Part shown: positions 1-64,000 of the stretch, one piece after another
Layout of the letters: the number at the start of each line of letters is the position of its first letter
Position numbering within the stretch: position 1 is the first letter of the stretch
From: Candidatus Latescibacterota bacterium
Lineage (GTDB): Bacteria > Latescibacterota > UBA2968 > UBA8231
Direction of reading: 5' to 3'
DNA: 64,000 nt
Assembly: GCA_964291625.2 (NCBI GenBank)
Contig: OZ220089.1
Coordinates: 2,240,001 to 2,304,000, forward strand
Position numbers and translations under genes: made by a program
The notes under the pieces: model-generated
The model's input: only the letters and a program-made list of their open reading frames with translations
What the model was told of the DNA's origin: nothing
The model's database searches: none

Positions 1-2475
1 GCCGGGCTGCGCTTCACCGGCTGTCCCAACTGCGACGGCGGCACCCAGGAGAACCAGCTCGCGTGGACGATCGAGCGTCCCCACGAGGTCCACTGCCGGT
101 TCTGCGGCATCCGCTACCCCAACGAGACCTACCCCGACGACGATACCCTGCGGGTCACGAACCCCCTGGGAGAGGTGCAGGAGTATCCCTACTGGGCCGA
201 CGCCGACGGCTACCGCCACTTCTTCCGGGCCCGGGGCTGGTTCGAGGCCCGCGAGTACTTCGCCCGCCGGGCCCTCGACCTGGCGCGTCTCCACGCCGCC
301 ACCGGCGACCGCCTGCCCGCCCGCCGCGCCGCCCTGATCCTGACGCGCTTCGCCGAGGTCTACCCGGGCTACTGCGTCCACTACGACTACCCCTTCCGGC
401 AGAAGATCATCTTCGAGGGGGACCGGACCTTCCCCTGGCCGGTGGCCGACTACCGCGCCGCCAAGTGGGACTGGTGGGCCTACATGGACATCCCCGAGGA
501 CCTGCTGCGGGCGTACGAGCTGGTGCGGCCGAGCGGAGCCCTCGACGAGGCGGCGCAGCGGCGGATCGAGGACGACCTGTTCCACGCCAGCGTCGCCTTC
601 GTGCGCTCCTACCCGCCGGCCCTCGGCAACATGGACCCCACCCTGCTGCGGGGGCTGATCACCGCCGGCCGCGTCCTCGGCGAGCCGGAGTACGTCCACG
701 ACGCCGTCCGCCGCATCGAGCTGCTGGCGCGGCGGCAGTTCTTCGCCGACGGCGTCTGGCGCGAGGGGGCCGTCTCCTACCACAACCAGACGGTGCGGGG
801 CCTGGAGATCCTGGCCCGTCTGCTGAAAGGCTGGACCGACCCGCCCGGTTACGCCCCGCCCCGGGGCGAGGACCGCCTCGTCGACTTCGATCTCGACGCG
901 CGGCTGCCCATCCTGGCCCGGGCGCGGGAGGTGCCCGGCCTGCTGCGCTACCCCAACGGCCGCGTCGTCGCCTTCCACGACACCTGGGCCAGGGAGGCCG
1001 GCGAGGCGATGCCCGCCTCGGAGTCGATGCTGCTGCCGGCCCTCGGCCACGCCCGCCTGGGGCGCGGCGCCGGCGACGGCCAGGTGCAGGCCCACCTGCA
1101 CTTCTCCGGCGGCTACGGCCACCAGCACGGCGACGCGCTGGCCATGACCCTCTTCTCCCACGGCCGCGAGCGCCTCGGCGACATCGGCTACACCCACACC
1201 CGCTACCGCCGCTGGACGACCACCACTCTCTCCCACAACACGGTCACCGTAGACGGCCGCGACCAGCACATGGGCTCGGAGGACCAGCCGAGCGACGGCG
1301 ACCTGCGGCTCTTCGTGCCGGGCGACGGCGACATCCTCGCCGCCGTCGAAGCCTCCGGCGAGCGCGCCTATCCCGGCCTCGTCGACGAGTACCGGCGCCT
1401 GCTGCTGCTGATCGGCGCCGATGACCAGGCCTACGTGGTCGACTGGTTCCGCGTCCGCGGCGGCGGCCGCCACGAGTACGTGCTCACCGGCGACGCCGAC
1501 CACGGCGGCGGTCTCGTGCACGATCTGCCGACGTCGCCCTACGGCGAGATGCTGCTCCCCCCCGGCACCCCGGTGAGCCTGCCGACGGGCGAGTCCACCC
1601 CCGGGGAGGCCGGGGGCCACAACCTCGGCTACGCCTTCATCCGCGGCGTCCGGCAGGCCGCCGTGGACGGGCCCTGGCGGGTGGGGTTCCGCAGCTCCGG
1701 CAGCGAGGCGGGGGTGCGCGTCCACGGGGCGGGCCTTCCGGGGGACCGGCTGTTCACCGCCGCGGCGCCCTCGATCCGCAAGGCCGCCGAGGACGACGCC
1801 GCCCTCGACCGGCACACCATGCCCATGATCGTCCACCGCCGCGAGGGACAGGACCTGCAGAGCGACTTCGTGGCCGTCCTCGAGAGCCACGGAGCCGCGG
1901 GACCCTTCGTCCGCGAGGTGAGCCGACTGCCGGCCGAGGGCGACGGCGTGGCCCTGCGCATCGCCTGGGGAGACGCCGTCGACCACGTGCTCCTGTCGCG
2001 GGACGGCGGCCGCCTGGCGGCCGATGACGTGAGCCTGGAGGGCCGGCTGGGATTCGTGCGGCGGCGGGCCGGCCGGGTGGAGGCGATGCGCCTCGTCGGG
2101 GGGCGGGAACTGCGGGTAGAGGGCGAGGTGCTGTCGGGCGCGGGCGTGCTCACCGGCGGGATCACCGGCGCCCTGCGCCGCGAGGCCGGCGACGACTTGG
2201 AAGGCCTGATCACCGATCTCGCGGTGCCGGAGGGGGTCCGGCTGGAGGGGCTGTGGGCGGTGGTGAGCGACGGCGCCGGCTTCCGCCACGGGCACCGGAT
2301 CGAGCGGGCCGAGACCCGCCCGGAGGGCACGGTGCTGGTGCTGGCCGACGACCCCGGCTACGAGCTGAGCGGCAGCGGCGGCCGGCTCGTGTTCTTCCCC
2401 GGCCGGGAGTGGACGGGGCCCTCCACCGTGGAGATCGCCACCCTGTCGGCGCTCAGTCGTCGTCCCGGTCGCTGA
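1..2475 (+). CDS. Heparinase II/III-family polysaccharide lyase-like protein, 5'-truncated by the window edge, with an N-terminal CxxC...CxxC motif
   Basis: Frame is open from base 1 (AGLRFTGCPNC...HCRFC...) into ORF 175..2475. Motifs FFADGVWREGAVSYH, GHQHGDALAMTLF, LGDIGY and TLSHNTVTVDG are typical of heparinase II/III-like proteins. Confidence 0.8.
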   Translation, partial: AGLRFTGCPNCDGGTQENQLAWTIERPHEVHCRFCGIRYPNETYPDDDTLRVTNPLGEVQEYPYWADADGYRHFFRARGWFEAREYFARRALDLARLHAATGDRLPARRAALILTRFAEVYPGYCVHYDYPFRQKIIFEGDRTFPWPVADYRAAKWDWWAYMDIPEDLLRAYELVRPSGALDEAAQRRIEDDLFHASVAFVRSYPPALGNMDPTLLRGLITAGRVLGEPEYVHDAVRRIELLARRQFFADGVWREGAVSYHNQTVRGLEILARLLKGWTDPPGYAPPRGEDRLVDFDLDARLPILARAREVPGLLRYPNGRVVAFHDTWAREAGEAMPASESMLLPALGHARLGRGAGDGQVQAHLHFSGGYGHQHGDALAMTLFSHGRERLGDIGYTHTRYRRWTTTTLSHNTVTVDGRDQHMGSEDQPSDGDLRLFVPGDGDILAAVEASGERAYPGLVDEYRRLLLLIGADDQAYVVDWFRVRGGGRHEYVLTGDADHGGGLVHDLPTSPYGEMLLPPGTPVSLPTGESTPGEAGGHNLGYAFIRGVRQAAVDGPWRVGFRSSGSEAGVRVHGAGLPGDRLFTAAAPSIRKAAEDDAALDRHTMPMIVHRREGQDLQSDFVAVLESHGAAGPFVREVSRLPAEGDGVALRIAWGDAVDHVLLSRDGGRLAADDVSLEGRLGFVRRRAGRVEAMRLVGGRELRVEGEVLSGAGVLTGGITGALRREAGDDLEGLITDLAVPEGVRLEGLWAVVSDGAGFRHGHRIERAETRPEGTVLVLADDPGYELSGSGGRLVFFPGREWTGPSTVEIATLSALSRRPGR

Positions 2476-4291
2476 GCAGCTCGCCCCGCTGCAGACGCTC
2501 GGCGTTCTCCGTCGACCAGAGGATGTTCTTCATCACCTTCTGCGCCGTGATGTAGCGAGTCGCCGCCAGCAGGTGGATGCGCTTCTCCTCCAGATCGTCG
2601 GACAGGTCGTAGTGGCGGAAGGCGACCTCCAGCACCTGGAACATGTGCAGCTCGGCGTCCTCCCTCAGCAGGATGTGGGCGAGGGCGTGCTTGAGGGCCG
2701 TCACGTCGTGGCCCTCCTCCAGGTACTGGTTCACCAGGATCCCGGCCTCGGCGACCTTCTGGAAGTCGGCGAACTCCTGCAGGCGGTCGAGCATCTGCCG
2801 CGGCGACGAGAACGACTCCTCCGCCTTCAGCCGCTGTCCCGGCCGCGGCACCCGCGCCGACGGCATGTTGAGCCACCGCAGGTAGGTGGTGAACACGGCG
2901 CCGTGGAAGAGGCCGCGCAGAAGGTGCGCCGACGGTGCCAGGTGGAATGCGCGGTAGAGGGCGTGGGCGTAGGAGTAGAGGTTGGCCACGTCGTGCCAGT
3001 CGCCCTCGTTCTTGAGGTGGAAGCGCACGGTGCGCACCGCCCCTGCACAGGTCATGGCGCGGCACAGGTCGAGGGGCGACACGCCGGCCCGCAGCTCCGC
3101 CTCCAGCCGCTCAACGATCGGCCCGAAGTCGTCGCCGAGCATGACCTCGGCGAAGGCGCTCACGTCGAGGGCCTTCGGTCCGGCGGCCTGGTTGGCCTCC
3201 CAGATCTCGTCGATGCGGCCGAAGACCTCCTCGAGGACGGGCACTGCGTCCTGCCAGCGCGAGGTCTCTTCGTGGCGGGTGCGGCTCACGAGGTCGACGA
3301 CGATCGGCCGCAGGATCTCGTGGGCCCCCTGCCACTCCACGTAGTCGAGGCCCTCGAACATCTTGTTGGCGAAGTCGAGGGCGTGGCCGTCGCCGGTGAA
3401 GTAGAAGTCGGTGGCCGCAGTGTAGACGAAGTCGGCCAGCAGCTCCGGCGGCCGGCCGCGGTCGTGCAGGGTGAGGAGGATGCGCTCGGCGGCGCCCCGG
3501 TCGCGCAGGTCGACGTAGCGCCGGAACCAGCGCTTGAGCGTCGTCAGGTCGGGATCGGCGCCGGAGCGGGGGAAGGGGAAGCGCTGGCGCCGCGAGCTGC
3601 CCGCCGTGCGGTTGGCGATCTGGGCCAGCCCGTGGACGAGGAAGAGGTTGTGGTCCTTCGGGTCCACGTCGTCCCAGAGATTGGCGCACAGGGTGAGGAT
3701 GGCCACCCCCGAGGACCAGCCGTCGCTGGTCTTGTGGGCGCCGTAGAACAGGCCGTGCTGGATGATCTCCCGGGGCGTGGCGCCGGCCTCGCGCAGGGCG
3801 GTGACGGCCTTGGCGATGAGGAAGCTGGAGCGGTCCTTGAGCCCCTGCTCCAGGGCCCGCTTGCCGCGGTCCACCAGCCGCTGCCGGGCGGCCTCGCGGG
3901 CGCCCTTCGGGATACCCACGTATAGCATGCCGCCGCGGTCCTCCACCGGGAAGCTGGCCACGTCGTCGCCGAAGGTCAGGAAGCAGCCCCCGGTCTTGAG
4001 ATCGAACTCCCAGTGGTGCCAGTGGCAGATCAGCACGCCGTCGCGCACGCTCCCTTCGGAGAGGGGGTAGCCCATGTGGGGGCAGCGGTTGTCGCAGGCG
4101 TAGTAGCCGTCCTCGTAGCGGAACACGGCCAGATGTGTGCCGTCTACCGTGAAGGGCTTGCCGGCTCCCTCCTCGAGATCGGCGGCGGGGCACAGCTCGT
4201 GGAAGACGAGGCTGTCGGGGTCGGGCGCGGGCGGCGGCTGCGGCGTGGCGTCGCCGTCGTAGACCGATATGGGGGAGGTTTCCACGGTCAT
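2453..4291 (-). CDS. Rieske [2Fe-2S] ferredoxin domain fused to a large uncharacterised helical domain
   Basis: Rieske ligands CPHMGYPL...CHWHHWEFD lie in the first ~125 aa of a 612-aa ORF. The 3' end overlaps the convergent gene by 23 bp. Confidence 0.8.
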   Translation of the reverse strand: MTVETSPISVYDGDATPQPPPAPDPDSLVFHELCPAADLEEGAGKPFTVDGTHLAVFRYEDGYYACDNRCPHMGYPLSEGSVRDGVLICHWHHWEFDLKTGGCFLTFGDDVASFPVEDRGGMLYVGIPKGAREAARQRLVDRGKRALEQGLKDRSSFLIAKAVTALREAGATPREIIQHGLFYGAHKTSDGWSSGVAILTLCANLWDDVDPKDHNLFLVHGLAQIANRTAGSSRRQRFPFPRSGADPDLTTLKRWFRRYVDLRDRGAAERILLTLHDRGRPPELLADFVYTAATDFYFTGDGHALDFANKMFEGLDYVEWQGAHEILRPIVVDLVSRTRHEETSRWQDAVPVLEEVFGRIDEIWEANQAAGPKALDVSAFAEVMLGDDFGPIVERLEAELRAGVSPLDLCRAMTCAGAVRTVRFHLKNEGDWHDVANLYSYAHALYRAFHLAPSAHLLRGLFHGAVFTTYLRWLNMPSARVPRPGQRLKAEESFSSPRQMLDRLQEFADFQKVAEAGILVNQYLEEGHDVTALKHALAHILLREDAELHMFQVLEVAFRHYDLSDDLEEKRIHLLAATRYITAQKVMKNILWSTENAERLQRGELLSDRDDD

Positions 4292-4650
4292 GGGGATGAC
4301 TCCGGTGTGGGGGAGGCGGGACGGGTGGGAAGGTACGGCGCGGCCCTCGAGAGGTGAAGCGCTCGCCGGGCGCCGCGGGCTCCGATTGCCCGCGGCAGTG
4401 CCTTGCGGTATCGTCGCATGGCCTTCCGCGATGAGGCGCCGGCGCCACGGGGCGACCGTCCTCCAGCGCGACTCCGGCGGCAGGCCGTCCCGCCGCGGCC
4501 ATCCTCGCAGCGCGTCGTACCCACGCCGGCGCCGGCAAGGCGCAGCGGGGCTGGCAGGTCCTTGTCCTCGGATTCCGGGAGACCCATGAAGCGAACCAGA
4601 CTCCGCCCGCCGGCTGCCTTGGGGCCAGCCACCCTCCCCGCCTTGCCCCC

Positions 4651-5487
4651 ATGGTGATCCACACCCGACTTCGGCTGCGGGCCCCGGCCGCCGCGGTCCT
4701 CACCGCCGCGATCCTGACCGCCGCGGGCTCCGGCGGCTGCGCCTCCGTCCGCCAGGTCCTGGGGGCCACCCTGGTGCCGGTGGAGACCGAGATCGAGCTG
4801 GGCCGCAGGCTGGCCGCCAAGGTGGAGGCCGAGCACCGCGTCCTCCGGGACGGGCAGATCCAGCGCTACGTGCGGTTCCTGGCCAGGCCACTCATCGAGC
4901 AGGCCTGGCGCGACCGGCCCGGCATCGACTACCGGGTCACCGTCCTCGACGATCCGGACCAGGTCAACGCCTTCGCCCTCCCCGGCGGCCCCACCTACGT
5001 CTTCACCGGCCTCATGCTCCTCGCCGGCGACGAGTCCGAGCTGGCCGGCGTGCTGGCACACGAGCTGGGCCACGTGGTGGCCCGCCACTCGGCCGAGCAG
5101 CTGGCCTCGAGGTGGGGCCTTCAGATACTGACGAACATCGCCCTCGGAGAGGATCCCGAGGCGCTGGCGGCCATCTTCGCGGACTTCGGCGCCGGGGGCG
5201 CCATGGCCCGCTTCAGCCGCGAGGACGAACTCGAGGCCGACGACCTCGGCCTGCGCTACATCACCGCCGCCGGCTACGATCCCCGCGGCATGGTGCGCAT
5301 GTTCCAGGGCCTTCAGTCGGTGGAAGGAGGCTCGTCCCGCCCCCTGGGGGGGCTGCTGGCCACGCATCCGGCCACGGCCGAGCGCATCGAGCGCCTGCAG
5401 CGGCGCATCGACCGGATGGACGGCGATCTGCCGCAGCGCCGGCAGGGGCCCCGCTACCGGGAGATCACCGCGTCCCTCCGGCGGTAG
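4651..5487 (+). CDS. M48-family zinc metallopeptidase (BepA/LoiP-like, probable lipoprotein)
   Basis: VNAFALPGG, HELGH zinc motif, FSREDELEAD and THP motifs. The N-terminal hydrophobic stretch ends in GGC. Confidence 0.9.
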   Translation: MVIHTRLRLRAPAAAVLTAAILTAAGSGGCASVRQVLGATLVPVETEIELGRRLAAKVEAEHRVLRDGQIQRYVRFLARPLIEQAWRDRPGIDYRVTVLDDPDQVNAFALPGGPTYVFTGLMLLAGDESELAGVLAHELGHVVARHSAEQLASRWGLQILTNIALGEDPEALAAIFADFGAGGAMARFSREDELEADDLGLRYITAAGYDPRGMVRMFQGLQSVEGGSSRPLGGLLATHPATAERIERLQRRIDRMDGDLPQRRQGPRYREITASLRR

Positions 5488-5659
5488 GGACCCGCCCATC
5501 CGCCTTGCCCGCGTCCAGGGGGCCGAGTATCGTACTTCCCCATCCGGGCCCCGCGTCCCGGCCCCCTCCCCGGCCCCGCGACAAGCCAGCCTCCTGAAGA
5601 AATCACCAAGACCCAGCGCGAGCCCCGGCCGCCCTCGGCCCGGGGGGCCCCGGCCGTTC

Positions 5660-6259
5660 GTGCGGCGCCGGGTGCTTCACCTCGCCGCCCTCCTCCTGCC
5701 CGGCCTGACCCCCGCCGGCGCCGAACCTCTCGTCATCGAGACCCCGACCCTGCCGGCCGGGCTCTTCCTCACCGCCGGCCTCGGGGTCGTCGATCTCGAA
5801 CCCGGCACGGGCCTCGACATCCCTCTCGGCCTGACCGCCCTCGCGCCGCGCCACCACGTGATGGCGACGGTCACCGTCGCCGACTTCGCCCTGCTGCAGT
5901 CCAAGGAGATCCGCTACCGGCCCCGCTTCTACCGGGGCTACGACGTCTGCCTCGACACGGTGACCGGAGACCTGGTCCCCTACCGCCTCTGCCGGGGCAA
6001 GACCAACACCCTGCGCTCCTTCTCCGTCGATCTCAGCCTGCTGCCGGTGGAGATGGTCTACGTCGCCGACCGGCCGGGGGTGCTCCACCTCGGTCCGGGC
6101 TGGCGCGGCCAGGACCCGCGCACCGTGTACGGCACCATCGGCATGTTCTTCCCCTCCCCCACGGGCAACGCCATCGGCGCGCGACTGGCCATGGGCCGCG
6201 AGTTCATCTACATCGGCTTCACCTGGGGGCGGGATCTGCGCCGCCTCCCGGGGCTCTGA
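5660..6259 (+). CDS. Hypothetical exported protein (beta-rich, possibly outer membrane)
   Basis: Signal-peptide-like N-terminus (AGA|E), amphipathic beta-like segments and a Cys pair CLDTVTGDLVPYRLC. Codon usage is typical of the window. Confidence 0.6.
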   Translation: MRRRVLHLAALLLPGLTPAGAEPLVIETPTLPAGLFLTAGLGVVDLEPGTGLDIPLGLTALAPRHHVMATVTVADFALLQSKEIRYRPRFYRGYDVCLDTVTGDLVPYRLCRGKTNTLRSFSVDLSLLPVEMVYVADRPGVLHLGPGWRGQDPRTVYGTIGMFFPSPTGNAIGARLAMGREFIYIGFTWGRDLRRLPGL

Positions 6260-6269
6260 GCCGCCGGCC

Positions 6270-6719
6270 TCAGGCCGCGGTCACGTAGCGCAGCACCTCC
6301 ACCACCTGCTCCGGATCCCCGGCCACGGCCAGGGCCGCGGCGTCGACCTCCTTCAGGGGATGGGTGAGGCCGGCGTCGTGGAGGACGATCAGCGGTTTGC
6401 CCAGGGCCGCGGCGAAACCGGCGTCGAAGGCGGCGTTCCACTGCCGGTAGCGGTCACCGAAGCGCACCACCACCGCGTCCGCCCGGCGCAGCAGCGTGCG
6501 CGTGCGGATGGCGTTGATGCCGGCGCCCTTGTGGTCCTTCCAGAAGGCCTTCTCCTCCGGACCGAGGATCGACACCCCGCAGTCGTCGCTGGCGCCGTGA
6601 TCGGTGACCGGACGGGTGAAGTCGACGGGCAGCCCCGCCGCTTCGGCGCCGGCGCGGATGCGCTCGCGCCAGTCGCTGTGGATCTCCCCGGAGAGGTACA
6701 CCTCCCATCGTCTGCTCAT
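6270..6719 (-). CDS. ytoQ: YtoQ-family protein (nucleoside 2-deoxyribosyltransferase-like fold)
   Basis: VYLSGEIHSDWR, RFGDRYRQWNAAFDAG and HPLKEVD are hallmark YtoQ motifs. An AAGGAG RBS lies upstream. Confidence 0.85.
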   Translation of the reverse strand: MSRRWEVYLSGEIHSDWRERIRAGAEAAGLPVDFTRPVTDHGASDDCGVSILGPEEKAFWKDHKGAGINAIRTRTLLRRADAVVVRFGDRYRQWNAAFDAGFAAALGKPLIVLHDAGLTHPLKEVDAAALAVAGDPEQVVEVLRYVTAA

Positions 6720-6808
6720 GTTCCAGCTCCTTTCAATTTCTTGAAGGTAGTCCTCCTCCCCCGTAGCTTCAGCGGCCGTTCACCGAAACTCAAGCAGAAG
6801 GCACGGCG

Positions 6809-7105
6809 ATGAAATCAGCACTCGAGCTGGCCCTCGAGAAGTCGGAGGGCCTCGTCGACAAGGACCGCGCCAGGCTCAGCCCCGAGCAGATCGCCGCCAT
6901 CGACGAGACCCGCAAGACCTACGAGGCCAGGTGGGCGGAGCAGGAGATCGTCCTCCGCCAGCGGATCGAGAAGGCCGGGGACGGCGAGGATCCGCAGGCC
7001 GCCGCCGAGCAGCGGCAGCAGCTTCAGGAAGAGATGAAGTCCGTCCGCGACGGGTTGTTCGCCGAGCGCGACGAGAAGATCGAGGCCATCCGCCGCGGCG
7101 AGTGA
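6809..7105 (+). CDS. Conserved-type hypothetical coiled-coil protein
   Basis: 98-aa charged helical ORF starting MKSALELALEK. A TAGCTT -10-like box lies upstream. Confidence 0.7.
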   Translation: MKSALELALEKSEGLVDKDRARLSPEQIAAIDETRKTYEARWAEQEIVLRQRIEKAGDGEDPQAAAEQRQQLQEEMKSVRDGLFAERDEKIEAIRRGE

Positions 7106-7185
7106 TCGCGGCGGGGCCCGGGATCGAGGCGGGGCAACGGGGACGGCGGCCATGGCGGCTGCTGTCCCCGTTTCCGTGTACGGGA

Positions 7186-10100
7186 TCAGCGGACCAGGAC
7201 CACGGGCGCCCGGTGATCGACGCGCTCACCGCCGGCCCTCGCCGTCAGCACGTAGAGGTAGGTGCCGTTGGCCAGGGGGCGGCCCACCTCGTCGCGGCCG
7301 TCCCACGACAGCTGGCCGAATCCGGCTCCGAAGGCAACGGGCCCCAGGCGGCGGATGCGGCGCCCGCCGAGAGCGTACAGATCGACGCCGACCTCGGCTC
7401 CCCTCGACAGGAAGAAGGTGAAGGCGGCACCCTCGCCGCGCACCGGGTGGGGGTGCACGAGGACGTTGGTGGCGTGGAGGTCGGGGCCGACCAGGAGATC
7501 GATGCGCGACACGGCGAGCTCTCCCTTGTCGTCCACCAGTCTCGCCTCCACCTGCTGCAGGCCCTCGGCCATCCGGTAGAGGGCGCTCGCTCCGGCGGCG
7601 GTGGTCCACGTCGAATCCGCCGTCACCGGTGAGCCGTCCACGGCGAGCTCGATGCGGCCCGGGCCGTCCGCCTCGACCCACAACGCCCGGGGGCCGAGGG
7701 CGTCCCCGCTCTGCAGCTGGTGGCCCCCCGGCCAGGCCCGGAAGACCAGCCGCGGGCCCGGGGCGATCAGGAGCACGGAATCGTTCCCCGGGTCGGCGTC
7801 CGGGCCCCCATGGAGCACGCGCACCCGGGTGCCCGGCAGCAGCGGCCCCAGGGAGTCGAAGACCGCGGCCACCAGGGCCCCGGCGGGCAGAGCCGGCAGC
7901 GGGCGCTCCCGAAGCGGCTGCCCCGGCCTCCCCTCCAGGCGGAGGGACGCCGGCGGCGACGGCACCTCCCCCCGGTTGCGGACCGCCGCCCGGACCACCC
8001 CCTCGCCGGCCTCGGCGGCGGCCACCTCCAGGTCCGCCAGACCCGTGTAGCTCACCTGCCACTCCGAGAGGCGGGCGCCGGCGGCGGTGTCCACGAGCGC
8101 CGCCAGGCGCAGCCGCCGGAAGCGCTCCGCCTCGAGGCCGGAGAGGTCCACCGAGCCGGGGGCGGCCACCGCCCGTTCGGGGAGATCCGTCCAGCCGCCG
8201 TCCTCCGCGGGAGCCTGGACGCTCACCTGCACGCCGCTCCCCTCCACGGTCAGAGTCCCCCAGGCCGCGGCCGGTCCGATGGGCGGCGACCACAGGCGGG
8301 CCGGCTGCCTGCGGCCGTGGCGCCCGTAGCGGAACAGGGAGGCGCCGGTCTTGTCCAGCGGCTGCCCCGGCCGCACCACGGCGCCGAGATCGGCCAGCCA
8401 GACCTTGTCGTTCACCCAGTCGTACTGGCCGGCGAGGATCCCCGTCTCCTCCTGGTCCGAGGTCCACTCGTCGATGAAGGATCCGTCCACGGCGCTCACG
8501 GCGCGGATGCGGCGGCGGCCGGCGTACTCGATCAGGTAGAGACGCTCGCCGTCGGCCAGGACCCCGTCCGTCCACAGGTAGGTGAAGCCCGTCTCCGTGG
8601 GCGGCGCCACGAACTCGCGCACCAGCCGCCAGCCCGCCTCCGGCTCGAAGACGCGCACCCGCCAGCCGACGCGCATGCCCACGGCGGAGCTCATGGAGAC
8701 GTTGTACACGTAGCGGCCGTCGGAGGTGATCAGGGCGTGGATCACCTGGCCTGGCGCCGGCTCCTCGACGACGCGTCCCGTCTTCCAGTCCACCAGGCCG
8801 TCGGGGACCCGCACCGTGTCGAGCCGGCCCGTGCGCGGGTCGATGCGCTCCAGCTCGAAGGTCTGCCCCGCGTCACAGTAGAGGTAGCCGTCGGAGTGAC
8901 AGGTGGCGGCGATCCCGGCCGAGGTCGAGTCGGGCAGGAACCCGTAGAGCCGGCCGCGCTCGGTGCCGCCGAAGCCGGTGCCGATGCGGGCGAAGAAGTC
9001 GGTACCGGCGTAGCGGGTGGAAGGGTCGTTGAACCACCGCTTGGCGTAGAGGTACTCCCCGTCGGTGGCCACGATCCCGGCGCCGTCGAGCTCGCCGACG
9101 GTGAACCCGTCCTCGCGGGTGGCCGCCGCGGGCCGGAAGGCCGGCCGGCGGGAGGAGACCACCACCGCCTCCCCCTCGGCGGCGAGACCGCCCCCCGACT
9201 CGCCGTGGGCCAGGAGCTGAGGCCCGCGGCTCCTCCACAGGCCGTCCGCGGCTCCGGGGGGCGCCGGCTCCAGCGCGAAGGTCCGCACCGCCGACCACGG
9301 ACCGGGGACGGCATCGTCCACCAGCCGCACCCGCCAATGGAGGGATGACCCCGGCGGCGTCGCGAACCCCTCGAAGGCGTGCTCCGCCAGGCCCTGCCGG
9401 GCGGTGACCAGCGGCGACCACGCCGTGGCCGAGTCGGGGAAACCCGGCTCGGTGGAGAGGGCGAACTCGCAGGCCAGGCCCGCCGACTCGCCCGAGGCGT
9501 CCACCGGCGTCAGCGCGCGCAGCGCCGCGGCGGGGGCCAGGCCGCCGTCGGACGGCGACAGGGGCGCAGCGGCGCGGGCATCGAGGATGCGGAGGGAGAG
9601 GTCGAGGCGGTTGTCGCTCTCGTCGGCTTCCTCCACCTGGTCGTCGGCGTCGACGATCAGGGAGAGGAGGTAGGGACCGCGGCGGTCGCCCACGGCCCAG
9701 TCGAAGCGCAGGCTGTCGCCGCCGGCGAAGGGGCCGCGCCGCTGCACCCAGAGGGTGTCGGGGACCGCTCCCGGCGCCTCTCCGAGGAGGGCGACGGTGA
9801 GGCTGTCGGCGCCGAAGCGGGTGTTGTTGCGGAACCGGCCCGTGACCGTCACCGTGGCGCCGGTGGTCACCCTTCCACCGAGGACGGACAGGTCGGCGGC
9901 GGCGTAGTCGGCGTCCGGCGCCAGGGCCAGCTCCTGGGCCGGATCACCGATGAGCTGCATCGTCTCCACCACGTCGCGGTAGCTGGAGTGGGCCGCCAGG
10001 ACCCGCGCCTTGGCGGCGTCGAGGACGGGACCGAAGCGCAGCCGGCCTTCGGCGAAGAGCTGGCTGTAGAGCTGGTCGCTCAGCAGGCGGTTCTGGGCCG

Positions 10101-12798
10101 TCCGCGACAGGGCGGTGGCCGAGATGAAGGCGATGGCGCCGCCCTCCTCGTGCTCCGTCATCAGCTCGCTCAGGGCCTCCACCGTGGGCAGGGTGAAGAG
10201 CCCGTTGAGGCACGAGAGGGCCATCATCAGCGGCAGGCGGCCGCCGTTGCGCACCTGGTTCAGGTACTCCCAGTCCGGGTACCCCGTGGAGAACAGGTAC
10301 TGCATCGCCCCGGCCGCCCCGTGGCCGGAGAAGTTGACGATCAGGGCGCCGTCGTTGAGGGCGTCGAGGAAGGCCTTGCCCCGGGGGTTCGGCAGGGGCG
10401 CCTCGTCGGGTGCGTAGATGCGCACCGACTGCAGGCCCGCCGGCTCCGTGTAGCGCGCCGCGAGCGAGTCGAGGGGGCCGGAGAACTCGTCCTTGGCGTG
10501 CCAGTTGGCGGCGAAGACCGAGCGGCTGCGCCAGTCCCCCGGCTCGGGGCTGGAGTCGTAGGCGATGATCTTGTCCACCACCCGCTCCGCCTCCTCCGCC
10601 GAGTCGACGGCCAGCCGCCCCACGGAGAGGTCGGCCAGCAGGTCGTCGCCGTCGACCAGGGCGAGGTGGTAGTCGGAGGGCGAGAACCCCCGTTCCCGCG
10701 CCAGGTAGTAGCGGGTGGGCACGAGCGTCCAGTTCGGCTTGCCGGTGTAGATCCCCCGGTAGTCCCAGGTCGCGTCCCCGAGGAGGGTGACGAAGGCCGG
10801 ACGCGGCGCCCAGGCTTCGTAGGCGTGACGGATGAAGTCGGCCACCGCCTCGCGCTGGACGCGGCCGAAGCTGAACTCGTCGTACACGTCCTCGATGGAG
10901 ACGACGGTGACCCGCAGCCCGTGGCCGCGCCGGTGGCCGGCGAGGCGGTGCGCGGCGTCGAGGAACTCCGGGTGGGAGATGATCACGTAGTCGGCGCCGT
11001 GGCTCCCCGAGCGCCAGTCGGAGGGCGTGTCGGGGACGCCCTCCGGCTCCCGCAGGGAGAGGCTGTCGGCGGCCACGTAGAGAGGCGGCGAGGCGGGAGC
11101 GTCCTCGAAGGTCGCCTGGAAAGAGGTGTCGGCGGCGGTGACCGCCGCCCCTGTCAGCAGCGCGTCGTTGGCGGCGTCGAGGAGCAGCACCTCCGGGTGC
11201 CGGAACCCCTCCACGGTGATGCGATGGCCCTCCGGCGCGGCCTCGACCGGCGCCGCCAGGAACCCCGGACCGGCGTCGAACCGGCGGCGGTAGGTGACCC
11301 GGAACCAGTTGAACCAGATCTGGTCGACCTTGATGCGGTCGGCGTACCCCTGCAGCAGTATCCGGTTGCGAGGCTTCAGCCAGCCGGAGGGCACGGAGGC
11401 GTCGATCAGACGCGGCACCTGCCCCACCCAGTAGGCCTCCTCGAGGACCCGCGAGTCGGCGCCGGTCCAGTTGAAGTGCACCACCGTGTGGTGCTCCCCG
11501 AACCCTTCGCCCGTCCGCCCCTGGAGGGCGACCTCCACCCGCGCCTCGTACTCCTCCTCGTCGTACAGGGCCGTAATGTCGCCGGCGAAACTCTGGCTGG
11601 AGGGCGTTTCCGGCTCGGTGGCGGTCAGCGCGTCCTGGGGGGGCTGCCAGAACCAGCGGTCGATGTGCGGGTCGGTGGCGAATCCGAGTTGGTCGAAGCT
11701 GCGGTCGATCTCGTGGTGCGCCGCGTGCAGGTACCACTCCCTCTCCCGGTAGCCGCGCTCCGGCGAGGCGTCCCGCTCTTCGTAGCGCCGGCCGGGCGCC
11801 CCACCCCAGGTGAGCCAGTACGTCTCCTCCGGGCCGTACTCGCTCTCGTGGTCGCGCTCCCGGCCGGCGGTGACCGCGCGCCGGTAGCGGCCGTAGAACA
11901 GCACCTCGTCCCCGGCGTCGAAGGCGTCGTCCTCGCCGCCGCGCACGACCAGGGGGATCTCGGCGCCGGCGTGGAAGAGGCGGAAGGTCCGCGGATCGAT
12001 CGATTCCGCCTCATAGTGAGAAAACGCCTCCCACCCAGGCGTGATGCGGTACACGCCGTCAGCCGGCACCAGGACCTTGATCCAGGGGAGAGCCGGGTCG
12101 TACCAGCCGTTGTCGGAGGCCGGGCGCGCCGCCGGCCGGGGAGCCGCCCAGGAGGAGGGGGGCGGATTGATGAAGGCCCCGCGCAGCAGGTCGCCGTGGG
12201 GGTCGGGGAGAGGCGCGGGTCGGTGGGCCCCCCCGCCGACGAAGGCCACCTCCACCAGAAGCCGGCGGTGCACGCGGGTTCGCCCGGTGACCGGATCGAC
12301 CTGCCACGGGAAGAGCCGCAGCCGGTGGGCGGGTGTGCCGCGCAGCCGCCCGAGAGGCTCCGTATGGGCGAGGGCCGCCACCTGGCGCGGGTCCAGTACC
12401 ACGGCATGGCTGTCCGCGCTCATCGGCTCCACGCCTGAGTACTCCTGGTGCGCCTCGGAGACCACCGACAGCCGCAGGCGGGCGCCGGGCGGGGCCGCCA
12501 CCAGGGCCGCCACGTACGGCAGGTCCACCCCTCCCGGACCGGCCCCCCGGGGCAGCCCCGGCGCGCTGAGGCCCCGGCCTCCCGGGCCGATCCCGTCCTC
12601 CACCTCCAGCACGAGGCGCAGACCCCAGGCGCCGGAATCGACCAGGCGCAGTCCGGCGGCGGAGGGGGAGGCGGCGGCGATGGCGGCCGCCACCGCTCCG
12701 GCGAGGACGAGCAGGGGATGCCCTCGGAGGATCGCGAGAGGACCCGGTCCGGCGGTGGGATCTGGTCGTAAGCGCATGGGAGAGAAGCGAGTCCGCAT
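7186..12798 (-). CDS. C25-family cysteine peptidase (gingipain/PorU-like sortase) with propeptide-like region, CARDB domains, propeller-like insert and C-terminal FlgD-Ig/T9SS-like domain
   Basis: ADYVIISH, IEDVYDEFSFG, LLGDA, SDYHLALVDGDD, VGRL; catalytic NFSGHG and ALSCLNG; QLIGDPA; CARDB EADESDN; C-terminal WDGRDEVGRPLANGTYLY. Confidence 0.85.
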   Translation of the reverse strand: MRTRFSPMRLRPDPTAGPGPLAILRGHPLLVLAGAVAAAIAAASPSAAGLRLVDSGAWGLRLVLEVEDGIGPGGRGLSAPGLPRGAGPGGVDLPYVAALVAAPPGARLRLSVVSEAHQEYSGVEPMSADSHAVVLDPRQVAALAHTEPLGRLRGTPAHRLRLFPWQVDPVTGRTRVHRRLLVEVAFVGGGAHRPAPLPDPHGDLLRGAFINPPPSSWAAPRPAARPASDNGWYDPALPWIKVLVPADGVYRITPGWEAFSHYEAESIDPRTFRLFHAGAEIPLVVRGGEDDAFDAGDEVLFYGRYRRAVTAGRERDHESEYGPEETYWLTWGGAPGRRYEERDASPERGYREREWYLHAAHHEIDRSFDQLGFATDPHIDRWFWQPPQDALTATEPETPSSQSFAGDITALYDEEEYEARVEVALQGRTGEGFGEHHTVVHFNWTGADSRVLEEAYWVGQVPRLIDASVPSGWLKPRNRILLQGYADRIKVDQIWFNWFRVTYRRRFDAGPGFLAAPVEAAPEGHRITVEGFRHPEVLLLDAANDALLTGAAVTAADTSFQATFEDAPASPPLYVAADSLSLREPEGVPDTPSDWRSGSHGADYVIISHPEFLDAAHRLAGHRRGHGLRVTVVSIEDVYDEFSFGRVQREAVADFIRHAYEAWAPRPAFVTLLGDATWDYRGIYTGKPNWTLVPTRYYLARERGFSPSDYHLALVDGDDLLADLSVGRLAVDSAEEAERVVDKIIAYDSSPEPGDWRSRSVFAANWHAKDEFSGPLDSLAARYTEPAGLQSVRIYAPDEAPLPNPRGKAFLDALNDGALIVNFSGHGAAGAMQYLFSTGYPDWEYLNQVRNGGRLPLMMALSCLNGLFTLPTVEALSELMTEHEEGGAIAFISATALSRTAQNRLLSDQLYSQLFAEGRLRFGPVLDAAKARVLAAHSSYRDVVETMQLIGDPAQELALAPDADYAAADLSVLGGRVTTGATVTVTGRFRNNTRFGADSLTVALLGEAPGAVPDTLWVQRRGPFAGGDSLRFDWAVGDRRGPYLLSLIVDADDQVEEADESDNRLDLSLRILDARAAAPLSPSDGGLAPAAALRALTPVDASGESAGLACEFALSTEPGFPDSATAWSPLVTARQGLAEHAFEGFATPPGSSLHWRVRLVDDAVPGPWSAVRTFALEPAPPGAADGLWRSRGPQLLAHGESGGGLAAEGEAVVVSSRRPAFRPAAATREDGFTVGELDGAGIVATDGEYLYAKRWFNDPSTRYAGTDFFARIGTGFGGTERGRLYGFLPDSTSAGIAATCHSDGYLYCDAGQTFELERIDPRTGRLDTVRVPDGLVDWKTGRVVEEPAPGQVIHALITSDGRYVYNVSMSSAVGMRVGWRVRVFEPEAGWRLVREFVAPPTETGFTYLWTDGVLADGERLYLIEYAGRRRIRAVSAVDGSFIDEWTSDQEETGILAGQYDWVNDKVWLADLGAVVRPGQPLDKTGASLFRYGRHGRRQPARLWSPPIGPAAAWGTLTVEGSGVQVSVQAPAEDGGWTDLPERAVAAPGSVDLSGLEAERFRRLRLAALVDTAAGARLSEWQVSYTGLADLEVAAAEAGEGVVRAAVRNRGEVPSPPASLRLEGRPGQPLRERPLPALPAGALVAAVFDSLGPLLPGTRVRVLHGGPDADPGNDSVLLIAPGPRLVFRAWPGGHQLQSGDALGPRALWVEADGPGRIELAVDGSPVTADSTWTTAAGASALYRMAEGLQQVEARLVDDKGELAVSRIDLLVGPDLHATNVLVHPHPVRGEGAAFTFFLSRGAEVGVDLYALGGRRIRRLGPVAFGAGFGQLSWDGRDEVGRPLANGTYLYVLTARAGGERVDHRAPVVLVR

Positions 12799-12882
12799 GG
12801 CCCAAGGTACGGGCGCCGGGATCGCCGGGCCAAGACGCCGTGGTCCGCCGGCCCGGGGCCCGCTATCGGTGCGAAACCGTCG

Positions 12883-14370
12883 TCAGCGGCCCTCAGTCCC
12901 CTCCCCGAACTGGAAGGCGTAGAGCTTCATCCCCCGCATGACGAAGCGCAGCCGCACCGGCGTGCCGGCGTGTGGGGCGAGGTCGCCGCCGCGCCAGGTC
13001 ACGGCCTTGTGGAGGCTGTTGCCGCGCACCGTATCCGCCTCGGCCAGGCTCAAGCCCGGCAGCGGCCGGCCGTCCTCGCCGAGGACCTCCGCCTGGAGCC
13101 AGCCGCCGGCGCTGCCGTCGCAGTTCACCTCGAGCCGGTCCCCCTCGAAGGTGAGGAGAGGCGTCGTGAAGGTGCCGCCGCCGTAGCCGGCGTCCGCGGA
13201 GACGAAGCCGTCGCGGCGCAGGCTGGCGCGGAAAATGCCGCCGAGCCGCGCCTGGGCCTCCCGGTCCTCGCCCGGCCGGGGGTTGCGATGCAAGCGGGCG
13301 GTGCCGGAGTAGTAGAGCCACAGCTCCTCGCCCACCGGGATCAGCCAGGGGTTGGCGTAGATCATGCCGCTGGTGGAGCTGCCGTCGAAGCCCTGGCGCA
13401 GGAAGGGCTCGCGGTCCCCGGCGCGGCCCCAGCTGATCCCGTCGCGGCTGGTGAGCAACTGCACGTCCAGGGTGGCCGGGAACTGCTTCCGGCCCCAGTG
13501 GTAGTAGACGGCCGGCAGCATCAGGTACACGTCTTCGGCCCACGGGTACTTCATGGCGCAGCTGGTGTAGATGTCGACGCAGGGGCGGCCGGACTCGTTC
13601 TCCGCCGGCAGCGGCATGCCGGTGTCGGCGCCGTCCGCCTCGAAGACGATCTCCAGCGGCGTCCAGTGGCGGAAGTCGGTGGAGGTGACGCGGCCGACGC
13701 TGCGGTACGGCTGACCGACGGCGTCGGCGGCCTCGTCCCGGTGCTGGGTGGCGCTCACCCGGGTGTAGCCGACGTAGCACTGCAGCCGGTCGTCCACGAA
13801 CAGCATGTTCTGCGTGTCGCAGGCCCCCCGGTGATCCGGCTGGCCGTCGTAGCAGCGCCAGCTCAGGCCGTCGGGCGAGTGCATCGCCCACAGGCCGGGC
13901 TCGACGCCGGCGGCGGTCTCGTCGTCGGTGGGCCGGTACTTCGTCCACAGCTTGTAGCGCTCCTCCTCCGGGGCCGCCTCGTCGCGCAGCACGGTCGCCC
14001 CCTGCATCGACTGCCGCTCCAGCAGGGGGGCGACGATGTTGTTGGCCCTCGAGCCCTGGAACTCGATCAGGCCGAGGTCGGGCTTGGTCCAGGTGAGACC
14101 GTCCTCGGACTCGGCGTAGCCCAGCCTCCGGGCGCCCTCGGCGGGACCTCCGCCGAGGACGCAGGCGTCGTACCACAGGCGGAAGCGGCCGTCCGCCTCG
14201 AGCATGGCCGTGTTGTAGGCGCCGATGCCGAAGGACTCCCAGGGCCGGTCGGCCGTCAGCACCGGCTCGGGATGCTGCACGGGCGGGTTCATGCGCAGGT
14301 GCACGCCTTCGGACCGCTCGATGAAGCGCTCGTCGACGAAGAGCTGCCGTCGCGTGCCGACGTTCCACAT
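12883..14370 (-). CDS. Putative glycoside hydrolase (five-bladed beta-propeller with C-terminal beta domain)
   Basis: RQLFVD N-terminus, YAESEDGLTWTKPDLG, repeated S-x-D-G-x-x-W Asp-boxes and LRRDGFVS. Typical of an uncharacterised propeller GH-like family. Confidence 0.7.
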   Translation of the reverse strand: MWNVGTRRQLFVDERFIERSEGVHLRMNPPVQHPEPVLTADRPWESFGIGAYNTAMLEADGRFRLWYDACVLGGGPAEGARRLGYAESEDGLTWTKPDLGLIEFQGSRANNIVAPLLERQSMQGATVLRDEAAPEEERYKLWTKYRPTDDETAAGVEPGLWAMHSPDGLSWRCYDGQPDHRGACDTQNMLFVDDRLQCYVGYTRVSATQHRDEAADAVGQPYRSVGRVTSTDFRHWTPLEIVFEADGADTGMPLPAENESGRPCVDIYTSCAMKYPWAEDVYLMLPAVYYHWGRKQFPATLDVQLLTSRDGISWGRAGDREPFLRQGFDGSSTSGMIYANPWLIPVGEELWLYYSGTARLHRNPRPGEDREAQARLGGIFRASLRRDGFVSADAGYGGGTFTTPLLTFEGDRLEVNCDGSAGGWLQAEVLGEDGRPLPGLSLAEADTVRGNSLHKAVTWRGGDLAPHAGTPVRLRFVMRGMKLYAFQFGEGTEGR

Positions 14371-14413
14371 GGTTCAGGCTCCTGCCGGGGGGATCACCGC
14401 AAGGGAGAGGGCC

Positions 14414-14443
14414 AAGGTAGGCGAGGCGAAAAAGAGCGGTCAA
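14414..14443 (-). promoter_or_regulatory. Sigma-70-like promoter (TTGACC-N18-TACCTT) for the 12883..14370 gene
   Basis: The minus strand reads TTGACC (14443-14438), an 18-nt spacer, then TACCTT (14419-14414), 43 nt before the ATG. Confidence 0.5.
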
Positions 14444-14581
14444 CCACGCGGCGAGGGGGCGCGGACCCCTGGGCCCGGCGACTGGCGCCGGGTCGATCCC
14501 GGCAAGGGCCGCGCACACACGACCTGCCGGCCACGGGTTATCTTGGAGCGCACCGCAGCACCTGACGCGAGGAGGCAGCGA

Positions 14582-15556
14582 ATGGCCACGGATACCGTCC
14601 TCTACCTGAACCGCCAGGACGTGGAAGCGGTCGACCTCGGGATGCCCGCCATCATCGACGCCCTGGAGGCGATGTTCCTCGAGAAAGGGCAGGGCCGCGT
14701 CGAGATGCCTCCCAAGCCCGGCATCCACACCCGCCCCGACGCCTTCATCCACGCCATGCCGGCCTGGATCCCGAGCTTGGAGGCGGCCGGCGTCAAGTGG
14801 ATCTCCGGTTACCCGGGCAACCAGGCCCGGGGGCTGCCCTACATCAACGGCCTGCTGATCCTCAACGACCCGGAGACCGGCGTCCCCACGGCGATCATGG
14901 ACGCCACCTGGATCACCGCCCAGCGCACGGGCGCCGCCACCGCCGTGGCCGCCCGCCATCTCGCCCGGCCGGAGAGCGAGTCCGCGGGTATCATCGCCTG
15001 CGGCGTGCAGGGGCGCAGCAACCTGGAGGCCCTCTCCTGCCTCTTCGACCTGAAAGCGGTGCGCGCTTTCGACCTCCACCGGGAGGTGGCCGAGGAGTTC
15101 GCCGCCGCCATGTCGGCGAAGCTGGGGCTCGATGTGGAGGTCGTGGACGACCCCCGCCAAGCGGTGACCGGCGCCGACCTGGTGGTCACCAGCGGGCCGA
15201 TCCGCGAGGAGCCCGAGCCGGTGATCGAGGCCGGCTGGCTGGCGGCCGGCGCCTTCGCCTCTCCCGTCGACTTCGACGCCTACTGGACGGGCCCCGCCTT
15301 CGCCGAGGCGGACAGGCTGGCCACCGACGACCTCGGACAGTTCGACTACTACCGGCGGCGGGGCTACTTCCGGGACACGCCCGAGCCGCAGGCCGATCTC
15401 GGCCAGATCGTCGCGGGGCTCAAGCCGGGACGGGAAGGCGAGGACGAGCGCACCATCGCCATCAACCTCGGCATCGCCCTGGAGGACATGGCCACGGCGA
15501 TTCGGGTCTACCACCGCGCCGTCGAGATGGGCATCGGCACCCCCCTGCCGCTGTGA
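14582..15556 (+). CDS. Ornithine cyclodeaminase / mu-crystallin family protein
   Basis: Start is ATG 14582 after GGAGG. Motifs GVKWISGYPGN, MDATWITAQRTGAA and NLGIALED. Confidence 0.9.
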   Translation: MATDTVLYLNRQDVEAVDLGMPAIIDALEAMFLEKGQGRVEMPPKPGIHTRPDAFIHAMPAWIPSLEAAGVKWISGYPGNQARGLPYINGLLILNDPETGVPTAIMDATWITAQRTGAATAVAARHLARPESESAGIIACGVQGRSNLEALSCLFDLKAVRAFDLHREVAEEFAAAMSAKLGLDVEVVDDPRQAVTGADLVVTSGPIREEPEPVIEAGWLAAGAFASPVDFDAYWTGPAFAEADRLATDDLGQFDYYRRRGYFRDTPEPQADLGQIVAGLKPGREGEDERTIAINLGIALEDMATAIRVYHRAVEMGIGTPLPL

Positions 15557-15578
15557 CCCCCCACCACGAGGAGCCGAC

Positions 15579-16154
15579 ATGATCGACAACCATTTCACCC
15601 GCGGGCCGGAGGGCTGGTGCTCCTACGACTACCACGCCAGCATGATCACCGGCGGCAACGTCTTCATCCTGGCCACCTGGGACCGCACCGGCGGCGTCGA
15701 CGGCGGCGGCTGCGTCTTCTCCGACCACACCCGCTGGAGCGCCGACACGCCCGAGGAGCCCCTCTCCATCCTGCCGCTGCTGCACTACCGCGGCTGGGTC
15801 GACGCCGACCCCGTCGACCTGCGCAACGCCGAGGTCTCGGTATACCTGCGCGGCGACGACCTGAATCTCGACGGGGCCCGCTGCTACTTCTGGGCCCACG
15901 TGACGCGCACCCGCTGGCACCTGACGAGCGCGCCCCTGCGGATCGGCGACGGCGCCTGGACCTCGGAGCCGAACCGCTTCCGGCTGACGCCGGACGAGAG
16001 CCTGTGGCACAACAGCTGGACGGCCGAGCCGGACGGGCCCCGGCGCCTCGAGCCGCTGCTGGCCGAGGCGGAGAGCTACGGGTTCGCCTTCGTGGGGTTC
16101 TCCAGCGAGGTCACCGGGCGGCTGTCGATGTCCCGGTTCTCGATCGAGCGCTGA
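15579..16154 (+). CDS. Hypothetical protein (Trp-rich, possible jelly-roll/carbohydrate-binding-like fold)
   Basis: 191-aa ORF with a GAGGAG RBS and typical codon bias. The fold suggestion is inference only. Confidence 0.65.
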   Translation: MIDNHFTRGPEGWCSYDYHASMITGGNVFILATWDRTGGVDGGGCVFSDHTRWSADTPEEPLSILPLLHYRGWVDADPVDLRNAEVSVYLRGDDLNLDGARCYFWAHVTRTRWHLTSAPLRIGDGAWTSEPNRFRLTPDESLWHNSWTAEPDGPRRLEPLLAEAESYGFAFVGFSSEVTGRLSMSRFSIER

Positions 16155-16158
16155 TCCC

Positions 16159-17472
16159 TCAGGCGTCGAGGGCCCTGTCGACGGCCTCGACGAGGCCGTC
16201 CACGTGCCCGGCCTCCATGGGCACGGAGAGGGCGTTCATCCCCATGGAGTGGCTCAGCAGGCAGCCCTGCAGGAGCACGGAGAGGAAGACGCGGGACCCG
16301 CGCCCCCTGTCGGCGCGCGCCATGTCGCGCCAGGTGCGCAGGGGCGGCTCCAGGAAGTGGATGCTGAAGACGGACCCCATGACCACGGGTTCCGCCGCCA
16401 CGCCGCGGCGCTCGAAGACCTCCCGCAGACCCGCCCCCAGCCGCTCGCCGAGACCGTTGAGGTGCCGGAAAGCCTCGGGCGTGAGCTGCCGCAGGGTGGC
16501 CAGACCCGCCGCCGAGGTCACCGGGTGGGCGCTGAAGGTGCCGCTCTGGCTGAAGCCGGTGGGCGGTCCGGTGTTGTCGAAGCGCTCCATCAGGTCGGCG
16601 CGGCCCCCGAGGGCCCCCACCGGGAAACCGCCGCCCACCATCTTGCCGAAGGTCGTCACGTCCGGATCGATACCGTAGTGGGCCTGCAGGCCGCCGGGGC
16701 CCATGCGGAAGCCGACGATCTCGTCGAACATGAGCAGCATGTCCAGGTCGCGGGTGATCTCGCGGACGAAACGGACGAACTCCGGCCGCTGGGGCAGGAT
16801 GCCGAACTTCGGGTCGAGCAGCACGCAGCCGACCTCGTGGCGGTGGGCCTTCAGCAGGGCCTCGACGGCGGCCTCGTCGTCGTAGGGCAGGATCAGGGCC
16901 TCGGCCAGGGCCCCCGGCGAGATCCCCCCCGTTCCGGGAACGGCCACCGGCGCCGAGGCGGGGCCGGCTTTGTCCAGGGGCGGCGCGACGCTGATCTCCA
17001 CGGCGTCGTGGCTGCCGTGGTATCCGCCCTCGAACTTGGCCACCCGCGGGCGGCCGCTGACGCCGCGCAGCAGGCGCACGGCGTGGAGGGTGGCCTCGGT
17101 GCCGGAGTTGGTGAAGCGGATGCGCTCCACCGAGGCGACGCGGCGGCACATCTCGGCGGCCAGCTCGACCTCGGCCCCGGCCTGCCCCCCGAGCACCGTG
17201 CCACGCTCCAGTTGCTCCTGCACAGCGGCGCGCACGGCGGCGTTGCCGTGGCCGAGGATCTGGGCCGTGTGGTGGTTGTTGAAATCGACGTAGCGGTTGC
17301 CGTCCACGTCGACGAGGTGGCAGCCCTTGCCCCGCTCCATGGAGAGCGGCCAGGGTGGGTGGTAGTAGGCCCCCTTGACGGCGCCCGCCGTCGCGGCCCG
17401 GGCGGCCTCGAAACGCCGGCGCGACTCGGGGGTGGCCTCGCGGTAGCGCTGCTCCAGGTCGCCGCCGCTCAC
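16159..17472 (-). CDS. Class III PLP aminotransferase (glutamate-1-semialdehyde aminomutase-like paralogue)
   Basis: DVDGNRYVD, RFTNSGTEAT, KFEGGYHG, FDEI and PLP lysine in TTFGKMVGGG. GTG start at 17472 overlaps the upstream stop. Confidence 0.85.
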   Translation of the reverse strand: MSGGDLEQRYREATPESRRRFEAARAATAGAVKGAYYHPPWPLSMERGKGCHLVDVDGNRYVDFNNHHTAQILGHGNAAVRAAVQEQLERGTVLGGQAGAEVELAAEMCRRVASVERIRFTNSGTEATLHAVRLLRGVSGRPRVAKFEGGYHGSHDAVEISVAPPLDKAGPASAPVAVPGTGGISPGALAEALILPYDDEAAVEALLKAHRHEVGCVLLDPKFGILPQRPEFVRFVREITRDLDMLLMFDEIVGFRMGPGGLQAHYGIDPDVTTFGKMVGGGFPVGALGGRADLMERFDNTGPPTGFSQSGTFSAHPVTSAAGLATLRQLTPEAFRHLNGLGERLGAGLREVFERRGVAAEPVVMGSVFSIHFLEPPLRTWRDMARADRGRGSRVFLSVLLQGCLLSHSMGMNALSVPMEAGHVDGLVEAVDRALDA

Positions 17473-18458
17473 GGGAATCTCACGATCCGGCCGCTGTCGG
17501 CGGACTCGCGCGCCAGCAGGCAGGCCCGGGTCATCTCGATGGCGTCCTCCGGCCCGAGGAGGGGCTGCACCTCTCCCGCCGCGGCAGCTACGAAGTCGGG
17601 AAAGATCTGACGGTCGCACTCGGCCGGCAGGCCTTCGTCGCCGTCGCCCCCCTCGCGGGTGAGGATCACCTCCCCGCCGAGCACCTCGATGACGCCCTCG
17701 GTGCCGGCGATCCGCACGCGGTCGTCGCCGTGGCTCGGCGCCGCTCCCGGCCGCAGGTAGTCGATGCTGACCGAGGCGAAGACGTCGTCCTCGAGGGTGA
17801 GGTGGCAGACGGCCGAGACCTCCAGCTCGCCGTGGTCGCGGTTGCGGGCGGCGGAGTGCGCGGCGTAGACGCTGCGGAAGGCCTTGCCGGTGTACCAGCG
17901 GACCCAGTCGAAGGCGTGGCTGCCCACCCAGGGGATGGTGCCGCCGTAGATGGACCGGTCGTGGTAGAAGGGCGCCCGCCGGCCGAGGCGGTAGGACTTC
18001 TGGGTGTTGAGCAGGCGGATCTCCCCCACGGCGCCCTCGCGGACCTGGCGCCAGGCGGTGTGGAAGGCGGGATCGTAGCGCAGCCCCATCATGGCGGCGA
18101 AGTGGACACCCGCCGCCTGACGCGCCTCGGCGACCTCCTCCAGCTCCTCCAGAGTCAGGGCCACCGGCTTCTCACAGAAGACGTGGATCCCGCGGCGGAA
18201 GGCCTCGACGCAGATCTCGGCGTGGCGGTGGAAGGGGCCGGCGATGGAGAGGAGGTCCGGCTGCACGGCATCGAGCATCTCCGCGGGCTGGTCCCAGACC
18301 TCGGGCTCGTGCCCCAGATCCCGGCACCTGGACAGCAGCCCCTGCGCGTCGTCCCCGGCGGCGGCCGTGCACACGCCGGCGACGCTCACGTCGGTCAGCG
18401 GCAGTCCGGACAGCACGTAGTTGTTGTGCCCGCGGACCCCGACCATGCACAGCTTCAT
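17469..18458 (-). CDS. Gfo/Idh/MocA-family oxidoreductase
   Basis: Rossmann-like start MKLCMVGVRGH, HVFCEKPVA and GSHAFD. Confidence 0.9.
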   Translation of the reverse strand: MKLCMVGVRGHNNYVLSGLPLTDVSVAGVCTAAAGDDAQGLLSRCRDLGHEPEVWDQPAEMLDAVQPDLLSIAGPFHRHAEICVEAFRRGIHVFCEKPVALTLEELEEVAEARQAAGVHFAAMMGLRYDPAFHTAWRQVREGAVGEIRLLNTQKSYRLGRRAPFYHDRSIYGGTIPWVGSHAFDWVRWYTGKAFRSVYAAHSAARNRDHGELEVSAVCHLTLEDDVFASVSIDYLRPGAAPSHGDDRVRIAGTEGVIEVLGGEVILTREGGDGDEGLPAECDRQIFPDFVAAAAGEVQPLLGPEDAIEMTRACLLARESADSGRIVRFP

Positions 18459-18466
18459 GGTCCGCC

Positions 18467-18880
18467 CTACCGCAGGCCGACACCCGGCCACTGCTCGTCG
18501 CTGGAGGTGACGTCGACGGTGATGCCGTCCGGGTCCTCCACCTTGAAGGCGGTATCCTCGATGTTGTTCACGTCCACCGGCACCTTGCCCGACAGCCCGT
18601 CGGAGAAGATCTCGTAGCCCATGCCCAGCAGGCGCTGGGCCGCGGCCTCGAGATCGGGCACGCGCACGCCGATGTGCAGGTAGTCGAGCATGCCGCTCAC
18701 GTGGCCGGGGCGCTCGGGGCCCTCGTGCTGGAAGACGCGGAAGTTGTGATGGCCGTCGCTCAAGTCGAAGGACTTGCCGCGGTCGGCGACGACGGGCAGG
18801 CCGAGGCCGTCGCGCCAGAACCGGATGGTGGCCTCGATGTCGGAGGCGCGGACGCCGACGTGGACGAGGGTGGTGGTCAC
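18467..18880 (-). CDS. VOC/glyoxalase-family protein
   Basis: HVGVRASDIEATIRFWRDGLG, HIGVRVPD and DPDGITVD. Confidence 0.85.
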   Translation of the reverse strand: MTTTLVHVGVRASDIEATIRFWRDGLGLPVVADRGKSFDLSDGHHNFRVFQHEGPERPGHVSGMLDYLHIGVRVPDLEAAAQRLLGMGYEIFSDGLSGKVPVDVNNIEDTAFKVEDPDGITVDVTSSDEQWPGVGLR

Positions 18881-18920
18881 GGTCGATCTCCTGGTGGGGG
18901 GAGTGGGTGAGGGGGATGAA

Positions 18921-20465
18921 TCAAGCCCAGATCGAGGCCATCTGCCAGCCGTCGAGGGAGCGCAGGCGGCTGTCGACGCCCCGGGAGCGGAAGGAGACGC
19001 CGACGCTGTCCTCGCGCTCGGGATAGACCCGGGCGGCGACGCACTGGCGGCCGTTGACGAAGACCTCGACGACGCTCCGGTCGACGAAGACCCGCAGCTC
19101 CAGGGGCTCGTCGGGGGCCAGCCACACCGGCGCCGTCTCCGGGGCGCGGCAGGTCACGTCCGCCGCCAGCGAGGAGTACGACGTCTCCAGGGTGACCAGG
19201 CTGTGCCGGCGGCCGTCGCCGAAGCGGTCGTTGAAGCCGCGCTCCCGGAAGAAGGCGATGCGCGTGTGCTCCTCCCGGTCGGGCGAGCGCAGCACGTTCA
19301 TCTCCACCATGGGCGCGGTCACTGGGTCGAGGCAGGCCCGCAGCTCGACGGCGTCGCCGCTCACCGGCTCGACGAGGACCTCCTCGTTGGCGGGCAGCTT
19401 CACGTCCTCCAGGCGCACCCCCTCCCGGCGCAGGGACTCGACGGCGGCCACCGGCTCCATGGACAGCTCGTCCCCGTCCACGGTCAGCCGCCGGGGCAGG
19501 GTCATGATCTGGTTCCACCCCTTCGTCGGCTTGCCGGGGTTCATGTTGAAGATCACGATCAGCCCGCCCTCGCCGTCGGGGGTGGCCGACGGCGCGTGCA
19601 CGCCGCAGGGGACGGAGGCGCCGAAGTTGAACTTGCCGCCGTGGGTGACGACGAGCTTGTCGCGCTCGGTGTCGTAGTCGCCGAGGAGGTACTGGCCGCC
19701 GCTCATGTGGCTGAAGAACAGCAGCACGTGGCGATCGCCGATGGGCCAGAAGTAGGGGCAGGCGCCGTCGTCGCCGACGAGCGTGTAGTGGTCGTCCTCG
19801 ACGAAGGGATGGAGGTACTCCCAGTGCTCCAGGTCGGACGAGCGCAGCAGGAAGTTGGCGCGCACCGGCTTGCCCGCCGGACCCGCGGGCCTGGTGCCGG
19901 CCGAGAGCGAGTAGTAGTGGTCCCCCTTCTTCCAGATGCAGGGATCGAAGACGCGGTACGGCAGGGCCGAGCCGTCCGGCGCGGTCAGTGGGACCACCGC
20001 CTTGCCTGCGACCTTCTCCCAGTTCAGCAGCAGCGGATCGCTGGAGACGGCGACCATGTTCCCCACCTCGGTGCCGTGGTACATGGCGATGACCCGGTCC
20101 TCCTCGACGAAGGTGGCGCCGGAGAAGCACTTGTCCTCGGGACCGGGGTAGATGCAGTAAGGCAGGTCCCGCCAGCGGACCAGGTCGTCAGAGACGGCGT
20201 GGCCCCAGTGCTGGCGCGTGTCCTCCGGCGGGTAGGCCTGGTAGAACAGGTGCCAGCGCCCCTGCCAGCGGCACAGGCCGTTGGGGTCGTTGAGCCTCGC
20301 CTCGGGATTGACGTAGTGGTAGAGCGGCCGGTGGCGGTCGCCCTCGTAGGCGCGGCGTGCCTCGTTGAGCCGCCGCAGGAGGGGGTTGGCCGCCAGGGCC
20401 GCCTCCTGCTCGTCGAGGGTGTCGGGGAAGGTGTACTTCGGGACGAGGGACGTGGTGTCGGTCAT
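18921..20465 (-). CDS. GH32-like glycoside hydrolase with atypical catalytic motifs
   Basis: RPLYH, LNDPNG, WHLFYQ, WGHAVSDDL, FSG and C-terminal LRVFVDRSVVEVF. RDP is replaced by FDP and ECP by ACP. Start is ATG 20465. Confidence 0.8.
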   Translation of the reverse strand: MTDTTSLVPKYTFPDTLDEQEAALAANPLLRRLNEARRAYEGDRHRPLYHYVNPEARLNDPNGLCRWQGRWHLFYQAYPPEDTRQHWGHAVSDDLVRWRDLPYCIYPGPEDKCFSGATFVEEDRVIAMYHGTEVGNMVAVSSDPLLLNWEKVAGKAVVPLTAPDGSALPYRVFDPCIWKKGDHYYSLSAGTRPAGPAGKPVRANFLLRSSDLEHWEYLHPFVEDDHYTLVGDDGACPYFWPIGDRHVLLFFSHMSGGQYLLGDYDTERDKLVVTHGGKFNFGASVPCGVHAPSATPDGEGGLIVIFNMNPGKPTKGWNQIMTLPRRLTVDGDELSMEPVAAVESLRREGVRLEDVKLPANEEVLVEPVSGDAVELRACLDPVTAPMVEMNVLRSPDREEHTRIAFFRERGFNDRFGDGRRHSLVTLETSYSSLAADVTCRAPETAPVWLAPDEPLELRVFVDRSVVEVFVNGRQCVAARVYPEREDSVGVSFRSRGVDSRLRSLDGWQMASIWA

Positions 20466-20589
20466 GGGGCCTCGCGGTCGGGAAGGGGGAATCGGCCGGG
20501 GCGCGAAAGATCGGCACAGGGGCGCGGGTACTCCAGCCACGGACGGCCGTCGTACATTAGCGGGCGGCCTCACAATCCGGAGAGAATCG

Positions 20590-21444
20590 ATGATCGACTT
20601 CGAGCGCTCCCTCTTCACCTGGAAGCACCGCCCCTGGACCCACGACCCCCACTACCGCTGGGCCGGAGGATTCGTCGGCGAGGAGGGCCAGTCCTACCAC
20701 GTGCGCTTCCGCCTGGAAGCCGCCTGCGAGATCCTCGACCCCGGCACGGGCGAGGTGACCCGCCTCTATGCCGGCGCTCCCTGCCGCACCGAGTACACCA
20801 TCGCCCGCCGCAACATGTTCCAGATCCCCAGCTCCGAGTGGCGTCTCGTCTTCGGCGACGAGGACCGCGTCGACATCGCCCGGCGTCCCAGCTGGGAGCC
20901 GGAGCCGGGGGAGCGGAGCCCCCTGTCGGAGTCCTTCGCCGAGACCCGCCTCGACCTTCGCAGACACGATCCGCACAGGGTACTGGCCGACGGCGGCGAG
21001 ATCGCGGCGGCGACTCTGAGCGGCGACCTGCTGAGCGCGCGCTCCACCTGGGAGGACCGCGAGCGCGGCCTCACAGTCACCGTGGAGTACCCCGTGAACC
21101 TGATCAACATCCACGAGGCCGGCGGCGAGTTCCAGGTCTGCACCGGCCCCGTGGTGCTGCCCGACCTGGCCACCTGGGACGGGACCAACGTGTCGCGGGT
21201 GTTCATTGCCGACGTGGCGATCACCGCCTTCGACTGGGTCGAGTTCATCCTACGGCGGGAGGTGCAGGCCGCCGACTCCGAGCGCGAGTGGCTCGACCGC
21301 CCCCGGGGCCGCGACCGCCAGGAGCTGTGGGATCCGGAGGTGAAGCCGGAGGGCTACCCGCCGCCGCGGCCGAGCCCCACCGTCTACAACGAGACCTGGG
21401 AGCTGGAGGCCACCAACGTCGTCCTCGCCGCTCCCAACCGCTGA
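20590..21444 (+). CDS. Hypothetical protein
   Basis: Start MIDFERS at 20590 after GGAGAG. Strong GC3 bias; no recognisable motif. Confidence 0.7.
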   Translation: MIDFERSLFTWKHRPWTHDPHYRWAGGFVGEEGQSYHVRFRLEAACEILDPGTGEVTRLYAGAPCRTEYTIARRNMFQIPSSEWRLVFGDEDRVDIARRPSWEPEPGERSPLSESFAETRLDLRRHDPHRVLADGGEIAAATLSGDLLSARSTWEDRERGLTVTVEYPVNLINIHEAGGEFQVCTGPVVLPDLATWDGTNVSRVFIADVAITAFDWVEFILRREVQAADSEREWLDRPRGRDRQELWDPEVKPEGYPPPRPSPTVYNETWELEATNVVLAAPNR

Positions 21445-21454
21445 GAGGCGCGGC

Positions 21455-22462
21455 CTACTCCGGCTTGCGGGCGCTGACCAGATGGTAGTAGCCGTGACTC
21501 TCGGCGGACTCGAAGTCGACGAACCCCGCCGCCGTCAGCATCTCCTCGAGCTCGGAGAGGGTGTACTGCTTCCCCTTCTCGTAGAGCAGCATGGCCACCG
21601 AGAAGCAGGCCACCGTGAGGGGTCCGTCGCGGCTCTCGGCCAGGGGCATCTCGTGCAGGAGGATGCGGCCCCCCGGCTCCAGGGCCTCGAAGGCCCGGCG
21701 CGCCAGTCCCGCGCACGAGGCGGGGTCCCAGTCGTGGAAGATGTTGCCGAAGAGGGCGGCGTCGTGGCCGCCGGGCCAGGGGTCCCGGAACATGTCGGCC
21801 GGACAGGTGGCGACCCGGTCTTCCAGGCCGTAGCCGCCGATGTTCTCGGCGGCGATGGCGCAGACCTCCGGCAGGTCGAGAAGGGTGCAGCGCACCCCGG
21901 GGTGGGCCGCGGCGACCGCCGCCGAGAGCGACCCCGAGCCGGCGCCCACGTCGAGGAGCCGCCCCACGCCGGCGAAGACCGGCTGCCGCGCCAGGCTTCC
22001 GGCGGCGGGCAGGGTGAGGGCGTGCATGCGGCCGATGAACTCGCGTACCTCCGCCTCCGGGAGCGCCCCCATGGCCACGGCGAGGGGGGCCGCCGGCTCC
22101 CCGGAGCGGAAGGCGCCGCGCAACTCCCGGAGGATCGGGTCGTCGTCGCGGCAGAGGCGGCGGCCGAAGGGGCTCGCCGGCAGCAGGTAGGTCTCTCCAA
22201 AGTCGGTCAGGGCGAAGCGGCCCCCGCCGTCGTTGCGGGCGAAACCGCGAGCGGCGACGACGGCGACCATCGCCTCGGCGGCCCTCGGAGTCACGCCGAG
22301 GGCATCGGCCACCTCCGGGATGGTGCGGGGACTCTCCAGGAGCAGCTCGCAGAGGCCGGCCTCCTGGGCCAGGACCGCCATGGGCGCGGCGAAGCGCCGG
22401 TACTGCAGGTCGTAGAGGGACTGGTCCCCGACGGGCGGCGGCAAGGGGAAGGCGCGGGTCAT
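21455..22462 (-). CDS. O-methyltransferase (Methyltransf_2, with N-terminal dimerisation domain)
   Basis: LLDVGAGSG SAM motif, DLPEV, ADMF, NIFHDW and LEPGGRILLHE. Start inferred at MTRAFP (22462). Confidence 0.85.
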   Translation of the reverse strand: MTRAFPLPPPVGDQSLYDLQYRRFAAPMAVLAQEAGLCELLLESPRTIPEVADALGVTPRAAEAMVAVVAARGFARNDGGGRFALTDFGETYLLPASPFGRRLCRDDDPILRELRGAFRSGEPAAPLAVAMGALPEAEVREFIGRMHALTLPAAGSLARQPVFAGVGRLLDVGAGSGSLSAAVAAAHPGVRCTLLDLPEVCAIAAENIGGYGLEDRVATCPADMFRDPWPGGHDAALFGNIFHDWDPASCAGLARRAFEALEPGGRILLHEMPLAESRDGPLTVACFSVAMLLYEKGKQYTLSELEEMLTAAGFVDFESAESHGYYHLVSARKPE

Positions 22463-22827
22463 GCGCCAAACTTGCGGCCGCCAGCGCTGCCCGGCCAGCG
22501 CCCCCGGCCCGGAGGCGACCCAGATGCTCGGCAAGCCGCCGGCCCTCTCCTGGCGCCTGTCTCCGCCCCGGGGGAGTCCCCGGACCGTCCTCTCGCGCCG
22601 GCCGCTCCGCCCGCGCAGTCCCCGCACGGGCGCCCGGGGCATCCAGTCCCGCCTGGGTGCCGGGACCGCCTTCGGGCGCCGGCCGCCCCACCGGAGCCCG
22701 CGCCGGGCCCCGCTCACAGGGGATCGCTGCCCGCGCGGTGCCGGGCGCCGCACGCCCCCTCCGAGGAGTCCCCGGCCGAACGCCGGGGGCATGCGGACCC
22801 GCGGGACCGCCGGGGCGGGCGCCGCCG

Positions 22828-23943
22828 GTGAAGATCCTCCACACCTCCTACGACGACCCCCGCAACCCCTGGCTCGGGGGCGGGGGCGCGGCCCGCACCT
22901 TCGAGATCTGCCGGCGCCTCGCCGGCCGCCACGAGATCACCGTCGTCTGCGGCTCCTACCCCGGCGCCGCTCCCGAGGAGGAGCGCGACGGCTTGCGCGT
23001 CCTCCATCTCGGCAGCCCCCGGTCGTATGCGGTCAGCCGGCTCACCTTCTCGGCGCGGGCAAGCCGCTTCCTGGCGCGCTCCGACGCCGACCTGTGGGTC
23101 TACTCCTTCTCCGCTTTCGCCCCCCTGTGGGCGTCGGCCCCGCGCCGGCGGGCCTCGGTCCTCGAGTTCTTCCATCTCATGCAGGAGCACGCCGCCCGCA
23201 AGCGCCCCGTCCTCGGGCTGCCGGCCGCCGCCATCGAGCGCTCCACCCTGCGCGCCTACGATCAGGTCATCGCCATCTCGCCGAGTGTCGCCGAGGGTCT
23301 GTCCGCCATCCGCGGCGACCAAGGCCTCCACCTGGTCTACACCGGCCTCGACGACAGCTGCTTCCTGGAGGGCGCCGAAGAGGGCGATTATGTCCTCTAC
23401 TTCGGCCGGCTCGACACCTACACCAAGGGTCTGGACCTGCTTCTGGAGGCCCTCGGACGCGTCGCCAGGCAGGAGGGCGGGGTCCGCCTCGTCGTCGCCG
23501 GCCGCGGCACCCCGGAGCGGGTCGCCGAGCTGGAGGAGCTGGCCCGCCGGGCCGGCGTCGAGGAGCGGGTCGAGCTCATCGGCCCGGTGTCGGAGGAGCG
23601 GAAGACCGAGCTCTTCCGGCGGTCCCTGTTCAACGTGGCCCCCTCCCGCTACGAGGGCTGGTGCATTGCCGCCGTGGAGGCCTCGGCCGCGGGCAAGGCG
23701 GTGGTGGGCACCCGCATCCCGGGCCTGGTGGACGCCGTGCGCGACGGCGAGACCGGACTGCTGGCCGAGGCCGAGGACGTGGAGGGGATCGCCGGCGCCA
23801 TGCTGCGCCTGCTGCGCGAGCCCGGGCTGCGCGCGGAGCTGGGAGCCGCCGGCCGCCGCTGGGCGCAGCGGTTCCGCTGGGACCGGATCGCCGCCGATCA
23901 GGAGAGGGTCTACGAGGAGGTCGCCGCCGGCCTCGGTTCCTGA
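22828..23943 (+). CDS. GT4-family glycosyltransferase
   Basis: GTG start KILHTSY, GGGAAR, YFGRL...KGLD and PSRYEGWCIAAVEA (EX7E). Confidence 0.9.
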   Translation: MKILHTSYDDPRNPWLGGGGAARTFEICRRLAGRHEITVVCGSYPGAAPEEERDGLRVLHLGSPRSYAVSRLTFSARASRFLARSDADLWVYSFSAFAPLWASAPRRRASVLEFFHLMQEHAARKRPVLGLPAAAIERSTLRAYDQVIAISPSVAEGLSAIRGDQGLHLVYTGLDDSCFLEGAEEGDYVLYFGRLDTYTKGLDLLLEALGRVARQEGGVRLVVAGRGTPERVAELEELARRAGVEERVELIGPVSEERKTELFRRSLFNVAPSRYEGWCIAAVEASAAGKAVVGTRIPGLVDAVRDGETGLLAEAEDVEGIAGAMLRLLREPGLRAELGAAGRRWAQRFRWDRIAADQERVYEEVAAGLGS

Positions 23944-24208
23944 GCGCAGGACCGGCAACCCCTGGCCCGTCGCGACGCCGCGCCTCGGGCGGTCGGAGGA
24001 GAGCCCGGCCCTCGCGATGGTCTGGGCTTCGAGGTCGCCGAGCCGGCCCGAGCCTTCGGACCTCGGGGCAACAGAGGCGGCAAGGGGCCGGTGCCTCCGG
24101 GCCGAAGGAGGGTCCGAGGGACCCGGGCACCAGGCCGCGTTGAGCGCCCCCCTGACGGGCGCTTGCCAGCCCCGAGGGGCACCAGGCTGGCCGGTGGTGG
24201 CTCGGAGG

Positions 24209-25024
24209 TCAGGCGCCCGCCAGACCCGCGAACAGGCAGTCCACCGGCATGGGCGGGAAGCTCCCCCGCAGGCCGCCGAGGGAGTAGTGCTCCACCTCCA
24301 TCATGTGCGGCCTCTTGTCGACCTGGGCCCGCACCTCCTCCCCGGTGCCGAACTGCGAGGCATGGGCGCAGATCGCCGCCAGCTTGCGGTCCCGCTGGCC
24401 GCGGATGTCGACGGCGGCCGCCACCGAGTCCGCCGACACCCCGTAGAGATCGGCGTCGACATCGGACATCGTGGCGTCTGGATCCCCCTGGGTGCGGCGC
24501 ACCGACTCCAGCGGGTAGACCGGGTAGTAGAGGCGCCTCGGCGCCGGCCGAGCGACGCTGCCCGCCGACCAGAAGGCGGCCGTGGCGGCGCGGTGGATGG
24601 TGACGTGGTCGACGTGGGGATAGAGGCCGTGGGGGTCGAAGGTGATGATCACCTCCGGCTTCAGGTCCCCGATGATTGGCAGGAGCTGCCGCTCGAGGGC
24701 GGTCACCTCCTGGTTCATCAGCGCCCGGGGGTTCCGCCGCCCCACGTCGATGGGGAACCCCGAGTCGCAGTGGTCCAGCCAGATCGGCGGGTGGATCCCC
24801 AGGGCGGCGCAGGCCCGTTCCAGCTCGGCCTCCCGCAACCGCCCCCGGGCCTCGCCCTTGGGGTGGCGGTCCGCGTCGATGGCGGGGTGGACGATCTCCC
24901 CCTCCTCGCCGCGGGTGGCGCAGACGAGGCGGACCTCGCGCCCCTCGGCGGCGGCCTTCGCCAGGGCCCCCCCGCAGATGAAGGACTCGTCGTCCGGATG
25001 GGCGAAGATCGCGAGCAGATTCAT
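24209..25024 (-). CDS. PIG-L/MshB-like (LmbE) N-acetylglucosaminyl deacetylase
   Basis: AHPDDE, TRGEEG, YPHVDH and AHASQ motifs. Confidence 0.9.
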   Translation of the reverse strand: MNLLAIFAHPDDESFICGGALAKAAAEGREVRLVCATRGEEGEIVHPAIDADRHPKGEARGRLREAELERACAALGIHPPIWLDHCDSGFPIDVGRRNPRALMNQEVTALERQLLPIIGDLKPEVIITFDPHGLYPHVDHVTIHRAATAAFWSAGSVARPAPRRLYYPVYPLESVRRTQGDPDATMSDVDADLYGVSADSVAAAVDIRGQRDRKLAAICAHASQFGTGEEVRAQVDKRPHMMEVEHYSLGGLRGSFPPMPVDCLFAGLAGA

Positions 25025-25031
25025 CGACCGG

Positions 25032-25098
25032 CGTTTGTATCGTTTGTATAGCGGATCGGGGCCCCCGGTACCATATATTGTGCCTCACATTGTGCCTC
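25032..25098. promoter_or_regulatory. Two pairs of short direct repeats in the divergent promoter region (CGTTTGTAT x2; ATTGTGCCTC x2)
   Basis: CGTTTGTAT at 25032-25040 and 25041-25049; ATTGTGCCTC at 25077-25086 and 25089-25098. The patch is AT-rich against a very GC-rich background. Confidence 0.4.
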
Positions 25099-25171
25099 GT
25101 CCGGCGGGGGACCCGCCGGGCGCCAAGCTACGCAATCAACCTTCACACCGCTTCACAAGGGAGGCACTCAG

Positions 25172-27181
25172 ATGAAGCGCACTCTTCTTCTCCTGCCGCT
25201 GCTGTCCGCCGGCCTCGCCGCCGGACCCGCCGCGGCGGAAGACGTATACGAGATGGAGGAGGTCATCGTCACCGGCTCCAAGCTGCCGCAGACGCCGGGG
25301 AACGTGACCCAGAAGATCTCCATCATCACCGCCGACGACATGGGCTCCCTGGTCCAGGGCAACGGCAACCTGGCCGAGCTCCTCTCCTACTCGCCGGGCA
25401 ACTTCGCCAACGTCCTGTCCCGGAACGACGCCAACTGGGGCTCCTCCGGCGGCCTGGCCCACACCTACAAGGGCTACATGCTCGACGGCCTGCCCATCGA
25501 CGCCTTCGTCGATCTCCAGAGCCTCGACCCTTGGGCCTTCCAGCGCGTCGAGGACCAGCGCGGATCGGCCTCGGTCCTCTATCCCACCTACCTGGCCATG
25601 GACTTCGCCGGCAACCAGTCGCCGCTGGCGGGCACGGCCAACTTCATCCTCAAGGAGCGGGTCCGCAGCACCCGCACCAGCGCCTCGGTCTACGGCGGCT
25701 CCTACAGCACGATCGGAGGCCGCTTCTTCCATCAGCGCGCCGCCGGCAACCTGCACCTGTTCTTCGGCGGCCACCACGAGGACTCGGACTACACCGACTA
25801 CGGCACCGAGGGCTCCTGGCTGCAGATGGACGACAACCCGGAGTACGAGAAGACCAAGCTCTACATGCGCGGCACGTACTACCTCAACGACAGCGGTCAG
25901 CGGGCCTCCCTCTATGCCCACCGCACCTGGCACACGGGGGACGCCGGCCGCATCAACCGTGACTTCGGCCACACCTACACCACCCTCAACGCCGGCTACA
26001 CCCACCCGGTCTCGGACAAGATCACCGCCAACGCCAAGGTCGGCTACCGCGACTACGTGCGGCGCTGGGAGGAGGACGGCATCTGGGAGGATCCCAAGAG
26101 CCGCGAGCTGCGCTCCGAGGACGGCGTCGACCAGTCGGTGGTGCCGGCCGATCTCTCGGTCTCGATCATCACCCGCGAGTCGGACGTGCTCACCGTGGGC
26201 GCCGACTACCAGCTCGCCTCGTACGCCACACAGCGCGAGACCGGCGAGGTCGCCCCCGGCAACGACGCCACCGCCACCGCCCTCGGCCTCTATGCCCAGG
26301 AGGAGTTCCGCCTGGACAACATCACCCTGCGGGCCGGGGCGCGCTTCACCAACATCGGCCACGACATCGAGCTGTTGCAGGGAATGGCGCCGAACGAGAC
26401 CACCAACTCCTGGACCAAGCTCCTCTACAGCGCCGGGGTGCGCTACAACCAGAGCGAAGATCTCGGCGTCTATGCCAATCTGGGCACCAGCTTCAAGGCG
26501 CCCTCCCTCAAGTCCGTGGGCGGCACCGTGCCTCCGGACGGCAAGGGCGGCCACCTGCCCAACCCGGACATCAAGCCGGAGTCGGGCACCAGCATCGACC
26601 TGGGCGTGAACTACCGGCCCATGGAGGGCCTGCAGGTCGGCGTGCGGGGCTTCAACATCGCCCTCACCGACCAGATCACGCAGATCGTGGTGCCCGTGGC
26701 CGCGGATGATCCCGCGCAGTCCCAGGACATCAACGCCGGCCAGACCACGACCAACGGCGCCGAGCTGGAGGTCACCCACCGCCTCAGCGACATGGTCGAG
26801 TGGTTCGCCAACTACACCTACACCAACGCCGAGGTGACCGAGAACGAGGAGTATCCGGACAGGGTTGGCGCCAAGATCAACTTCGTCCCCGACACCGCCA
26901 TCGGCATCGGGGCCCACCTGACGCTGGCCGAGGGCCTGCGGGCGACGATCACGGCCCAGTCCTACAGCGGCATCTACCAGGACATCAGCACGACAGCCGA
27001 GGCCCTCGACGGGTACGTCCTGGTGAACGCCCGCGTCCAGTACGGCGTCAGCACCCGGGACGGGTACGACCTGACCCTCTTCCTCGAGCCCTACAACATC
27101 ACCAACCAGACCTTCGAGATGCCCTGGGGCTTCCAGGATCCAGGCTTCTCCACCAACGGCGGCCTGATGGTCAGCTTCTAG
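25172..27181 (+). CDS. TonB-dependent outer-membrane receptor (BtuB/CirA-like)
   Basis: Signal peptide, TonB box EEVIVTG, plug domain, FKAPS...NPDIKPE, NYTYT, YNITN and a C-terminal Phe. Confidence 0.9.
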   Translation: MKRTLLLLPLLSAGLAAGPAAAEDVYEMEEVIVTGSKLPQTPGNVTQKISIITADDMGSLVQGNGNLAELLSYSPGNFANVLSRNDANWGSSGGLAHTYKGYMLDGLPIDAFVDLQSLDPWAFQRVEDQRGSASVLYPTYLAMDFAGNQSPLAGTANFILKERVRSTRTSASVYGGSYSTIGGRFFHQRAAGNLHLFFGGHHEDSDYTDYGTEGSWLQMDDNPEYEKTKLYMRGTYYLNDSGQRASLYAHRTWHTGDAGRINRDFGHTYTTLNAGYTHPVSDKITANAKVGYRDYVRRWEEDGIWEDPKSRELRSEDGVDQSVVPADLSVSIITRESDVLTVGADYQLASYATQRETGEVAPGNDATATALGLYAQEEFRLDNITLRAGARFTNIGHDIELLQGMAPNETTNSWTKLLYSAGVRYNQSEDLGVYANLGTSFKAPSLKSVGGTVPPDGKGGHLPNPDIKPESGTSIDLGVNYRPMEGLQVGVRGFNIALTDQITQIVVPVAADDPAQSQDINAGQTTTNGAELEVTHRLSDMVEWFANYTYTNAEVTENEEYPDRVGAKINFVPDTAIGIGAHLTLAEGLRATITAQSYSGIYQDISTTAEALDGYVLVNARVQYGVSTRDGYDLTLFLEPYNITNQTFEMPWGFQDPGFSTNGGLMVSF

Positions 27182-27185
27182 GTTC

Positions 27186-28256
27186 ATGTCCGCCGACGCT
27201 TCCAGCCCCGCGGCGCCCTCCCGACCGGGAGCGGCCGCCGCGGGGCGTTTGTTTTTCCTCTGCCTCCTCCTCTCCGGCGCCCCCGCGGCGGCCGAAGGGG
27301 TGGCGGCCACCGACTTCCGCGGCAAGCGCATCGAGCTGGACAAGCCGGCGGAGCGCATCATCTGTCTGCTGGAGAGCGCCCTCACCGGCCTCTACATGCT
27401 GGGCGCCGAGGACCGCCTCGTGGGCATCTCCACCAACGTCTACCAGGGCAGCGTCTTCCCCTACTACGCGGCCATGGACGAGCGCATCCGCGACCGCACC
27501 CTGGCGACGCCGGGCAACTGGGACTTCGTCAACATCGAGAGCATGGTCGCCCTGGAGCCCGACCTCGTCATCGTCTGGTCGGGGCAGGAGGAGTCGATCG
27601 AGGCCCTCGAGGAGAAGGGGATCCCCGTCTTCGGGGTCTTCATCGAGCGCTTCGAGGACATCCACCGGGAGATCACCGCCCTCGGGGAGCTCACCGGCAC
27701 CGGCGAGCGCGCCGCCGAGCTGCTGGCCATCGCCGACGAGGAACTGGAGACGGTGCGGCGCAAGATCTCCCCGGCCGAGGGGGAAGAGGCGCCCGTCCTG
27801 CCGCGCGTCTACTTCATGTGGGCCCAGGGGCCGCTGCAGACGGCCGGCCGCAACAGCACCGTTCAGGAGCTGATCGACCTGGCGGGGGGGACCAACGTGG
27901 CCGCCGGCAGCCCGCTGGAGGCCCTGCTGGTGAACCTCGAGAACGTCCTCGTCTGGAACCCCGAGCTGATCGTCATGTGGTGCAACGACCGCCTCGGGCC
28001 GGCCGACGTGGGGCAGATGGCCGGCTGGCGCTCCGTCTCCGCCGTGCGCCAAGGGCGGGTCCACGAACTGCCCGATGCCTTCTCCTGCGATTTCTGGACC
28101 CTCAAGTACATCTTCACCGTCGAGATGGTGGCCCGCTGGTGCCACCCCGACCGCTTCCCCGAGGACGACGCCGAGAGCCTGCGCGCCGGTCTGCTGAACA
28201 AGCTCTACGGCGGGCGCCTCGGAGAGCTGCCGCCCCTGCCGGGCTCGGAGGGCTGA
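27186..28256 (+). CDS. Periplasmic binding protein of the BtuF/Fe-siderophore (Peripla_BP_2) family
   Basis: TDFRGKRIELDKPAERIICL, NIESMVALEPDLV, NLENVLVWNPELI and SAVRQGRVH. Confidence 0.85.
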   Translation: MSADASSPAAPSRPGAAAAGRLFFLCLLLSGAPAAAEGVAATDFRGKRIELDKPAERIICLLESALTGLYMLGAEDRLVGISTNVYQGSVFPYYAAMDERIRDRTLATPGNWDFVNIESMVALEPDLVIVWSGQEESIEALEEKGIPVFGVFIERFEDIHREITALGELTGTGERAAELLAIADEELETVRRKISPAEGEEAPVLPRVYFMWAQGPLQTAGRNSTVQELIDLAGGTNVAAGSPLEALLVNLENVLVWNPELIVMWCNDRLGPADVGQMAGWRSVSAVRQGRVHELPDAFSCDFWTLKYIFTVEMVARWCHPDRFPEDDAESLRAGLLNKLYGGRLGELPPLPGSEG

Positions 28257-28260
28257 TCGA

Positions 28261-29784
28261 ATGACAGACGCCAGAAGCCTGATCCAGGCCGTCGCCGGCC
28301 ACGCCGCCTCGGTCCTGGAGCTCTGCGCCGACCGCTACAGCGGACATGGCACCCCGATGCTGGCCGACCACGTCGACCTGTCGACGGGGGAGCCCGAGCG
28401 CTGGGAGGGCCGCGTCCTCTCGAACCTGGCCCGCCAGCAGCACTTCCTGCGGGTCCTCGTGGGGCTCGACGCGCTGGGCGAGAGCCGCTTCGGCGACGCC
28501 GCGAAAAGCTGGATCGGTCACGCCCTGCCGGCGGTCACCGACGAGGGCGGCCTGCTCCACTGGGGCGGGCACTCGACCTACGCCCTGGACGAGGACGGGC
28601 CCCTGCCGGGGAACCACGAGCTGAAGTGCGTCTACCCCTTCTACGACTACCTTCACCGGGTCGACCCGGAGGCCACGCGGCGCTTGGTCGAGGCCTTCTG
28701 GCAGCGCCACGTCTGGGACTGGTCGACCCTGCTCTTCAACCGCCACGGCGAATACGGGCCGTGGGACCGGTCGCGGGTCTGGGAGGAGGCGGAGTTCCTC
28801 GCCGGGCCGGTGCCGATCGTCGACCAGACGGCCCTCTCCTTCATCAACACCGGCAGCGACCTGGTCTACGCCGCGGCGGAGCTCTTCCGCCTCCAGGGCG
28901 AGGAGCGGGCCCTGGGCTGGGCGGCGAACCTGGTCTCCCGCTACGACCAGATCCGGCACCCCCGGACCGGCCTGGGCGCCTACCAGTTCAACCACCGCGA
29001 GCCCTGCCGGGTGCGCGAGTCCTTCAAACCGCCCCTCGGCGACCGTCCCGACGTCAACGAGGCGACGGTCCTCACCTCGGGGACGATCGTCACCCGGGGC
29101 CAGCGGGCGGCCCTGACCTTCCTGAACCTCTACGAACAGCTCGGCGGGGAGCACGGGCGGGTCTTCCTCGACGTGGCCCTCGGCGACCTGCGGGCCCTCA
29201 GGGAGTACAGCTGGGACGCCGCCGCGGGCTGCTTCCACCCCGTCCTCTACGACGGACAGCGGCTCAGCGAGCAGGACGCCGAGCAGCGGGGCTACTGCCC
29301 GCCGGCCAAGCTGGTCCAGGTGCCGGCCGACGGCGGCGCCCTGCTGACCTGGGCCCGGGCCTGCAGGGTCACCGGCGACGAGGATCTGCTGGAGATGGCC
29401 GCGGCCCTGGCCGGCGCCATGGGCTGGACCGGCGAGGGGGGCCCGGTGCCCCTGCCCGCGCCCGGGGAGCGGACCCCCGATCCCGTCTCCGCCGTCTTCG
29501 CCCTCCTCGACCTGCACGAGGCCACGGGGGAGACTGCGTATCTCGAGACGGCTGCGTCCCTGGGCCAGGCCCTGGCCGCGGAGCGGACGCGGGACGGCCT
29601 GCTGGCCGAGGAGCCGGCCGCCGCCGGCGCCGCCAGCCAGGACAACGTCCTGGCCCTGGCGCTGCTCCACTGCGCCGCGGCCCGGGAGGAGCGCCGGCAC
29701 CTGGTGCCGCCCTACTATCCCGGCGGCAACCCCTGGGACCCGAAGATCGTGGTGCGCACGGTGGGCCCCCGGGACCGCGGCTGA
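28261..29784 (+). CDS. Polysaccharide lyase family 2 (PelW/exopolygalacturonate lyase)-like protein
   Basis: SNLARQQHFLRVLVGL, LLHWGGH, HELK and NRHG resemble PL2 metal/catalytic motifs. Also SFINTGSDL and TGLGAYQF. No signal peptide. Confidence 0.7.
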   Translation: MTDARSLIQAVAGHAASVLELCADRYSGHGTPMLADHVDLSTGEPERWEGRVLSNLARQQHFLRVLVGLDALGESRFGDAAKSWIGHALPAVTDEGGLLHWGGHSTYALDEDGPLPGNHELKCVYPFYDYLHRVDPEATRRLVEAFWQRHVWDWSTLLFNRHGEYGPWDRSRVWEEAEFLAGPVPIVDQTALSFINTGSDLVYAAAELFRLQGEERALGWAANLVSRYDQIRHPRTGLGAYQFNHREPCRVRESFKPPLGDRPDVNEATVLTSGTIVTRGQRAALTFLNLYEQLGGEHGRVFLDVALGDLRALREYSWDAAAGCFHPVLYDGQRLSEQDAEQRGYCPPAKLVQVPADGGALLTWARACRVTGDEDLLEMAAALAGAMGWTGEGGPVPLPAPGERTPDPVSAVFALLDLHEATGETAYLETAASLGQALAAERTRDGLLAEEPAAAGAASQDNVLALALLHCAAAREERRHLVPPYYPGGNPWDPKIVVRTVGPRDRG

Positions 29785-31109
29785 TGCCCGACCGCCGCAG
29801 CGTCCTCCTCCTCATCGCCGACGACTGGAGCCCCTTGGCCGGCTGCTACGGCAGCCCCGTCATCCGGACCCCTCACGTCGACGCCCTCGCCCGCCGGGCG
29901 ACCCGCTTCACCCACGCCTTCTGCACCTCGCCGTCGTGCGCCGCCAGCCGCGCCAACATCCTCACCGGCCACTACAGCCACACCCACGGCCAGTACGGCC
30001 ACTCCCACGGGGTGCACAACTTCCACACCGCCGCCTCCATGCCGTCGATCCCGAAGCGCCTCGGCGCCGCGGGGTACGCCACCGGCATCATCGGCAAGCT
30101 GCACACGCAGCCGGCGAGCGTCTACCCCTGGACCGACGACCTGCAGCGGGTCCCCGGCGGGGGCCGCAACGTCGCCGTCATGGCCGAGATGGCGGCGGGC
30201 TTCCTCGCCGACGCCGGAGACCGCCCCTTCTACCTGCACATGGGATTCGCCGACCCGCACCGCGACTTCGGCAACCGCCGGAGCTACGAGGGCGTGGAGG
30301 AGACCCGCTACGACCCGGCGGAGGTGCCGGTCCCCGACTTCCTGCCCGACCACCCGGAGGTGCGGGCCGAGCTGGCCGAGTACTACCAGTCGGTCTCGCG
30401 GATGGACCTCGGCTTCGGCTTGGCCATGCAGGCCCTGGAGGCGTCCGGCCGCGCCGGCGAGACCCTGGTCATCGTCATGAGCGACCACGGCATGCCCTTC
30501 CCCGGCGCCAAGGCCTCCTCCTTCGACTCCGGCCACCACTGCCCGCTGCTGATCGCGCGCCCCGGCGCCGGGGAGGTGGAGTGCGACGCCCTGGTCAACT
30601 GGTCCAGCATCGCCCCCACCGTCTTCGACTGGTGCGGCGTGGAGCCGCCGGACGGCCTGCCGGAACGCTCGCTGATGCCGGTCCTCGACCAGGAGCACCC
30701 GCCGGGGTGGGACGAGACCTTCCTCTCCCACACCTTCCACGAGGTGACCAACTACTACCCCTACCGCGGGCTGCGGGGGCGCCGCTACAAGTACGTGCGC
30801 AACCTCTACCCCGAGCTGACGCGTCCCCTGCCCAGCGACCTGTGGGCCTCCCCCACTTGGAGGGCCGTCGAGCGGGAGGGGATGCAGATGATGGGGCAGC
30901 GCCCGACCCGGGCCTTCCTGCGCCAGCCGACCGAGGCCCTCTTCGACATCGAGGCCGATCCCGTGGAGGCGGCGAACCTCATCGACGAGCCGGCCCTGCA
31001 GCCGGTGGCCGAGGAGATGCGGAGCAAGGTGAAGGAGTTCCGCCTGCGGACGCGGGACCCGTGGGTGCTCGCCTCCCGGCAGATGGGGGAGACGGGGCTG
31101 GAGGGGTAG
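29784..31109 (+). CDS. Formylglycine-dependent sulfatase (sulfamidase/N-sulfoglucosamine sulfohydrolase-like)
   Basis: ATG overlaps the upstream TGA. Motifs LLIADD, SPSCAASRANILTG, GKLH, DPHR, SDHG and HTFHE. Confidence 0.9.
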   Translation: MPDRRSVLLLIADDWSPLAGCYGSPVIRTPHVDALARRATRFTHAFCTSPSCAASRANILTGHYSHTHGQYGHSHGVHNFHTAASMPSIPKRLGAAGYATGIIGKLHTQPASVYPWTDDLQRVPGGGRNVAVMAEMAAGFLADAGDRPFYLHMGFADPHRDFGNRRSYEGVEETRYDPAEVPVPDFLPDHPEVRAELAEYYQSVSRMDLGFGLAMQALEASGRAGETLVIVMSDHGMPFPGAKASSFDSGHHCPLLIARPGAGEVECDALVNWSSIAPTVFDWCGVEPPDGLPERSLMPVLDQEHPPGWDETFLSHTFHEVTNYYPYRGLRGRRYKYVRNLYPELTRPLPSDLWASPTWRAVEREGMQMMGQRPTRAFLRQPTEALFDIEADPVEAANLIDEPALQPVAEEMRSKVKEFRLRTRDPWVLASRQMGETGLEG

Positions 31110-31134
31110 CGGCCCCCGGGGCGGCGGCCGGCCC

Positions 31135-32043
31135 TCAGGGCTGGTAGGGTGATCCGGTGCGGCGCAGCTGCTTGGTGATGGCCAGCTGCACCGTGCAGTA
31201 GTCGCCGATGTACTCGGTGGCGAACCCCGGCCGCGCGTCGGCGATGGTGCCGACGATCATGTTGGCGTACTCGTAGGTCGTCTCGTAGCGGTCGATGATG
31301 AGGGCCACCATCTCGATCCAGGCCTTCTTGAGCGCCTCCCCCCAGTTCGGTCCGATGCCCCCCGTGAGCCACTCCTCCGCCTCTTCCACGTGGCGGGTCT
31401 TCTCGACCACGGGGCTGGCGTTCGGGAAGCCGGGGGAGCGGTCGACGCGGATGGTGACAGCCGCGTCGATCTCGACGCCGGCGGCGGTCAGCTCGCCCTC
31501 GCCCATGCGCGCATGGGTGTCCCCCATCGACAGGTAGCCCCCCGGCTTCTGGGCGCGGATGTGCACGGTGCTTCCCGGCTGGATGGAGTTGAAGTCCATG
31601 TTGCCGCCGTGGTCGATCGCATGGGGGGCCACCGACGCCAACTGGATGACGCCGACCATGGGCCGGACGGGCACGACGAAGTCCGGCGGGAAGTGGATGA
31701 GGCCGTCCCGCACCGGCGCCACCGCCCGCCAGTAGCCCCAGTGGGGCCCGGCGTTGCGGTAGAAGCCGTAGGGCCCGCACTCCATGTCGAGGATCTCGAT
31801 GGCGACCCAGTCGTCGGGCTCGATCCCCTCGATGACGAAGGGACCGCCGTGGCGGGAGTGACGCGGGGTGTTGGCGGCCACGATCATGCCGGCGCGGGTC
31901 TCGCCGGCGGCCTCGTAGTCGTGGTCGGCGCCGCCCACGGTCTCGACGACGACCGTCTCGCCCAGCTTCAGGGTGCCGCGCGGCTGTCCTCGCTCCGGGT
32001 CGTCGGGGCCGGAGTAGCAGGGGGTCCGTGTGAAGTGTCGCAT
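31135..32043 (-). CDS. Acetamidase/formamidase-family protein
   Basis: GPFVIEGIEPDD, HGGNMD and SMGDTHARMGEGELTAAGVE. Confidence 0.8.
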   Translation of the reverse strand: MRHFTRTPCYSGPDDPERGQPRGTLKLGETVVVETVGGADHDYEAAGETRAGMIVAANTPRHSRHGGPFVIEGIEPDDWVAIEILDMECGPYGFYRNAGPHWGYWRAVAPVRDGLIHFPPDFVVPVRPMVGVIQLASVAPHAIDHGGNMDFNSIQPGSTVHIRAQKPGGYLSMGDTHARMGEGELTAAGVEIDAAVTIRVDRSPGFPNASPVVEKTRHVEEAEEWLTGGIGPNWGEALKKAWIEMVALIIDRYETTYEYANMIVGTIADARPGFATEYIGDYCTVQLAITKQLRRTGSPYQP

Positions 32044-32046
32044 GGG

Positions 32047-32280
32047 CTACGGAGCGTACGGGTCCTCCGCGTCGAGGATCCTGCCCAGCGTCTCCTCGTC
32101 GCCGAAGCGGTTGATCTCGTCCTCGTAGGTGGCGTTCTCGGTGCGCACCTGCGCCACGTGCCAGAGGATCCACAAGGCCACGCCGACGACGAACATCAGT
32201 CCTTCCAGGCCCACGAAGGGATAGAGGGGGCCGATCTCGGAGATGTTGCCGGCCCAGCTTGTCACGTTTCCAGTAGCCAT
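32047..32280 (-). CDS. Small single-pass membrane protein downstream of the Amt-like gene
   Basis: 77 aa with GPLYPFVG followed by one hydrophobic helix ending WILWH. AGGAGAG RBS upstream. Confidence 0.75.
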   Translation of the reverse strand: MATGNVTSWAGNISEIGPLYPFVGLEGLMFVVGVALWILWHVAQVRTENATYEDEINRFGDEETLGRILDAEDPYAP

Positions 32281-32308
32281 GACTCTCTCCTGTGCGTTCC
32301 GAAGCGGT

Positions 32309-33676
32309 TCAGGCCTTGCCGAGCTCCTCGCGCTCGGCGTCGATGATGCCCTGCTCCTCTTGGGCCCGGTCGTGGGCGGTGGCGTAGTCGAGACCGGCCA
32401 GCTCGATCTGGCGCGGGATGCGCAGGATGCCCGCGGCGCTGAGGATCTTCGCCGCGATCCAGCCGGGGATGAAGCCCAGCACCAGGAACATGATCAGGGC
32501 GCCGGCGATCTGCCCCAGGGGATTGATGCTGGCGAAGCTCTCGTCCGGAGACGACGGATAGCCCCAGAGCACGAAACCGCAGATGACGACGCCGAAGAAG
32601 CCGGCGTACCCGTGGACGGCCACGGCGCCGACCGCGTCGTCGATCCGGAACCGGCGCTCCACGAAGTAGTGGACCTTGTACATGAAGACCACGCCCAGGG
32701 CGGCGATGATCATCGCCTGCACCGGGTGGTAGAGGTCGTTGCCGGCCGAGGCGGCGATGATCCCGGCCAGACCCGCCGAGTAGGTCCAGTAGGCGTCCCC
32801 CCGGGAGATGATGTATCCCGCCAGAAGCCCGCCCGAGAGGGCCATGAGGAAGTTCACCGTGATCGCCGACAGGGTGGTGGGCGCCAGGTAGATGTTTGTG
32901 GCGGAGTAGAAGGTGCCGTCGCCGCTCTGCACGTCCCACATGGGCACGTTGCAGGCCACGTAGAAGCCCCAGAAGCCGGTGTAGATCAGGAAGAGGCCGA
33001 TCGTCACCAGCCAGGGGTTGCGGGGGTTCAGGCTCCGCGGGGTGCCGTCGGGGGCGAACTTGCCGATGCGCGGTCCGAGAACGACCAGCACGCCGAGGGC
33101 GAAGCCGCCGGCGATGGCGTGGATCACGCCCGAGGCGTAGGCGTCGTGATAGCCGAGGACCTTCACCATCCAGCCTTCGGCGTGCCATCCCCAGGCCGCG
33201 TCGATCACCCAGAACACGGACCCGATCAGGATCGCCAGGATCCAGAAGGCCGACGAGCGGATGCGCTCGATCACCGATCCCGAGACGATGGAAGCCGCCG
33301 TCCACGAGAACAGGAGGAAGGCGGCCCAGAACACGCCGTTGATCCGGGCCCAGCCGTCCGGGTCGCCGGCGCCTCCCATGTGGGGCCCCATGAGCTGGCT
33401 CCAGGCCGTCGCGTGGGGCGCCTCCACCAGCCCGCCGGTGATGCCGGGGCCGTTGGGCAGGGCGAAGTAGATCCACCACCCGAAGAAGAAGAATGTGATC
33501 GTCACCAGGGGGATCAGCATCGTGTTCTTCATCAGGGTGTGCATGTGGTTCTTGTGGCGGGAGACCCCCACCTCGTACATGCAGAACCCCACGTGGATGA
33601 AGAACATGAGCACCACCGTGATCCAGTAGTAGAACTCGGTGAAAATGGTGGTCAGGGAACCAAGCTCGGTGGTCAT
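32309..33676 (-). CDS. amt: Ammonium transporter (Amt)-family channel, divergent subtype
   Basis: GFCMYEVG, SIVSGSVIER, HDAYASGVIH, GPRIGKF and IDDAVGAVAVHG, with multiple TM helices. Start MTTELG at 33676 after GGAGGAG. Confidence 0.9.
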   Translation of the reverse strand: MTTELGSLTTIFTEFYYWITVVLMFFIHVGFCMYEVGVSRHKNHMHTLMKNTMLIPLVTITFFFFGWWIYFALPNGPGITGGLVEAPHATAWSQLMGPHMGGAGDPDGWARINGVFWAAFLLFSWTAASIVSGSVIERIRSSAFWILAILIGSVFWVIDAAWGWHAEGWMVKVLGYHDAYASGVIHAIAGGFALGVLVVLGPRIGKFAPDGTPRSLNPRNPWLVTIGLFLIYTGFWGFYVACNVPMWDVQSGDGTFYSATNIYLAPTTLSAITVNFLMALSGGLLAGYIISRGDAYWTYSAGLAGIIAASAGNDLYHPVQAMIIAALGVVFMYKVHYFVERRFRIDDAVGAVAVHGYAGFFGVVICGFVLWGYPSSPDESFASINPLGQIAGALIMFLVLGFIPGWIAAKILSAAGILRIPRQIELAGLDYATAHDRAQEEQGIIDAEREELGKA

Positions 33677-33774
33677 GCTCTCCTCCGCAGGGCTTGGGGC
33701 GGAACGGGTTGCGGCCAATAAACGGCGGGAGGAGCGGGGGGATCAAGGGAAAAGCGGGCAGGCAGGCAGCTGGA

Positions 33775-35487
33775 TCACCCTCCCGGCGAGGGAAGGTCGA
33801 TCCGCCAGATGCCGGTGGCCTGTCTCGCCATCCAACCCTGATGGGCGCGGATCTTCTCCACGGTCCAGGTATCGAAGTCCTCTGCCAGCTTGCGCGTCGT
33901 GGCAAAGCCGCTCTCCTGGTAGACCGGCCGCTTCCGGGGGTATCCCGAGTTTCCCAGATCGCGATTCGCCGCGGCCTCCAGCAAGGTCATGTTCCCGAGA
34001 CGGTAGGTGGAGGCCTCCCGCTGCTGATCGTCGAACTGTTGCCACTCGTCGCCGGGATTCTCCGGCAACACGTGCTCGATCCCGAACCTGGCGCTCTCGG
34101 ACTCGAAGCGCTGTCCCGACAGCTGCGCCTCGAGCCGCAACAGGATGAAACGCACAACCTTGTTGTTGCGGGAGCTCGTGGTTCGCAGGGTCTTGTCCGC
34201 AAAGGCTGCTCTGAACTCCGCATCTGCGGGATAGACCGGACGCAGTTCCGCGATCGCGGCCTCGGCGCCGTCAATCCTTCCTGACGAGATCCCGCGGGCG
34301 ACCTGGTTGTAGACCACCTCCTGCTCATTGCTCTGCCGGCTGCAGATCACGTTGTATCGAAACGACACCACCGCGATCGCCCGCAGGAGTCGCCTGAAGC
34401 CGGCGCGATCGCCTTCCTCGAGCCGTTCGAAGGCCGCCAGCAACACGGCCAGAGGCTGGCGCACGTTGAACATCTGCAACTGGGCCAGGCCGTCCCGTTC
34501 CTCTGCCGTCCAGAGGTCCTCCTCCGGGTTGCGCAAGGCCGCATAGACCCGGGCGCTCCGGTCCATGGCGCGGATCAGCTCGAACGCTGCTGACCGGTCG
34601 CGGATGGCGTCGCGAATGACCTTGAACAGATCCGCCTTGCGCACCAACTGGTTTCGGCTGTTCCAGAAAACCCGCAGGTACTCCGGAAGGCTCTCGCTGC
34701 CCAGCAGCCCGACGATGCCCTCCCAGCGGTCTTCCAGGGCCTTGATCTCCGATTCGTGGGCATCGCCCCGGGAGACGACGGAGAACAGGTAGTTCTTCAG
34801 CAGATCGGTGGCCGACAGACGCACGCCACGCGCGTTGAGCGTCTCGAAGACCTTGAAGGCGTTCAGTTCGTCGGTGACGGTGATGATCGTGAAGAACAGC
34901 CTGTCCACCGCGCCGTCGACGAAACGCGCCACCCCCTCGCCGTCATCGCCCGAGCGTTCCTCGATGCGCTCCCTGAACCAGAGAAAGGCCCGGCGCAGCA
35001 GACGTTCCGATGCGTTCAGCCCTCTCTGCGGCAGGTCCTCCAGGGGCACCAGGTAGTTCTGGTAGAAACGATCGTTGTGCCGGTTCAGGGTCAGCTTGGA
35101 GCGGGACACCAGGCTCACCGGATCCAGGTAGCCGATGTAGTTGCCGCGCAGCTGCTCGGCGCGCCGCCGCTGCGGGTCATCCGGATCATCGGACCGGGAC
35201 AGGTGCGTCAGATGCGCCACCGCGGCCAGCATCAGCAGGCTCAGCGTGGTCATTCGCTGCTGCCCGTCGATGATCTCGAAGGCCCTGTTGTCGGCTGATT
35301 GCAGCACGAGGTAGCCCATGTAGTGAGCCGGCTCCGGCTCCTCATCGAAGAGCGCGACGATGTCCTGCCAGAGATCGTCCCATTCGTCCGGCCCCCAGGA
35401 GTAGTCGCGCTGGAACATGGGCACGCGATAGCTCAGCCCATTGCCCATCAACTGGCGGAAAGTGTTGTTGGCGGTGTTGAAGTTCAT
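33775..35487 (-). CDS. gmrSD: DUF262 + DUF1524 (HNH) protein, GmrSD-type modification-dependent restriction nuclease
   Basis: VPMFQRDYSW, IIDGQQR and FETLNARG (DUF262); IEHVLPE...RLGNMTLL...N (DUF1524). Visibly lower GC3 than neighbours. Confidence 0.85.
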   Translation of the reverse strand: MNFNTANNTFRQLMGNGLSYRVPMFQRDYSWGPDEWDDLWQDIVALFDEEPEPAHYMGYLVLQSADNRAFEIIDGQQRMTTLSLLMLAAVAHLTHLSRSDDPDDPQRRRAEQLRGNYIGYLDPVSLVSRSKLTLNRHNDRFYQNYLVPLEDLPQRGLNASERLLRRAFLWFRERIEERSGDDGEGVARFVDGAVDRLFFTIITVTDELNAFKVFETLNARGVRLSATDLLKNYLFSVVSRGDAHESEIKALEDRWEGIVGLLGSESLPEYLRVFWNSRNQLVRKADLFKVIRDAIRDRSAAFELIRAMDRSARVYAALRNPEEDLWTAEERDGLAQLQMFNVRQPLAVLLAAFERLEEGDRAGFRRLLRAIAVVSFRYNVICSRQSNEQEVVYNQVARGISSGRIDGAEAAIAELRPVYPADAEFRAAFADKTLRTTSSRNNKVVRFILLRLEAQLSGQRFESESARFGIEHVLPENPGDEWQQFDDQQREASTYRLGNMTLLEAAANRDLGNSGYPRKRPVYQESGFATTRKLAEDFDTWTVEKIRAHQGWMARQATGIWRIDLPSPGG

Positions 35488-35633
35488 GCGGTCCTCAGAC
35501 GAGCGCCTCCGCTGGGACAGAGCTTTTCGGCTGCCCGTTCTCCTCCAACTCCCAATGCCGCGACGGCCGCTCGCAGGGGAGTTGATCCCTGCTCAGGCAC
35601 AAAATCTACTGCCCGCCGCCTCCCGCCGCCGAC

Positions 35634-36443
35634 TCAATCCCAGGGATCCACCCCCGCCAGCTTCCGCCCCAGACTCGTCAGCTCGGCCGTCTTCCCCTCG
35701 CGGGCCTCGCGTTCCTCGGCGTAGCGGCCGAGCCCTGACAACCGCCGCTGCCAGAAGTCGGTGCGCTTCTGCCGCGCCTCCTCGCTGTCGCCGGCGGGAC
35801 CCATGGTGATGTACTGCGCCACCCGGGGACTGTCGCCGCGGTTGAGGCTCGCCGTGTGCGGCAGGGCGGTGCGCCAGATCACCAGGTCCCCCGCTTCGGC
35901 GCCGATGCGCCGCGTGCCCAGGGCCAGCAGGTCCTGCCCGCGGGGATCGGCCCCTTCCGGCAGCTCGTCGAGCCACCCCTCCAGGCGCTGGTGGAACCCC
36001 GGCACGCAGACGAAGGCCCCCTGCTCGGCGGGCGTGTCGTTCAGGTAGAGCACGCCCTGCACGCCGAAGGGCAGGGGACGGTTGTCCAGGGAGGCGTCCC
36101 AATGCAGGCCGTGCTCGGGGGCGTCCTTGTCCCGGGCCGGCGGACTGATGCTGGCCCGGTCGTGGCTGACCCACAGCCTGTCATTGCCCCAGACCTGGCT
36201 GAAGGCGCGGTGGACCCGGGGGGCGGTGCGGTTGTCCCACATCGTCTGGTGCTGGTAGATCTCGACCATGATGCCGCGCCGGTCCTCCGGGTACCAGGTC
36301 CCGGGATCGTCCGGGTCCATTCCGGTAAACGCCCACACCGCCCGCGCCGTACGCTCGGCCTGATCGCGGTCGATCACCTGACGAGCGACGACATACCCTT
36401 CTTCGGCAAAGGAATCGAGCTCTTCCCTGCTCAGGACATCCAT
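35634..36443 (-). CDS. Phytanoyl-CoA dioxygenase (PhyH)-family Fe(II)/2OG oxygenase
   Basis: FAEEGYVV, LHWD, VQGVLYL, CVPGFH and GDLVIW...LPH...N...R. Confidence 0.85.
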   Translation of the reverse strand: MDVLSREELDSFAEEGYVVARQVIDRDQAERTARAVWAFTGMDPDDPGTWYPEDRRGIMVEIYQHQTMWDNRTAPRVHRAFSQVWGNDRLWVSHDRASISPPARDKDAPEHGLHWDASLDNRPLPFGVQGVLYLNDTPAEQGAFVCVPGFHQRLEGWLDELPEGADPRGQDLLALGTRRIGAEAGDLVIWRTALPHTASLNRGDSPRVAQYITMGPAGDSEEARQKRTDFWQRRLSGLGRYAEEREAREGKTAELTSLGRKLAGVDPWD

Positions 36444-36518
36444 TGAGGTCTCCCCCTCTCGCTGGCTGGTTCGTTCAGGATGCGTCACGATGCCGTAGTT
36501 GGCGGCGAACCGCCGCCG

Positions 36519-37706
36519 CTACTCGACATGTTGTCCGAAGGTGCTGCCGAGCAGTCCCTCGAGCGTGGGTGTCACCTGCCAGAAATCCCGTAGCTCCCGG
36601 TACTCCCGGACCAGGTCCGGGTCGCCGGGCGGCAGTCCGCGCCGGGCCCGGATCAGCAGATTCTTCGCGGTATGTTCGGGATCGACGAACTCGACGACGC
36701 TGGTGCGATAGCCCATGATGCGCAGCGTCAGCGCCCGCAGGGCATCGGTCAGGATCTCGGCGGTGCGCTGCTTGAGCACGCCATGGCGCAGCACCGGCTG
36801 GAACAGCGGGGCCCGGAGTTGCGGGCGCAGCTCGTGCTGGCAGCAGGGCGCGGCCAGGATGATGCGGCTGTCCTGCAGGATCCCCTGGGCCAGGGCCTCG
36901 TCCGTGGCGGTATTGCACGCGTGCAGACTCAGCACCAGGTCCGGGGGGCGCTCCAGCACGAGATCGGAGATGGCCGCCGTCCGAAAGCTCAGGCCGGTCC
37001 AACCCAGCTCGTCCCGCAGGCGGTCGCACTTGGTCACCAGTTCGCGGTCTCGGTCGATTCCGATGACGCGGACCGGACGGCCCTGCATGTGGTGCAGGTA
37101 GTGATAGGCGGCAAAGGTGAGATAGGCGCGGCCACAGCCGAAATCGACGATCTCGAGGGGCCGATCCGATCCATCCGCTTCTTCCACCACCTGTGACACG
37201 ATCCGGAGGAACTCGTTCACCTGGCGGAACTTGCCCTGCGCGGGCGGACGCACGCGGCCGCCGGCGTCCATGATGCCAAGGGCCTGCAGGAGGATGTCCG
37301 GCGTCCCACGGGGCAGCGCATGCTCCTTCACGCGGTCATGGGCGATGGGGGGCCGGCCCGACAGCGACGGCGGCGTGCGGTCGATGAGGGGCCTGTTCCT
37401 CCTGGTGACCCGCACATAGAGGTCGCCGGAGGTCGCCTGCAGGTGGAACTGGCGGAACGGCAAGGCGAGCGCCTCGTCCAGCTTCTGCTCCAGGTGCGGG
37501 TCCGCGCAGTTCTCGGTGATGTCCCTGCGCCCATCGAACCAGGAGAACTGCATCCGCGGCTGCCCCTGAACCAGGACGGGGCGAACCACCGCCTTGTGCC
37601 ATTGGAGATCGCTGCCCTGGCGCTTGCCGCTCATCGTCAGACGGAGGAAGGTCGCGCTCTCGAGGACCGAGGCGCGCAGCATCTCTCGATAGTCGCTCTC
37701 CGTCAT
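36519..37706 (-). CDS. Class I SAM-dependent methyltransferase (Methyltransf_32 type)
   Basis: KFRQVNEFL, IVDFGCGRAYL, SLHACNTATD, APCCQHE and EHTAKN. Confidence 0.85.
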   Translation of the reverse strand: MTESDYREMLRASVLESATFLRLTMSGKRQGSDLQWHKAVVRPVLVQGQPRMQFSWFDGRRDITENCADPHLEQKLDEALALPFRQFHLQATSGDLYVRVTRRNRPLIDRTPPSLSGRPPIAHDRVKEHALPRGTPDILLQALGIMDAGGRVRPPAQGKFRQVNEFLRIVSQVVEEADGSDRPLEIVDFGCGRAYLTFAAYHYLHHMQGRPVRVIGIDRDRELVTKCDRLRDELGWTGLSFRTAAISDLVLERPPDLVLSLHACNTATDEALAQGILQDSRIILAAPCCQHELRPQLRAPLFQPVLRHGVLKQRTAEILTDALRALTLRIMGYRTSVVEFVDPEHTAKNLLIRARRGLPPGDPDLVREYRELRDFWQVTPTLEGLLGSTFGQHVE

Positions 37707-37725
37707 GGGAGCAGGACCCGGCCGA

Positions 37726-38508
37726 TCAGCTCTCCCGCCGACGCCGCGCCGCCTCTCGTTCGCTCTCCCGCCAGGCCCGGTACGCGGGCGTGTCCACGTG
37801 ATCGTGCAGGGTCGCCCGCGCGCGGTAGGGCACGTAGCTGCCGATGTGCCACAGGGTGTTGCGGTAGAGGCAGAAGTCCCCGGCCCCGAGGTGCAGCTGC
37901 CGGGCGCCGGGCAGGGAGAGGCAGTATTCCAGGCAGGCGCGCTCCCGCTCCTCGGAGGTGAGCCCGTCCAGCTCCGGCCGAGGCACCGGCCGGTCGGGGA
38001 AGCGCGCCACCTCGCCGGGCAGGTCGGACCGCAGGTGGGACCCGGGCACGACCCACGTGGAGGAGTCCTCGTAGAGGGCGCAGTTCAACTGGTTGAAGAG
38101 CGCCGGGTCGCGGTAGTCGGCCTCCCAGCGCTCGCGGTCGAGGTCGAGGACGTTGTCGCGCCAGTCCCGGTGCCAGTGGGTGCACCAGGGCTCGTCCGCC
38201 GGCTCCAGCAGCACCCCCAGGCCGTCGCGCAGGCCGTAGGTGTGCTCCGGCGACAGGGTCCGGTGCACGGCGTCCACCAGCTCCGGCAACTCCGCGAAGT
38301 CGGTAAAGGGCCGGTGATCGAGGTCGTGCTCGAAGACCGGCTGCAGGCGCTGGGCCTGCGGACCCGAGCGCTCGCGGGCCAGCTCCCGGGCCCGCCGGCA
38401 GACGCGGCGCAGGTCGGTCAGCAGCGGCGGCGGCACGATCCCGGCGAAGACCGTGTATCCCCGCATGCCGTGCTCCTCGATGTGGCGCTCGCTCCAGGTC
38501 CAGGCCAC
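37726..38508 (-). CDS. PhyH-family dioxygenase
   Basis: RGYTVF, HWHRD, QLNCALY, VVPGSH and AGDFCLY...WH. Confidence 0.8.
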   Translation of the reverse strand: MAWTWSERHIEEHGMRGYTVFAGIVPPPLLTDLRRVCRRARELARERSGPQAQRLQPVFEHDLDHRPFTDFAELPELVDAVHRTLSPEHTYGLRDGLGVLLEPADEPWCTHWHRDWRDNVLDLDRERWEADYRDPALFNQLNCALYEDSSTWVVPGSHLRSDLPGEVARFPDRPVPRPELDGLTSEERERACLEYCLSLPGARQLHLGAGDFCLYRNTLWHIGSYVPYRARATLHDHVDTPAYRAWRESEREAARRRRES

Positions 38509-38509
38509 G

Positions 38510-39223
38510 TCAGCCCATCTTCAGTGAGATCCAGTTGGTCACCAGCTCGACCATGGGGGCGGCATCGTCGCTGAAGACGTGGTCGGCGCCTCTCCGCGCC
38601 ACCAGCTCCGCCCGCGGGGCCCGGCCGACGATGTCCTGCGAGTCCTGCAGGGGCACCACGTCGTCCTCGGTCCCGTGATAGAGCAGCCACGGCACGGAGA
38701 TGTCGGCACCCTTGTCGGCGACCGAGCCGATGGCCGCCATGTCCCGCATGTAGGCGCCGGAGAGGGGGCAGTCGGGCTCGTCCCACATGCAGCCCTCGTC
38801 GGGGGTGACGTCGCCGAACTCGCGCTCGGCGAAGGCCCGGGTGTGGACCATGCCGGCCAGGGAGACGAGCCAGCCGATGCGGCGGTCGAAGCTGGCCCGC
38901 AGCACCCCCACGGCGGCGCCCATGCTGTGGCCCACGTAGCACAGGGGCCGCTCGCCGACGGCGGCCAGGACGCTGCCCAGGTCGTCGACCTCCTTGGAGA
39001 TGGTGCACTCGGCGAAGCGGCCCTCGGAGTCGCCGTTGCCGGCGAAGGAGAAGCGCAGGGCGTGGAGGCCGGCCGCCGACAGCCCCTCGGCCAAGGCCGC
39101 CACGAAAGGCCGGTCCTTGTTGCCGGTGACGCCGTGGCCGATGACGACGAGGCCCTCGCCGCGGCCCTCGTGCAAGGTGTAGTCGAGCCTCTCGCCCCGG
39201 GAGTTGCGGATCTCGCCGAACAT
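38510..39223 (-). CDS. Alpha/beta hydrolase
   Basis: HGVTG, GNGDSEG, nucleophile GHSMG, HGTEDDVV and ADHVF. Start MFGEIRN at 39223. Confidence 0.9.
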   Translation of the reverse strand: MFGEIRNSRGERLDYTLHEGRGEGLVVIGHGVTGNKDRPFVAALAEGLSAAGLHALRFSFAGNGDSEGRFAECTISKEVDDLGSVLAAVGERPLCYVGHSMGAAVGVLRASFDRRIGWLVSLAGMVHTRAFAEREFGDVTPDEGCMWDEPDCPLSGAYMRDMAAIGSVADKGADISVPWLLYHGTEDDVVPLQDSQDIVGRAPRAELVARRGADHVFSDDAAPMVELVTNWISLKMG

Positions 39224-39234
39224 GGGGTTCCCCT

Positions 39235-40311
39235 TCAGCCGCTGCGCACGACGATGTCGCGGTCGGCGCCGGCCAGCGGCATCTCGACCCAGGCGCCGCC
39301 GGCGCGGTGGGAGGCGTGGAAGGCGACGATCGCCTCCAGCGTGCGCACCGCCTCGGAGGCGTCGTAGCCGAACGGTCCCGCCCCGTCGAGCCAGTCGACG
39401 ATCTCGGCCACGGCCCGGTCCATGCCGCTGTCGGGGGAGTCGTCGGGAATCAGCTCGCGGTCGTCGCCGCGCACGATCTCGATGTCGCGCTTGCGGCAGG
39501 TGGCGTAGCCCTCGGTGCCGTGGTAGCGGTGGCGGGCCGGCGCGGTGCCGTAGTCGGCGCCGTCGACCATGCAGATCAGGTCCCCGCTGGGCCCCTCGCC
39601 GTCCCCGGCAAGGTCGCGGCCGAGGCGCAGCATGCCCCAGCCTCCGGGATCGGCGAAGTCGGGGCCGCGGCAGTCGGGCTTCCCGGACAGGTCGAGGGTG
39701 CCCGCGACGGCGGTCACCGGCAGGCCGGTGACCATCTGCACGGCGTCGAACTGGTGGGTGCCCACGTTGCCGAGGCGTCCGGACGTCCACTGCACCGACG
39801 CCGAGGTCAGGGTGCCGAGGGCGCCCTCGGCGATGCGGTCCCTCAGCTGCCGGTAGCCGGGGTGGAAGCGCAGGTTGTGGTTGATCACCAGCAGGGTGCC
39901 GGACCTGGCGCAGGCGGCCAGCATCTCCTCGGCCTCGGCCAGGGTCGCCGCGATCGGCTTCTCGCAGTAGATGGCGCGCACGCCCGCTTCCGCCGCCGCC
40001 GCCGTGATCTCGGCGTGGGTGGGGGTGTAGGTGGCCACCGAGAGGATGTCCAGGGGCGCCGTCTCGCGCAGCATCTGGCCCCAGTCGGCGAAGACGGGCG
40101 CCCCGTAGGCAGCGTGGAAGCGCTCGCGGCGGCCCTCGTCGCGGCTGCTGCCGGCGACCACATCGACCCGGGGATGGCCGCGCAGGGCTGCCACGTGGGT
40201 GCCGTCGAGGTCGACCACGCGCTGGCCGACGCCGTCGCCCGACACCTGGTCCGCGCCCCCGATGAAGCCCAGCCCCACGATCGCCGAGCGGTACCTCGTC
40301 TCTTCGGACAT
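39235..40311 (-). CDS. Gfo/Idh/MocA-family oxidoreductase
   Basis: IVGLGFIG, YCEKPIA and GTHQFD. Confidence 0.9.
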   Translation of the reverse strand: MSEETRYRSAIVGLGFIGGADQVSGDGVGQRVVDLDGTHVAALRGHPRVDVVAGSSRDEGRRERFHAAYGAPVFADWGQMLRETAPLDILSVATYTPTHAEITAAAAEAGVRAIYCEKPIAATLAEAEEMLAACARSGTLLVINHNLRFHPGYRQLRDRIAEGALGTLTSASVQWTSGRLGNVGTHQFDAVQMVTGLPVTAVAGTLDLSGKPDCRGPDFADPGGWGMLRLGRDLAGDGEGPSGDLICMVDGADYGTAPARHRYHGTEGYATCRKRDIEIVRGDDRELIPDDSPDSGMDRAVAEIVDWLDGAGPFGYDASEAVRTLEAIVAFHASHRAGGAWVEMPLAGADRDIVVRSG

Positions 40312-40333
40312 CTCTCCTCCTTCTCTCTCGGAT

Positions 40334-41497
40334 TCAGGTTCCCATCCCGCCGCCGAGGCCGAGGACGCGGGCGCAGGCGCCGCCCATGATCGCCGCCAGG
40401 TCTTCGGCGGAGAGGAACTCGCAGTACTCCTCGATCCAGCGGCGCGACTGGCGGTAGGTGCAGAACCGGTTCTGGAAGGGCATGTCCGTGCCCCACAACA
40501 GCCGCCCCGCGCCGATGCGCTCCACCATCTGTTCCAGGGTCGGCCACAGCTCCCGGTACGGGTAGTCGAAGAGGTCGCCCAGGCGCACCGGGAAGCAGAC
40601 CTCCAGGCTCAGGCTGGGGTTGTCGAAGGGGGCCCAGACCCCCTCGGGCAGCACGACCCGCGTCGGCGAGCCGGAGGGCTCGTCGTCGAGGAACAGGCGC
40701 CACGGGAAGCCGTGGGTGAGGCTGCACGGGACCTCCGGCCAGCGCTCCATCCAGCGCGCCAGGATCCCCAGCTCGGCCAGGTAGCCGCGGCGCCGGCTCT
40801 CGAGGCCCTGGGTCACCGAGGCCTCGCCGGGGCCGGTGCCGAGGGTGAAGAACACGGGCACCCCGAGGCCGGCCACCGCCTCCCAGAACGGGCGCAGGTG
40901 CTCGCCGTCCCACGGGTCGGAGCGGTAGTAGTAGGCGTGGGGCGGGTTGAACTTGATGGCGTGCAGCCCGTGCTCTTCCACGGCGGCCACGGTCTCGGCG
41001 ATCACGGCGTCCAGCTCCCCCGCCAGGCGCCACTCGTCGACGGGGGCCATCGAACAGATCCGCTCCGGGTCCACGGCCACCGACTCCGCCTGGAAGGCCG
41101 CGCCGCGGCCGAGCATGGCGTCCACGTGGAGCAGGGCCTTGTCGACGCCGGCGTAGTCCATCTCGGCGATCAGGTTGTGCGGGGTGTATTGCAGATGCGC
41201 CAGGTTGGGCGGGTAGAACTGCTTGGTGTAGTCGTCGCCGTCGATGGTCCACACGACCCGCCCCTTGTCGTGATCGACGCGGAAATCGACGTCGGGCAGG
41301 TGGTCGAAGTCCATCGCCCCGCCGGGGGCGGCCAGCACCTCGGACGAGGCGGGGGCGCGGTCGCGGATGCGCCAGGCCGGCTGGTGGTGGGAGGCCTGCC
41401 CGCCCTGGACCCACTTGAGGTGGTCGGCGGCGGTGGCGTGGCCGGCGGGGGCGTCGCCGGGGGGAAAGCAGTAGGCGTGGGAATCGATGACGGTCAC
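40334..41497 (-). CDS. Amidohydrolase-2 family protein
   Basis: GTG start VIDSHAY, MDYAGVDKA, LLWGTDMP and IMGG. Confidence 0.8.
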   Translation of the reverse strand: MTVIDSHAYCFPPGDAPAGHATAADHLKWVQGGQASHHQPAWRIRDRAPASSEVLAAPGGAMDFDHLPDVDFRVDHDKGRVVWTIDGDDYTKQFYPPNLAHLQYTPHNLIAEMDYAGVDKALLHVDAMLGRGAAFQAESVAVDPERICSMAPVDEWRLAGELDAVIAETVAAVEEHGLHAIKFNPPHAYYYRSDPWDGEHLRPFWEAVAGLGVPVFFTLGTGPGEASVTQGLESRRRGYLAELGILARWMERWPEVPCSLTHGFPWRLFLDDEPSGSPTRVVLPEGVWAPFDNPSLSLEVCFPVRLGDLFDYPYRELWPTLEQMVERIGAGRLLWGTDMPFQNRFCTYRQSRRWIEEYCEFLSAEDLAAIMGGACARVLGLGGGMGT

Positions 41498-42402
41498 GAC
41501 AGCTCCCGCGAGAACTCGTAGGTCCAGTCCACCACGTGGAAGCCGTGGTTGGTGTAGAACAAGAAGGCGCGGTCGTTGCTCAGGGCGGTGCTGATGGCGC
41601 CGTGGCGGTAGCCGCGCTCTCGCGCCAGGAACATGGCCTGGGCCAGCAGGAACCGCCCGAGGCCCCCGCCCTGGTGCTCCTCTCTCACGCCGAGCCAGTC
41701 GCAGAAGGCGAAGTCGTGGGCCTCGTCGGCGGACGGGGAGGAGTCGGCCCCGCTCACCAGGACGCACGTGCCCATGATCTCGTCACCCTGGAGAGCCCGA
41801 AGCCTCAGCCCGGGCAGGCGGCCCTTCCCCGGGTGCTCCTCCACGCCCAGGTCGAAGTCCAGGCCCTCGGGTTGGACCCCCGGCTCCGGCTGCATCTCCG
41901 GCCAGTCGAGGAAGACCTCGCCCCCCGACCGCGCATAGCCCCGGAAGCGCACCAGGGCCTGCACGTGATCCAGGTGGTCGGACAGGTAGGCGTGGGAGAA
42001 GCCGTAGAACGGGTAACGCCAGATCTGGGGCATGACGGTGCTGTGCCCCAGGCCTCGCTCCCGCATCCAGGACTCGGCGGCCTCCAGCAGGGCATCGCCC
42101 ACGGGGCGCTGGCCGCGGCGGTAGGCGAGAAAGCGGATCACGCCCCGCTCCTGCTCCTGGTGCTCGTCCGCCGCCTGCCGGCCCACGTGGACGAAACCGT
42201 CGCCGCCGCTGCCGGCCACGAGGACGGCCTGCTCCACGAGCCGCCTGCCGTCGTGCTCGACCTCCGCTTCACCCAGAATCCCGCCCAAGGCGGGGGCCGC
42301 CACCGGCCAGCAGTGGGGAACGCGGCCCACGAGCAGGTCGTTGTAGAGGTCGAGGACGCCCTTCAGGTCGTCCGGGCGATAGGGTCGTACCGGAATCGTC
42401 AT
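41494..42402 (-). CDS. Tandem GNAT acetyltransferase
   Basis: Two GNAT halves. The C-terminal half has VREEHQGGGLGRFLL and NDRAFLFYTNHGF. Confidence 0.85.
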   Translation of the reverse strand: MTIPVRPYRPDDLKGVLDLYNDLLVGRVPHCWPVAAPALGGILGEAEVEHDGRRLVEQAVLVAGSGGDGFVHVGRQAADEHQEQERGVIRFLAYRRGQRPVGDALLEAAESWMRERGLGHSTVMPQIWRYPFYGFSHAYLSDHLDHVQALVRFRGYARSGGEVFLDWPEMQPEPGVQPEGLDFDLGVEEHPGKGRLPGLRLRALQGDEIMGTCVLVSGADSSPSADEAHDFAFCDWLGVREEHQGGGLGRFLLAQAMFLARERGYRHGAISTALSNDRAFLFYTNHGFHVVDWTYEFSRELS

Positions 42403-42860
42403 GGCCGTTGAGAAAGAAGACAAAGCAAGGCGTCACGCTCAACTGACAAGAGCTGCCTTCCGGGCATGGGTTCCCGGTGCAAATAATGCATCCTGGCTGC
42501 CCGTGCACGCCTGCACACACCACGTGTGCGGTAGTGAACATCTCGGCCGGGCCCGGTGGCTCCTCACCAGCCCGCCCGGCGGCCGACCCGGGCGCCTTGG
42601 AAATCTGAGACTCGTATCAGGAATTCCCTGCGGCGCAGCTCCCGCCGCCGATCATCATCGAAGAGCGGGAGAGTCCCATGGGCCTTGTCTCTATGTGATT
42701 GATTATGAAGAAGTTGAATCCGATCGGCGGCGGACCGGTCAGGGGCCCGGGGGGTGCCCAGGGGGCAGCGGACACCTCAGGAGGGGCCCCGAGAAGGAGA
42801 CCGGGCCCCCCGCCGGCCGCCCACCGGACCGGATCGACGGGACCAGGGGCCCAATACCGC

Positions 42861-42877
42861 TTGGCACGGAATTTGTA
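42861..42877 (+). promoter_or_regulatory. Sigma-54 (RpoN) -24/-12 promoter
   Basis: TTGGCACGGAATTTGTA matches the consensus YTGGCACG-N4-TTGCW with one change (C to T at -12). It lies 49 nt upstream of ATG 42927. Confidence 0.6.
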
Positions 42878-42926
42878 TGTGCTTTCCGCGAGACGACGAA
42901 GTGGGACGGCAGCAAGGGAGGAAGCG

Positions 42927-43163
42927 ATGTCGAACTATCGCTACATGGGCGCCAACGGCAGCGACGACGAGATCACCGTCATCGAGGACAAGAGCATGTT
43001 CGTCAAGGACGGAGACGGCAACTGGTCGCCGGGCTTCCAGTTCATCGACAGCCGAACGGTGAAGGCCCATCCCTTCATCATTGAGGTCCTGATCCAGGAC
43101 TCCGAGCGGCTGTGGTCCATGGACGAGGTCCTCGCCGAGTTGGAGAGCGAACCCGTCAACTAG
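42927..43163 (+). CDS. Small acidic hypothetical protein (78 aa)
   Basis: MSNYRYMGANG...ELESEPVN, with a GGGAGG RBS, strong GC3 bias and a preceding sigma-54-like promoter. Confidence 0.75.
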   Translation: MSNYRYMGANGSDDEITVIEDKSMFVKDGDGNWSPGFQFIDSRTVKAHPFIIEVLIQDSERLWSMDEVLAELESEPVN

Positions 43164-43197
43164 AGTCCGGGGGCGCCCCGGACCACCCTGCCGCGCC

Positions 43198-44241
43198 TCA
43201 CCCCCGCTCCACCATCGGCAGCATCTTCTTCCAGGCCGGGTCCGCGTAGAACCGGTGCCCCTCGCCGCCCACCACGAGGTGGCAGCGGTCCTCGGCCCCG
43301 GCGGCCCGGTAGATCTCCTTCAGACGGCGGAAGGCCTTGCGCACCCCCTTGATGGGGAAGATGGCGTCCTCCCGCCCGGCCACGCAGACCACCGGCCGCG
43401 GCGCGAAGAGGCCCATCACGTCGGCCATCTCGGCGTCCTGCAGCAATCCCGGCACGTAGTTGTCGGCGCAGTGGTAGATCGACATGATCGAGTCGCGGAA
43501 GGTGCAGAAGTAGCAGGAAGGCATGGCGAAGCGCAGGCGCGGCAGGGTGGCGGCCGCGAAGAGGCTGATCGTGCCCCCCCCGGAGTTGCCCATGACGCCG
43601 ACGCGCTTCCAGTCGACGTCGGACCGCGTCTTCAGGTAGTCCAGCCCCCGGTCGACGTCGAAGACGCGCTCGCCGATCAGGGTCCTCCCGAGCATCAGGG
43701 CGTGCATGGCCGCGTCGTGACAGCCGTGCTGGGAAACCCTCTCCTGGTGCTGCTCCCGGCGCTCGCCGAAGGAGCGCTGCTCGATGCACAGGGCCGCGAT
43801 GCCACGGCGCATGCAGCCGAGGCCGAAGTCGCGGTCTCCGTCGACCTCCATCTCCCGGGTCTCGTCCTCCCTCTCGACCGCGATCGAGCAGTGGGCCCCC
43901 GTCGTGTGCCCCTGCACGCAGACGAACCACGGCAGCGGCCCTTCCACGCCCTCCGGCAGGCAGACGTAGGCCATCACGTCGGCCCGCGGCTCGGCGCGGA
44001 AGAGGATCTTCTCGATCGTTCCCAGCTCGTGCCGGCGCTTCCACAAGGAGCGCACCCGCAGGGGCTCACGCTCCCCCGGCGGCAGTCCGATGCGTTCGCG
44101 CACCCGGCGCCGCAGCCGGCGCTGCCAGGCCGTCACGTCGCCGCCGTCGAAGGCCAGGGCCGGCTCGGTGCGGTCCATCAGCCAGCGGTGGTGGAGAGAG
44201 GGCGAGAGCTGGGGGTCGGAAGAGCGGGTGCTCCTTGCCAT
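43198..44241 (-). CDS. Alpha/beta hydrolase (dienelactone hydrolase / acetylxylan esterase-like, Abhydrolase_7 type)
   Basis: GRTLIGERVFD, GVMGNSGGG, LFAPRP, EDAIFP and GHRF. Confidence 0.85.
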   Translation of the reverse strand: MARSTRSSDPQLSPSLHHRWLMDRTEPALAFDGGDVTAWQRRLRRRVRERIGLPPGEREPLRVRSLWKRRHELGTIEKILFRAEPRADVMAYVCLPEGVEGPLPWFVCVQGHTTGAHCSIAVEREDETREMEVDGDRDFGLGCMRRGIAALCIEQRSFGERREQHQERVSQHGCHDAAMHALMLGRTLIGERVFDVDRGLDYLKTRSDVDWKRVGVMGNSGGGTISLFAAATLPRLRFAMPSCYFCTFRDSIMSIYHCADNYVPGLLQDAEMADVMGLFAPRPVVCVAGREDAIFPIKGVRKAFRRLKEIYRAAGAEDRCHLVVGGEGHRFYADPAWKKMLPMVERG

Positions 44242-44561
44242 GGGGGATCTCCGGGTGTGGAACGCAGAAGCGGTTGGTGGCGACAGGGGCGAGCCCAGCT
44301 GCCTGGGCCTGCGGAAGGCCGCTGCCCGAGGGACACGGGGCCGTCCGCCTCAAGGTCCTGACGGCAACACCCACGAGTTGATAACTGGCCGATTGGCTTT
44401 CGACCGCGGGGTCATTATCCTTTGCGGATGATGCCCGACTGCCCCAGGGTTGCGGCCAGACTCGACCGCCTCGTATGGCCCTCCAACGGGCACCCCGCGC
44501 GCCGCTAGCCCGGGCCTATCATCGGAAGGGTCACACGCTGACACAACGGCGCCGACTTGAG

Positions 44562-44867
44562 ATGCAACTCAAGGCCTTTAACCTGGCGATGGAATCGACC
44601 GAGTGGCGACGGATGACGGACGCAATCCAAGCTGCCAAGGACCGCGGTTTATTTCCGCATGGGCGCCGTCTCTGGTTTCAACCCGGGGGACCAGAACAGA
44701 GGGCAGATTGGAAAGTGACCAGGGAGCTAAAGGTCTCAATCTCCCAGTTCCAAGTAGAATACGACCGGATCCTCAAACTTCTCAGCCGCGGGACTCGGCC
44801 GCGGGGACCGGCTTGGGGTCCGACGAATGATCCGCTCGAGGACTTCGCCAGCGACGCTGGCGACTGA
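44562..44867 (+). other. Lower-GC segment with a doubtful ORF, possibly a foreign gene remnant
   Basis: 44350-44900 has visibly more A/T and atypical codons (TTA, CTA, CAA, GTA). No recognisable motif or clear RBS. Confidence 0.3.
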
Positions 44868-44913
44868 TTCCTCACTCTAGAACTGGGTATTGAGCACCCC
44901 CAGCGCCCGGTCC

Positions 44914-46578
44914 CTACTTCCAGGGGGCCGGGCGCTTCTCGTTCACCATGAGAGCGCCGCCCCCGCCGCAGGCCGCGGCCACCTCGTCCGCCGACAGGGC
45001 CCGGCCGTGGACGCGCACATCGGCCAGCCATCCCCGCAGGCCGGCATGGCACCCGGCGCCGACGCGCAGCGGCACCCCGGCGTCCACGTCGTAGTCCTCC
45101 GGGGCGAAGGCCGCCGAGCGGCCGGTGGGCCTCCCGTCGACGAACAACTCCAGCCGCCCCGAGCGGCGCACGGCGGCCAGGTGGTGCCAGCCGGGGCTCA
45201 GGACGTCGTCGAAGGTGGCCATGGCGCCGGCGCGCAGGCTCCACACCCGCCCCGAGGGCAGGGTGCCCGCAAAGAGCTGGCCGTCGAACACGGACATGGA
45301 CCACACCCGCCGCAGGACCACTCCGGGAGTGGCGTCCAGGGTGCCCACGTAGGAGAAGGCATCCCCCCCTCCGTCGGCGGGGTCGTGGCGGTAGACGATG
45401 CCCATGGGCAGGCCGCCGACGTAGAGCTTCTGGTTGCAGACGGCCATGGCCATGATCTCGCGCTCGTAGCCGGGACGCGTCAGCTCCGTCCAGACGCCGT
45501 CCTCGCCGCGGCGGTGCACGGTGCCGCACGGCCAGGTGCCCACGTGCAGGCGATCGCCGTAGACCGCGGCCGAGTAGGTCTGGGTCGAGCCCTCCGGATG
45601 GCCCCAGTCCTCCCAGCTCTCGCCGCCGGCGTAGCGCAGCACCGGCCCGCCGTTGACCAGGGCCAGCAGATGCCCCTCGAAGACGGCGAAGGAGATCAGC
45701 CGCTCGTCGGGCCCCACGTAGCGCCAGTCCTTGCCGCCCTCGTACACGAAGGCGCCGCGCCGGTGGAAGCTGGTGCAGTAGAGGCGTCCCTGGAACTCGG
45801 TGAGCGCCGAGGCCTGGTCGGCCTTGCCCGTGGCGTAGCCCGCGACTTCCACCTCCTCGGGCGTGGCGTCCTCGCCGCCCGGCCGTCCGCAGTCGACCCA
45901 GGCGCCGTCGCCGTCGACGCGCCACACCGTGCCCCCCGGCCGGTTGTTGCGCACCGGCCCCAGGGCGGAACCCTGGGGCATGTAGCGCCCTGTACCGCAG
46001 TAGAGGCCGCCGTCGAAGCGGGCGACGGCGTCGACGACGCTGGACCCGTCCGGCGCCCCTCCGAGGTCGTGCCACAGGTCGCCCCCGCCGAAGCGCCACA
46101 GGTGGCCGCGCTCGTCGGCTTCCATCTCGAAGGTGCCGGCGAACAGGTCGCCTCCCGAGGTGTGCAGGGCCGCCACGTGCACGGCGGCCCCGGGGCGGCC
46201 CCGGTCGACCCACGGCGTGGGCTGCAGGAGCGGATCGGCGCACGGATCGGCGGCGTTGGGCAGCCGCCCCGCGTCGATGCCGAACTGCAGGCCCCGCAGG
46301 TTCGCCTGGCTCGTGGAGGTGACGCCGCTGTGGCTGACGCAGGAGAGGGCGAAGCCGCGGCGCGACACGGGGTCGAAGCGCGATACGAGGTCCCCCACGG
46401 TGCCGCCGTCGGCGGCGGGGTTCAGCCACAGATCGACGCTGAAGTCCCCGGTGCCGAGGGCCGGGGTGTCCGCCGACGCCAGGGTCATCCCCTCGCCGTC
46501 GAAGCGCCGGGCACGCGCCGGGCCCCCGGCCGGCGCCTCGGCGTCGTCGAGCGGCAGATGAAGAATGGGGTCACTCAT
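44914..46578 (-). CDS. LamG/ConA-like domain split around a beta-propeller; hypothetical protein
   Basis: N-terminal FDG...GDFSVDLWLNP and C-terminal GWHHLAAVR...LFVDG...GWLADVRVHGRALS flank repeated 'LyxGT' propeller blades. GGGAGG RBS before ATG 46578. Confidence 0.75.
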   Translation of the reverse strand: MSDPILHLPLDDAEAPAGGPARARRFDGEGMTLASADTPALGTGDFSVDLWLNPAADGGTVGDLVSRFDPVSRRGFALSCVSHSGVTSTSQANLRGLQFGIDAGRLPNAADPCADPLLQPTPWVDRGRPGAAVHVAALHTSGGDLFAGTFEMEADERGHLWRFGGGDLWHDLGGAPDGSSVVDAVARFDGGLYCGTGRYMPQGSALGPVRNNRPGGTVWRVDGDGAWVDCGRPGGEDATPEEVEVAGYATGKADQASALTEFQGRLYCTSFHRRGAFVYEGGKDWRYVGPDERLISFAVFEGHLLALVNGGPVLRYAGGESWEDWGHPEGSTQTYSAAVYGDRLHVGTWPCGTVHRRGEDGVWTELTRPGYEREIMAMAVCNQKLYVGGLPMGIVYRHDPADGGGDAFSYVGTLDATPGVVLRRVWSMSVFDGQLFAGTLPSGRVWSLRAGAMATFDDVLSPGWHHLAAVRRSGRLELFVDGRPTGRSAAFAPEDYDVDAGVPLRVGAGCHAGLRGWLADVRVHGRALSADEVAAACGGGGALMVNEKRPAPWK

Positions 46579-46620
46579 GGCGCCCCTCCCGGCCCGGGGG
46601 CCCCGGTCGCCGATCCCGCG

Positions 46621-46750
46621 CACCTGCGGCGGCGCACCTGCTCATGCTGCACCTCCTTCGGAGACGGCCGGCGGCGGCGTTACCTGCGGCGGTACGCCTG
46701 CTCGTGCCGCACCTCCCTCGGAGACGACCGCCGGCGGCTTCACCTGGGGC
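46621..46750. repeat. 60-bp tandem repeat (2 copies plus a partial third)
   Basis: 46621-46680 vs 46681-46740 differ at 10 of 60 positions, and the partial third copy begins CACCTG at 46741. It encodes PQVxPPxxVSEGGAA on the minus strand. Confidence 0.85.
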
Positions 46751-47559
46751 TCGCGGGGCAGCAGCTCCAGGGGCTGCACGATCCTGCGGCGCTCCGGCGT
46801 CAGCCGCGCCAGCAGCTCCGGCGAGGGCGCGTACCCGAGCCGGAAGTTGCCCCACGACGGCCCGTAGCGGAAGACGCACACCCGCCGCTCCCCCGGCTTG
46901 CTGCGCCGGGCCGAGCCGTGGGAGATGCCGTCCACGAAGACCAGGGCGTCGCCGGCGGCGATGTGCACCTCCACGGCGCCTTCGGTCCCCTCGACGGTGG
47001 CGCCCCCCGGCTTCATGTGGTGCCGGTGGAACTCCGGGTGCTGGAAGTTCGACTTGTGGCTGCCGGGGATCACCATGGTGCAGCCGTCGCCCTCGCCGAT
47101 ATCGGTGAGGGCGGTCAGGACGTTCACCTGGCCGCACATGAAGCGCCCGCCGTGATAGCGGAACTGGTTGCGGTGGATGGGCGGATACCCCCCCGAATGG
47201 AGGCCGATGGCCTCTCCGGGTCCGCGAAAGCTGGCGAAGCACTCGTCGATGAAGAGCGGGCCGTGGTGGTAGTCGAAGGTGCCCTCGCCGCCGACGAAGA
47301 GCTTGACGTGCTCGATCCACGAGGGGTGGTCGATGAGCCGCTCGAAGGGCTCTCCCGCCTCGTAGATCTGCTGGTAGTTGAGGCCGTCCAGTGTCCCATA
47401 GGTGTGGCCCTGCACGTGGCCGTACCACTGGCCCGGCTCCAGGCGCGGGATGGCGTCGAGGCAGGCGTTGCAGGCGAGGACCTCCTCCGGCGACAGGGCG
47501 CCGCGCAGGTGGATGTAGCCGCGCAGGTCGAAGAGGTAGGTGTCGAGATCGGGGACCAT
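46642..47559 (-). CDS. PhyH-family dioxygenase with a repeat-encoded Pro/Ala tail
   Basis: YLFDLRGY, LHSGG, ALTDIGEGDGCTMVIPGSHKSN and AGDALVF...HG...RR. Confidence 0.85.
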   Translation of the reverse strand: MVPDLDTYLFDLRGYIHLRGALSPEEVLACNACLDAIPRLEPGQWYGHVQGHTYGTLDGLNYQQIYEAGEPFERLIDHPSWIEHVKLFVGGEGTFDYHHGPLFIDECFASFRGPGEAIGLHSGGYPPIHRNQFRYHGGRFMCGQVNVLTALTDIGEGDGCTMVIPGSHKSNFQHPEFHRHHMKPGGATVEGTEGAVEVHIAAGDALVFVDGISHGSARRSKPGERRVCVFRYGPSWGNFRLGYAPSPELLARLTPERRRIVQPLELLPREPQVKPPAVVSEGGAARAGVPPQVTPPPAVSEGGAA

Positions 47560-47568
47560 GTCGGGCCT

Positions 47569-47955
47569 TCAGGCCGCCCGGGGCAGCTGGGGCAGCCGGT
47601 CGAAGTGGGCGTCTCGGGAGTACAGGTGGACATCGTTCTCCACGACCAGCGCGGCGATCCACAGGTCGTTGGTGGGGATCGGCGTCCCCTGGGTGCGCAG
47701 TTGCAGGAACAGCTGGGCGTACTGGCGCGTCGTGGCCGCCGTGGGGAAGAGGACCTCCACTCTCGGCGAGGAGAGGAATCGGTCGAGGACCCGCTCGTTC
47801 TGGCCGGTCCGCGCCCCGGCCAGGAATCCGGCCCGCAGCTCGCCGAGGGTGATGAAGGGCAGGAAGACGCGCTCCGCCCTCTGCACCAGGTCGAGGCAGT
47901 CGGCATCGCCCGCGCAGAAGTCCCGGTAGCGATTGGTGTCGATGGCGATCCTCAC
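47569..47955 (-). CDS. vapC: VapC PIN-domain toxin
   Basis: IAIDTN, FITLGEL, PIPTNDLWIAA and SRDAHF. The GTG start overlaps the antitoxin TGA (GTGA). Confidence 0.9.
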   Translation of the reverse strand: MRIAIDTNRYRDFCAGDADCLDLVQRAERVFLPFITLGELRAGFLAGARTGQNERVLDRFLSSPRVEVLFPTAATTRQYAQLFLQLRTQGTPIPTNDLWIAALVVENDVHLYSRDAHFDRLPQLPRAA

Positions 47956-48212
47956 GACCACAGCTCTTCGTCGATCGCGTCCATCTCCTCGATCACCCGG
48001 TCGAACCCGGGGTCGTCCACCCACGTGCCAGCGAGGTGATCGAGATCGTGGAACCGTCTCTCCTCCCTCTGCAGTCCGAGCCCCTGCTCGAGGGCCTCCA
48101 GGGCGACCCGGTTCAGACTCCAGCCGTAGCTCGCCGCCCTCTCGCGGAGGGCGTGGTCGACGTGATCGGGAACGCCCCGAAGGGTGTACTGGATCGTGTG
48201 CCTTCTTTCCAT
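47952..48212 (-). CDS. vapB: Antitoxin (Arc/RHH, FitA/VapB-like)
   Basis: QYTLRGVP...LRERA...SLN RHH pattern with an acidic C-terminus. It lies directly upstream of the PIN toxin. Confidence 0.8.
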   Translation of the reverse strand: MERRHTIQYTLRGVPDHVDHALRERAASYGWSLNRVALEALEQGLGLQREERRFHDLDHLAGTWVDDPGFDRVIEEMDAIDEELWS

Positions 48213-48229
48213 GCCTGCAATGTAGGCAT
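48211..48229. promoter_or_regulatory. Inverted-repeat operator overlapping the -10 box and start codon of the TA operon
   Basis: ATGCCTGCA-A-TGTAGGCAT has 8/9 paired arms. The minus strand reads TACATT-N6-ATG. Confidence 0.65.
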
Positions 48230-48269
48230 ACAGGCGCATGCACACAAGGGGAGAGCTGGGAGAGCTGCT

Positions 48270-49280
48270 TCAGCCCACCCGGTACCTCTCCACGGCCGCC
48301 TTGTCCAGCTCCACCCCCAGGCCCGGCGCCGTCGGCACCTGCACCAGGCCGTCCTTGGGCGTCAGGGCCCCGCCGATGAGATCGTTCTCGCGGGTGAAGT
48401 GCAGGGAATCGGAAGGGATCGTGGCGTTGGGGATCACGGCGTGCACGTGGGTGCCGTAGGCGCCGGAGACCCCCAGGCCGAGGCCGACCACCTGCAGCCA
48501 CACCGGCAGGCCGGCGGCCCCGGCCATGCCGGCCATGACCTGGGCGCTCTCCACCGAGCCGCCCAGGTTGAAGGCGTCGGCGGCGTCGGCGCGGATGGCG
48601 CTCATCACCTGCTCGGGGTCGCCCAGGTGCGGAGCCAGGGGGATCGTCGAGTGCCGGCGGAAGTGGTGGTACTGGTGCCATCCGGGCCGGTACCGGAAGG
48701 GGTCCTCGAAGGCCTGGATGTTGTAGCCCTCCAGCTGCCGGGCGAGGCGCAGCGAGGTGGCCAGGTCCCCGAAGGAGAAGTTGGGATCGACGATGATGCC
48801 GTAGTCGGGACCGGCGGCCCGGGTCATGAGCTCCACGGTCTCGACGATGTTCCAGGGGCGGGCCTTCAGCTTGTGGGTCTTGTAGCCCAGCTTCGCCCCC
48901 TCCTCCGCCATGGCCGCGAACTCGGCCGGCTCCAGGGGCGGCGACCACCAGCCCACGGGGACCGAGCTCCAGTGTCGGGCCCCCATCAGGCGGCAGGCCG
49001 GCAAGCCGTAGGCCTTGCCGGCGATGTCGTAGCAGGCCATGGCCATGGCGCCGCCCATGTTGGGCAGATCCACGGCCAGGGGGTCCCTTCCCACCCAGGT
49101 CTCGTCGACGCCCTCCATCAGGTCGCCCCGCCCTCCCTCGCCGAGACCCGTGAGGCCCTCGTCGGTATGGACCTCGACGATGGTGATCGGATTCTCCCGG
49201 TAGTGCCCTGGGCGGCTCTTCTCGATGGAGGGGATGTGGGGAACGGCGGTGACGTAGCGGTCGATGCGGGTGATCTTCAC
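48270..49280 (-). CDS. Mandelate racemase/muconate lactonizing enzyme (enolase superfamily)
   Basis: KITRI, VHTDEGLTGLGE, YDIAGKA, KLK, VDPN, FEDP and PTAPGLGVELD. Confidence 0.9.
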   Translation of the reverse strand: MKITRIDRYVTAVPHIPSIEKSRPGHYRENPITIVEVHTDEGLTGLGEGGRGDLMEGVDETWVGRDPLAVDLPNMGGAMAMACYDIAGKAYGLPACRLMGARHWSSVPVGWWSPPLEPAEFAAMAEEGAKLGYKTHKLKARPWNIVETVELMTRAAGPDYGIIVDPNFSFGDLATSLRLARQLEGYNIQAFEDPFRYRPGWHQYHHFRRHSTIPLAPHLGDPEQVMSAIRADAADAFNLGGSVESAQVMAGMAGAAGLPVWLQVVGLGLGVSGAYGTHVHAVIPNATIPSDSLHFTRENDLIGGALTPKDGLVQVPTAPGLGVELDKAAVERYRVG

Positions 49281-49304
49281 GGATGGTCTCCTCGGTGGGG
49301 GTCC

Positions 49305-49802
49305 TCAGGCGGCGGCCCGGGAGCCGCTTCCGGCCTCCAGGTCCAGGAGGAAGCGCTTGATCCGCAGGCCTCCCGCGTAGCCCGTCAGGGACCCGCCGGC
49401 GCCGATGACGCGGTGGCAGGGGACGACCACGGGCAGCGGATTGCGGTGGTTGGCGCCGCCCACGGCGCGCGCCGCCCGGGGGCGGCCGAGGCGGCGGGCG
49501 ATCTCGCCGTAGGTGCTCGTGCCTCCATAGGGGATCTCCGTCAACGCCTGCCACACCCGTTGCTGGAAGGGTGTGCCGCGGGCGTCGAGGGGCAGGTCGA
49601 ACTCGACCCGCTCCCCGGAGAACCAGGCCGCCAGCTGCTCGCCGGCGCCGAAGGCCGGCTCGGCCAGGCGATGCCACTCCGCCGGCACCGGCAGCGCCGT
49701 GTCGGCGCCGTAGAACCAGATGCGGCGCAGGCCGGCGGCCGACCAGGCGACCCCGAGGCGGTCCAGGGGTGTGTCGATCACCGCGTAGTCGACAGAGCTC
49801 AC
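49305..49802 (-). CDS. ogt: Methylated-DNA--protein-cysteine methyltransferase
   Basis: GTPFQQRVW, IPYG, ARAVG, active site PCHRV and GYAGG. Confidence 0.95.
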   Translation of the reverse strand: MSSVDYAVIDTPLDRLGVAWSAAGLRRIWFYGADTALPVPAEWHRLAEPAFGAGEQLAAWFSGERVEFDLPLDARGTPFQQRVWQALTEIPYGGTSTYGEIARRLGRPRAARAVGGANHRNPLPVVVPCHRVIGAGGSLTGYAGGLRIKRFLLDLEAGSGSRAAA

Positions 49803-50836
49803 TCGATCACCTCCCGGGCATAGCCGAAGAGCGCGGGGTTGCCGCCCGTGTGCAGGAAGACCACGGGGCCGTCCCCCTTCGTCAGCTTGCCCTGGCGCAC
49901 GTGGGCGAACAAGGCCGCCATCGCCTTGCCCGTGTAGACCGGATCGAGCAGCACCCCCTCGGTTCGGGCGGTGGTGCGCACCGCCTCGAGGCAGGCCTCG
50001 GTGGGGATCCCGTATCCCGGGCCCACGAAGGACTCCTCGTTGTCGAAGTCGTCGGCGGTCAGCTCCACCTCCAGGCCGATGCGGCGGGCGCCCTGAAGGG
50101 CGATGCGGCGCATCTCCTCCTGCCGGCGCGGCCAGCCCTCGACAGGCGTGAAGCCGCGCACGTGGATGCCGCTGCCCAGGTACTTGAGGCCGAGGACGAC
50201 CCCGGCCTGGGTGGTGTCGTGGGCGGCCACGTACAGGAACCGGGGCTCGATGCCCAGCTGCCGCGACTGCCGCACCACCTCCAGCGCCGCCTCGGCATAG
50301 GCGAGGGCGTCGAGGTCGACCGTCTCCTCCGTGCGCGGCTCGTAGACCTTGCGGCCCTCGGCGCGCAGCTGGTCCGCCTTGTCCGCGAGGGCCTCGCCGT
50401 GGGACCGGCGGCCGGAATCGTCGTGGACGGTCACATGGGCGCCGAGGAGTCGCATCAGCAGGTGGTTGCCCTGCACCTCCTCGCGGTCGATGCCGCGCAC
50501 CGGGCGCAGGACCAGGTGCAGCTCCAGGCCCAGGCGGGCGCAGGCGGCCGACATCTGCCGGCAGTAGTTGGACTGCACGGCCGAGCCGGTGACGATCACC
50601 TCGGCGCCCCGCTCCCTGGCGTCGGCGAGGGAGAACTCGAGCATGCGCGTCTTGTTGCCGCCGAAGGCCAGGCCCGTCAGGTCGTCTCGCTTGATGTAGA
50701 TGTCGGGGCCGCCGAGCTCGGCGCCGAGGCGGGTCATCGGCTCCAGGGGCGTGGGGCGCACCGAGGCCAGCCGCACCCTGGGCAGGGCGGCCAGGGCGGT
50801 CTCGAACTCGCGCTCCCGGGCTGGGGTCATGGTCAT
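49799..50836 (-). CDS. D-cysteine desulfhydrase / ACC deaminase-family PLP enzyme
   Basis: PTPLE, KRDDLTGLAFGGNKTR, QSNYCR, LDPVYTGKA and FLHTGG. Confidence 0.9.
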   Translation of the reverse strand: MTMTPAREREFETALAALPRVRLASVRPTPLEPMTRLGAELGGPDIYIKRDDLTGLAFGGNKTRMLEFSLADARERGAEVIVTGSAVQSNYCRQMSAACARLGLELHLVLRPVRGIDREEVQGNHLLMRLLGAHVTVHDDSGRRSHGEALADKADQLRAEGRKVYEPRTEETVDLDALAYAEAALEVVRQSRQLGIEPRFLYVAAHDTTQAGVVLGLKYLGSGIHVRGFTPVEGWPRRQEEMRRIALQGARRIGLEVELTADDFDNEESFVGPGYGIPTEACLEAVRTTARTEGVLLDPVYTGKAMAALFAHVRQGKLTKGDGPVVFLHTGGNPALFGYAREVIE

Positions 50837-51948
50837 CGTCCTTTCGGCCAGCCCCTGGCCGGCAGCTTCGGCAGCTTGGCCTGGCGGTGGCACTCCTCCA
50901 TCACCGCCATCTGCACGCGCACCTGCCGTGGAGTGATCTCGAGCCGGGCGCCGCCGCGCAGAACCTCGTGGAGGTGATCGTAGAACCGCCGCGACATCCA
51001 CCGGAAGGCGTCGGCCTCGTCCTTCGACGGCGTCCAACTGTCCTCGGTGAACTCCAGCTCCTCCCGGCAGTAGGCCCGCTCGGGCAGGGGGCTGCGGATC
51101 AGCCGCTGCCTCGGCGTCCGCTTCTCATCGTACCAGCGCCACCGCAGGCCGCCGTTGCCGCCGCTCAGACCGCCCCGCGTCCCCTGGGCGTTGATCGTCT
51201 CCCCCGGCGGGTAGGCGTCGCAACTCGAGATCTCCAGGTCGATCACCGGGGCGCCCTTCTTCCGGAGCACCACCTTCACGTAGTCCTCGGCATCGCCGGA
51301 GGTGTTGGCCCGGTCCATGGCGCAGAACACCTCGTCCGGCTTGCGGAATCCCTGAAGACAGACGGCCCAGTCGAGGAAGTGAGGCCCGGTGTTGAGCAGA
51401 TTGCCGCCCTTGAACTCCTGCAGGGTCTGCCAGTCCCAGCGGCGGGCGAAGCCGTTGGCCGTGATCCGCACCTGCAGGATGCGCCCCAGCACGCCGGAGT
51501 CGATGACCTCGAGGGTCTTGCGGAACAGGGCCCGGTAGCGGGACTGCTGGAAGGGCGCCAGGACGCGGCGGGCCCTGCCGGCGGCGGCGATCATGCGGTC
51601 GAGCTGGGCCACGTTCCAGGCGGCGGGCTTCTCGCAGACCACGTGGTGGCCGGCCTTCAAGGCCTCGATCGTCACCGGCGGGTGCAGGTGCGACGGCAGG
51701 GCGTTGACCACGAGGTCGAGGTCGTCGCGGGCCAACAGATCGCGGTGCTCCCGGTAGCTGTCGCAGCCGAAGCGGCTCTCGGCCTCCCGGCGGCGGTCGG
51801 CGAGCAGATCGGCCACGGCGGCGATGCGGTACTTCCGGGGCGACTGCTCGAACCAGCGGCAGTGGATGCCGTAGCCGCTGCGGCCCTGCCCCAGGACGCC
51901 GACGCGCAGCGGGCCGGAGGTGCGGCGGCGCGGAGTGGCGGCGGACAT
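50833..51948 (-). CDS. Gfo/Idh/MocA-family oxidoreductase
   Basis: VGVLGQGRSG, VVCEKP and GGNLLNTGPHFLD. Confidence 0.9.
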   Translation of the reverse strand: MSAATPRRRTSGPLRVGVLGQGRSGYGIHCRWFEQSPRKYRIAAVADLLADRRREAESRFGCDSYREHRDLLARDDLDLVVNALPSHLHPPVTIEALKAGHHVVCEKPAAWNVAQLDRMIAAAGRARRVLAPFQQSRYRALFRKTLEVIDSGVLGRILQVRITANGFARRWDWQTLQEFKGGNLLNTGPHFLDWAVCLQGFRKPDEVFCAMDRANTSGDAEDYVKVVLRKKGAPVIDLEISSCDAYPPGETINAQGTRGGLSGGNGGLRWRWYDEKRTPRQRLIRSPLPERAYCREELEFTEDSWTPSKDEADAFRWMSRRFYDHLHEVLRGGARLEITPRQVRVQMAVMEECHRQAKLPKLPARGWPKGR

Positions 51949-52127
51949 GGAAGGCGTGCTCGACGGAAGGGGTGGTCGTTGGAGAACGCGGGCAAGACTA
52001 CGAAGGGCAGGTGACCGCAGCCACCCGGCGGGAGTCCCCCGAGGACCTCCGTCTGCCGCCGGCGCGCCACCCGCGGAGGACGCAGCTCTGCGTTGCCGCC
52101 GGTGGGTGCCGCCTTACCTTACCCGGG

Positions 52128-52862
52128 ATGATCCAACGCCTCGACGATGTCGCCCTCCCCACGGGGGAGCCCGTGGCCCTGTTCTCGGGCACCCCGCGGG
52201 AAACCCCGTGGCCGCAGCTCGACCTGATCGACCTGCCGGCCGGCGCCGTGCACGGGGCCCGCCCGGCCCCGGACGTGGAGTGCGGCTACCTGCTGTTGCG
52301 CGGGACGGCGGCCGTCGGCCCAGCCGAGGGTGCACCCGTGGCCGCGGACGCGCCCGCGGCGCTCCTGTGCGGCGTGGGTGCCGACCACCGTGTGACCGCC
52401 GGGCCCCGGGGCGCCCGCCTCATCGCCATCGGGGTCAGCGGCGCCGACCCCGGCGGCGGTCGGTTCCTGACCGAGCCCTTCACCCGCGACCGGCTGCCCT
52501 GGCGCGATGCCATCCACGGCGGCGGCGGCCGCATCGCCACCCGGCACCTGTGGGGGCCGGAGGACTTCGCCAGCAGCTGGACCTTCGTCGACCACGCCGT
52601 CCTCTCCCGGGGCAGCTCCCTGGGGCGCCACTACCACGAGCACATGGACGAGGTCTTCGTCGTCCTCTCGGGGGCCGGAGACATGACCATCGGCGACCGC
52701 ACCACGCGCATCGGTCCCGGCCACGTCACCCTGCAGCGCCCCGGCGAGGGCCACGGCCTCCTCAACCCCTGCGAGGAGCATCTCGACTTCGTGCGCGTCG
52801 CCGTGACCGAGAAGGGCAAGACCTTCACCACCATCGATCTGCACACCGGAGACCTCCCATGA
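52128..52862 (+). CDS. Cupin (bicupin-like) protein
   Basis: C-terminal cupin metal motif HYHEHMDEVF...GHGLLN. Start inferred at MIQRL (52128). Confidence 0.75.
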   Translation: MIQRLDDVALPTGEPVALFSGTPRETPWPQLDLIDLPAGAVHGARPAPDVECGYLLLRGTAAVGPAEGAPVAADAPAALLCGVGADHRVTAGPRGARLIAIGVSGADPGGGRFLTEPFTRDRLPWRDAIHGGGGRIATRHLWGPEDFASSWTFVDHAVLSRGSSLGRHYHEHMDEVFVVLSGAGDMTIGDRTTRIGPGHVTLQRPGEGHGLLNPCEEHLDFVRVAVTEKGKTFTTIDLHTGDLP

Positions 52863-53827
52863 CGAGCGCCACCGACACCTCCCGCCGCATGGCCGACGCC
52901 GCCCTCGCCTTCGTCGACGCTCTCGACGAGGCCCAGCGCAACCAGGCGCGCCTCGACTTCGGCGACGACGCCGAGCGCACCAACTGGCACTACATCCCCC
53001 GCGAGCGCGCCGGCCTGCCGATCAAGGAGATGGACGCCGCCCAGCGGGCCCGGGCGCTGGATCTCGTGGCCACCGGGCTGAGCGCGCCGGCCCACCAGCG
53101 GGCGCAGACGATCATGGCCCTGGAGGCGGTGCTGGCCGAGGTCGAGGGGCGCGGCCGCCGCTGGGCCCGCGACGAGGAGCTCTACTACGTGAGCCTCTTC
53201 GGCGAGATCGGCGGCGAGGGGCCCTGGGGCTGGCGCTTCGAGGGCCATCACATCTCGCTGAACAACACCATCCTCGGGGACCGGGTCTCGGCGGCGCCCC
53301 TGTTCTTCGGCGCCAACCCCGCCGAGGTCCGCCACGGCGAGAGCGAGGGGCTGCGGGCCCTGGCCGCCGAGGAGGACCTGGCCCGCGACCTGCTCTCCCA
53401 GCTCGACGGCGAGCAGCGGGCGCAGGCGGTGATCTCCGCCCAGGCGCCGGACGACATCCTCACCCGCAACGTGCCGCGCGTCGGCGGCGAGGTCGCCCCC
53501 GAGGGGCTGGCCGGCGGCGACATGAGCCCCGGCCAGCGCGAGCTGCTGGAGGCCCTGGTGCGCGTCTACGTCGAGCGCCAGCCGGAGGCCCTGGCCGAGA
53601 GCCAGATGCGGAGGCTGCGGCAGCGGGACCTCGAAGCCGCCCACTTCGCCTGGGCCGGCTCGGACCGCCGCGGCGAGGGCCACTACTACCGGGTCCTGGC
53701 GCCCGGCTTCCTGGCCGAGTACGACAACACCCAGAACGACGCCAACCACATCCACGCCGTGTGGCGCGATCTCGCCGACGACTTCGGCGGAGATCTCCTG
53801 CAACGGCACTACGCGCGGAGCCACTGA
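52859..53827 (+). CDS. DUF3500 domain protein
   Basis: RTNWHYIP, WGWRFEGHHISLN, PLFFGANP and EYDNTQNDANHIHAVWRD. ATGA overlap with the cupin gene. Confidence 0.85.
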   Translation: MTSATDTSRRMADAALAFVDALDEAQRNQARLDFGDDAERTNWHYIPRERAGLPIKEMDAAQRARALDLVATGLSAPAHQRAQTIMALEAVLAEVEGRGRRWARDEELYYVSLFGEIGGEGPWGWRFEGHHISLNNTILGDRVSAAPLFFGANPAEVRHGESEGLRALAAEEDLARDLLSQLDGEQRAQAVISAQAPDDILTRNVPRVGGEVAPEGLAGGDMSPGQRELLEALVRVYVERQPEALAESQMRRLRQRDLEAAHFAWAGSDRRGEGHYYRVLAPGFLAEYDNTQNDANHIHAVWRDLADDFGGDLLQRHYARSH

Positions 53828-53829
53828 CC

Positions 53830-54642
53830 ATGAGCACGATCGGCGCCATCCACCACAACTGGCCGGGGTACGACCTCGAAGGCTTCGCCCGGCGGGCCAG
53901 CGAGATCGGCTACGAGTCCTGCGAGCTGCACATCCGCGATCTCTGGGACGAGGCCGACGACGACGGCGGCCGCCGCGCCGAGGAGGTGCGGGCCACGTTC
54001 GAGGGCCTCGGCCTGAAGATCTCGGCGGTCTCCGCGGGCAACGATTTCATCCAGGCCGACCGGGACGACTTCGAGGTCCAGATCCGCCGCTACCGCCGGG
54101 TCTGCGAGATCATACCCAGGGCCGGCACCGACATCGTGCGCTCCGACGGCGGCTGGGACCGCGGCGGAAGGGTGCCCCAGGAGCGCTGGGACGGCATGAT
54201 GCTGGAGGCCTTCCAGCGCTGCGCCGGGTTCCTCGAGGAGCTCGACGTGCGCATCGCCCTCGACAACCACGGGGTCTCCACCAACGACGGCGACTGGCAG
54301 CTGCACCTGATCGAGCGCGTCGGCTCCGACCGCCTCGGGGTCAACCTCGACACCATGAACTACCGCTGGTTCGGCCACGACCTCGACCGCATCGACCACT
54401 TCTACGAGATCCTCGCCCCCCACACCTTCCACACCCACATCAAGGACGGCACCGGCTCCCGCTCCGAGTACAAGGGCGCCGCCCTCGGGGAGGGTGAGAT
54501 CCACCTCGACCACGCGATCCAGTGCCTGCGGAACGCCGGGTACTCCGGCGCCTGGACCGTGGAGTACGAGGGCCCCGAGGGCGAGGGCGGGATCGGCTAC
54601 GAGAAGTGCTACCGGTGGCTGCGGGATAACGTGCCGGAGTAA
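53830..54642 (+). CDS. Sugar phosphate isomerase/epimerase (AP endonuclease 2 TIM barrel)
   Basis: ALDNH, NLDTMN, HTHIKD, LGEGEI and GYSGAWTVEYE. Confidence 0.85.
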   Translation: MSTIGAIHHNWPGYDLEGFARRASEIGYESCELHIRDLWDEADDDGGRRAEEVRATFEGLGLKISAVSAGNDFIQADRDDFEVQIRRYRRVCEIIPRAGTDIVRSDGGWDRGGRVPQERWDGMMLEAFQRCAGFLEELDVRIALDNHGVSTNDGDWQLHLIERVGSDRLGVNLDTMNYRWFGHDLDRIDHFYEILAPHTFHTHIKDGTGSRSEYKGAALGEGEIHLDHAIQCLRNAGYSGAWTVEYEGPEGEGGIGYEKCYRWLRDNVPE

Positions 54643-54662
54643 GGGACCAGGCGGCGGGGGCG

Positions 54663-57600
54663 TCAGTCCGCCTTCGCCACCTCCTCGATCGCCCGCTCCA
54701 GCCGCGCCGCGGAGACGCGCTCCGCCGTCCCCAGCTCCTGGGCGAAGACCGAGACCCGGAACTCCTCCACCAGCCAGCGCAGGGTCTCGGCCCGCCGGCG
54801 CCGCTCCGGCGAGGCCCCGTCGAGGCCTTCCCGGATCTGCCCCCAGGCGCGGGCGAAGGGCTCCACCTGGGCGGCCTTGCCCGCGTCGCGGCCGCGGTCG
54901 GCCTGGAAGCGGTCGGCGCGCACTGCCATGGCCTTCAGGTAGCGCACGAGGTGGGGCAGGCGGTCGAACTCCAGTCCATCCAGGAAGTCCGCCGGCAGCA
55001 GGCGCCGCAGGTCCTCCTTCAGGCCCGGGTAGGGCCGCGGCTGGGCGCTCAGCCGGGACCTGAGCTCCAGGATCTCCCCCATCAGGTTGAGGAAGCGCCG
55101 CGACAGGCCCTCGAGCCGCTCCCGGGACCGGGCCACCCGGGCCTCGAAGCGCTCCCGGGTCAGGGGGAAGACCCCGCCCTCCAAAAACAGGTAGCGGGCC
55201 AGGTGCTCGTACGCCTGTGCCTCGAACTCGCCCGGATCCCCCGCCAGCCCGTCGGCGGCCAGCGACCGCAGGTCCATCAGCTCCCGCTGGAGCCATACCG
55301 CCTCGTCCTTCAGGGCCAGCTCGCAGAGCCGCTGAAAACCCGCGGGCGTGGCGGCGCGGGCCTCCTCGCGGTCGTGGAAGAGGCGCAGGTGGACCGCGTT
55401 CCCCTCGAGCACCAGGCCCGGGAAGGCGAAGACGGGCACCCCCGAGACCCTGGTCACCTCGAGGCGCTCGGGCAGGTCCCCGAAGTCGAAGCCGGTCACG
55501 TCCTCCCGCTCCCAGCGGCGAGCGGCCTCCCCCCAGGCCTCGAGGTTGACCGCCCCGGCCCCCGCCGGCCGGTCGAGCTGCCCTGAGAGGGCGGCCAGGT
55601 CGCGCCCGGCGGCCAGGGTGGCGCCCTCGCCCTCGATCTCCACCCGCAGGCGCAGGTGTTCGGGGACCGCCTCCAGGTCCCAGTCGGCGCGGCGCACCTG
55701 CACCCGCCAGTGCTCCTCGATGTAGCGCTCCAGGGCGTCGAGGAAGGTGCCGTCCCCGTGGGTGGGCTTCAGGTCGGCGGCGATCCTCCGGGCCGCGGAC
55801 GGCACCGGCACGAAGCGCTTGCGCAGGGCCTTGGGCAGTGACCGCAGCAGCGCCGTGACCCGCTCCTCCACCAGCCCCGGGACGAGCCAGTCGAGGACCT
55901 CCGGCCGCACCGCGTCCAGCAGCCGGTACGGCAGTTGCAGGGTGATGCCGTCGGCCTCCTGGCCCGGCTCGTACCGGTAGGAGAGCCCCAGCCGCACCCC
56001 GTCGATGTCGACCGCCTCGGGGAAGGCCTCGGCGTCGACGCCGGCGGCGCCTCCGAGGAGCCGGGCCTCGTCGGCGAGGAGGAAGTCGTCGCGCCCCCCG
56101 TGGTCGCGGATGACGCGGTTGAGGTCGTGTACCGAAGCCGTGCCCTCCGGCAGCAGCCCGGCGTAGAAGTCGTGGAAGGCGTCGTCGAGGTCGACGGGAG
56201 ATGCCCCGCGCCGGCGGCTCTGCCAGACCTCGAGGCGCTGGTGCAGGCGGCGGTTGTGGTCGAGGAAGCCGTGGCCGGCGCCGTCGATCTCGCCGGCGAT
56301 CAGACCCTCGCGCACGAAGATGTCCCGAGCCTCTCGCGGGGCGATGCGGCCGTAGCCGACGCGGCCCTCGGAGACCACGAGCCCGTGGAGGCGGATGGTC
56401 TCGTGCGCGAGGACGCGTCCGGCCGACCGGCTCCAGTGCGGGTCCCGGTGGCTCATGCGGCACAGGTGCTTCCCCAGGTCCAGGATCCACTCCGGCCGGA
56501 TGGCGGCGCAGGTGCGCGCGTAGAGGCGGTTCGTCTCCACCATCTCCGCGGCCACCACCCACTCCGCCCCCTCGGCCACGGGGCCCGCCCCGTCCCGCCC
56601 ATCCGCCGCCGGCGTCTGGGGCCCGCGCTTCCTCGGCTCGGGGCGCTGGAACAGCCCCGAGCCCGGAAAGAGCATCGCCTTCCGCCCGCGGGGCGCTGCG
56701 TAGAGGTTGCGGTCCTCGCGCCGCCCCACGTGGCTCAGGAGCCCGGTGAGCAGGCAGCGGTGCACGGCGTCGTACGCGGCCTCGCCCCCGGAGGCTTCCG
56801 GCTCGAGCCGGAAGCCGCTCAGCTCCCGCAGGTTGGCCCGCAGCTGGGCGTGGATGTCCCGCCACTCGCGCATGCGCAGGTAGGAGAGGTAGTGCCGCTT
56901 GCAGAACCGGCGCAGCTGCGACTGCGTGCCCTCCTCCATGCGGTCGTGGAAGGCGGTCCAGATGTTGAGCAGGGTGAGGAAATCGGAGCGCGGGTGGACG
57001 AAGCGCCGGTGGGCGAGATCGGCCTTCTCCTCCTCCTCGGCCGGGCGCTCCCGCGGGTCCTGGACGGAGATGGCGGCGGCGATGACCAGGACCTCCGCCA
57101 GGGAGCCCTCGTCGCGGGCCTGCAGGACCATGCGCGACACCGCCGGCGAGATCGGCATGCGCGCCATGTCCCGCCCCATGGGGGTGAGGCGGCGGTCGCC
57201 GTCGATCGCGCCGAGCTCCTCGAGCAACTGGTAGCCGGCGCGGACCGCGGCCTCGGAGGGCGGATCGAGGAAGGGGAAGCTCTCCACCCGCCCAAGCTCC
57301 AGGTCGAGCATCCGCAGGATCACCTCGGCGAGGTTGGCGCGCTGCATCTCCGGCGGGGTGTGCTCGGGCCGCGCCTGCAGGTCCTCCTCGCCGTAGAGGC
57401 GCACGCAGGTCCCGTCCTCGACGCGGCCGCAGCGCCCCTTGCGCTGCTCCGCCGAGGCGCGGCTGATCTCCTCGATCGGCAGCCTCTGAGTCTGGCTCCG
57501 GGGGTTGTAGCGCGAGATCCGCGCCAGGCCGGTGTCGACGACGTAGCGGATGCCGGGGATGGTCAGCGAGGTTTCGGCGATGTTGGTGGCGATGACGATC

Positions 57601-58679
57601 CGCCGCCCCGAGTGGGGTCCGAAGACGCGCTGCTGCTCGGCGGCGCCGAGGCGCGAGAACAGGGGCAGGACCTCCACCCCGCCGGCGCCCTGGCGCCGCT
57701 GCGCCAGCCTGACGGCCAGCAGGTCGCGGGTCTCGCGGATGTCGCGCTCCGACGGCATGAAGACGAGCACGTCGCCGCGGGTCGACGCGGCCAGCAGCCG
57801 CTCGCAGGCGGCCACGGCCCCGTCGGTGTAGGAGAGCCCGCCCTCCTCCCCCTCCAGCAGCTCCTCCAGCGGCCAGTGCCGGACCTCGACCGGGTAGACG
57901 CGGCCCGACACCTGGACGACGGGCGCCCCGTCGAAGGCGCGGGAGAACCTCTCGGTGTCGATGGTGGCCGAGGTGACGACGATCCGCAGGTCGGGGCGGC
58001 GGGACCGAAGGGTGCGCACGTAGCCGAGGAGGAAGTCGATGTTCAGGGAGCGCTCGTGGGCCTCGTCGATGATCAGGGTGTCGTACTCCAGCAGGTCGCG
58101 GTCCGAGCGGACCTCGGCGAGCAGCAGGCCGTCGGTGACGAACTTGATCAGCGTCTCGGGCGAGGTGTGGTCCCGGAAGCGGATCTTCGCGCCCACCTCC
58201 CGCCCCCACTCGACGCCCAGCTCCTCGGCCAGCCGGCGCGAGAGCGACGTGGCCGCCACACGGCGGGGCTGGGTGACGGCGATGCGGGCGTCCCTCCCGC
58301 GGCCGGCGAGGAGGCAGATCTTGGGGATCTGGGTGGTCTTGCCCGAGCCGGTGTCCCCGGCGACGATGACCACGGGATGGGCGCGGATGGCGGCCTGGAT
58401 CTCGTCGGCGCGCTGGCTCACCGGCAGCTCCGCCGGGAAGCCGAGGGTCATCGCCTCCAGGGCCTGCCGGCGCAGGGCGCGGGTCCGCCGCGAGCGGCGG
58501 GCCCGCTCGGCGATGTGGTCGAGGTCCTGCACCAGGCGCCGGGGCGGCCGGCCGCTGGTCAGGGCTTCCCGCAGGCGGCGGAGCCGGCGGCCGAGGCGCA
58601 CGCGGTCCGACATCATGCAGCCGTCAAGGCGGCGCTCGAGGTCGACCAGTCTTGCGTCGGGGGGGGCGGCGGTGCTCAT
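54663..58679 (-). CDS. hrpA: ATP-dependent RNA helicase HrpA
   Basis: GDTGSGKTTQ, TQPRR, DEAH, SAT, TNIAETSLT, QRKGRCGR and C-terminal EEFRVSVFAQELGT (DUF3418). Confidence 0.95.
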   Translation of the reverse strand: MSTAAPPDARLVDLERRLDGCMMSDRVRLGRRLRRLREALTSGRPPRRLVQDLDHIAERARRSRRTRALRRQALEAMTLGFPAELPVSQRADEIQAAIRAHPVVIVAGDTGSGKTTQIPKICLLAGRGRDARIAVTQPRRVAATSLSRRLAEELGVEWGREVGAKIRFRDHTSPETLIKFVTDGLLLAEVRSDRDLLEYDTLIIDEAHERSLNIDFLLGYVRTLRSRRPDLRIVVTSATIDTERFSRAFDGAPVVQVSGRVYPVEVRHWPLEELLEGEEGGLSYTDGAVAACERLLAASTRGDVLVFMPSERDIRETRDLLAVRLAQRRQGAGGVEVLPLFSRLGAAEQQRVFGPHSGRRIVIATNIAETSLTIPGIRYVVDTGLARISRYNPRSQTQRLPIEEISRASAEQRKGRCGRVEDGTCVRLYGEEDLQARPEHTPPEMQRANLAEVILRMLDLELGRVESFPFLDPPSEAAVRAGYQLLEELGAIDGDRRLTPMGRDMARMPISPAVSRMVLQARDEGSLAEVLVIAAAISVQDPRERPAEEEEKADLAHRRFVHPRSDFLTLLNIWTAFHDRMEEGTQSQLRRFCKRHYLSYLRMREWRDIHAQLRANLRELSGFRLEPEASGGEAAYDAVHRCLLTGLLSHVGRREDRNLYAAPRGRKAMLFPGSGLFQRPEPRKRGPQTPAADGRDGAGPVAEGAEWVVAAEMVETNRLYARTCAAIRPEWILDLGKHLCRMSHRDPHWSRSAGRVLAHETIRLHGLVVSEGRVGYGRIAPREARDIFVREGLIAGEIDGAGHGFLDHNRRLHQRLEVWQSRRRGASPVDLDDAFHDFYAGLLPEGTASVHDLNRVIRDHGGRDDFLLADEARLLGGAAGVDAEAFPEAVDIDGVRLGLSYRYEPGQEADGITLQLPYRLLDAVRPEVLDWLVPGLVEERVTALLRSLPKALRKRFVPVPSAARRIAADLKPTHGDGTFLDALERYIEEHWRVQVRRADWDLEAVPEHLRLRVEIEGEGATLAAGRDLAALSGQLDRPAGAGAVNLEAWGEAARRWEREDVTGFDFGDLPERLEVTRVSGVPVFAFPGLVLEGNAVHLRLFHDREEARAATPAGFQRLCELALKDEAVWLQRELMDLRSLAADGLAGDPGEFEAQAYEHLARYLFLEGGVFPLTRERFEARVARSRERLEGLSRRFLNLMGEILELRSRLSAQPRPYPGLKEDLRRLLPADFLDGLEFDRLPHLVRYLKAMAVRADRFQADRGRDAGKAAQVEPFARAWGQIREGLDGASPERRRRAETLRWLVEEFRVSVFAQELGTAERVSAARLERAIEEVAKAD

Positions 58680-58741
58680 CCGATGGAAGGTACGGGCCGT
58701 TCGCGACGGTGTGAACGGCGGGGCCTTCGTACCTTACGGGC
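58680..58741. promoter_or_regulatory. Back-to-back leaderless-type promoters in a pseudo-palindromic intergenic region
   Basis: AAGGTACG (58687-58694) and CGTACCTT (58728-58735) form a perfect inverted repeat. Each contains TACCTT, 7 and 6 nt from the hrpA and mscS ATGs, with no SD sequence. Confidence 0.6.
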
Positions 58742-59980
58742 ATGCATGAATTCATGGACACGCTGGGGGCGTGGTTCGCCGAGCACCCCTTTGAGCGCCA
58801 GGCGGCCCACACCGCCGGTCTCATTCTGCTTGCGTGGGCAACCCACCTGCTGGGCCGCAAGGTCCTGCTGCGCTCCATGACGGTCCTGATCCGGGCGAGC
58901 AGCACCAGGATGGACGACGTGCTGCTCGACCGGGGCGTGCTGAACCGCGCCGCCCTGCTGCTGCCGGTGCTCGTCTTCTACTACGGCGCCGACGGTCTGC
59001 CGGGATCGAGAGAGACGGTCCTGCAGGTGGTCAACGCCGGCCTGCTCATGGTGGTGCTGCTCGTGGCCGGGGCCGTGATCGGAGCCCTGCAGGAGGCGCT
59101 GGCCGACTACGACGCGCGCACCGAGGTGCCGATCAAGAGCTATGCCCAGATCGTGAAGATCGCCCTCTACGTCATCGGCGGTCTCATGACGGTGGCGGTC
59201 CTGACGGGGCGGTCGCCCTGGGTGCTGCTCTCGGGCGTCGGCGCCCTGATGGCCGTGGTCATCCTCATCTTCCGCGACACCCTCCTGTCGCTGACGGCCA
59301 GCTTCACCATCGCCTCCAACCGGCTCGTCAAGGTGGGCGACTGGATCGAGGTCCCCACTTTCGGAGCCGACGGAGACGTCATCGAGATCGCCCTGCACAC
59401 GGTGAAGGTGCAGAACTGGGACAAGACGATCACCACCATTCCCACCCACAAGCTGGTGGACGTCTCCTTCAAGAACTGGCGCGGCATGCAGGACAGCGGA
59501 GGCCGCCGGATCAAGCGCGCCATCCACATCGACATGAACTCGATCCGGTTCTGCGACGCGGAGATGCTGCAGCGCTTTCAACATTTCGAGCTGATCCGTG
59601 ACTACCTGGCCTCCCGTCAGAAGGAAGTGGAGGAGCACAACGCCGAATCCCGGGTCGACGCCTCCGAACTGGTCAACGGCCGGCGCCTGACCAACGTGGG
59701 CACCTTCCGGGCCTACGTGGCCGCCTACCTGCGCAGCCACCCGCTCATCCGCCAGGACATGACCTTCCTGATCCGTCAGCTGGCGCCGACGGGGCAGGGC
59801 CTGCCCCTCGAGATCTACGTCTTCACCAGCACCACCGTGTGGGCCGACTACGAGGGGATCCAGTCCGACATCTTCGACCATCTGCTGGCGGTGGTGCCGC
59901 GCTTCGAGCTGCGCGTCTTCCAGGAGCCCGCAGGGTCGGACTTCGCGGCCGCCTTGCACGCGCCGGCGCCGCGGCCATAA
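58742..59980 (+). CDS. ybdG: Mechanosensitive channel, MscS family (YbdG-like)
   Basis: VKVGDWIE, GADGDVIEIALHTVKVQNWDKT, FKNWRGMQDSGGRRIKR and YEGIQSDIFDH. Confidence 0.9.
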   Translation: MHEFMDTLGAWFAEHPFERQAAHTAGLILLAWATHLLGRKVLLRSMTVLIRASSTRMDDVLLDRGVLNRAALLLPVLVFYYGADGLPGSRETVLQVVNAGLLMVVLLVAGAVIGALQEALADYDARTEVPIKSYAQIVKIALYVIGGLMTVAVLTGRSPWVLLSGVGALMAVVILIFRDTLLSLTASFTIASNRLVKVGDWIEVPTFGADGDVIEIALHTVKVQNWDKTITTIPTHKLVDVSFKNWRGMQDSGGRRIKRAIHIDMNSIRFCDAEMLQRFQHFELIRDYLASRQKEVEEHNAESRVDASELVNGRRLTNVGTFRAYVAAYLRSHPLIRQDMTFLIRQLAPTGQGLPLEIYVFTSTTVWADYEGIQSDIFDHLLAVVPRFELRVFQEPAGSDFAAALHAPAPRP

Positions 59981-60004
59981 GGTAGAGCCGGGGAGGATGA
60001 GAAG

Positions 60005-60571
60005 ATGAGCAGGAGCGACCGCAAGACCCTCGCGGCCATGGTCCGAATGGCGCTGATCCTGCCGGCCTTCGGCCTCGTGCTCCTTCCTCCGGCGCCTGCC
60101 GGGGCGGCGACCCGATCGCAGTTCACCCTGCCGTCCCTCGACGGCAAGGAGTTCTCGCTGCAGAAGGCGCTGGAAGAGGGCCCGGTGATCCTCGATTTCT
60201 GGGCCACCTGGTGCAAGCCCTGCATCAAGGGGCTGCCCGCGGTGCAGAAGATCGCCAAGGAGTTCGAGGATCGCGGTGTGGGGGTCTACGCCGTCAATGT
60301 CGACGGTCCGCGCAATCAGCCCAAAGTGAGGCCCTTCCTCAAGCGCCACCGCCTGGAGCTGCCGGTCCTCCTCGACCATTCGCGGCAGGTGATGAAGCAG
60401 TTCCAGCTGCCCGCGGTGCCGGCGTCGATGATCATCTCCACGGAGGGCGAGGTGGTGTACAAGCACTTCGGGTACAAGCCGGGAGACGAGGTCCGCCTGC
60501 GCGCCCGACTGATGGAGTTGCTGGGAGAGGCCGTTCCCGATTCAACGAAAGGGGAAGCCGATGAGAGCTAG
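60005..60571 (+). CDS. Exported TlpA-family thiol-disulfide oxidoreductase
   Basis: Signal peptide (AGA|A), DFWATWCKPC, cis-Pro loop AVP and GYKPGDE. GGAGG RBS. Confidence 0.9.
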   Translation: MSRSDRKTLAAMVRMALILPAFGLVLLPPAPAGAATRSQFTLPSLDGKEFSLQKALEEGPVILDFWATWCKPCIKGLPAVQKIAKEFEDRGVGVYAVNVDGPRNQPKVRPFLKRHRLELPVLLDHSRQVMKQFQLPAVPASMIISTEGEVVYKHFGYKPGDEVRLRARLMELLGEAVPDSTKGEADES

Positions 60572-61445
60572 AAGCGTCCTGCGGAAGGGACCGTTCGCCT
60601 GCGCGGCGATCGCCCTCACCGCTCTCCACGTGGCCGGAGCCGGGGAGGCCGAGGCCCAGGCGGCCGGCGATCCGGCCCCCACCTTCGAGCTCGAGACCGT
60701 GGACGGGGAGCTCGTGTCGCTGGGCGACTTCCTCGACGAGAAGGTCGTCTACATCAACTTCCTCGGGAACACCTGACCGTACTGCGTCGCGGAGGCCGCG
60801 AGTTCCGAGGCAATCTGGCAGGACTACGGGGGCGATCAGCTCATCGCCCTCGGAATCGATATCTGGGACGGACGGGCATCGAGCGTCAAGTCCATCTGGG
60901 TAGACGACGGTCTGGCGACCTACCCGATACTGGTCAACGGTTCGGGGGTGGCCCGGGACTACGGCGTGGTCCAGGACTACTACATCGTCATCGACCACGA
61001 GGGGGTTATCCGCTACCGGTCGCCCGACGCCAGGCTCGGCCAGCGCTACAACGACGGCGAGATCCGCGAGGCCATCGACGCCGCCCTGGCCGATCTGGCC
61101 GCCGCCCTGGAAGAAGTGGAGGAGGAGCCGGAGGAAGTGATCACGGCGGTCTCCACCCCTCCCCGGGTGCCCGCCGGCTTCGCCCTGGAGGCCTGGCCGA
61201 ATCCCTTCAACGCCGAGACCACTCTCTCCTTCACGGTGACCGCGGCAGGTCCCGTGGCCCTGACCATATTCGATCTGCAGGGGCGGGTCCTGCGCGGCTG
61301 GTCCGGACACTACGGTGCGGGGACCCACTCCCTGACCTGGGACGGGCGCGACGAAGGCGGTGAAGCGGTCGCCTCCGGCGTCTACATCGCTTCCGCGCGC
61401 CAGGGGGGCGCGGCCATCGCCCGGAAGGTCACTCTGCTGAAGTAG
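60561..61445 (+). CDS. Predicted selenoprotein: signal peptide + thioredoxin-fold (AhpC/TlpA-like) UxxC domain + FlgD-Ig/T9SS-like C-terminal sorting domain (294 aa, Sec72)
   Basis: The in-frame TGA at 60774-60776 gives INFLGNT-U-PYC, aligning exactly with DFWATW-C-KPC of the adjacent TlpA. The frame stays open to TAG 61445 and joins ORF 60948..61445. C-terminus AWPNPFN...IFDLQGR...WDGRDEGGEAVASGVY...RKVTLLK. Confidence 0.85.
60787..60801 (+). promoter_or_regulatory. Candidate bacterial SECIS hairpin
   Basis: TCGCGG-AGG-CCGCGA is a perfect 6-bp stem. Its G-containing apical loop starts 16 nt after the TGA. Confidence 0.6.
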
Positions 61446-61468
61446 GGGGCGGCCGGCTCCCCCGCCCC
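61446..61468. terminator. GC-rich hairpin between convergent genes
   Basis: GGGGCGG (61446-61452) and CCGCCCC (61462-61468) fill the gap between the two stop codons. There is no U-tract. Confidence 0.4.
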
Positions 61469-62995
61469 TTACAGCACCTCGCTGGTGAGGCGCAGCTCGA
61501 TGCCCTCGAAGCCCAGCACCTCGTAGCAGCTGCCGCCGGTGCAGGCCAGCCCCGTCCTGCGCCGGCCCCCGAAGACGTCCAGCGTGTGGGTGTCGCGGAA
61601 CCGCCAGCTGGCGCCCAGGGCCCACCAGTACGTCGCACCCGACTCCGAGGCCCCCGCCTCCAGGGGATCGTTGGACCTCTGCAGCTGCAGGGACCAGGTC
61701 CATGCCGGATAGCGGCTGAGCTCCACCGTTCCCAGCAGGTTCTCGTAGGGGAAGTCGCTGCGGCCGAAGCGCCGGTCCACATCCTGCACCTGCAGGTCGG
61801 CGCTCGCGGCGTGGCGTCCGCCGGCGGACCAGTCCCAGCGCGTGCCTGCCGTCAGGCGGCGCTCGTTCTCGAGGATGCGGTTGCGCGTGTAATCGAGGAA
61901 CAGCTGCCCGTGCAGCGCCTCTCCCACCGGGGAGTCCAGCTGCAGGAAGTACTCGCGCAGGGACTTCTCGTCCCCCGGGTCCGATCCCCGGCGAGTGGCC
62001 AGGTTCCAGGCGGCGGTCAGTCCGATGCCGCGGGGCAGGGCCCAGGTCAGCTCGGCCTGCACTCCGGCCTCGTCGTCGGCGAGCAGGGCGTGGGTCTCGC
62101 GGTTGAGGAGGAAGGCCTCGTGCTCCCGGATCAGCGTCGGCGGGTTGTTGAGGCTCGGGAAGGCGAAGTCCTGGTAGTCCTTCAGCTCCAGGCTCAGCCC
62201 CCAGGTCCCGCCGGTCAGGGTGCCGGCCAGGTAGAGCGCCCTCGGGTGGTCGCGCTCCAGGGAGAGCCAGGGTCCGGGGGCGGGGTCGATCCGGGCGTAC
62301 TCGCCGTAGAGATCCCCGTACCAGCCGCCCAGTCCGAGCCTCTCGAGGAGGGAGCCGAAGCGCAGTTCCCCATGGGTGGTGGCGCCGAGCTCCTCCTCCC
62401 CGCCGAAGGAGAACTCGATCAGTCCCGCCCCCACCTCGATGTCGCCGCTCACCCTGGCCCGGACGGCGCCCCCGGAGACCCGGCCCTGGCGCCGGTCGAG
62501 ACCCTTCAGCCCGGGGGCCAGCTCGCTGTTCACGGGCACGCCGTGCAGCGCCAGCACTTCCACCTGCCGCCACCGTCCCCTCACCCGCGCGCCGTCGAGG
62601 TCGCGTACGATCTGGTAACGCTGGCGGGAGACGCGGTCCTCGGTGATGACGCCCGGAAGCTCGAAGGCGTGCAGCAGCACACCGCGTCCCACCAGGGCGT
62701 AGAAGTGCCCCGCCGTGGCCTCGAGACCGCCGCGGCGCCAGGAGAGGGACCGCTGGGCGAGATGGAGATAGCCGCGGTCCTCGCCGCTGGAGCGGAAGGC
62801 CTCGCTGCGGGCGCTGGCCAGGAACCCCGCGGACTCGAAGCCGAGGCTCACCTGCTGGTACAGGGCCCGCAGGTCGGCCGGTTCGGCGTCGGGCAGGTTT
62901 CCGAGCTGGTACTCGTGGAGGGCGGTGACCCGCACCTGGGCGTCGAGGGGAGCGGCGGCCGTCAGGACGACGGCCAGCAGAGCGAGAAGGATCAT
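61469..62995 (-). CDS. DUF6029-like outer-membrane beta-barrel with C-terminal CxGGxC
   Basis: Signal peptide (LDA|Q), GHFYALVGRG, LELKDY, NNPPTL, many amphipathic beta-strands and C-terminal GLACTGGSCYEVLGFEGIELRL. Family name is from recall of the motif, not from an HMM search. Confidence 0.75.
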   Translation of the reverse strand: MILLALLAVVLTAAAPLDAQVRVTALHEYQLGNLPDAEPADLRALYQQVSLGFESAGFLASARSEAFRSSGEDRGYLHLAQRSLSWRRGGLEATAGHFYALVGRGVLLHAFELPGVITEDRVSRQRYQIVRDLDGARVRGRWRQVEVLALHGVPVNSELAPGLKGLDRRQGRVSGGAVRARVSGDIEVGAGLIEFSFGGEEELGATTHGELRFGSLLERLGLGGWYGDLYGEYARIDPAPGPWLSLERDHPRALYLAGTLTGGTWGLSLELKDYQDFAFPSLNNPPTLIREHEAFLLNRETHALLADDEAGVQAELTWALPRGIGLTAAWNLATRRGSDPGDEKSLREYFLQLDSPVGEALHGQLFLDYTRNRILENERRLTAGTRWDWSAGGRHAASADLQVQDVDRRFGRSDFPYENLLGTVELSRYPAWTWSLQLQRSNDPLEAGASESGATYWWALGASWRFRDTHTLDVFGGRRRTGLACTGGSCYEVLGFEGIELRLTSEVL

Positions 62996-63010
62996 CCGAG
63001 GGACCTCGTC

Positions 63011-63364
63011 TCAGCCCTTCCGGAACTCGCCGACGGCCGCGGCCTGAGACTCATAGATCGGGATGACCTCATCGAAGCCGCTGGCGGTGAAGACCTCGCG
63101 CACCGGATCGCAGAGGGAGCAGATGCCGAAGTGCATGCCATGCCTGTTGAACCTCCTGCCAACCCTCAGGCCGGCCCGGAGGCCGGCGCTGCTGATGAAG
63201 GAGACCTGCTCGAAGTCCAGGATCAGGGCCTGATCGGCGGCATCGATCCCGGAATCCAGCTCCGCCTGGAGCTTCTCGGCGTTGCTGCCGTCGACCCGGC
63301 CGAGAATCCTGGCAACAGCGATTCCCTTCTTGCGCTCCCACGTGATGTCGAACGCCGATTTCAT
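63011..63364 (-). CDS. STAS-domain anti-sigma-factor antagonist
   Basis: GRVDGSNA, LILDFEQVSFISSAGL (phosphorylatable Ser) and VREVFTASGF. AGGAGG RBS. Confidence 0.9.
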   Translation of the reverse strand: MKSAFDITWERKKGIAVARILGRVDGSNAEKLQAELDSGIDAADQALILDFEQVSFISSAGLRAGLRVGRRFNRHGMHFGICSLCDPVREVFTASGFDEVIPIYESQAAAVGEFRKG

Positions 63365-63625
63365 CAGCCTCCTGCTTCAGGTCGGGCCGGTCGCGACCCC
63401 CTCGGGACTCCACGGAGATCCGGGAAGTTCAAAGAGCCCTTCGCCGGCAGTCAAGGCAGGGCGCTCTTCCTCGGGATAGCAGCAACTGTAGATGGTGTCC
63501 GCTGAGCCTTTGTCCATACTAAAGAGCCTTGTCTTTCTCGCGTCCATAAGTAAATTTGGCGCCGATGCTTTCATTGGATGGCCCGCTACGCAAAGAACTT
63601 GCACAAGCGCGCGCACCGGAGGGCA

Positions 63626-64000
63626 ATGATGTACCGCGGTCCGACCGGCGAATACGCAGCCACGCTGCATGGCGATGAAGAGGTCCGGGCATTCGTGCCC
63701 CGGCCGCTGCCCCCGACCCCCCCGCTCCAGATGGAGGGCCGCCTGCAGGTGCTGCTCGAGGAGGCGACCCATGCCCTCGGCCGGCTGGACGGTGCAGCCA
63801 CGCTCCTGCCTGATCCCGGCCTCTTCATCTACAGCTACGTGCGCAAGGAGGCCGTCCTGTCCTCCCAGATCGAGGGCACGCAGTCGTCCCTGTCAGACCT
63901 CCTGCGCTTCGAGTCAGCCCATGCTCCGGGCGCTCCGGTCCAGGATGTCCTCGAGGTATCGAGGTATGTGAAGGCCGTGGACCACGCGACCGCCCAACTC
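63626..64000 (+). CDS. Fic-family protein (class II, N-terminal Fic_N/DUF4172 domain), 3'-truncated by the window edge; absent from the ORF track
   Basis: Translated by hand: MMYRGPTG...AFVPRPLPP...LGRLDG...LLPDPGLFIYSYVRKEAVLSSQIEGTQSSLSDLL. Contains the inhibitory SxxxEG motif and a GGAGG RBS. Confidence 0.9.
   Translation, partial: MMYRGPTGEYAATLHGDEEVRAFVPRPLPPTPPLQMEGRLQVLLEEATHALGRLDGAATLLPDPGLFIYSYVRKEAVLSSQIEGTQSSLSDLLRFESAHAPGAPVQDVLEVSRYVKAVDHATAQL

Follow-up and report, generated by a model that had tools for sequence, protein, structure and literature searches.

A predicted selenocysteine redoxin with a putative type IX-like sorting domain in a conserved cell-envelope gene unit of a Latescibacterota bacterium

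Results

One reading frame continues through an in-frame TGA

In the 64,000-nucleotide stretch of Candidatus Latescibacterota DNA analyzed here (the window), the open-reading-frame listing contains two short + strand frames, at 60561-60776 (71 aa, ending in TGA) and 60948-61445 (165 aa), which lie in a common frame. Do they represent separate genes, one broken gene, or one intact gene in which TGA specifies selenocysteine (Sec)? The first-pass annotation of this DNA had argued for the last of these, and both the frame relationship that it described, with a single TGA between the two pieces, and its 294-residue read-through product were reproduced when we translated 60561-61445 with TGA read as U. 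In this translation, the sole step that departs from table 11 is U72 (TGA at 60774-60776, + strand), and the frame closes at a TAG stop (61443-61445). All of the short stretches quoted in that annotation were present in the product (AEAQ at residues 30-33, INFLGNT-U-PYC, WPNPFN, WDGRD, ASGVY, and KVTLLK). U72 is the first residue of a U-P-Y-C motif, and the codon for the partner residue, Cys75, is at 60783-60785 on the same strand. Because the TGA is conserved, Cys homologues exist, the genome holds Sec machinery, and a SECIS-type hairpin follows the codon, we conclude that 60561-61445 (+ strand) is very probably one gene, encoding the 294-aa precursor of an export-tagged redox enzyme with predicted incorporation of selenium as Sec.

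The 71-aa and 165-aa ORFs given by table 11 would also be expected if the locus encoded no selenoprotein and were instead a nonsense pseudogene, an assembly error, or a case of general TGA recoding to Trp, Gly, or Cys. Comparison with relatives argues against all of these. Of 26 homologues found in relatives, 25 have the TGA at the U72 position of the alignment, the exception being a tandem paralogue with Cys; the TGA thus does not reflect chance or error. Exactly one in-frame TGA was found in 86 of 89 homologues among the matches listed, down to ~30% identity. Between this genome and genome G007, 36 of the 80 codons changed downstream of the TGA and 10 of the 24 changed upstream are synonymous, and third positions account for 51 of 95 differences; these patterns point to purifying selection on both sides of the TGA and to coding that goes on past it. 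The first-pass annotation had named an assembly error as a possible cause, but a contig (60681-61250) from a second public run, from another study, is identical at the codon; this check is a contig of one run (X2), runs X3 and X18 having no coverage of the TGA, and the RNA-library evidence consists of contigs from libraries of a kind that may contain DNA. Elsewhere in the genome, TGA serves as a stop more often than any other codon, in keeping with its earlier description as a normal stop here: it ends 75 of 132 genes with the same C-terminal domain, and 6 of 14 orthologues themselves terminate in TGA. Finally, the TGA form co-occurs perfectly with selA, which is present in all 64 genomes that have this form, and none of 37 selA-negative genomes has it. 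The comparative data already contradict the absence of a selenoprotein, which we regard as scarcely credible, and the TGA at 60774-60776 very probably encodes Sec.

The domain is carried by 66 of 168 genomes of the phylum. At 76 loci from named public MAGs, we found U in 62 ORFs of 61 loci, and Cys at the U72 column in ten Bacteroidota-labelled loci. The best 150 matches to a profile included 78 full-length representatives (230-400 aa); 75 of these have Cys at the U72 column, with C-x-x-C at the same columns in the same number (75 of 78), and 69 of the 78 have a tail-like motif. Both kinds of orthologue that the first-pass annotation had in mind for codon 72, with Cys and with TGA, are therefore represented.

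Sec machinery of the genome

A tRNA-Sec gene (74 bits, anticodon tca), mutually adjacent selA (518 bits) and selB (342 bits) genes, and a Sec-type selD gene (325 bits) that carries its own TGA were all located in the genome; this is the machinery that the first-pass annotation had proposed to look for. Three selenoprotein genes were seen. In this assembly, an apparent 1-nt frameshift lies ~46 codons short of the end of selA: the match to the gene switches frame near codon 409, at a C run, and the normal C-terminus follows in the other frame. If this frameshift were real, UGA-72 would terminate translation, and the gene would be silent in this strain within a family that otherwise consists of selenoproteins. 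We consider a silent gene very unlikely, however, as selA is present in all nine other genomes of the genus and in a single frame in the seven that have the gene end to end on a contig (in G004 and G008, the selA match is incomplete). Moreover, the three selenoprotein genes are otherwise intact, with no decay, and the assembly (2 contigs, 5.9 Mb; genome 95% complete) is probably of the kind prone to homopolymer errors.

A SECIS-type hairpin after the UGA

A SECIS-type hairpin, UCGCGG-AGG-CCGCGA (60787-60801, + strand), with a 6-bp stem, a 3-nt loop, and G at loop position 2, begins 10 nt past the UGA; 16 nt separate the UGA from the loop, and the calculated stability is −8.8 kcal/mol. The bSECIS criteria given in section 5 and the Fig. 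2 legend of PMC13188914 are a 3-9 nt loop, a 4-16 bp stem, and G in the first two loop positions, together with a distance of 16-37 nt from the UGA and an energy of at most −7.5 kcal/mol (PMC13188914). The window copy agrees with all four published criteria, as do 17 of 23 distinct homologues, the remaining 6 missing at least one.

In a fixed-register pair count, 84.8% of the cells counted were paired compared to 31-51% in slid controls, and compensatory changes were observed at two hairpin pairs. Mean hairpin stability was −9.07 kcal/mol, compared to −5.04 kcal/mol in synonymous-codon shuffles, with 11 of 23 sequences at or below 0.05 in these shuffles; for the GC-rich copy in the window, 0.26 of synonymous shuffles were equally stable, the hairpin being nearly forced by the amino acids. 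Minimum-free-energy folding of the 67 nt after the TGA gave no better result than shuffled sequences (z +0.99; 163 of 200 shuffles folded at least as well), and RNAalifold returned no consensus structure for a 42-nt alignment. Similar GG-loop hairpins are present 17 and 20 nt after the UGA in selD and in the second selenoprotein gene of the genome. Overall, we regard support for the hairpin as moderate.

A thioredoxin fold with Sec at the nucleophile position

Residues 1-33 (60561-60659, + strand) read as a signal peptide, with a basic start, a hydrophobic core, and a predicted cleavage site after A-E-A, ahead of Q33. This n-h-c pattern was read by eye; the same N-terminal start is found in all aligned orthologues, and the AF2 model has a low-confidence helix (12-25) N-terminal to the fold. 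Residues 36-187 (60666-61121, + strand) form a catalytic domain of the TlpA/redoxin type, matching PF00578 at 52.8 bits (cut-off 26) and PF08534 at 50.0 bits (cut-off 26.6). The domain is modelled as a confident fold with U72 immediately ahead of helix 73-77, and this fold matches ResA, CcmG, AhpE, Bcp, 2LS5, and 3KCM. By Pfam, model, and alignment, Sec occupies the nucleophile position of a thioredoxin-like domain, so that the UxxC thioredoxin fold proposed earlier stands; BLASTP likewise pairs U72 with the first Cys of W-C-K-P-C in the neighbouring TlpA-like protein (19% identity, E 3e-5), the alignment from which the TGA had been placed at the nucleophilic Cys. Membership in the TlpA, ResA, or DsbE equivalogs was rejected, as the fold is the same but scores are far below the NCBIfam cut-offs (ResA, 32.6 vs 170; DsbE, 22.0 vs 359 and 21.1 vs 123).

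At the same cellular location, this fold might serve a different chemistry: instead of reducing or isomerizing disulfides, the enzyme would be a selenol peroxidase clearing envelope peroxides. Sec performs well as a peroxidatic residue, the highest-scoring Pfam match is PF00578 (AhpC/TSA), the best structural matches include Bcp and the 1-Cys peroxiredoxin AhpE, and one source calls a Cys form 'peroxiredoxin'. Peroxiredoxin active sites, however, have the form P-x-x-x-T-x-x-C with one peroxidatic Cys; this motif is missing, and F-L-G-N-T-U-P-Y-C has Sec at the peroxiredoxin Thr position, leading us to reject membership in that family. In addition, U-x-x-C aligns on the C-x-x-C of TlpA/ResA, and reductases of the ResA, CcmG, and TlpA types match equally well as peroxiredoxins. 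Peroxidase chemistry is thus distinctly unlikely in our judgment, and we favor a thiol-disulfide oxidoreductase.

A C-terminal domain resembling T9SS type-A and FlgD-Ig tails

An acidic disordered linker (residues 189-201; 61125-61163, + strand; pLDDT <50) leads to a seven-strand beta-sandwich (residues 208-294; 61182-61442, + strand), whose strands span 208-292 in the AF2 model and which we assign as a putative T9SS type-A/FlgD-Ig-like sorting domain. The first-pass assignment of this tail held for two models, TIGR04183 (NCBIfam T9SS type-A; 30 bits, cut-off 23) and PF13860 (FlgD_ig; 33 bits, cut-off 27), whereas PF18962, the Pfam T9SS tail model, scored 17.5 bits, below its cut-off of 27. 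Among solved structures, FlgD domains are closer to the tail in sequence than any T9SS tail is. The tail domain is carried by 154 ORFs of the genome, and in 132 of these it ends no more than 8 aa from the stop.

A conserved unit with a TlpA-like reductase and a DUF6029 barrel

The selenoprotein gene is part of a conserved three-gene cell-envelope unit, together with genes for a TlpA-like protein and a DUF6029 barrel. The TlpA/ResA-like gene (60005-60571, + strand; 188 aa), assigned by Pfam and PDB matches to a periplasmic thiol-disulfide reductase with W-C-K-P-C, shares its last 11 nt with the beginning of the selenoprotein gene, and an X2 contig (60146-60625) spans the junction of the two genes. 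Its product matches AhpC-TSA (85.6 bits), Redoxin (75.4 bits), and Thioredoxin (37.5 bits), and its best solved relative is 2M72 (E 1e-21). Of 76 related loci, 46 have a TlpA-like homologue within 3 kb, and in 45 of them the strand is the same.

The DUF6029 gene (61469-62995, − strand; 508 aa; PF19494, 54.1 bits), convergent with the selenoprotein gene, is assigned to an outer-membrane beta-barrel. Its product is modelled as an all-beta barrel (pLDDT 81.3, pTM 0.77), with structural matches to FimD/PapC, TonB-dependent receptors, AlgE, and Wzi at TM about 0.5. Ahead of the last strand are the invariant residues C485 and C490 (A-C-x-x-G-x-C-Y); the gene is present at 46 of 76 loci, and CxxGxC is found in 46 of 46. 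The same TlpA-DUF6029-redoxin operon, in Cys form, occurs in Bacteroidales, and the DUF6029 protein is 29% identical over its full length to a Bacteroidales operon copy (E 1e-71).

Membership in this triad is absent from the first-pass annotation.

Surface or periplasmic location

Genes for a T9SS-like apparatus are present in the genome. Two PorU sortases scored 572 and 537 bits (cut-off 420), and SprA scored 607 bits summed (cut-off 200). A PorV-like gene adjoining PorU reached 114 bits, below its cut-off of 250, and GldK reached 101 bits, below its cut-off of 350. GldM gave no match in the genome; because control genomes gave no signal either, this miss is weak evidence of absence. With GldM not found and GldK and PorV below cut-off, a complete canonical T9SS is not established.

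Our favored reading, in which we place moderate confidence, is that the gene encodes a Sec thiol-disulfide oxidoreductase that is sorted to the surface by a T9SS-like route and acts within the triad. In this model, SelB and tRNA-Sec would decode the UGA at 60774-60776 as Sec, directed by the small G-loop hairpin, and the N-terminal signal peptide would take the 294-aa precursor through the Sec translocon. In the TlpA/redoxin-type domain, U72 would make the nucleophilic attack and C75 would resolve it, giving a selenenylsulfide. The type-A sorting domain would then pass the protein to the T9SS-like apparatus (SprA, PorU, PorV-like), which would display it on the cell surface or release it from there, and the enzyme would function alongside the periplasmic TlpA-like CxxC reductase and the DUF6029 barrel with its Cys pair. 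Its substrate and the partner that would re-reduce it are, like its route to the cell surface, what the model predicts rather than what we observe.

A true selenoprotein might instead stay in the periplasm, with the FlgD-Ig-like tail as a docking or plug domain, for example for the DUF6029 barrel, and might act together with the TlpA-like reductase on cysteines of the periplasm or the outer membrane. Several of the results above fit such a protein, namely the GldM and GldK searches, the sub-threshold PF18962 score, the match of the tail by sequence to solved FlgD domains, and the nature of the conserved partners, a periplasmic reductase and an outer-membrane barrel; furthermore, the DsbD/CcdA-type electron source is at the inner membrane only. 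However, the tail passed TIGR04183, the same domain ends 132 ORFs of widely different size, like a sorting tag, and the genome has PorU sortases, SprA, and a PorV-like gene. The Cys relatives in Bacteroidota and Calditrichota are also named T9SS C-terminal target domain proteins by the sources. We therefore consider permanent residence in the periplasm rather unlikely and surface sorting the better account.

The triad might also form a thiol/selenol relay that crosses the outer membrane, with reducing equivalents running from an inner-membrane CcdA/DsbD to the periplasmic TlpA-like protein, then to the invariant DUF6029 Cys hairpin, and finally to the surface Sec redoxin. We put this forward as speculation of low probability. 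If such a relay operates, the enzyme would be the first extracellular bacterial selenoenzyme, and the relay would be the first to be described by which an enzyme beyond the outer membrane has its thiol or selenol kept reduced.

Discussion

To our knowledge, the bacterial selenoproteins described so far reside in the cytoplasm or the periplasm. A surface-sorted Sec redoxin, if that is what this gene encodes, would extend selenium biochemistry outside the cell and pose the question of how it regains its reduced state at that site; its conserved association with a reductase of the periplasm and an outer-membrane barrel bearing Cys residues offers a concrete, genetically testable hypothesis. As the first-pass annotation had anticipated, standard annotation misses the gene: public protein sets hold the family only as C-terminal fragments of 162-219 aa. 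Selenoproteome counts for these uncultured FCB-group lineages are consequently underestimates, and a redox enzyme is absent from lists of T9SS cargo.

The literature searched contained nothing on selenoproteins with type IX secretion (T9SS), on secreted bacterial selenoproteins, or on selenoproteins of Latescibacteria, and neither the secretion tail nor the triad was found in it. The BSepDB paper makes no mention of TlpA, redoxin, secretion, signal peptide, Gemmatimonad, or interchange, and the passages of Peng 2016 examined add nothing on this UxxC redoxin family.

Among known systems, UxxC selenoproteins of the same kind include a 'Prx-like thiol:disulfide oxidoreductase' (PF00578) and a 'Redoxin family protein' (PF08534, HEU0032618.1), as listed in a table of PMC13188914, and 'Prx-like 1/3' of the GOS set, thioredoxin-fold proteins in Table 2 of PMC2398784. 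The protein described here shares with them the same Pfam domains above cut-off and a U-x-x-C motif with Sec first; abundant Cys homologues are a further likeness, as is prediction by the same logic of conserved TGA plus SECIS. The comparison with the prototypes WP_010940744.1 and HEU0032618.1 is by domain, motif, and published description only. In the relevant parts of PMC13188914 and PMC2398784, these proteins are described without a signal peptide, a T9SS/FlgD-Ig tail, or a TlpA/DUF6029 context, and the Prx-like 3 fusion 'Unknown_3' is given three conserved Cys residues that are missing from the tail here. Because UxxC redoxin/Prx-like selenoproteins are already known, the novelty lies in the tail and the gene context and does not extend to the catalytic domain.

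The Cys-form proteins annotated as 'redoxin family protein' or 'T9SS C-terminal target domain-containing protein' in Bacteroidota, Rhodothermales, and Calditrichota have the same layout of signal peptide, redoxin domain, and tail; they differ in having Cys for Sec and are uncharacterised, with generic names. ResA, TlpA, and CcmG (DsbE) resemble the protein in fold, in having the active-site motif where helix 1 begins, and in predicted extracytoplasmic location, whereas the gene here has Sec for Cys, an added sorting tail, no Trp ahead of the motif (G-N-T-U and not W-C), and no link to genes for cytochrome c or Cu-centre maturation. HBP35 of Porphyromonas gingivalis (PDB 5Y1A), which we take to be a T9SS cargo with a thioredoxin domain, has a similar combination of a thioredoxin-fold domain on a T9SS C-terminal domain but is a Cys form; we rejected it as a close relative, since the family profile has 72 PDB matches and 5Y1A is not in the best 60. 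Pneumococcal Etrx1 and Etrx2, surface-exposed thioredoxin-family enzymes fed by CcdA, offer a precedent for activity outside the cytoplasmic membrane. Their TlpA-like folds (PDB 4HQZ, 2YP6, 4HQS) match by structure and sequence, but they are Cys forms held by a Gram-positive lipoprotein anchor, with no outer membrane to cross.

A predicted selenocysteine codon joins two annotated reading frames

The plus-strand ORF list contains two pieces in this region, 60561–60776 (71 aa) and 60948–61445 (165 aa), both in one frame. When the TGA at 60774–60776 (+) is translated as selenocysteine (Sec, U72), the gene at 60561–61445 (+) encodes 294 residues and ends at TAG, with U72 as the sole non-standard step; the coordinates, motifs, and frame reported in the first-pass annotation were correct. 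The TGA had also been placed at the nucleophilic Cys of the neighboring TlpA, and in a BLASTP alignment U72 indeed falls on the leading Cys of that protein's W-C-K-P-C. On the sequence evidence, 60561–61445 is a genuine selenoprotein gene that has been mis-annotated.

The TGA is not an assembly error, because a contig from X2, a public sequencing run of a different study from that of the probable source run, X1, covers 60681–61250 with a single difference, at 61007. Coding goes on past the TGA, as changed codons between the window and related genome G007 were synonymous in 36 of 80 cases downstream of the TGA versus 10 of 24 upstream, and 51 of 95 differences were at third positions. Reassignment of TGA, which the earlier reading had discounted on the grounds that TGA is an ordinary stop here, is contradicted on the sequence evidence by its use as the stop of 75 of the 132 genes with the same C-terminal tail and as the selenoprotein's own stop in 6 of 14 orthologues.

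The genome encodes selenocysteine machinery and a SECIS-type hairpin

A search for Sec machinery, proposed in the first-pass annotation, found all four components in this 5.9-Mb, 95% complete genome (G000). A tRNA-Sec (74 bits, anticodon tca) adjoins selB (342 bits) and selA (518 bits), and selD (G000:C1:1116503–1117309, −) is itself a selenoprotein gene with an active-site TGA (T-C-G-U-A-A-K). Scores for selA exceeded the cut-off in 64 of 64 genomes with the TGA form, and the TGA form occurred in 0 of 37 selA-negative genomes, one of which has a TGA-free homologue. Because related genomes are not independent, these counts serve only to describe the pattern.

The selA gene of G000 matches in two frames, with a junction near codon 409 at a C-run. 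This apparent one-base frameshift (L009/L015, G000:C1 at about 3425990–3426010, −) lies about 46 codons before the end, and the normal C-terminus resumes in another frame. Among the nine other genomes of the genus, all of which have selA, the gene is full length in one frame in seven and the match is shortened in two (G004 and G008). The break more probably reflects a homopolymer error than a true lesion. Outside the window, G000 encodes another exported UxxC selenoprotein, a Prx-like protein of 188 aa (G000:C1:4518794–4519360, +) with a lipoprotein-type signal (LLAGC) and the motif F-F-U-G-F-C.

A 6-bp SECIS-type hairpin, UCGCGG-AGG-CCGCGA (60787–60801, +), begins 10 nt past the UGA. Among 23 distinct homologues, 84.8% of cells in the fixed-register helix were paired versus 31–51% with slid partners, two pairs showed compensatory changes, and mean stability was −9.07 kcal/mol versus −5.04 in synonymous shuffles. 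The synonymous-shuffle figure was ≤0.05 in 11 of the 23 homologues and 0.26 in the window's own GC-rich copy. Hairpin stability thus exceeds amino-acid demand across homologues. Under the bSECIS definition in section 5 of PMC13188914 (a loop of 3–9 nt on a 4–16-bp stem, G in the first two loop positions, 16–37 nt from the UGA, and at most −7.5 kcal/mol), the window copy and 17 of the 23 homologues fall within all four limits. The small GG-containing loops of selD (8-bp hairpin, GGUC loop 17 nt past the UGA) and of the 188-aa Prx-like gene (AGGUG loop 20 nt past the UGA) resemble that of the window hairpin. Global MFE compared with shuffles after the window TGA and RNAalifold on the SECIS region were both negative.

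The TGA is conserved and Cys forms occur

A search for TGA and Cys orthologues, suggested earlier, found both. Every match spanning the catalytic domain in 61 related genomes carries one TGA, and 25 of 26 aligned homologues have it in the U72 column, the remaining one being a tandem paralogue with Cys. With the catalytic domain as the sole query, matches were present in 66 of the 168 genomes of the phylum; among the 89 matches listed, 86 have exactly one in-frame TGA (one also with TAG) and 3 have none. The copy with the additional TAG (G017:C1:4136753–4137187) is probably a decaying paralogue. Among 76 loci in named public MAGs, U was found at 61 loci (62 ORFs), labeled Latescibacterota or Gemmatimonadota plus Calditrichia, Planctomycetota, and two unclassified MAGs, and Cys at ten Bacteroidota-labeled loci.

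When 1.84 billion representatives were searched with a profile, the best 150 matches included 78 proteins of 230–400 aa, in which the Sec column was Cys in 75, Tyr in one, and absent with its region in two; 69 of the 78 have a tail-like motif. Source names of these Cys forms include 'redoxin family protein', 'T9SS C-terminal target domain-containing protein', and 'peroxiredoxin'.

Distant homologues at L146, L148, and L149 (the latter two from Planctomycetota-labeled MAGs) have F-F-G-F-W-U-P-P-C or F-F-G-Y-G-U-P-P-C, with TGA in the same column and without the sorting tail. Sec forms at L043, L044, and L046 (genomes G023, G038, and G042) end in a D-F-D-G-D-G…F-F-L-F-A repeat instead of the T9SS-type tail; this repeat, dockerin- or EF-hand-like in appearance, may give the catalytic domain another means of extracellular anchoring.

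A redoxin domain is joined to a putative sorting tail

Pfam searches placed AhpC-TSA (52.8 bits) and Redoxin (50.0 bits) at residues 35–155, and scores for the NCBIfam ResA and DsbE models were far under their cut-offs. Of the proposed T9SS/FlgD-Ig tail, TIGR04183 (T9SS type-A sorting, NCBIfam; 30 versus a cut-off of 23) and FlgD_ig (33 bits, residues 220–279) were recovered, but Por_Secre_tail was under its cut-off (17.5 versus 27). An AlphaFold2 model built from 13 family members (mean pLDDT 80.2) has four parts: an N-terminal helix, the predicted signal peptide; a thioredoxin fold (36–187); an acidic disordered linker (189–201); and a seven-strand beta-sandwich (208–292). U72 directly precedes helix 73–77, the usual place of CxxC nucleophiles. 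Foldseek and PDB-sequence profile searches matched ResA, CcmG, other TlpA-like reductases, AhpE/Bcp peroxiredoxins, and pneumococcal Etrx2, with FlgD domains as matches of the tail region.

The N-terminus, as read from the sequence, is basic, then hydrophobic, then A-E-A|Q, a pattern common to orthologues. G000 has 154 ORFs with the tail domain, which ends ≤8 aa from the stop in 132 of them. T9SS-type sorting is the best, although unproven, reading. Besides the tail, G000 encodes two PorU sortases (572 and 537 bits against a cut-off of 420), a SprA translocon (summed score 607 bits; cut-off 200), and, adjoining one PorU, a PorV-like protein (114 bits; cut-off 250), but the profile search of G000 gave no match for GldM and a GldK match under its cut-off. 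We infer both the location and the substrate of the selenoprotein. A very large open frame of 1898 aa at window 7210–12084 (−) includes a PorU/peptidase-like region (9919–11319) that matches the T9SS sortase model at 206 bits, and its C-terminus (7210–7458) is the sorting domain also present in the selenoprotein.

The selenoprotein gene lies in a conserved triad

The upstream TlpA-like gene (60005–60571, +), whose best PDB match is 2M72 (1e-21), shares 11 nt with the start of the selenoprotein gene, and a contig from X2 spans the junction. TlpA-like homologues lie ≤3 kb from the family gene in 46 of 76 loci. Downstream and convergent is a DUF6029 gene (61469–62995, −), with homologues in 46 of the 76 loci, essentially the TlpA-positive ones; all 46 keep a C-terminal C-x-x-G-x-C. 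The DUF6029 model is a large beta-barrel (pLDDT 81.3, pTM 0.77), similar to usher pores, TonB-dependent receptors, AlgE, and Wzi (TM about 0.5), with C485 and C490 in a hairpin ahead of the last strand. The one paper found to name DUF6029 (PMC9603273) suggests, on the basis of HHpred similarity to Wzi, that it acts in polysaccharide export. Elsewhere, G000 encodes a DsbD/CcdA-type membrane protein. In Bacteroidales, the three genes lie close together on one strand as an operon, and the redoxin is the Cys form rather than the Sec form.

Both neighbors are absent within 3 kb in the other 30 loci (including L087–L104), which are mostly a paralogous, tail-bearing F-F-G-F-I-U-S-H-C subfamily; several genomes have 2–4 family copies. 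The flanking genes, encoding an MscS-type mechanosensitive channel (58742–59980, +), a STAS-domain protein (63011–63364, −), and a Fic-family protein (start only, 63578–64000, +), do not recur with the triad.

Comparison with known selenoproteins

Our literature search found no paper linking selenoproteins with T9SS and no mention of a Sec-redoxin with the secretion-tail architecture. The catalytic domain is of a known kind, judged by published family descriptions: sections of a 2026 review (PMC13188914) include 'Prx-like thiol:disulfide oxidoreductase' (PF00578), 'Thiol:disulfide interchange protein' (PF13098), and 'Redoxin family protein' (PF08534) among UxxC selenoprotein families, and parts of the GOS paper (PMC2398784) place Prx-like 1 and Prx-like 3 among selenoproteins. 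The UxxC redoxin selenoprotein is of an already known kind, and what is new is its secretion tail and envelope triad.
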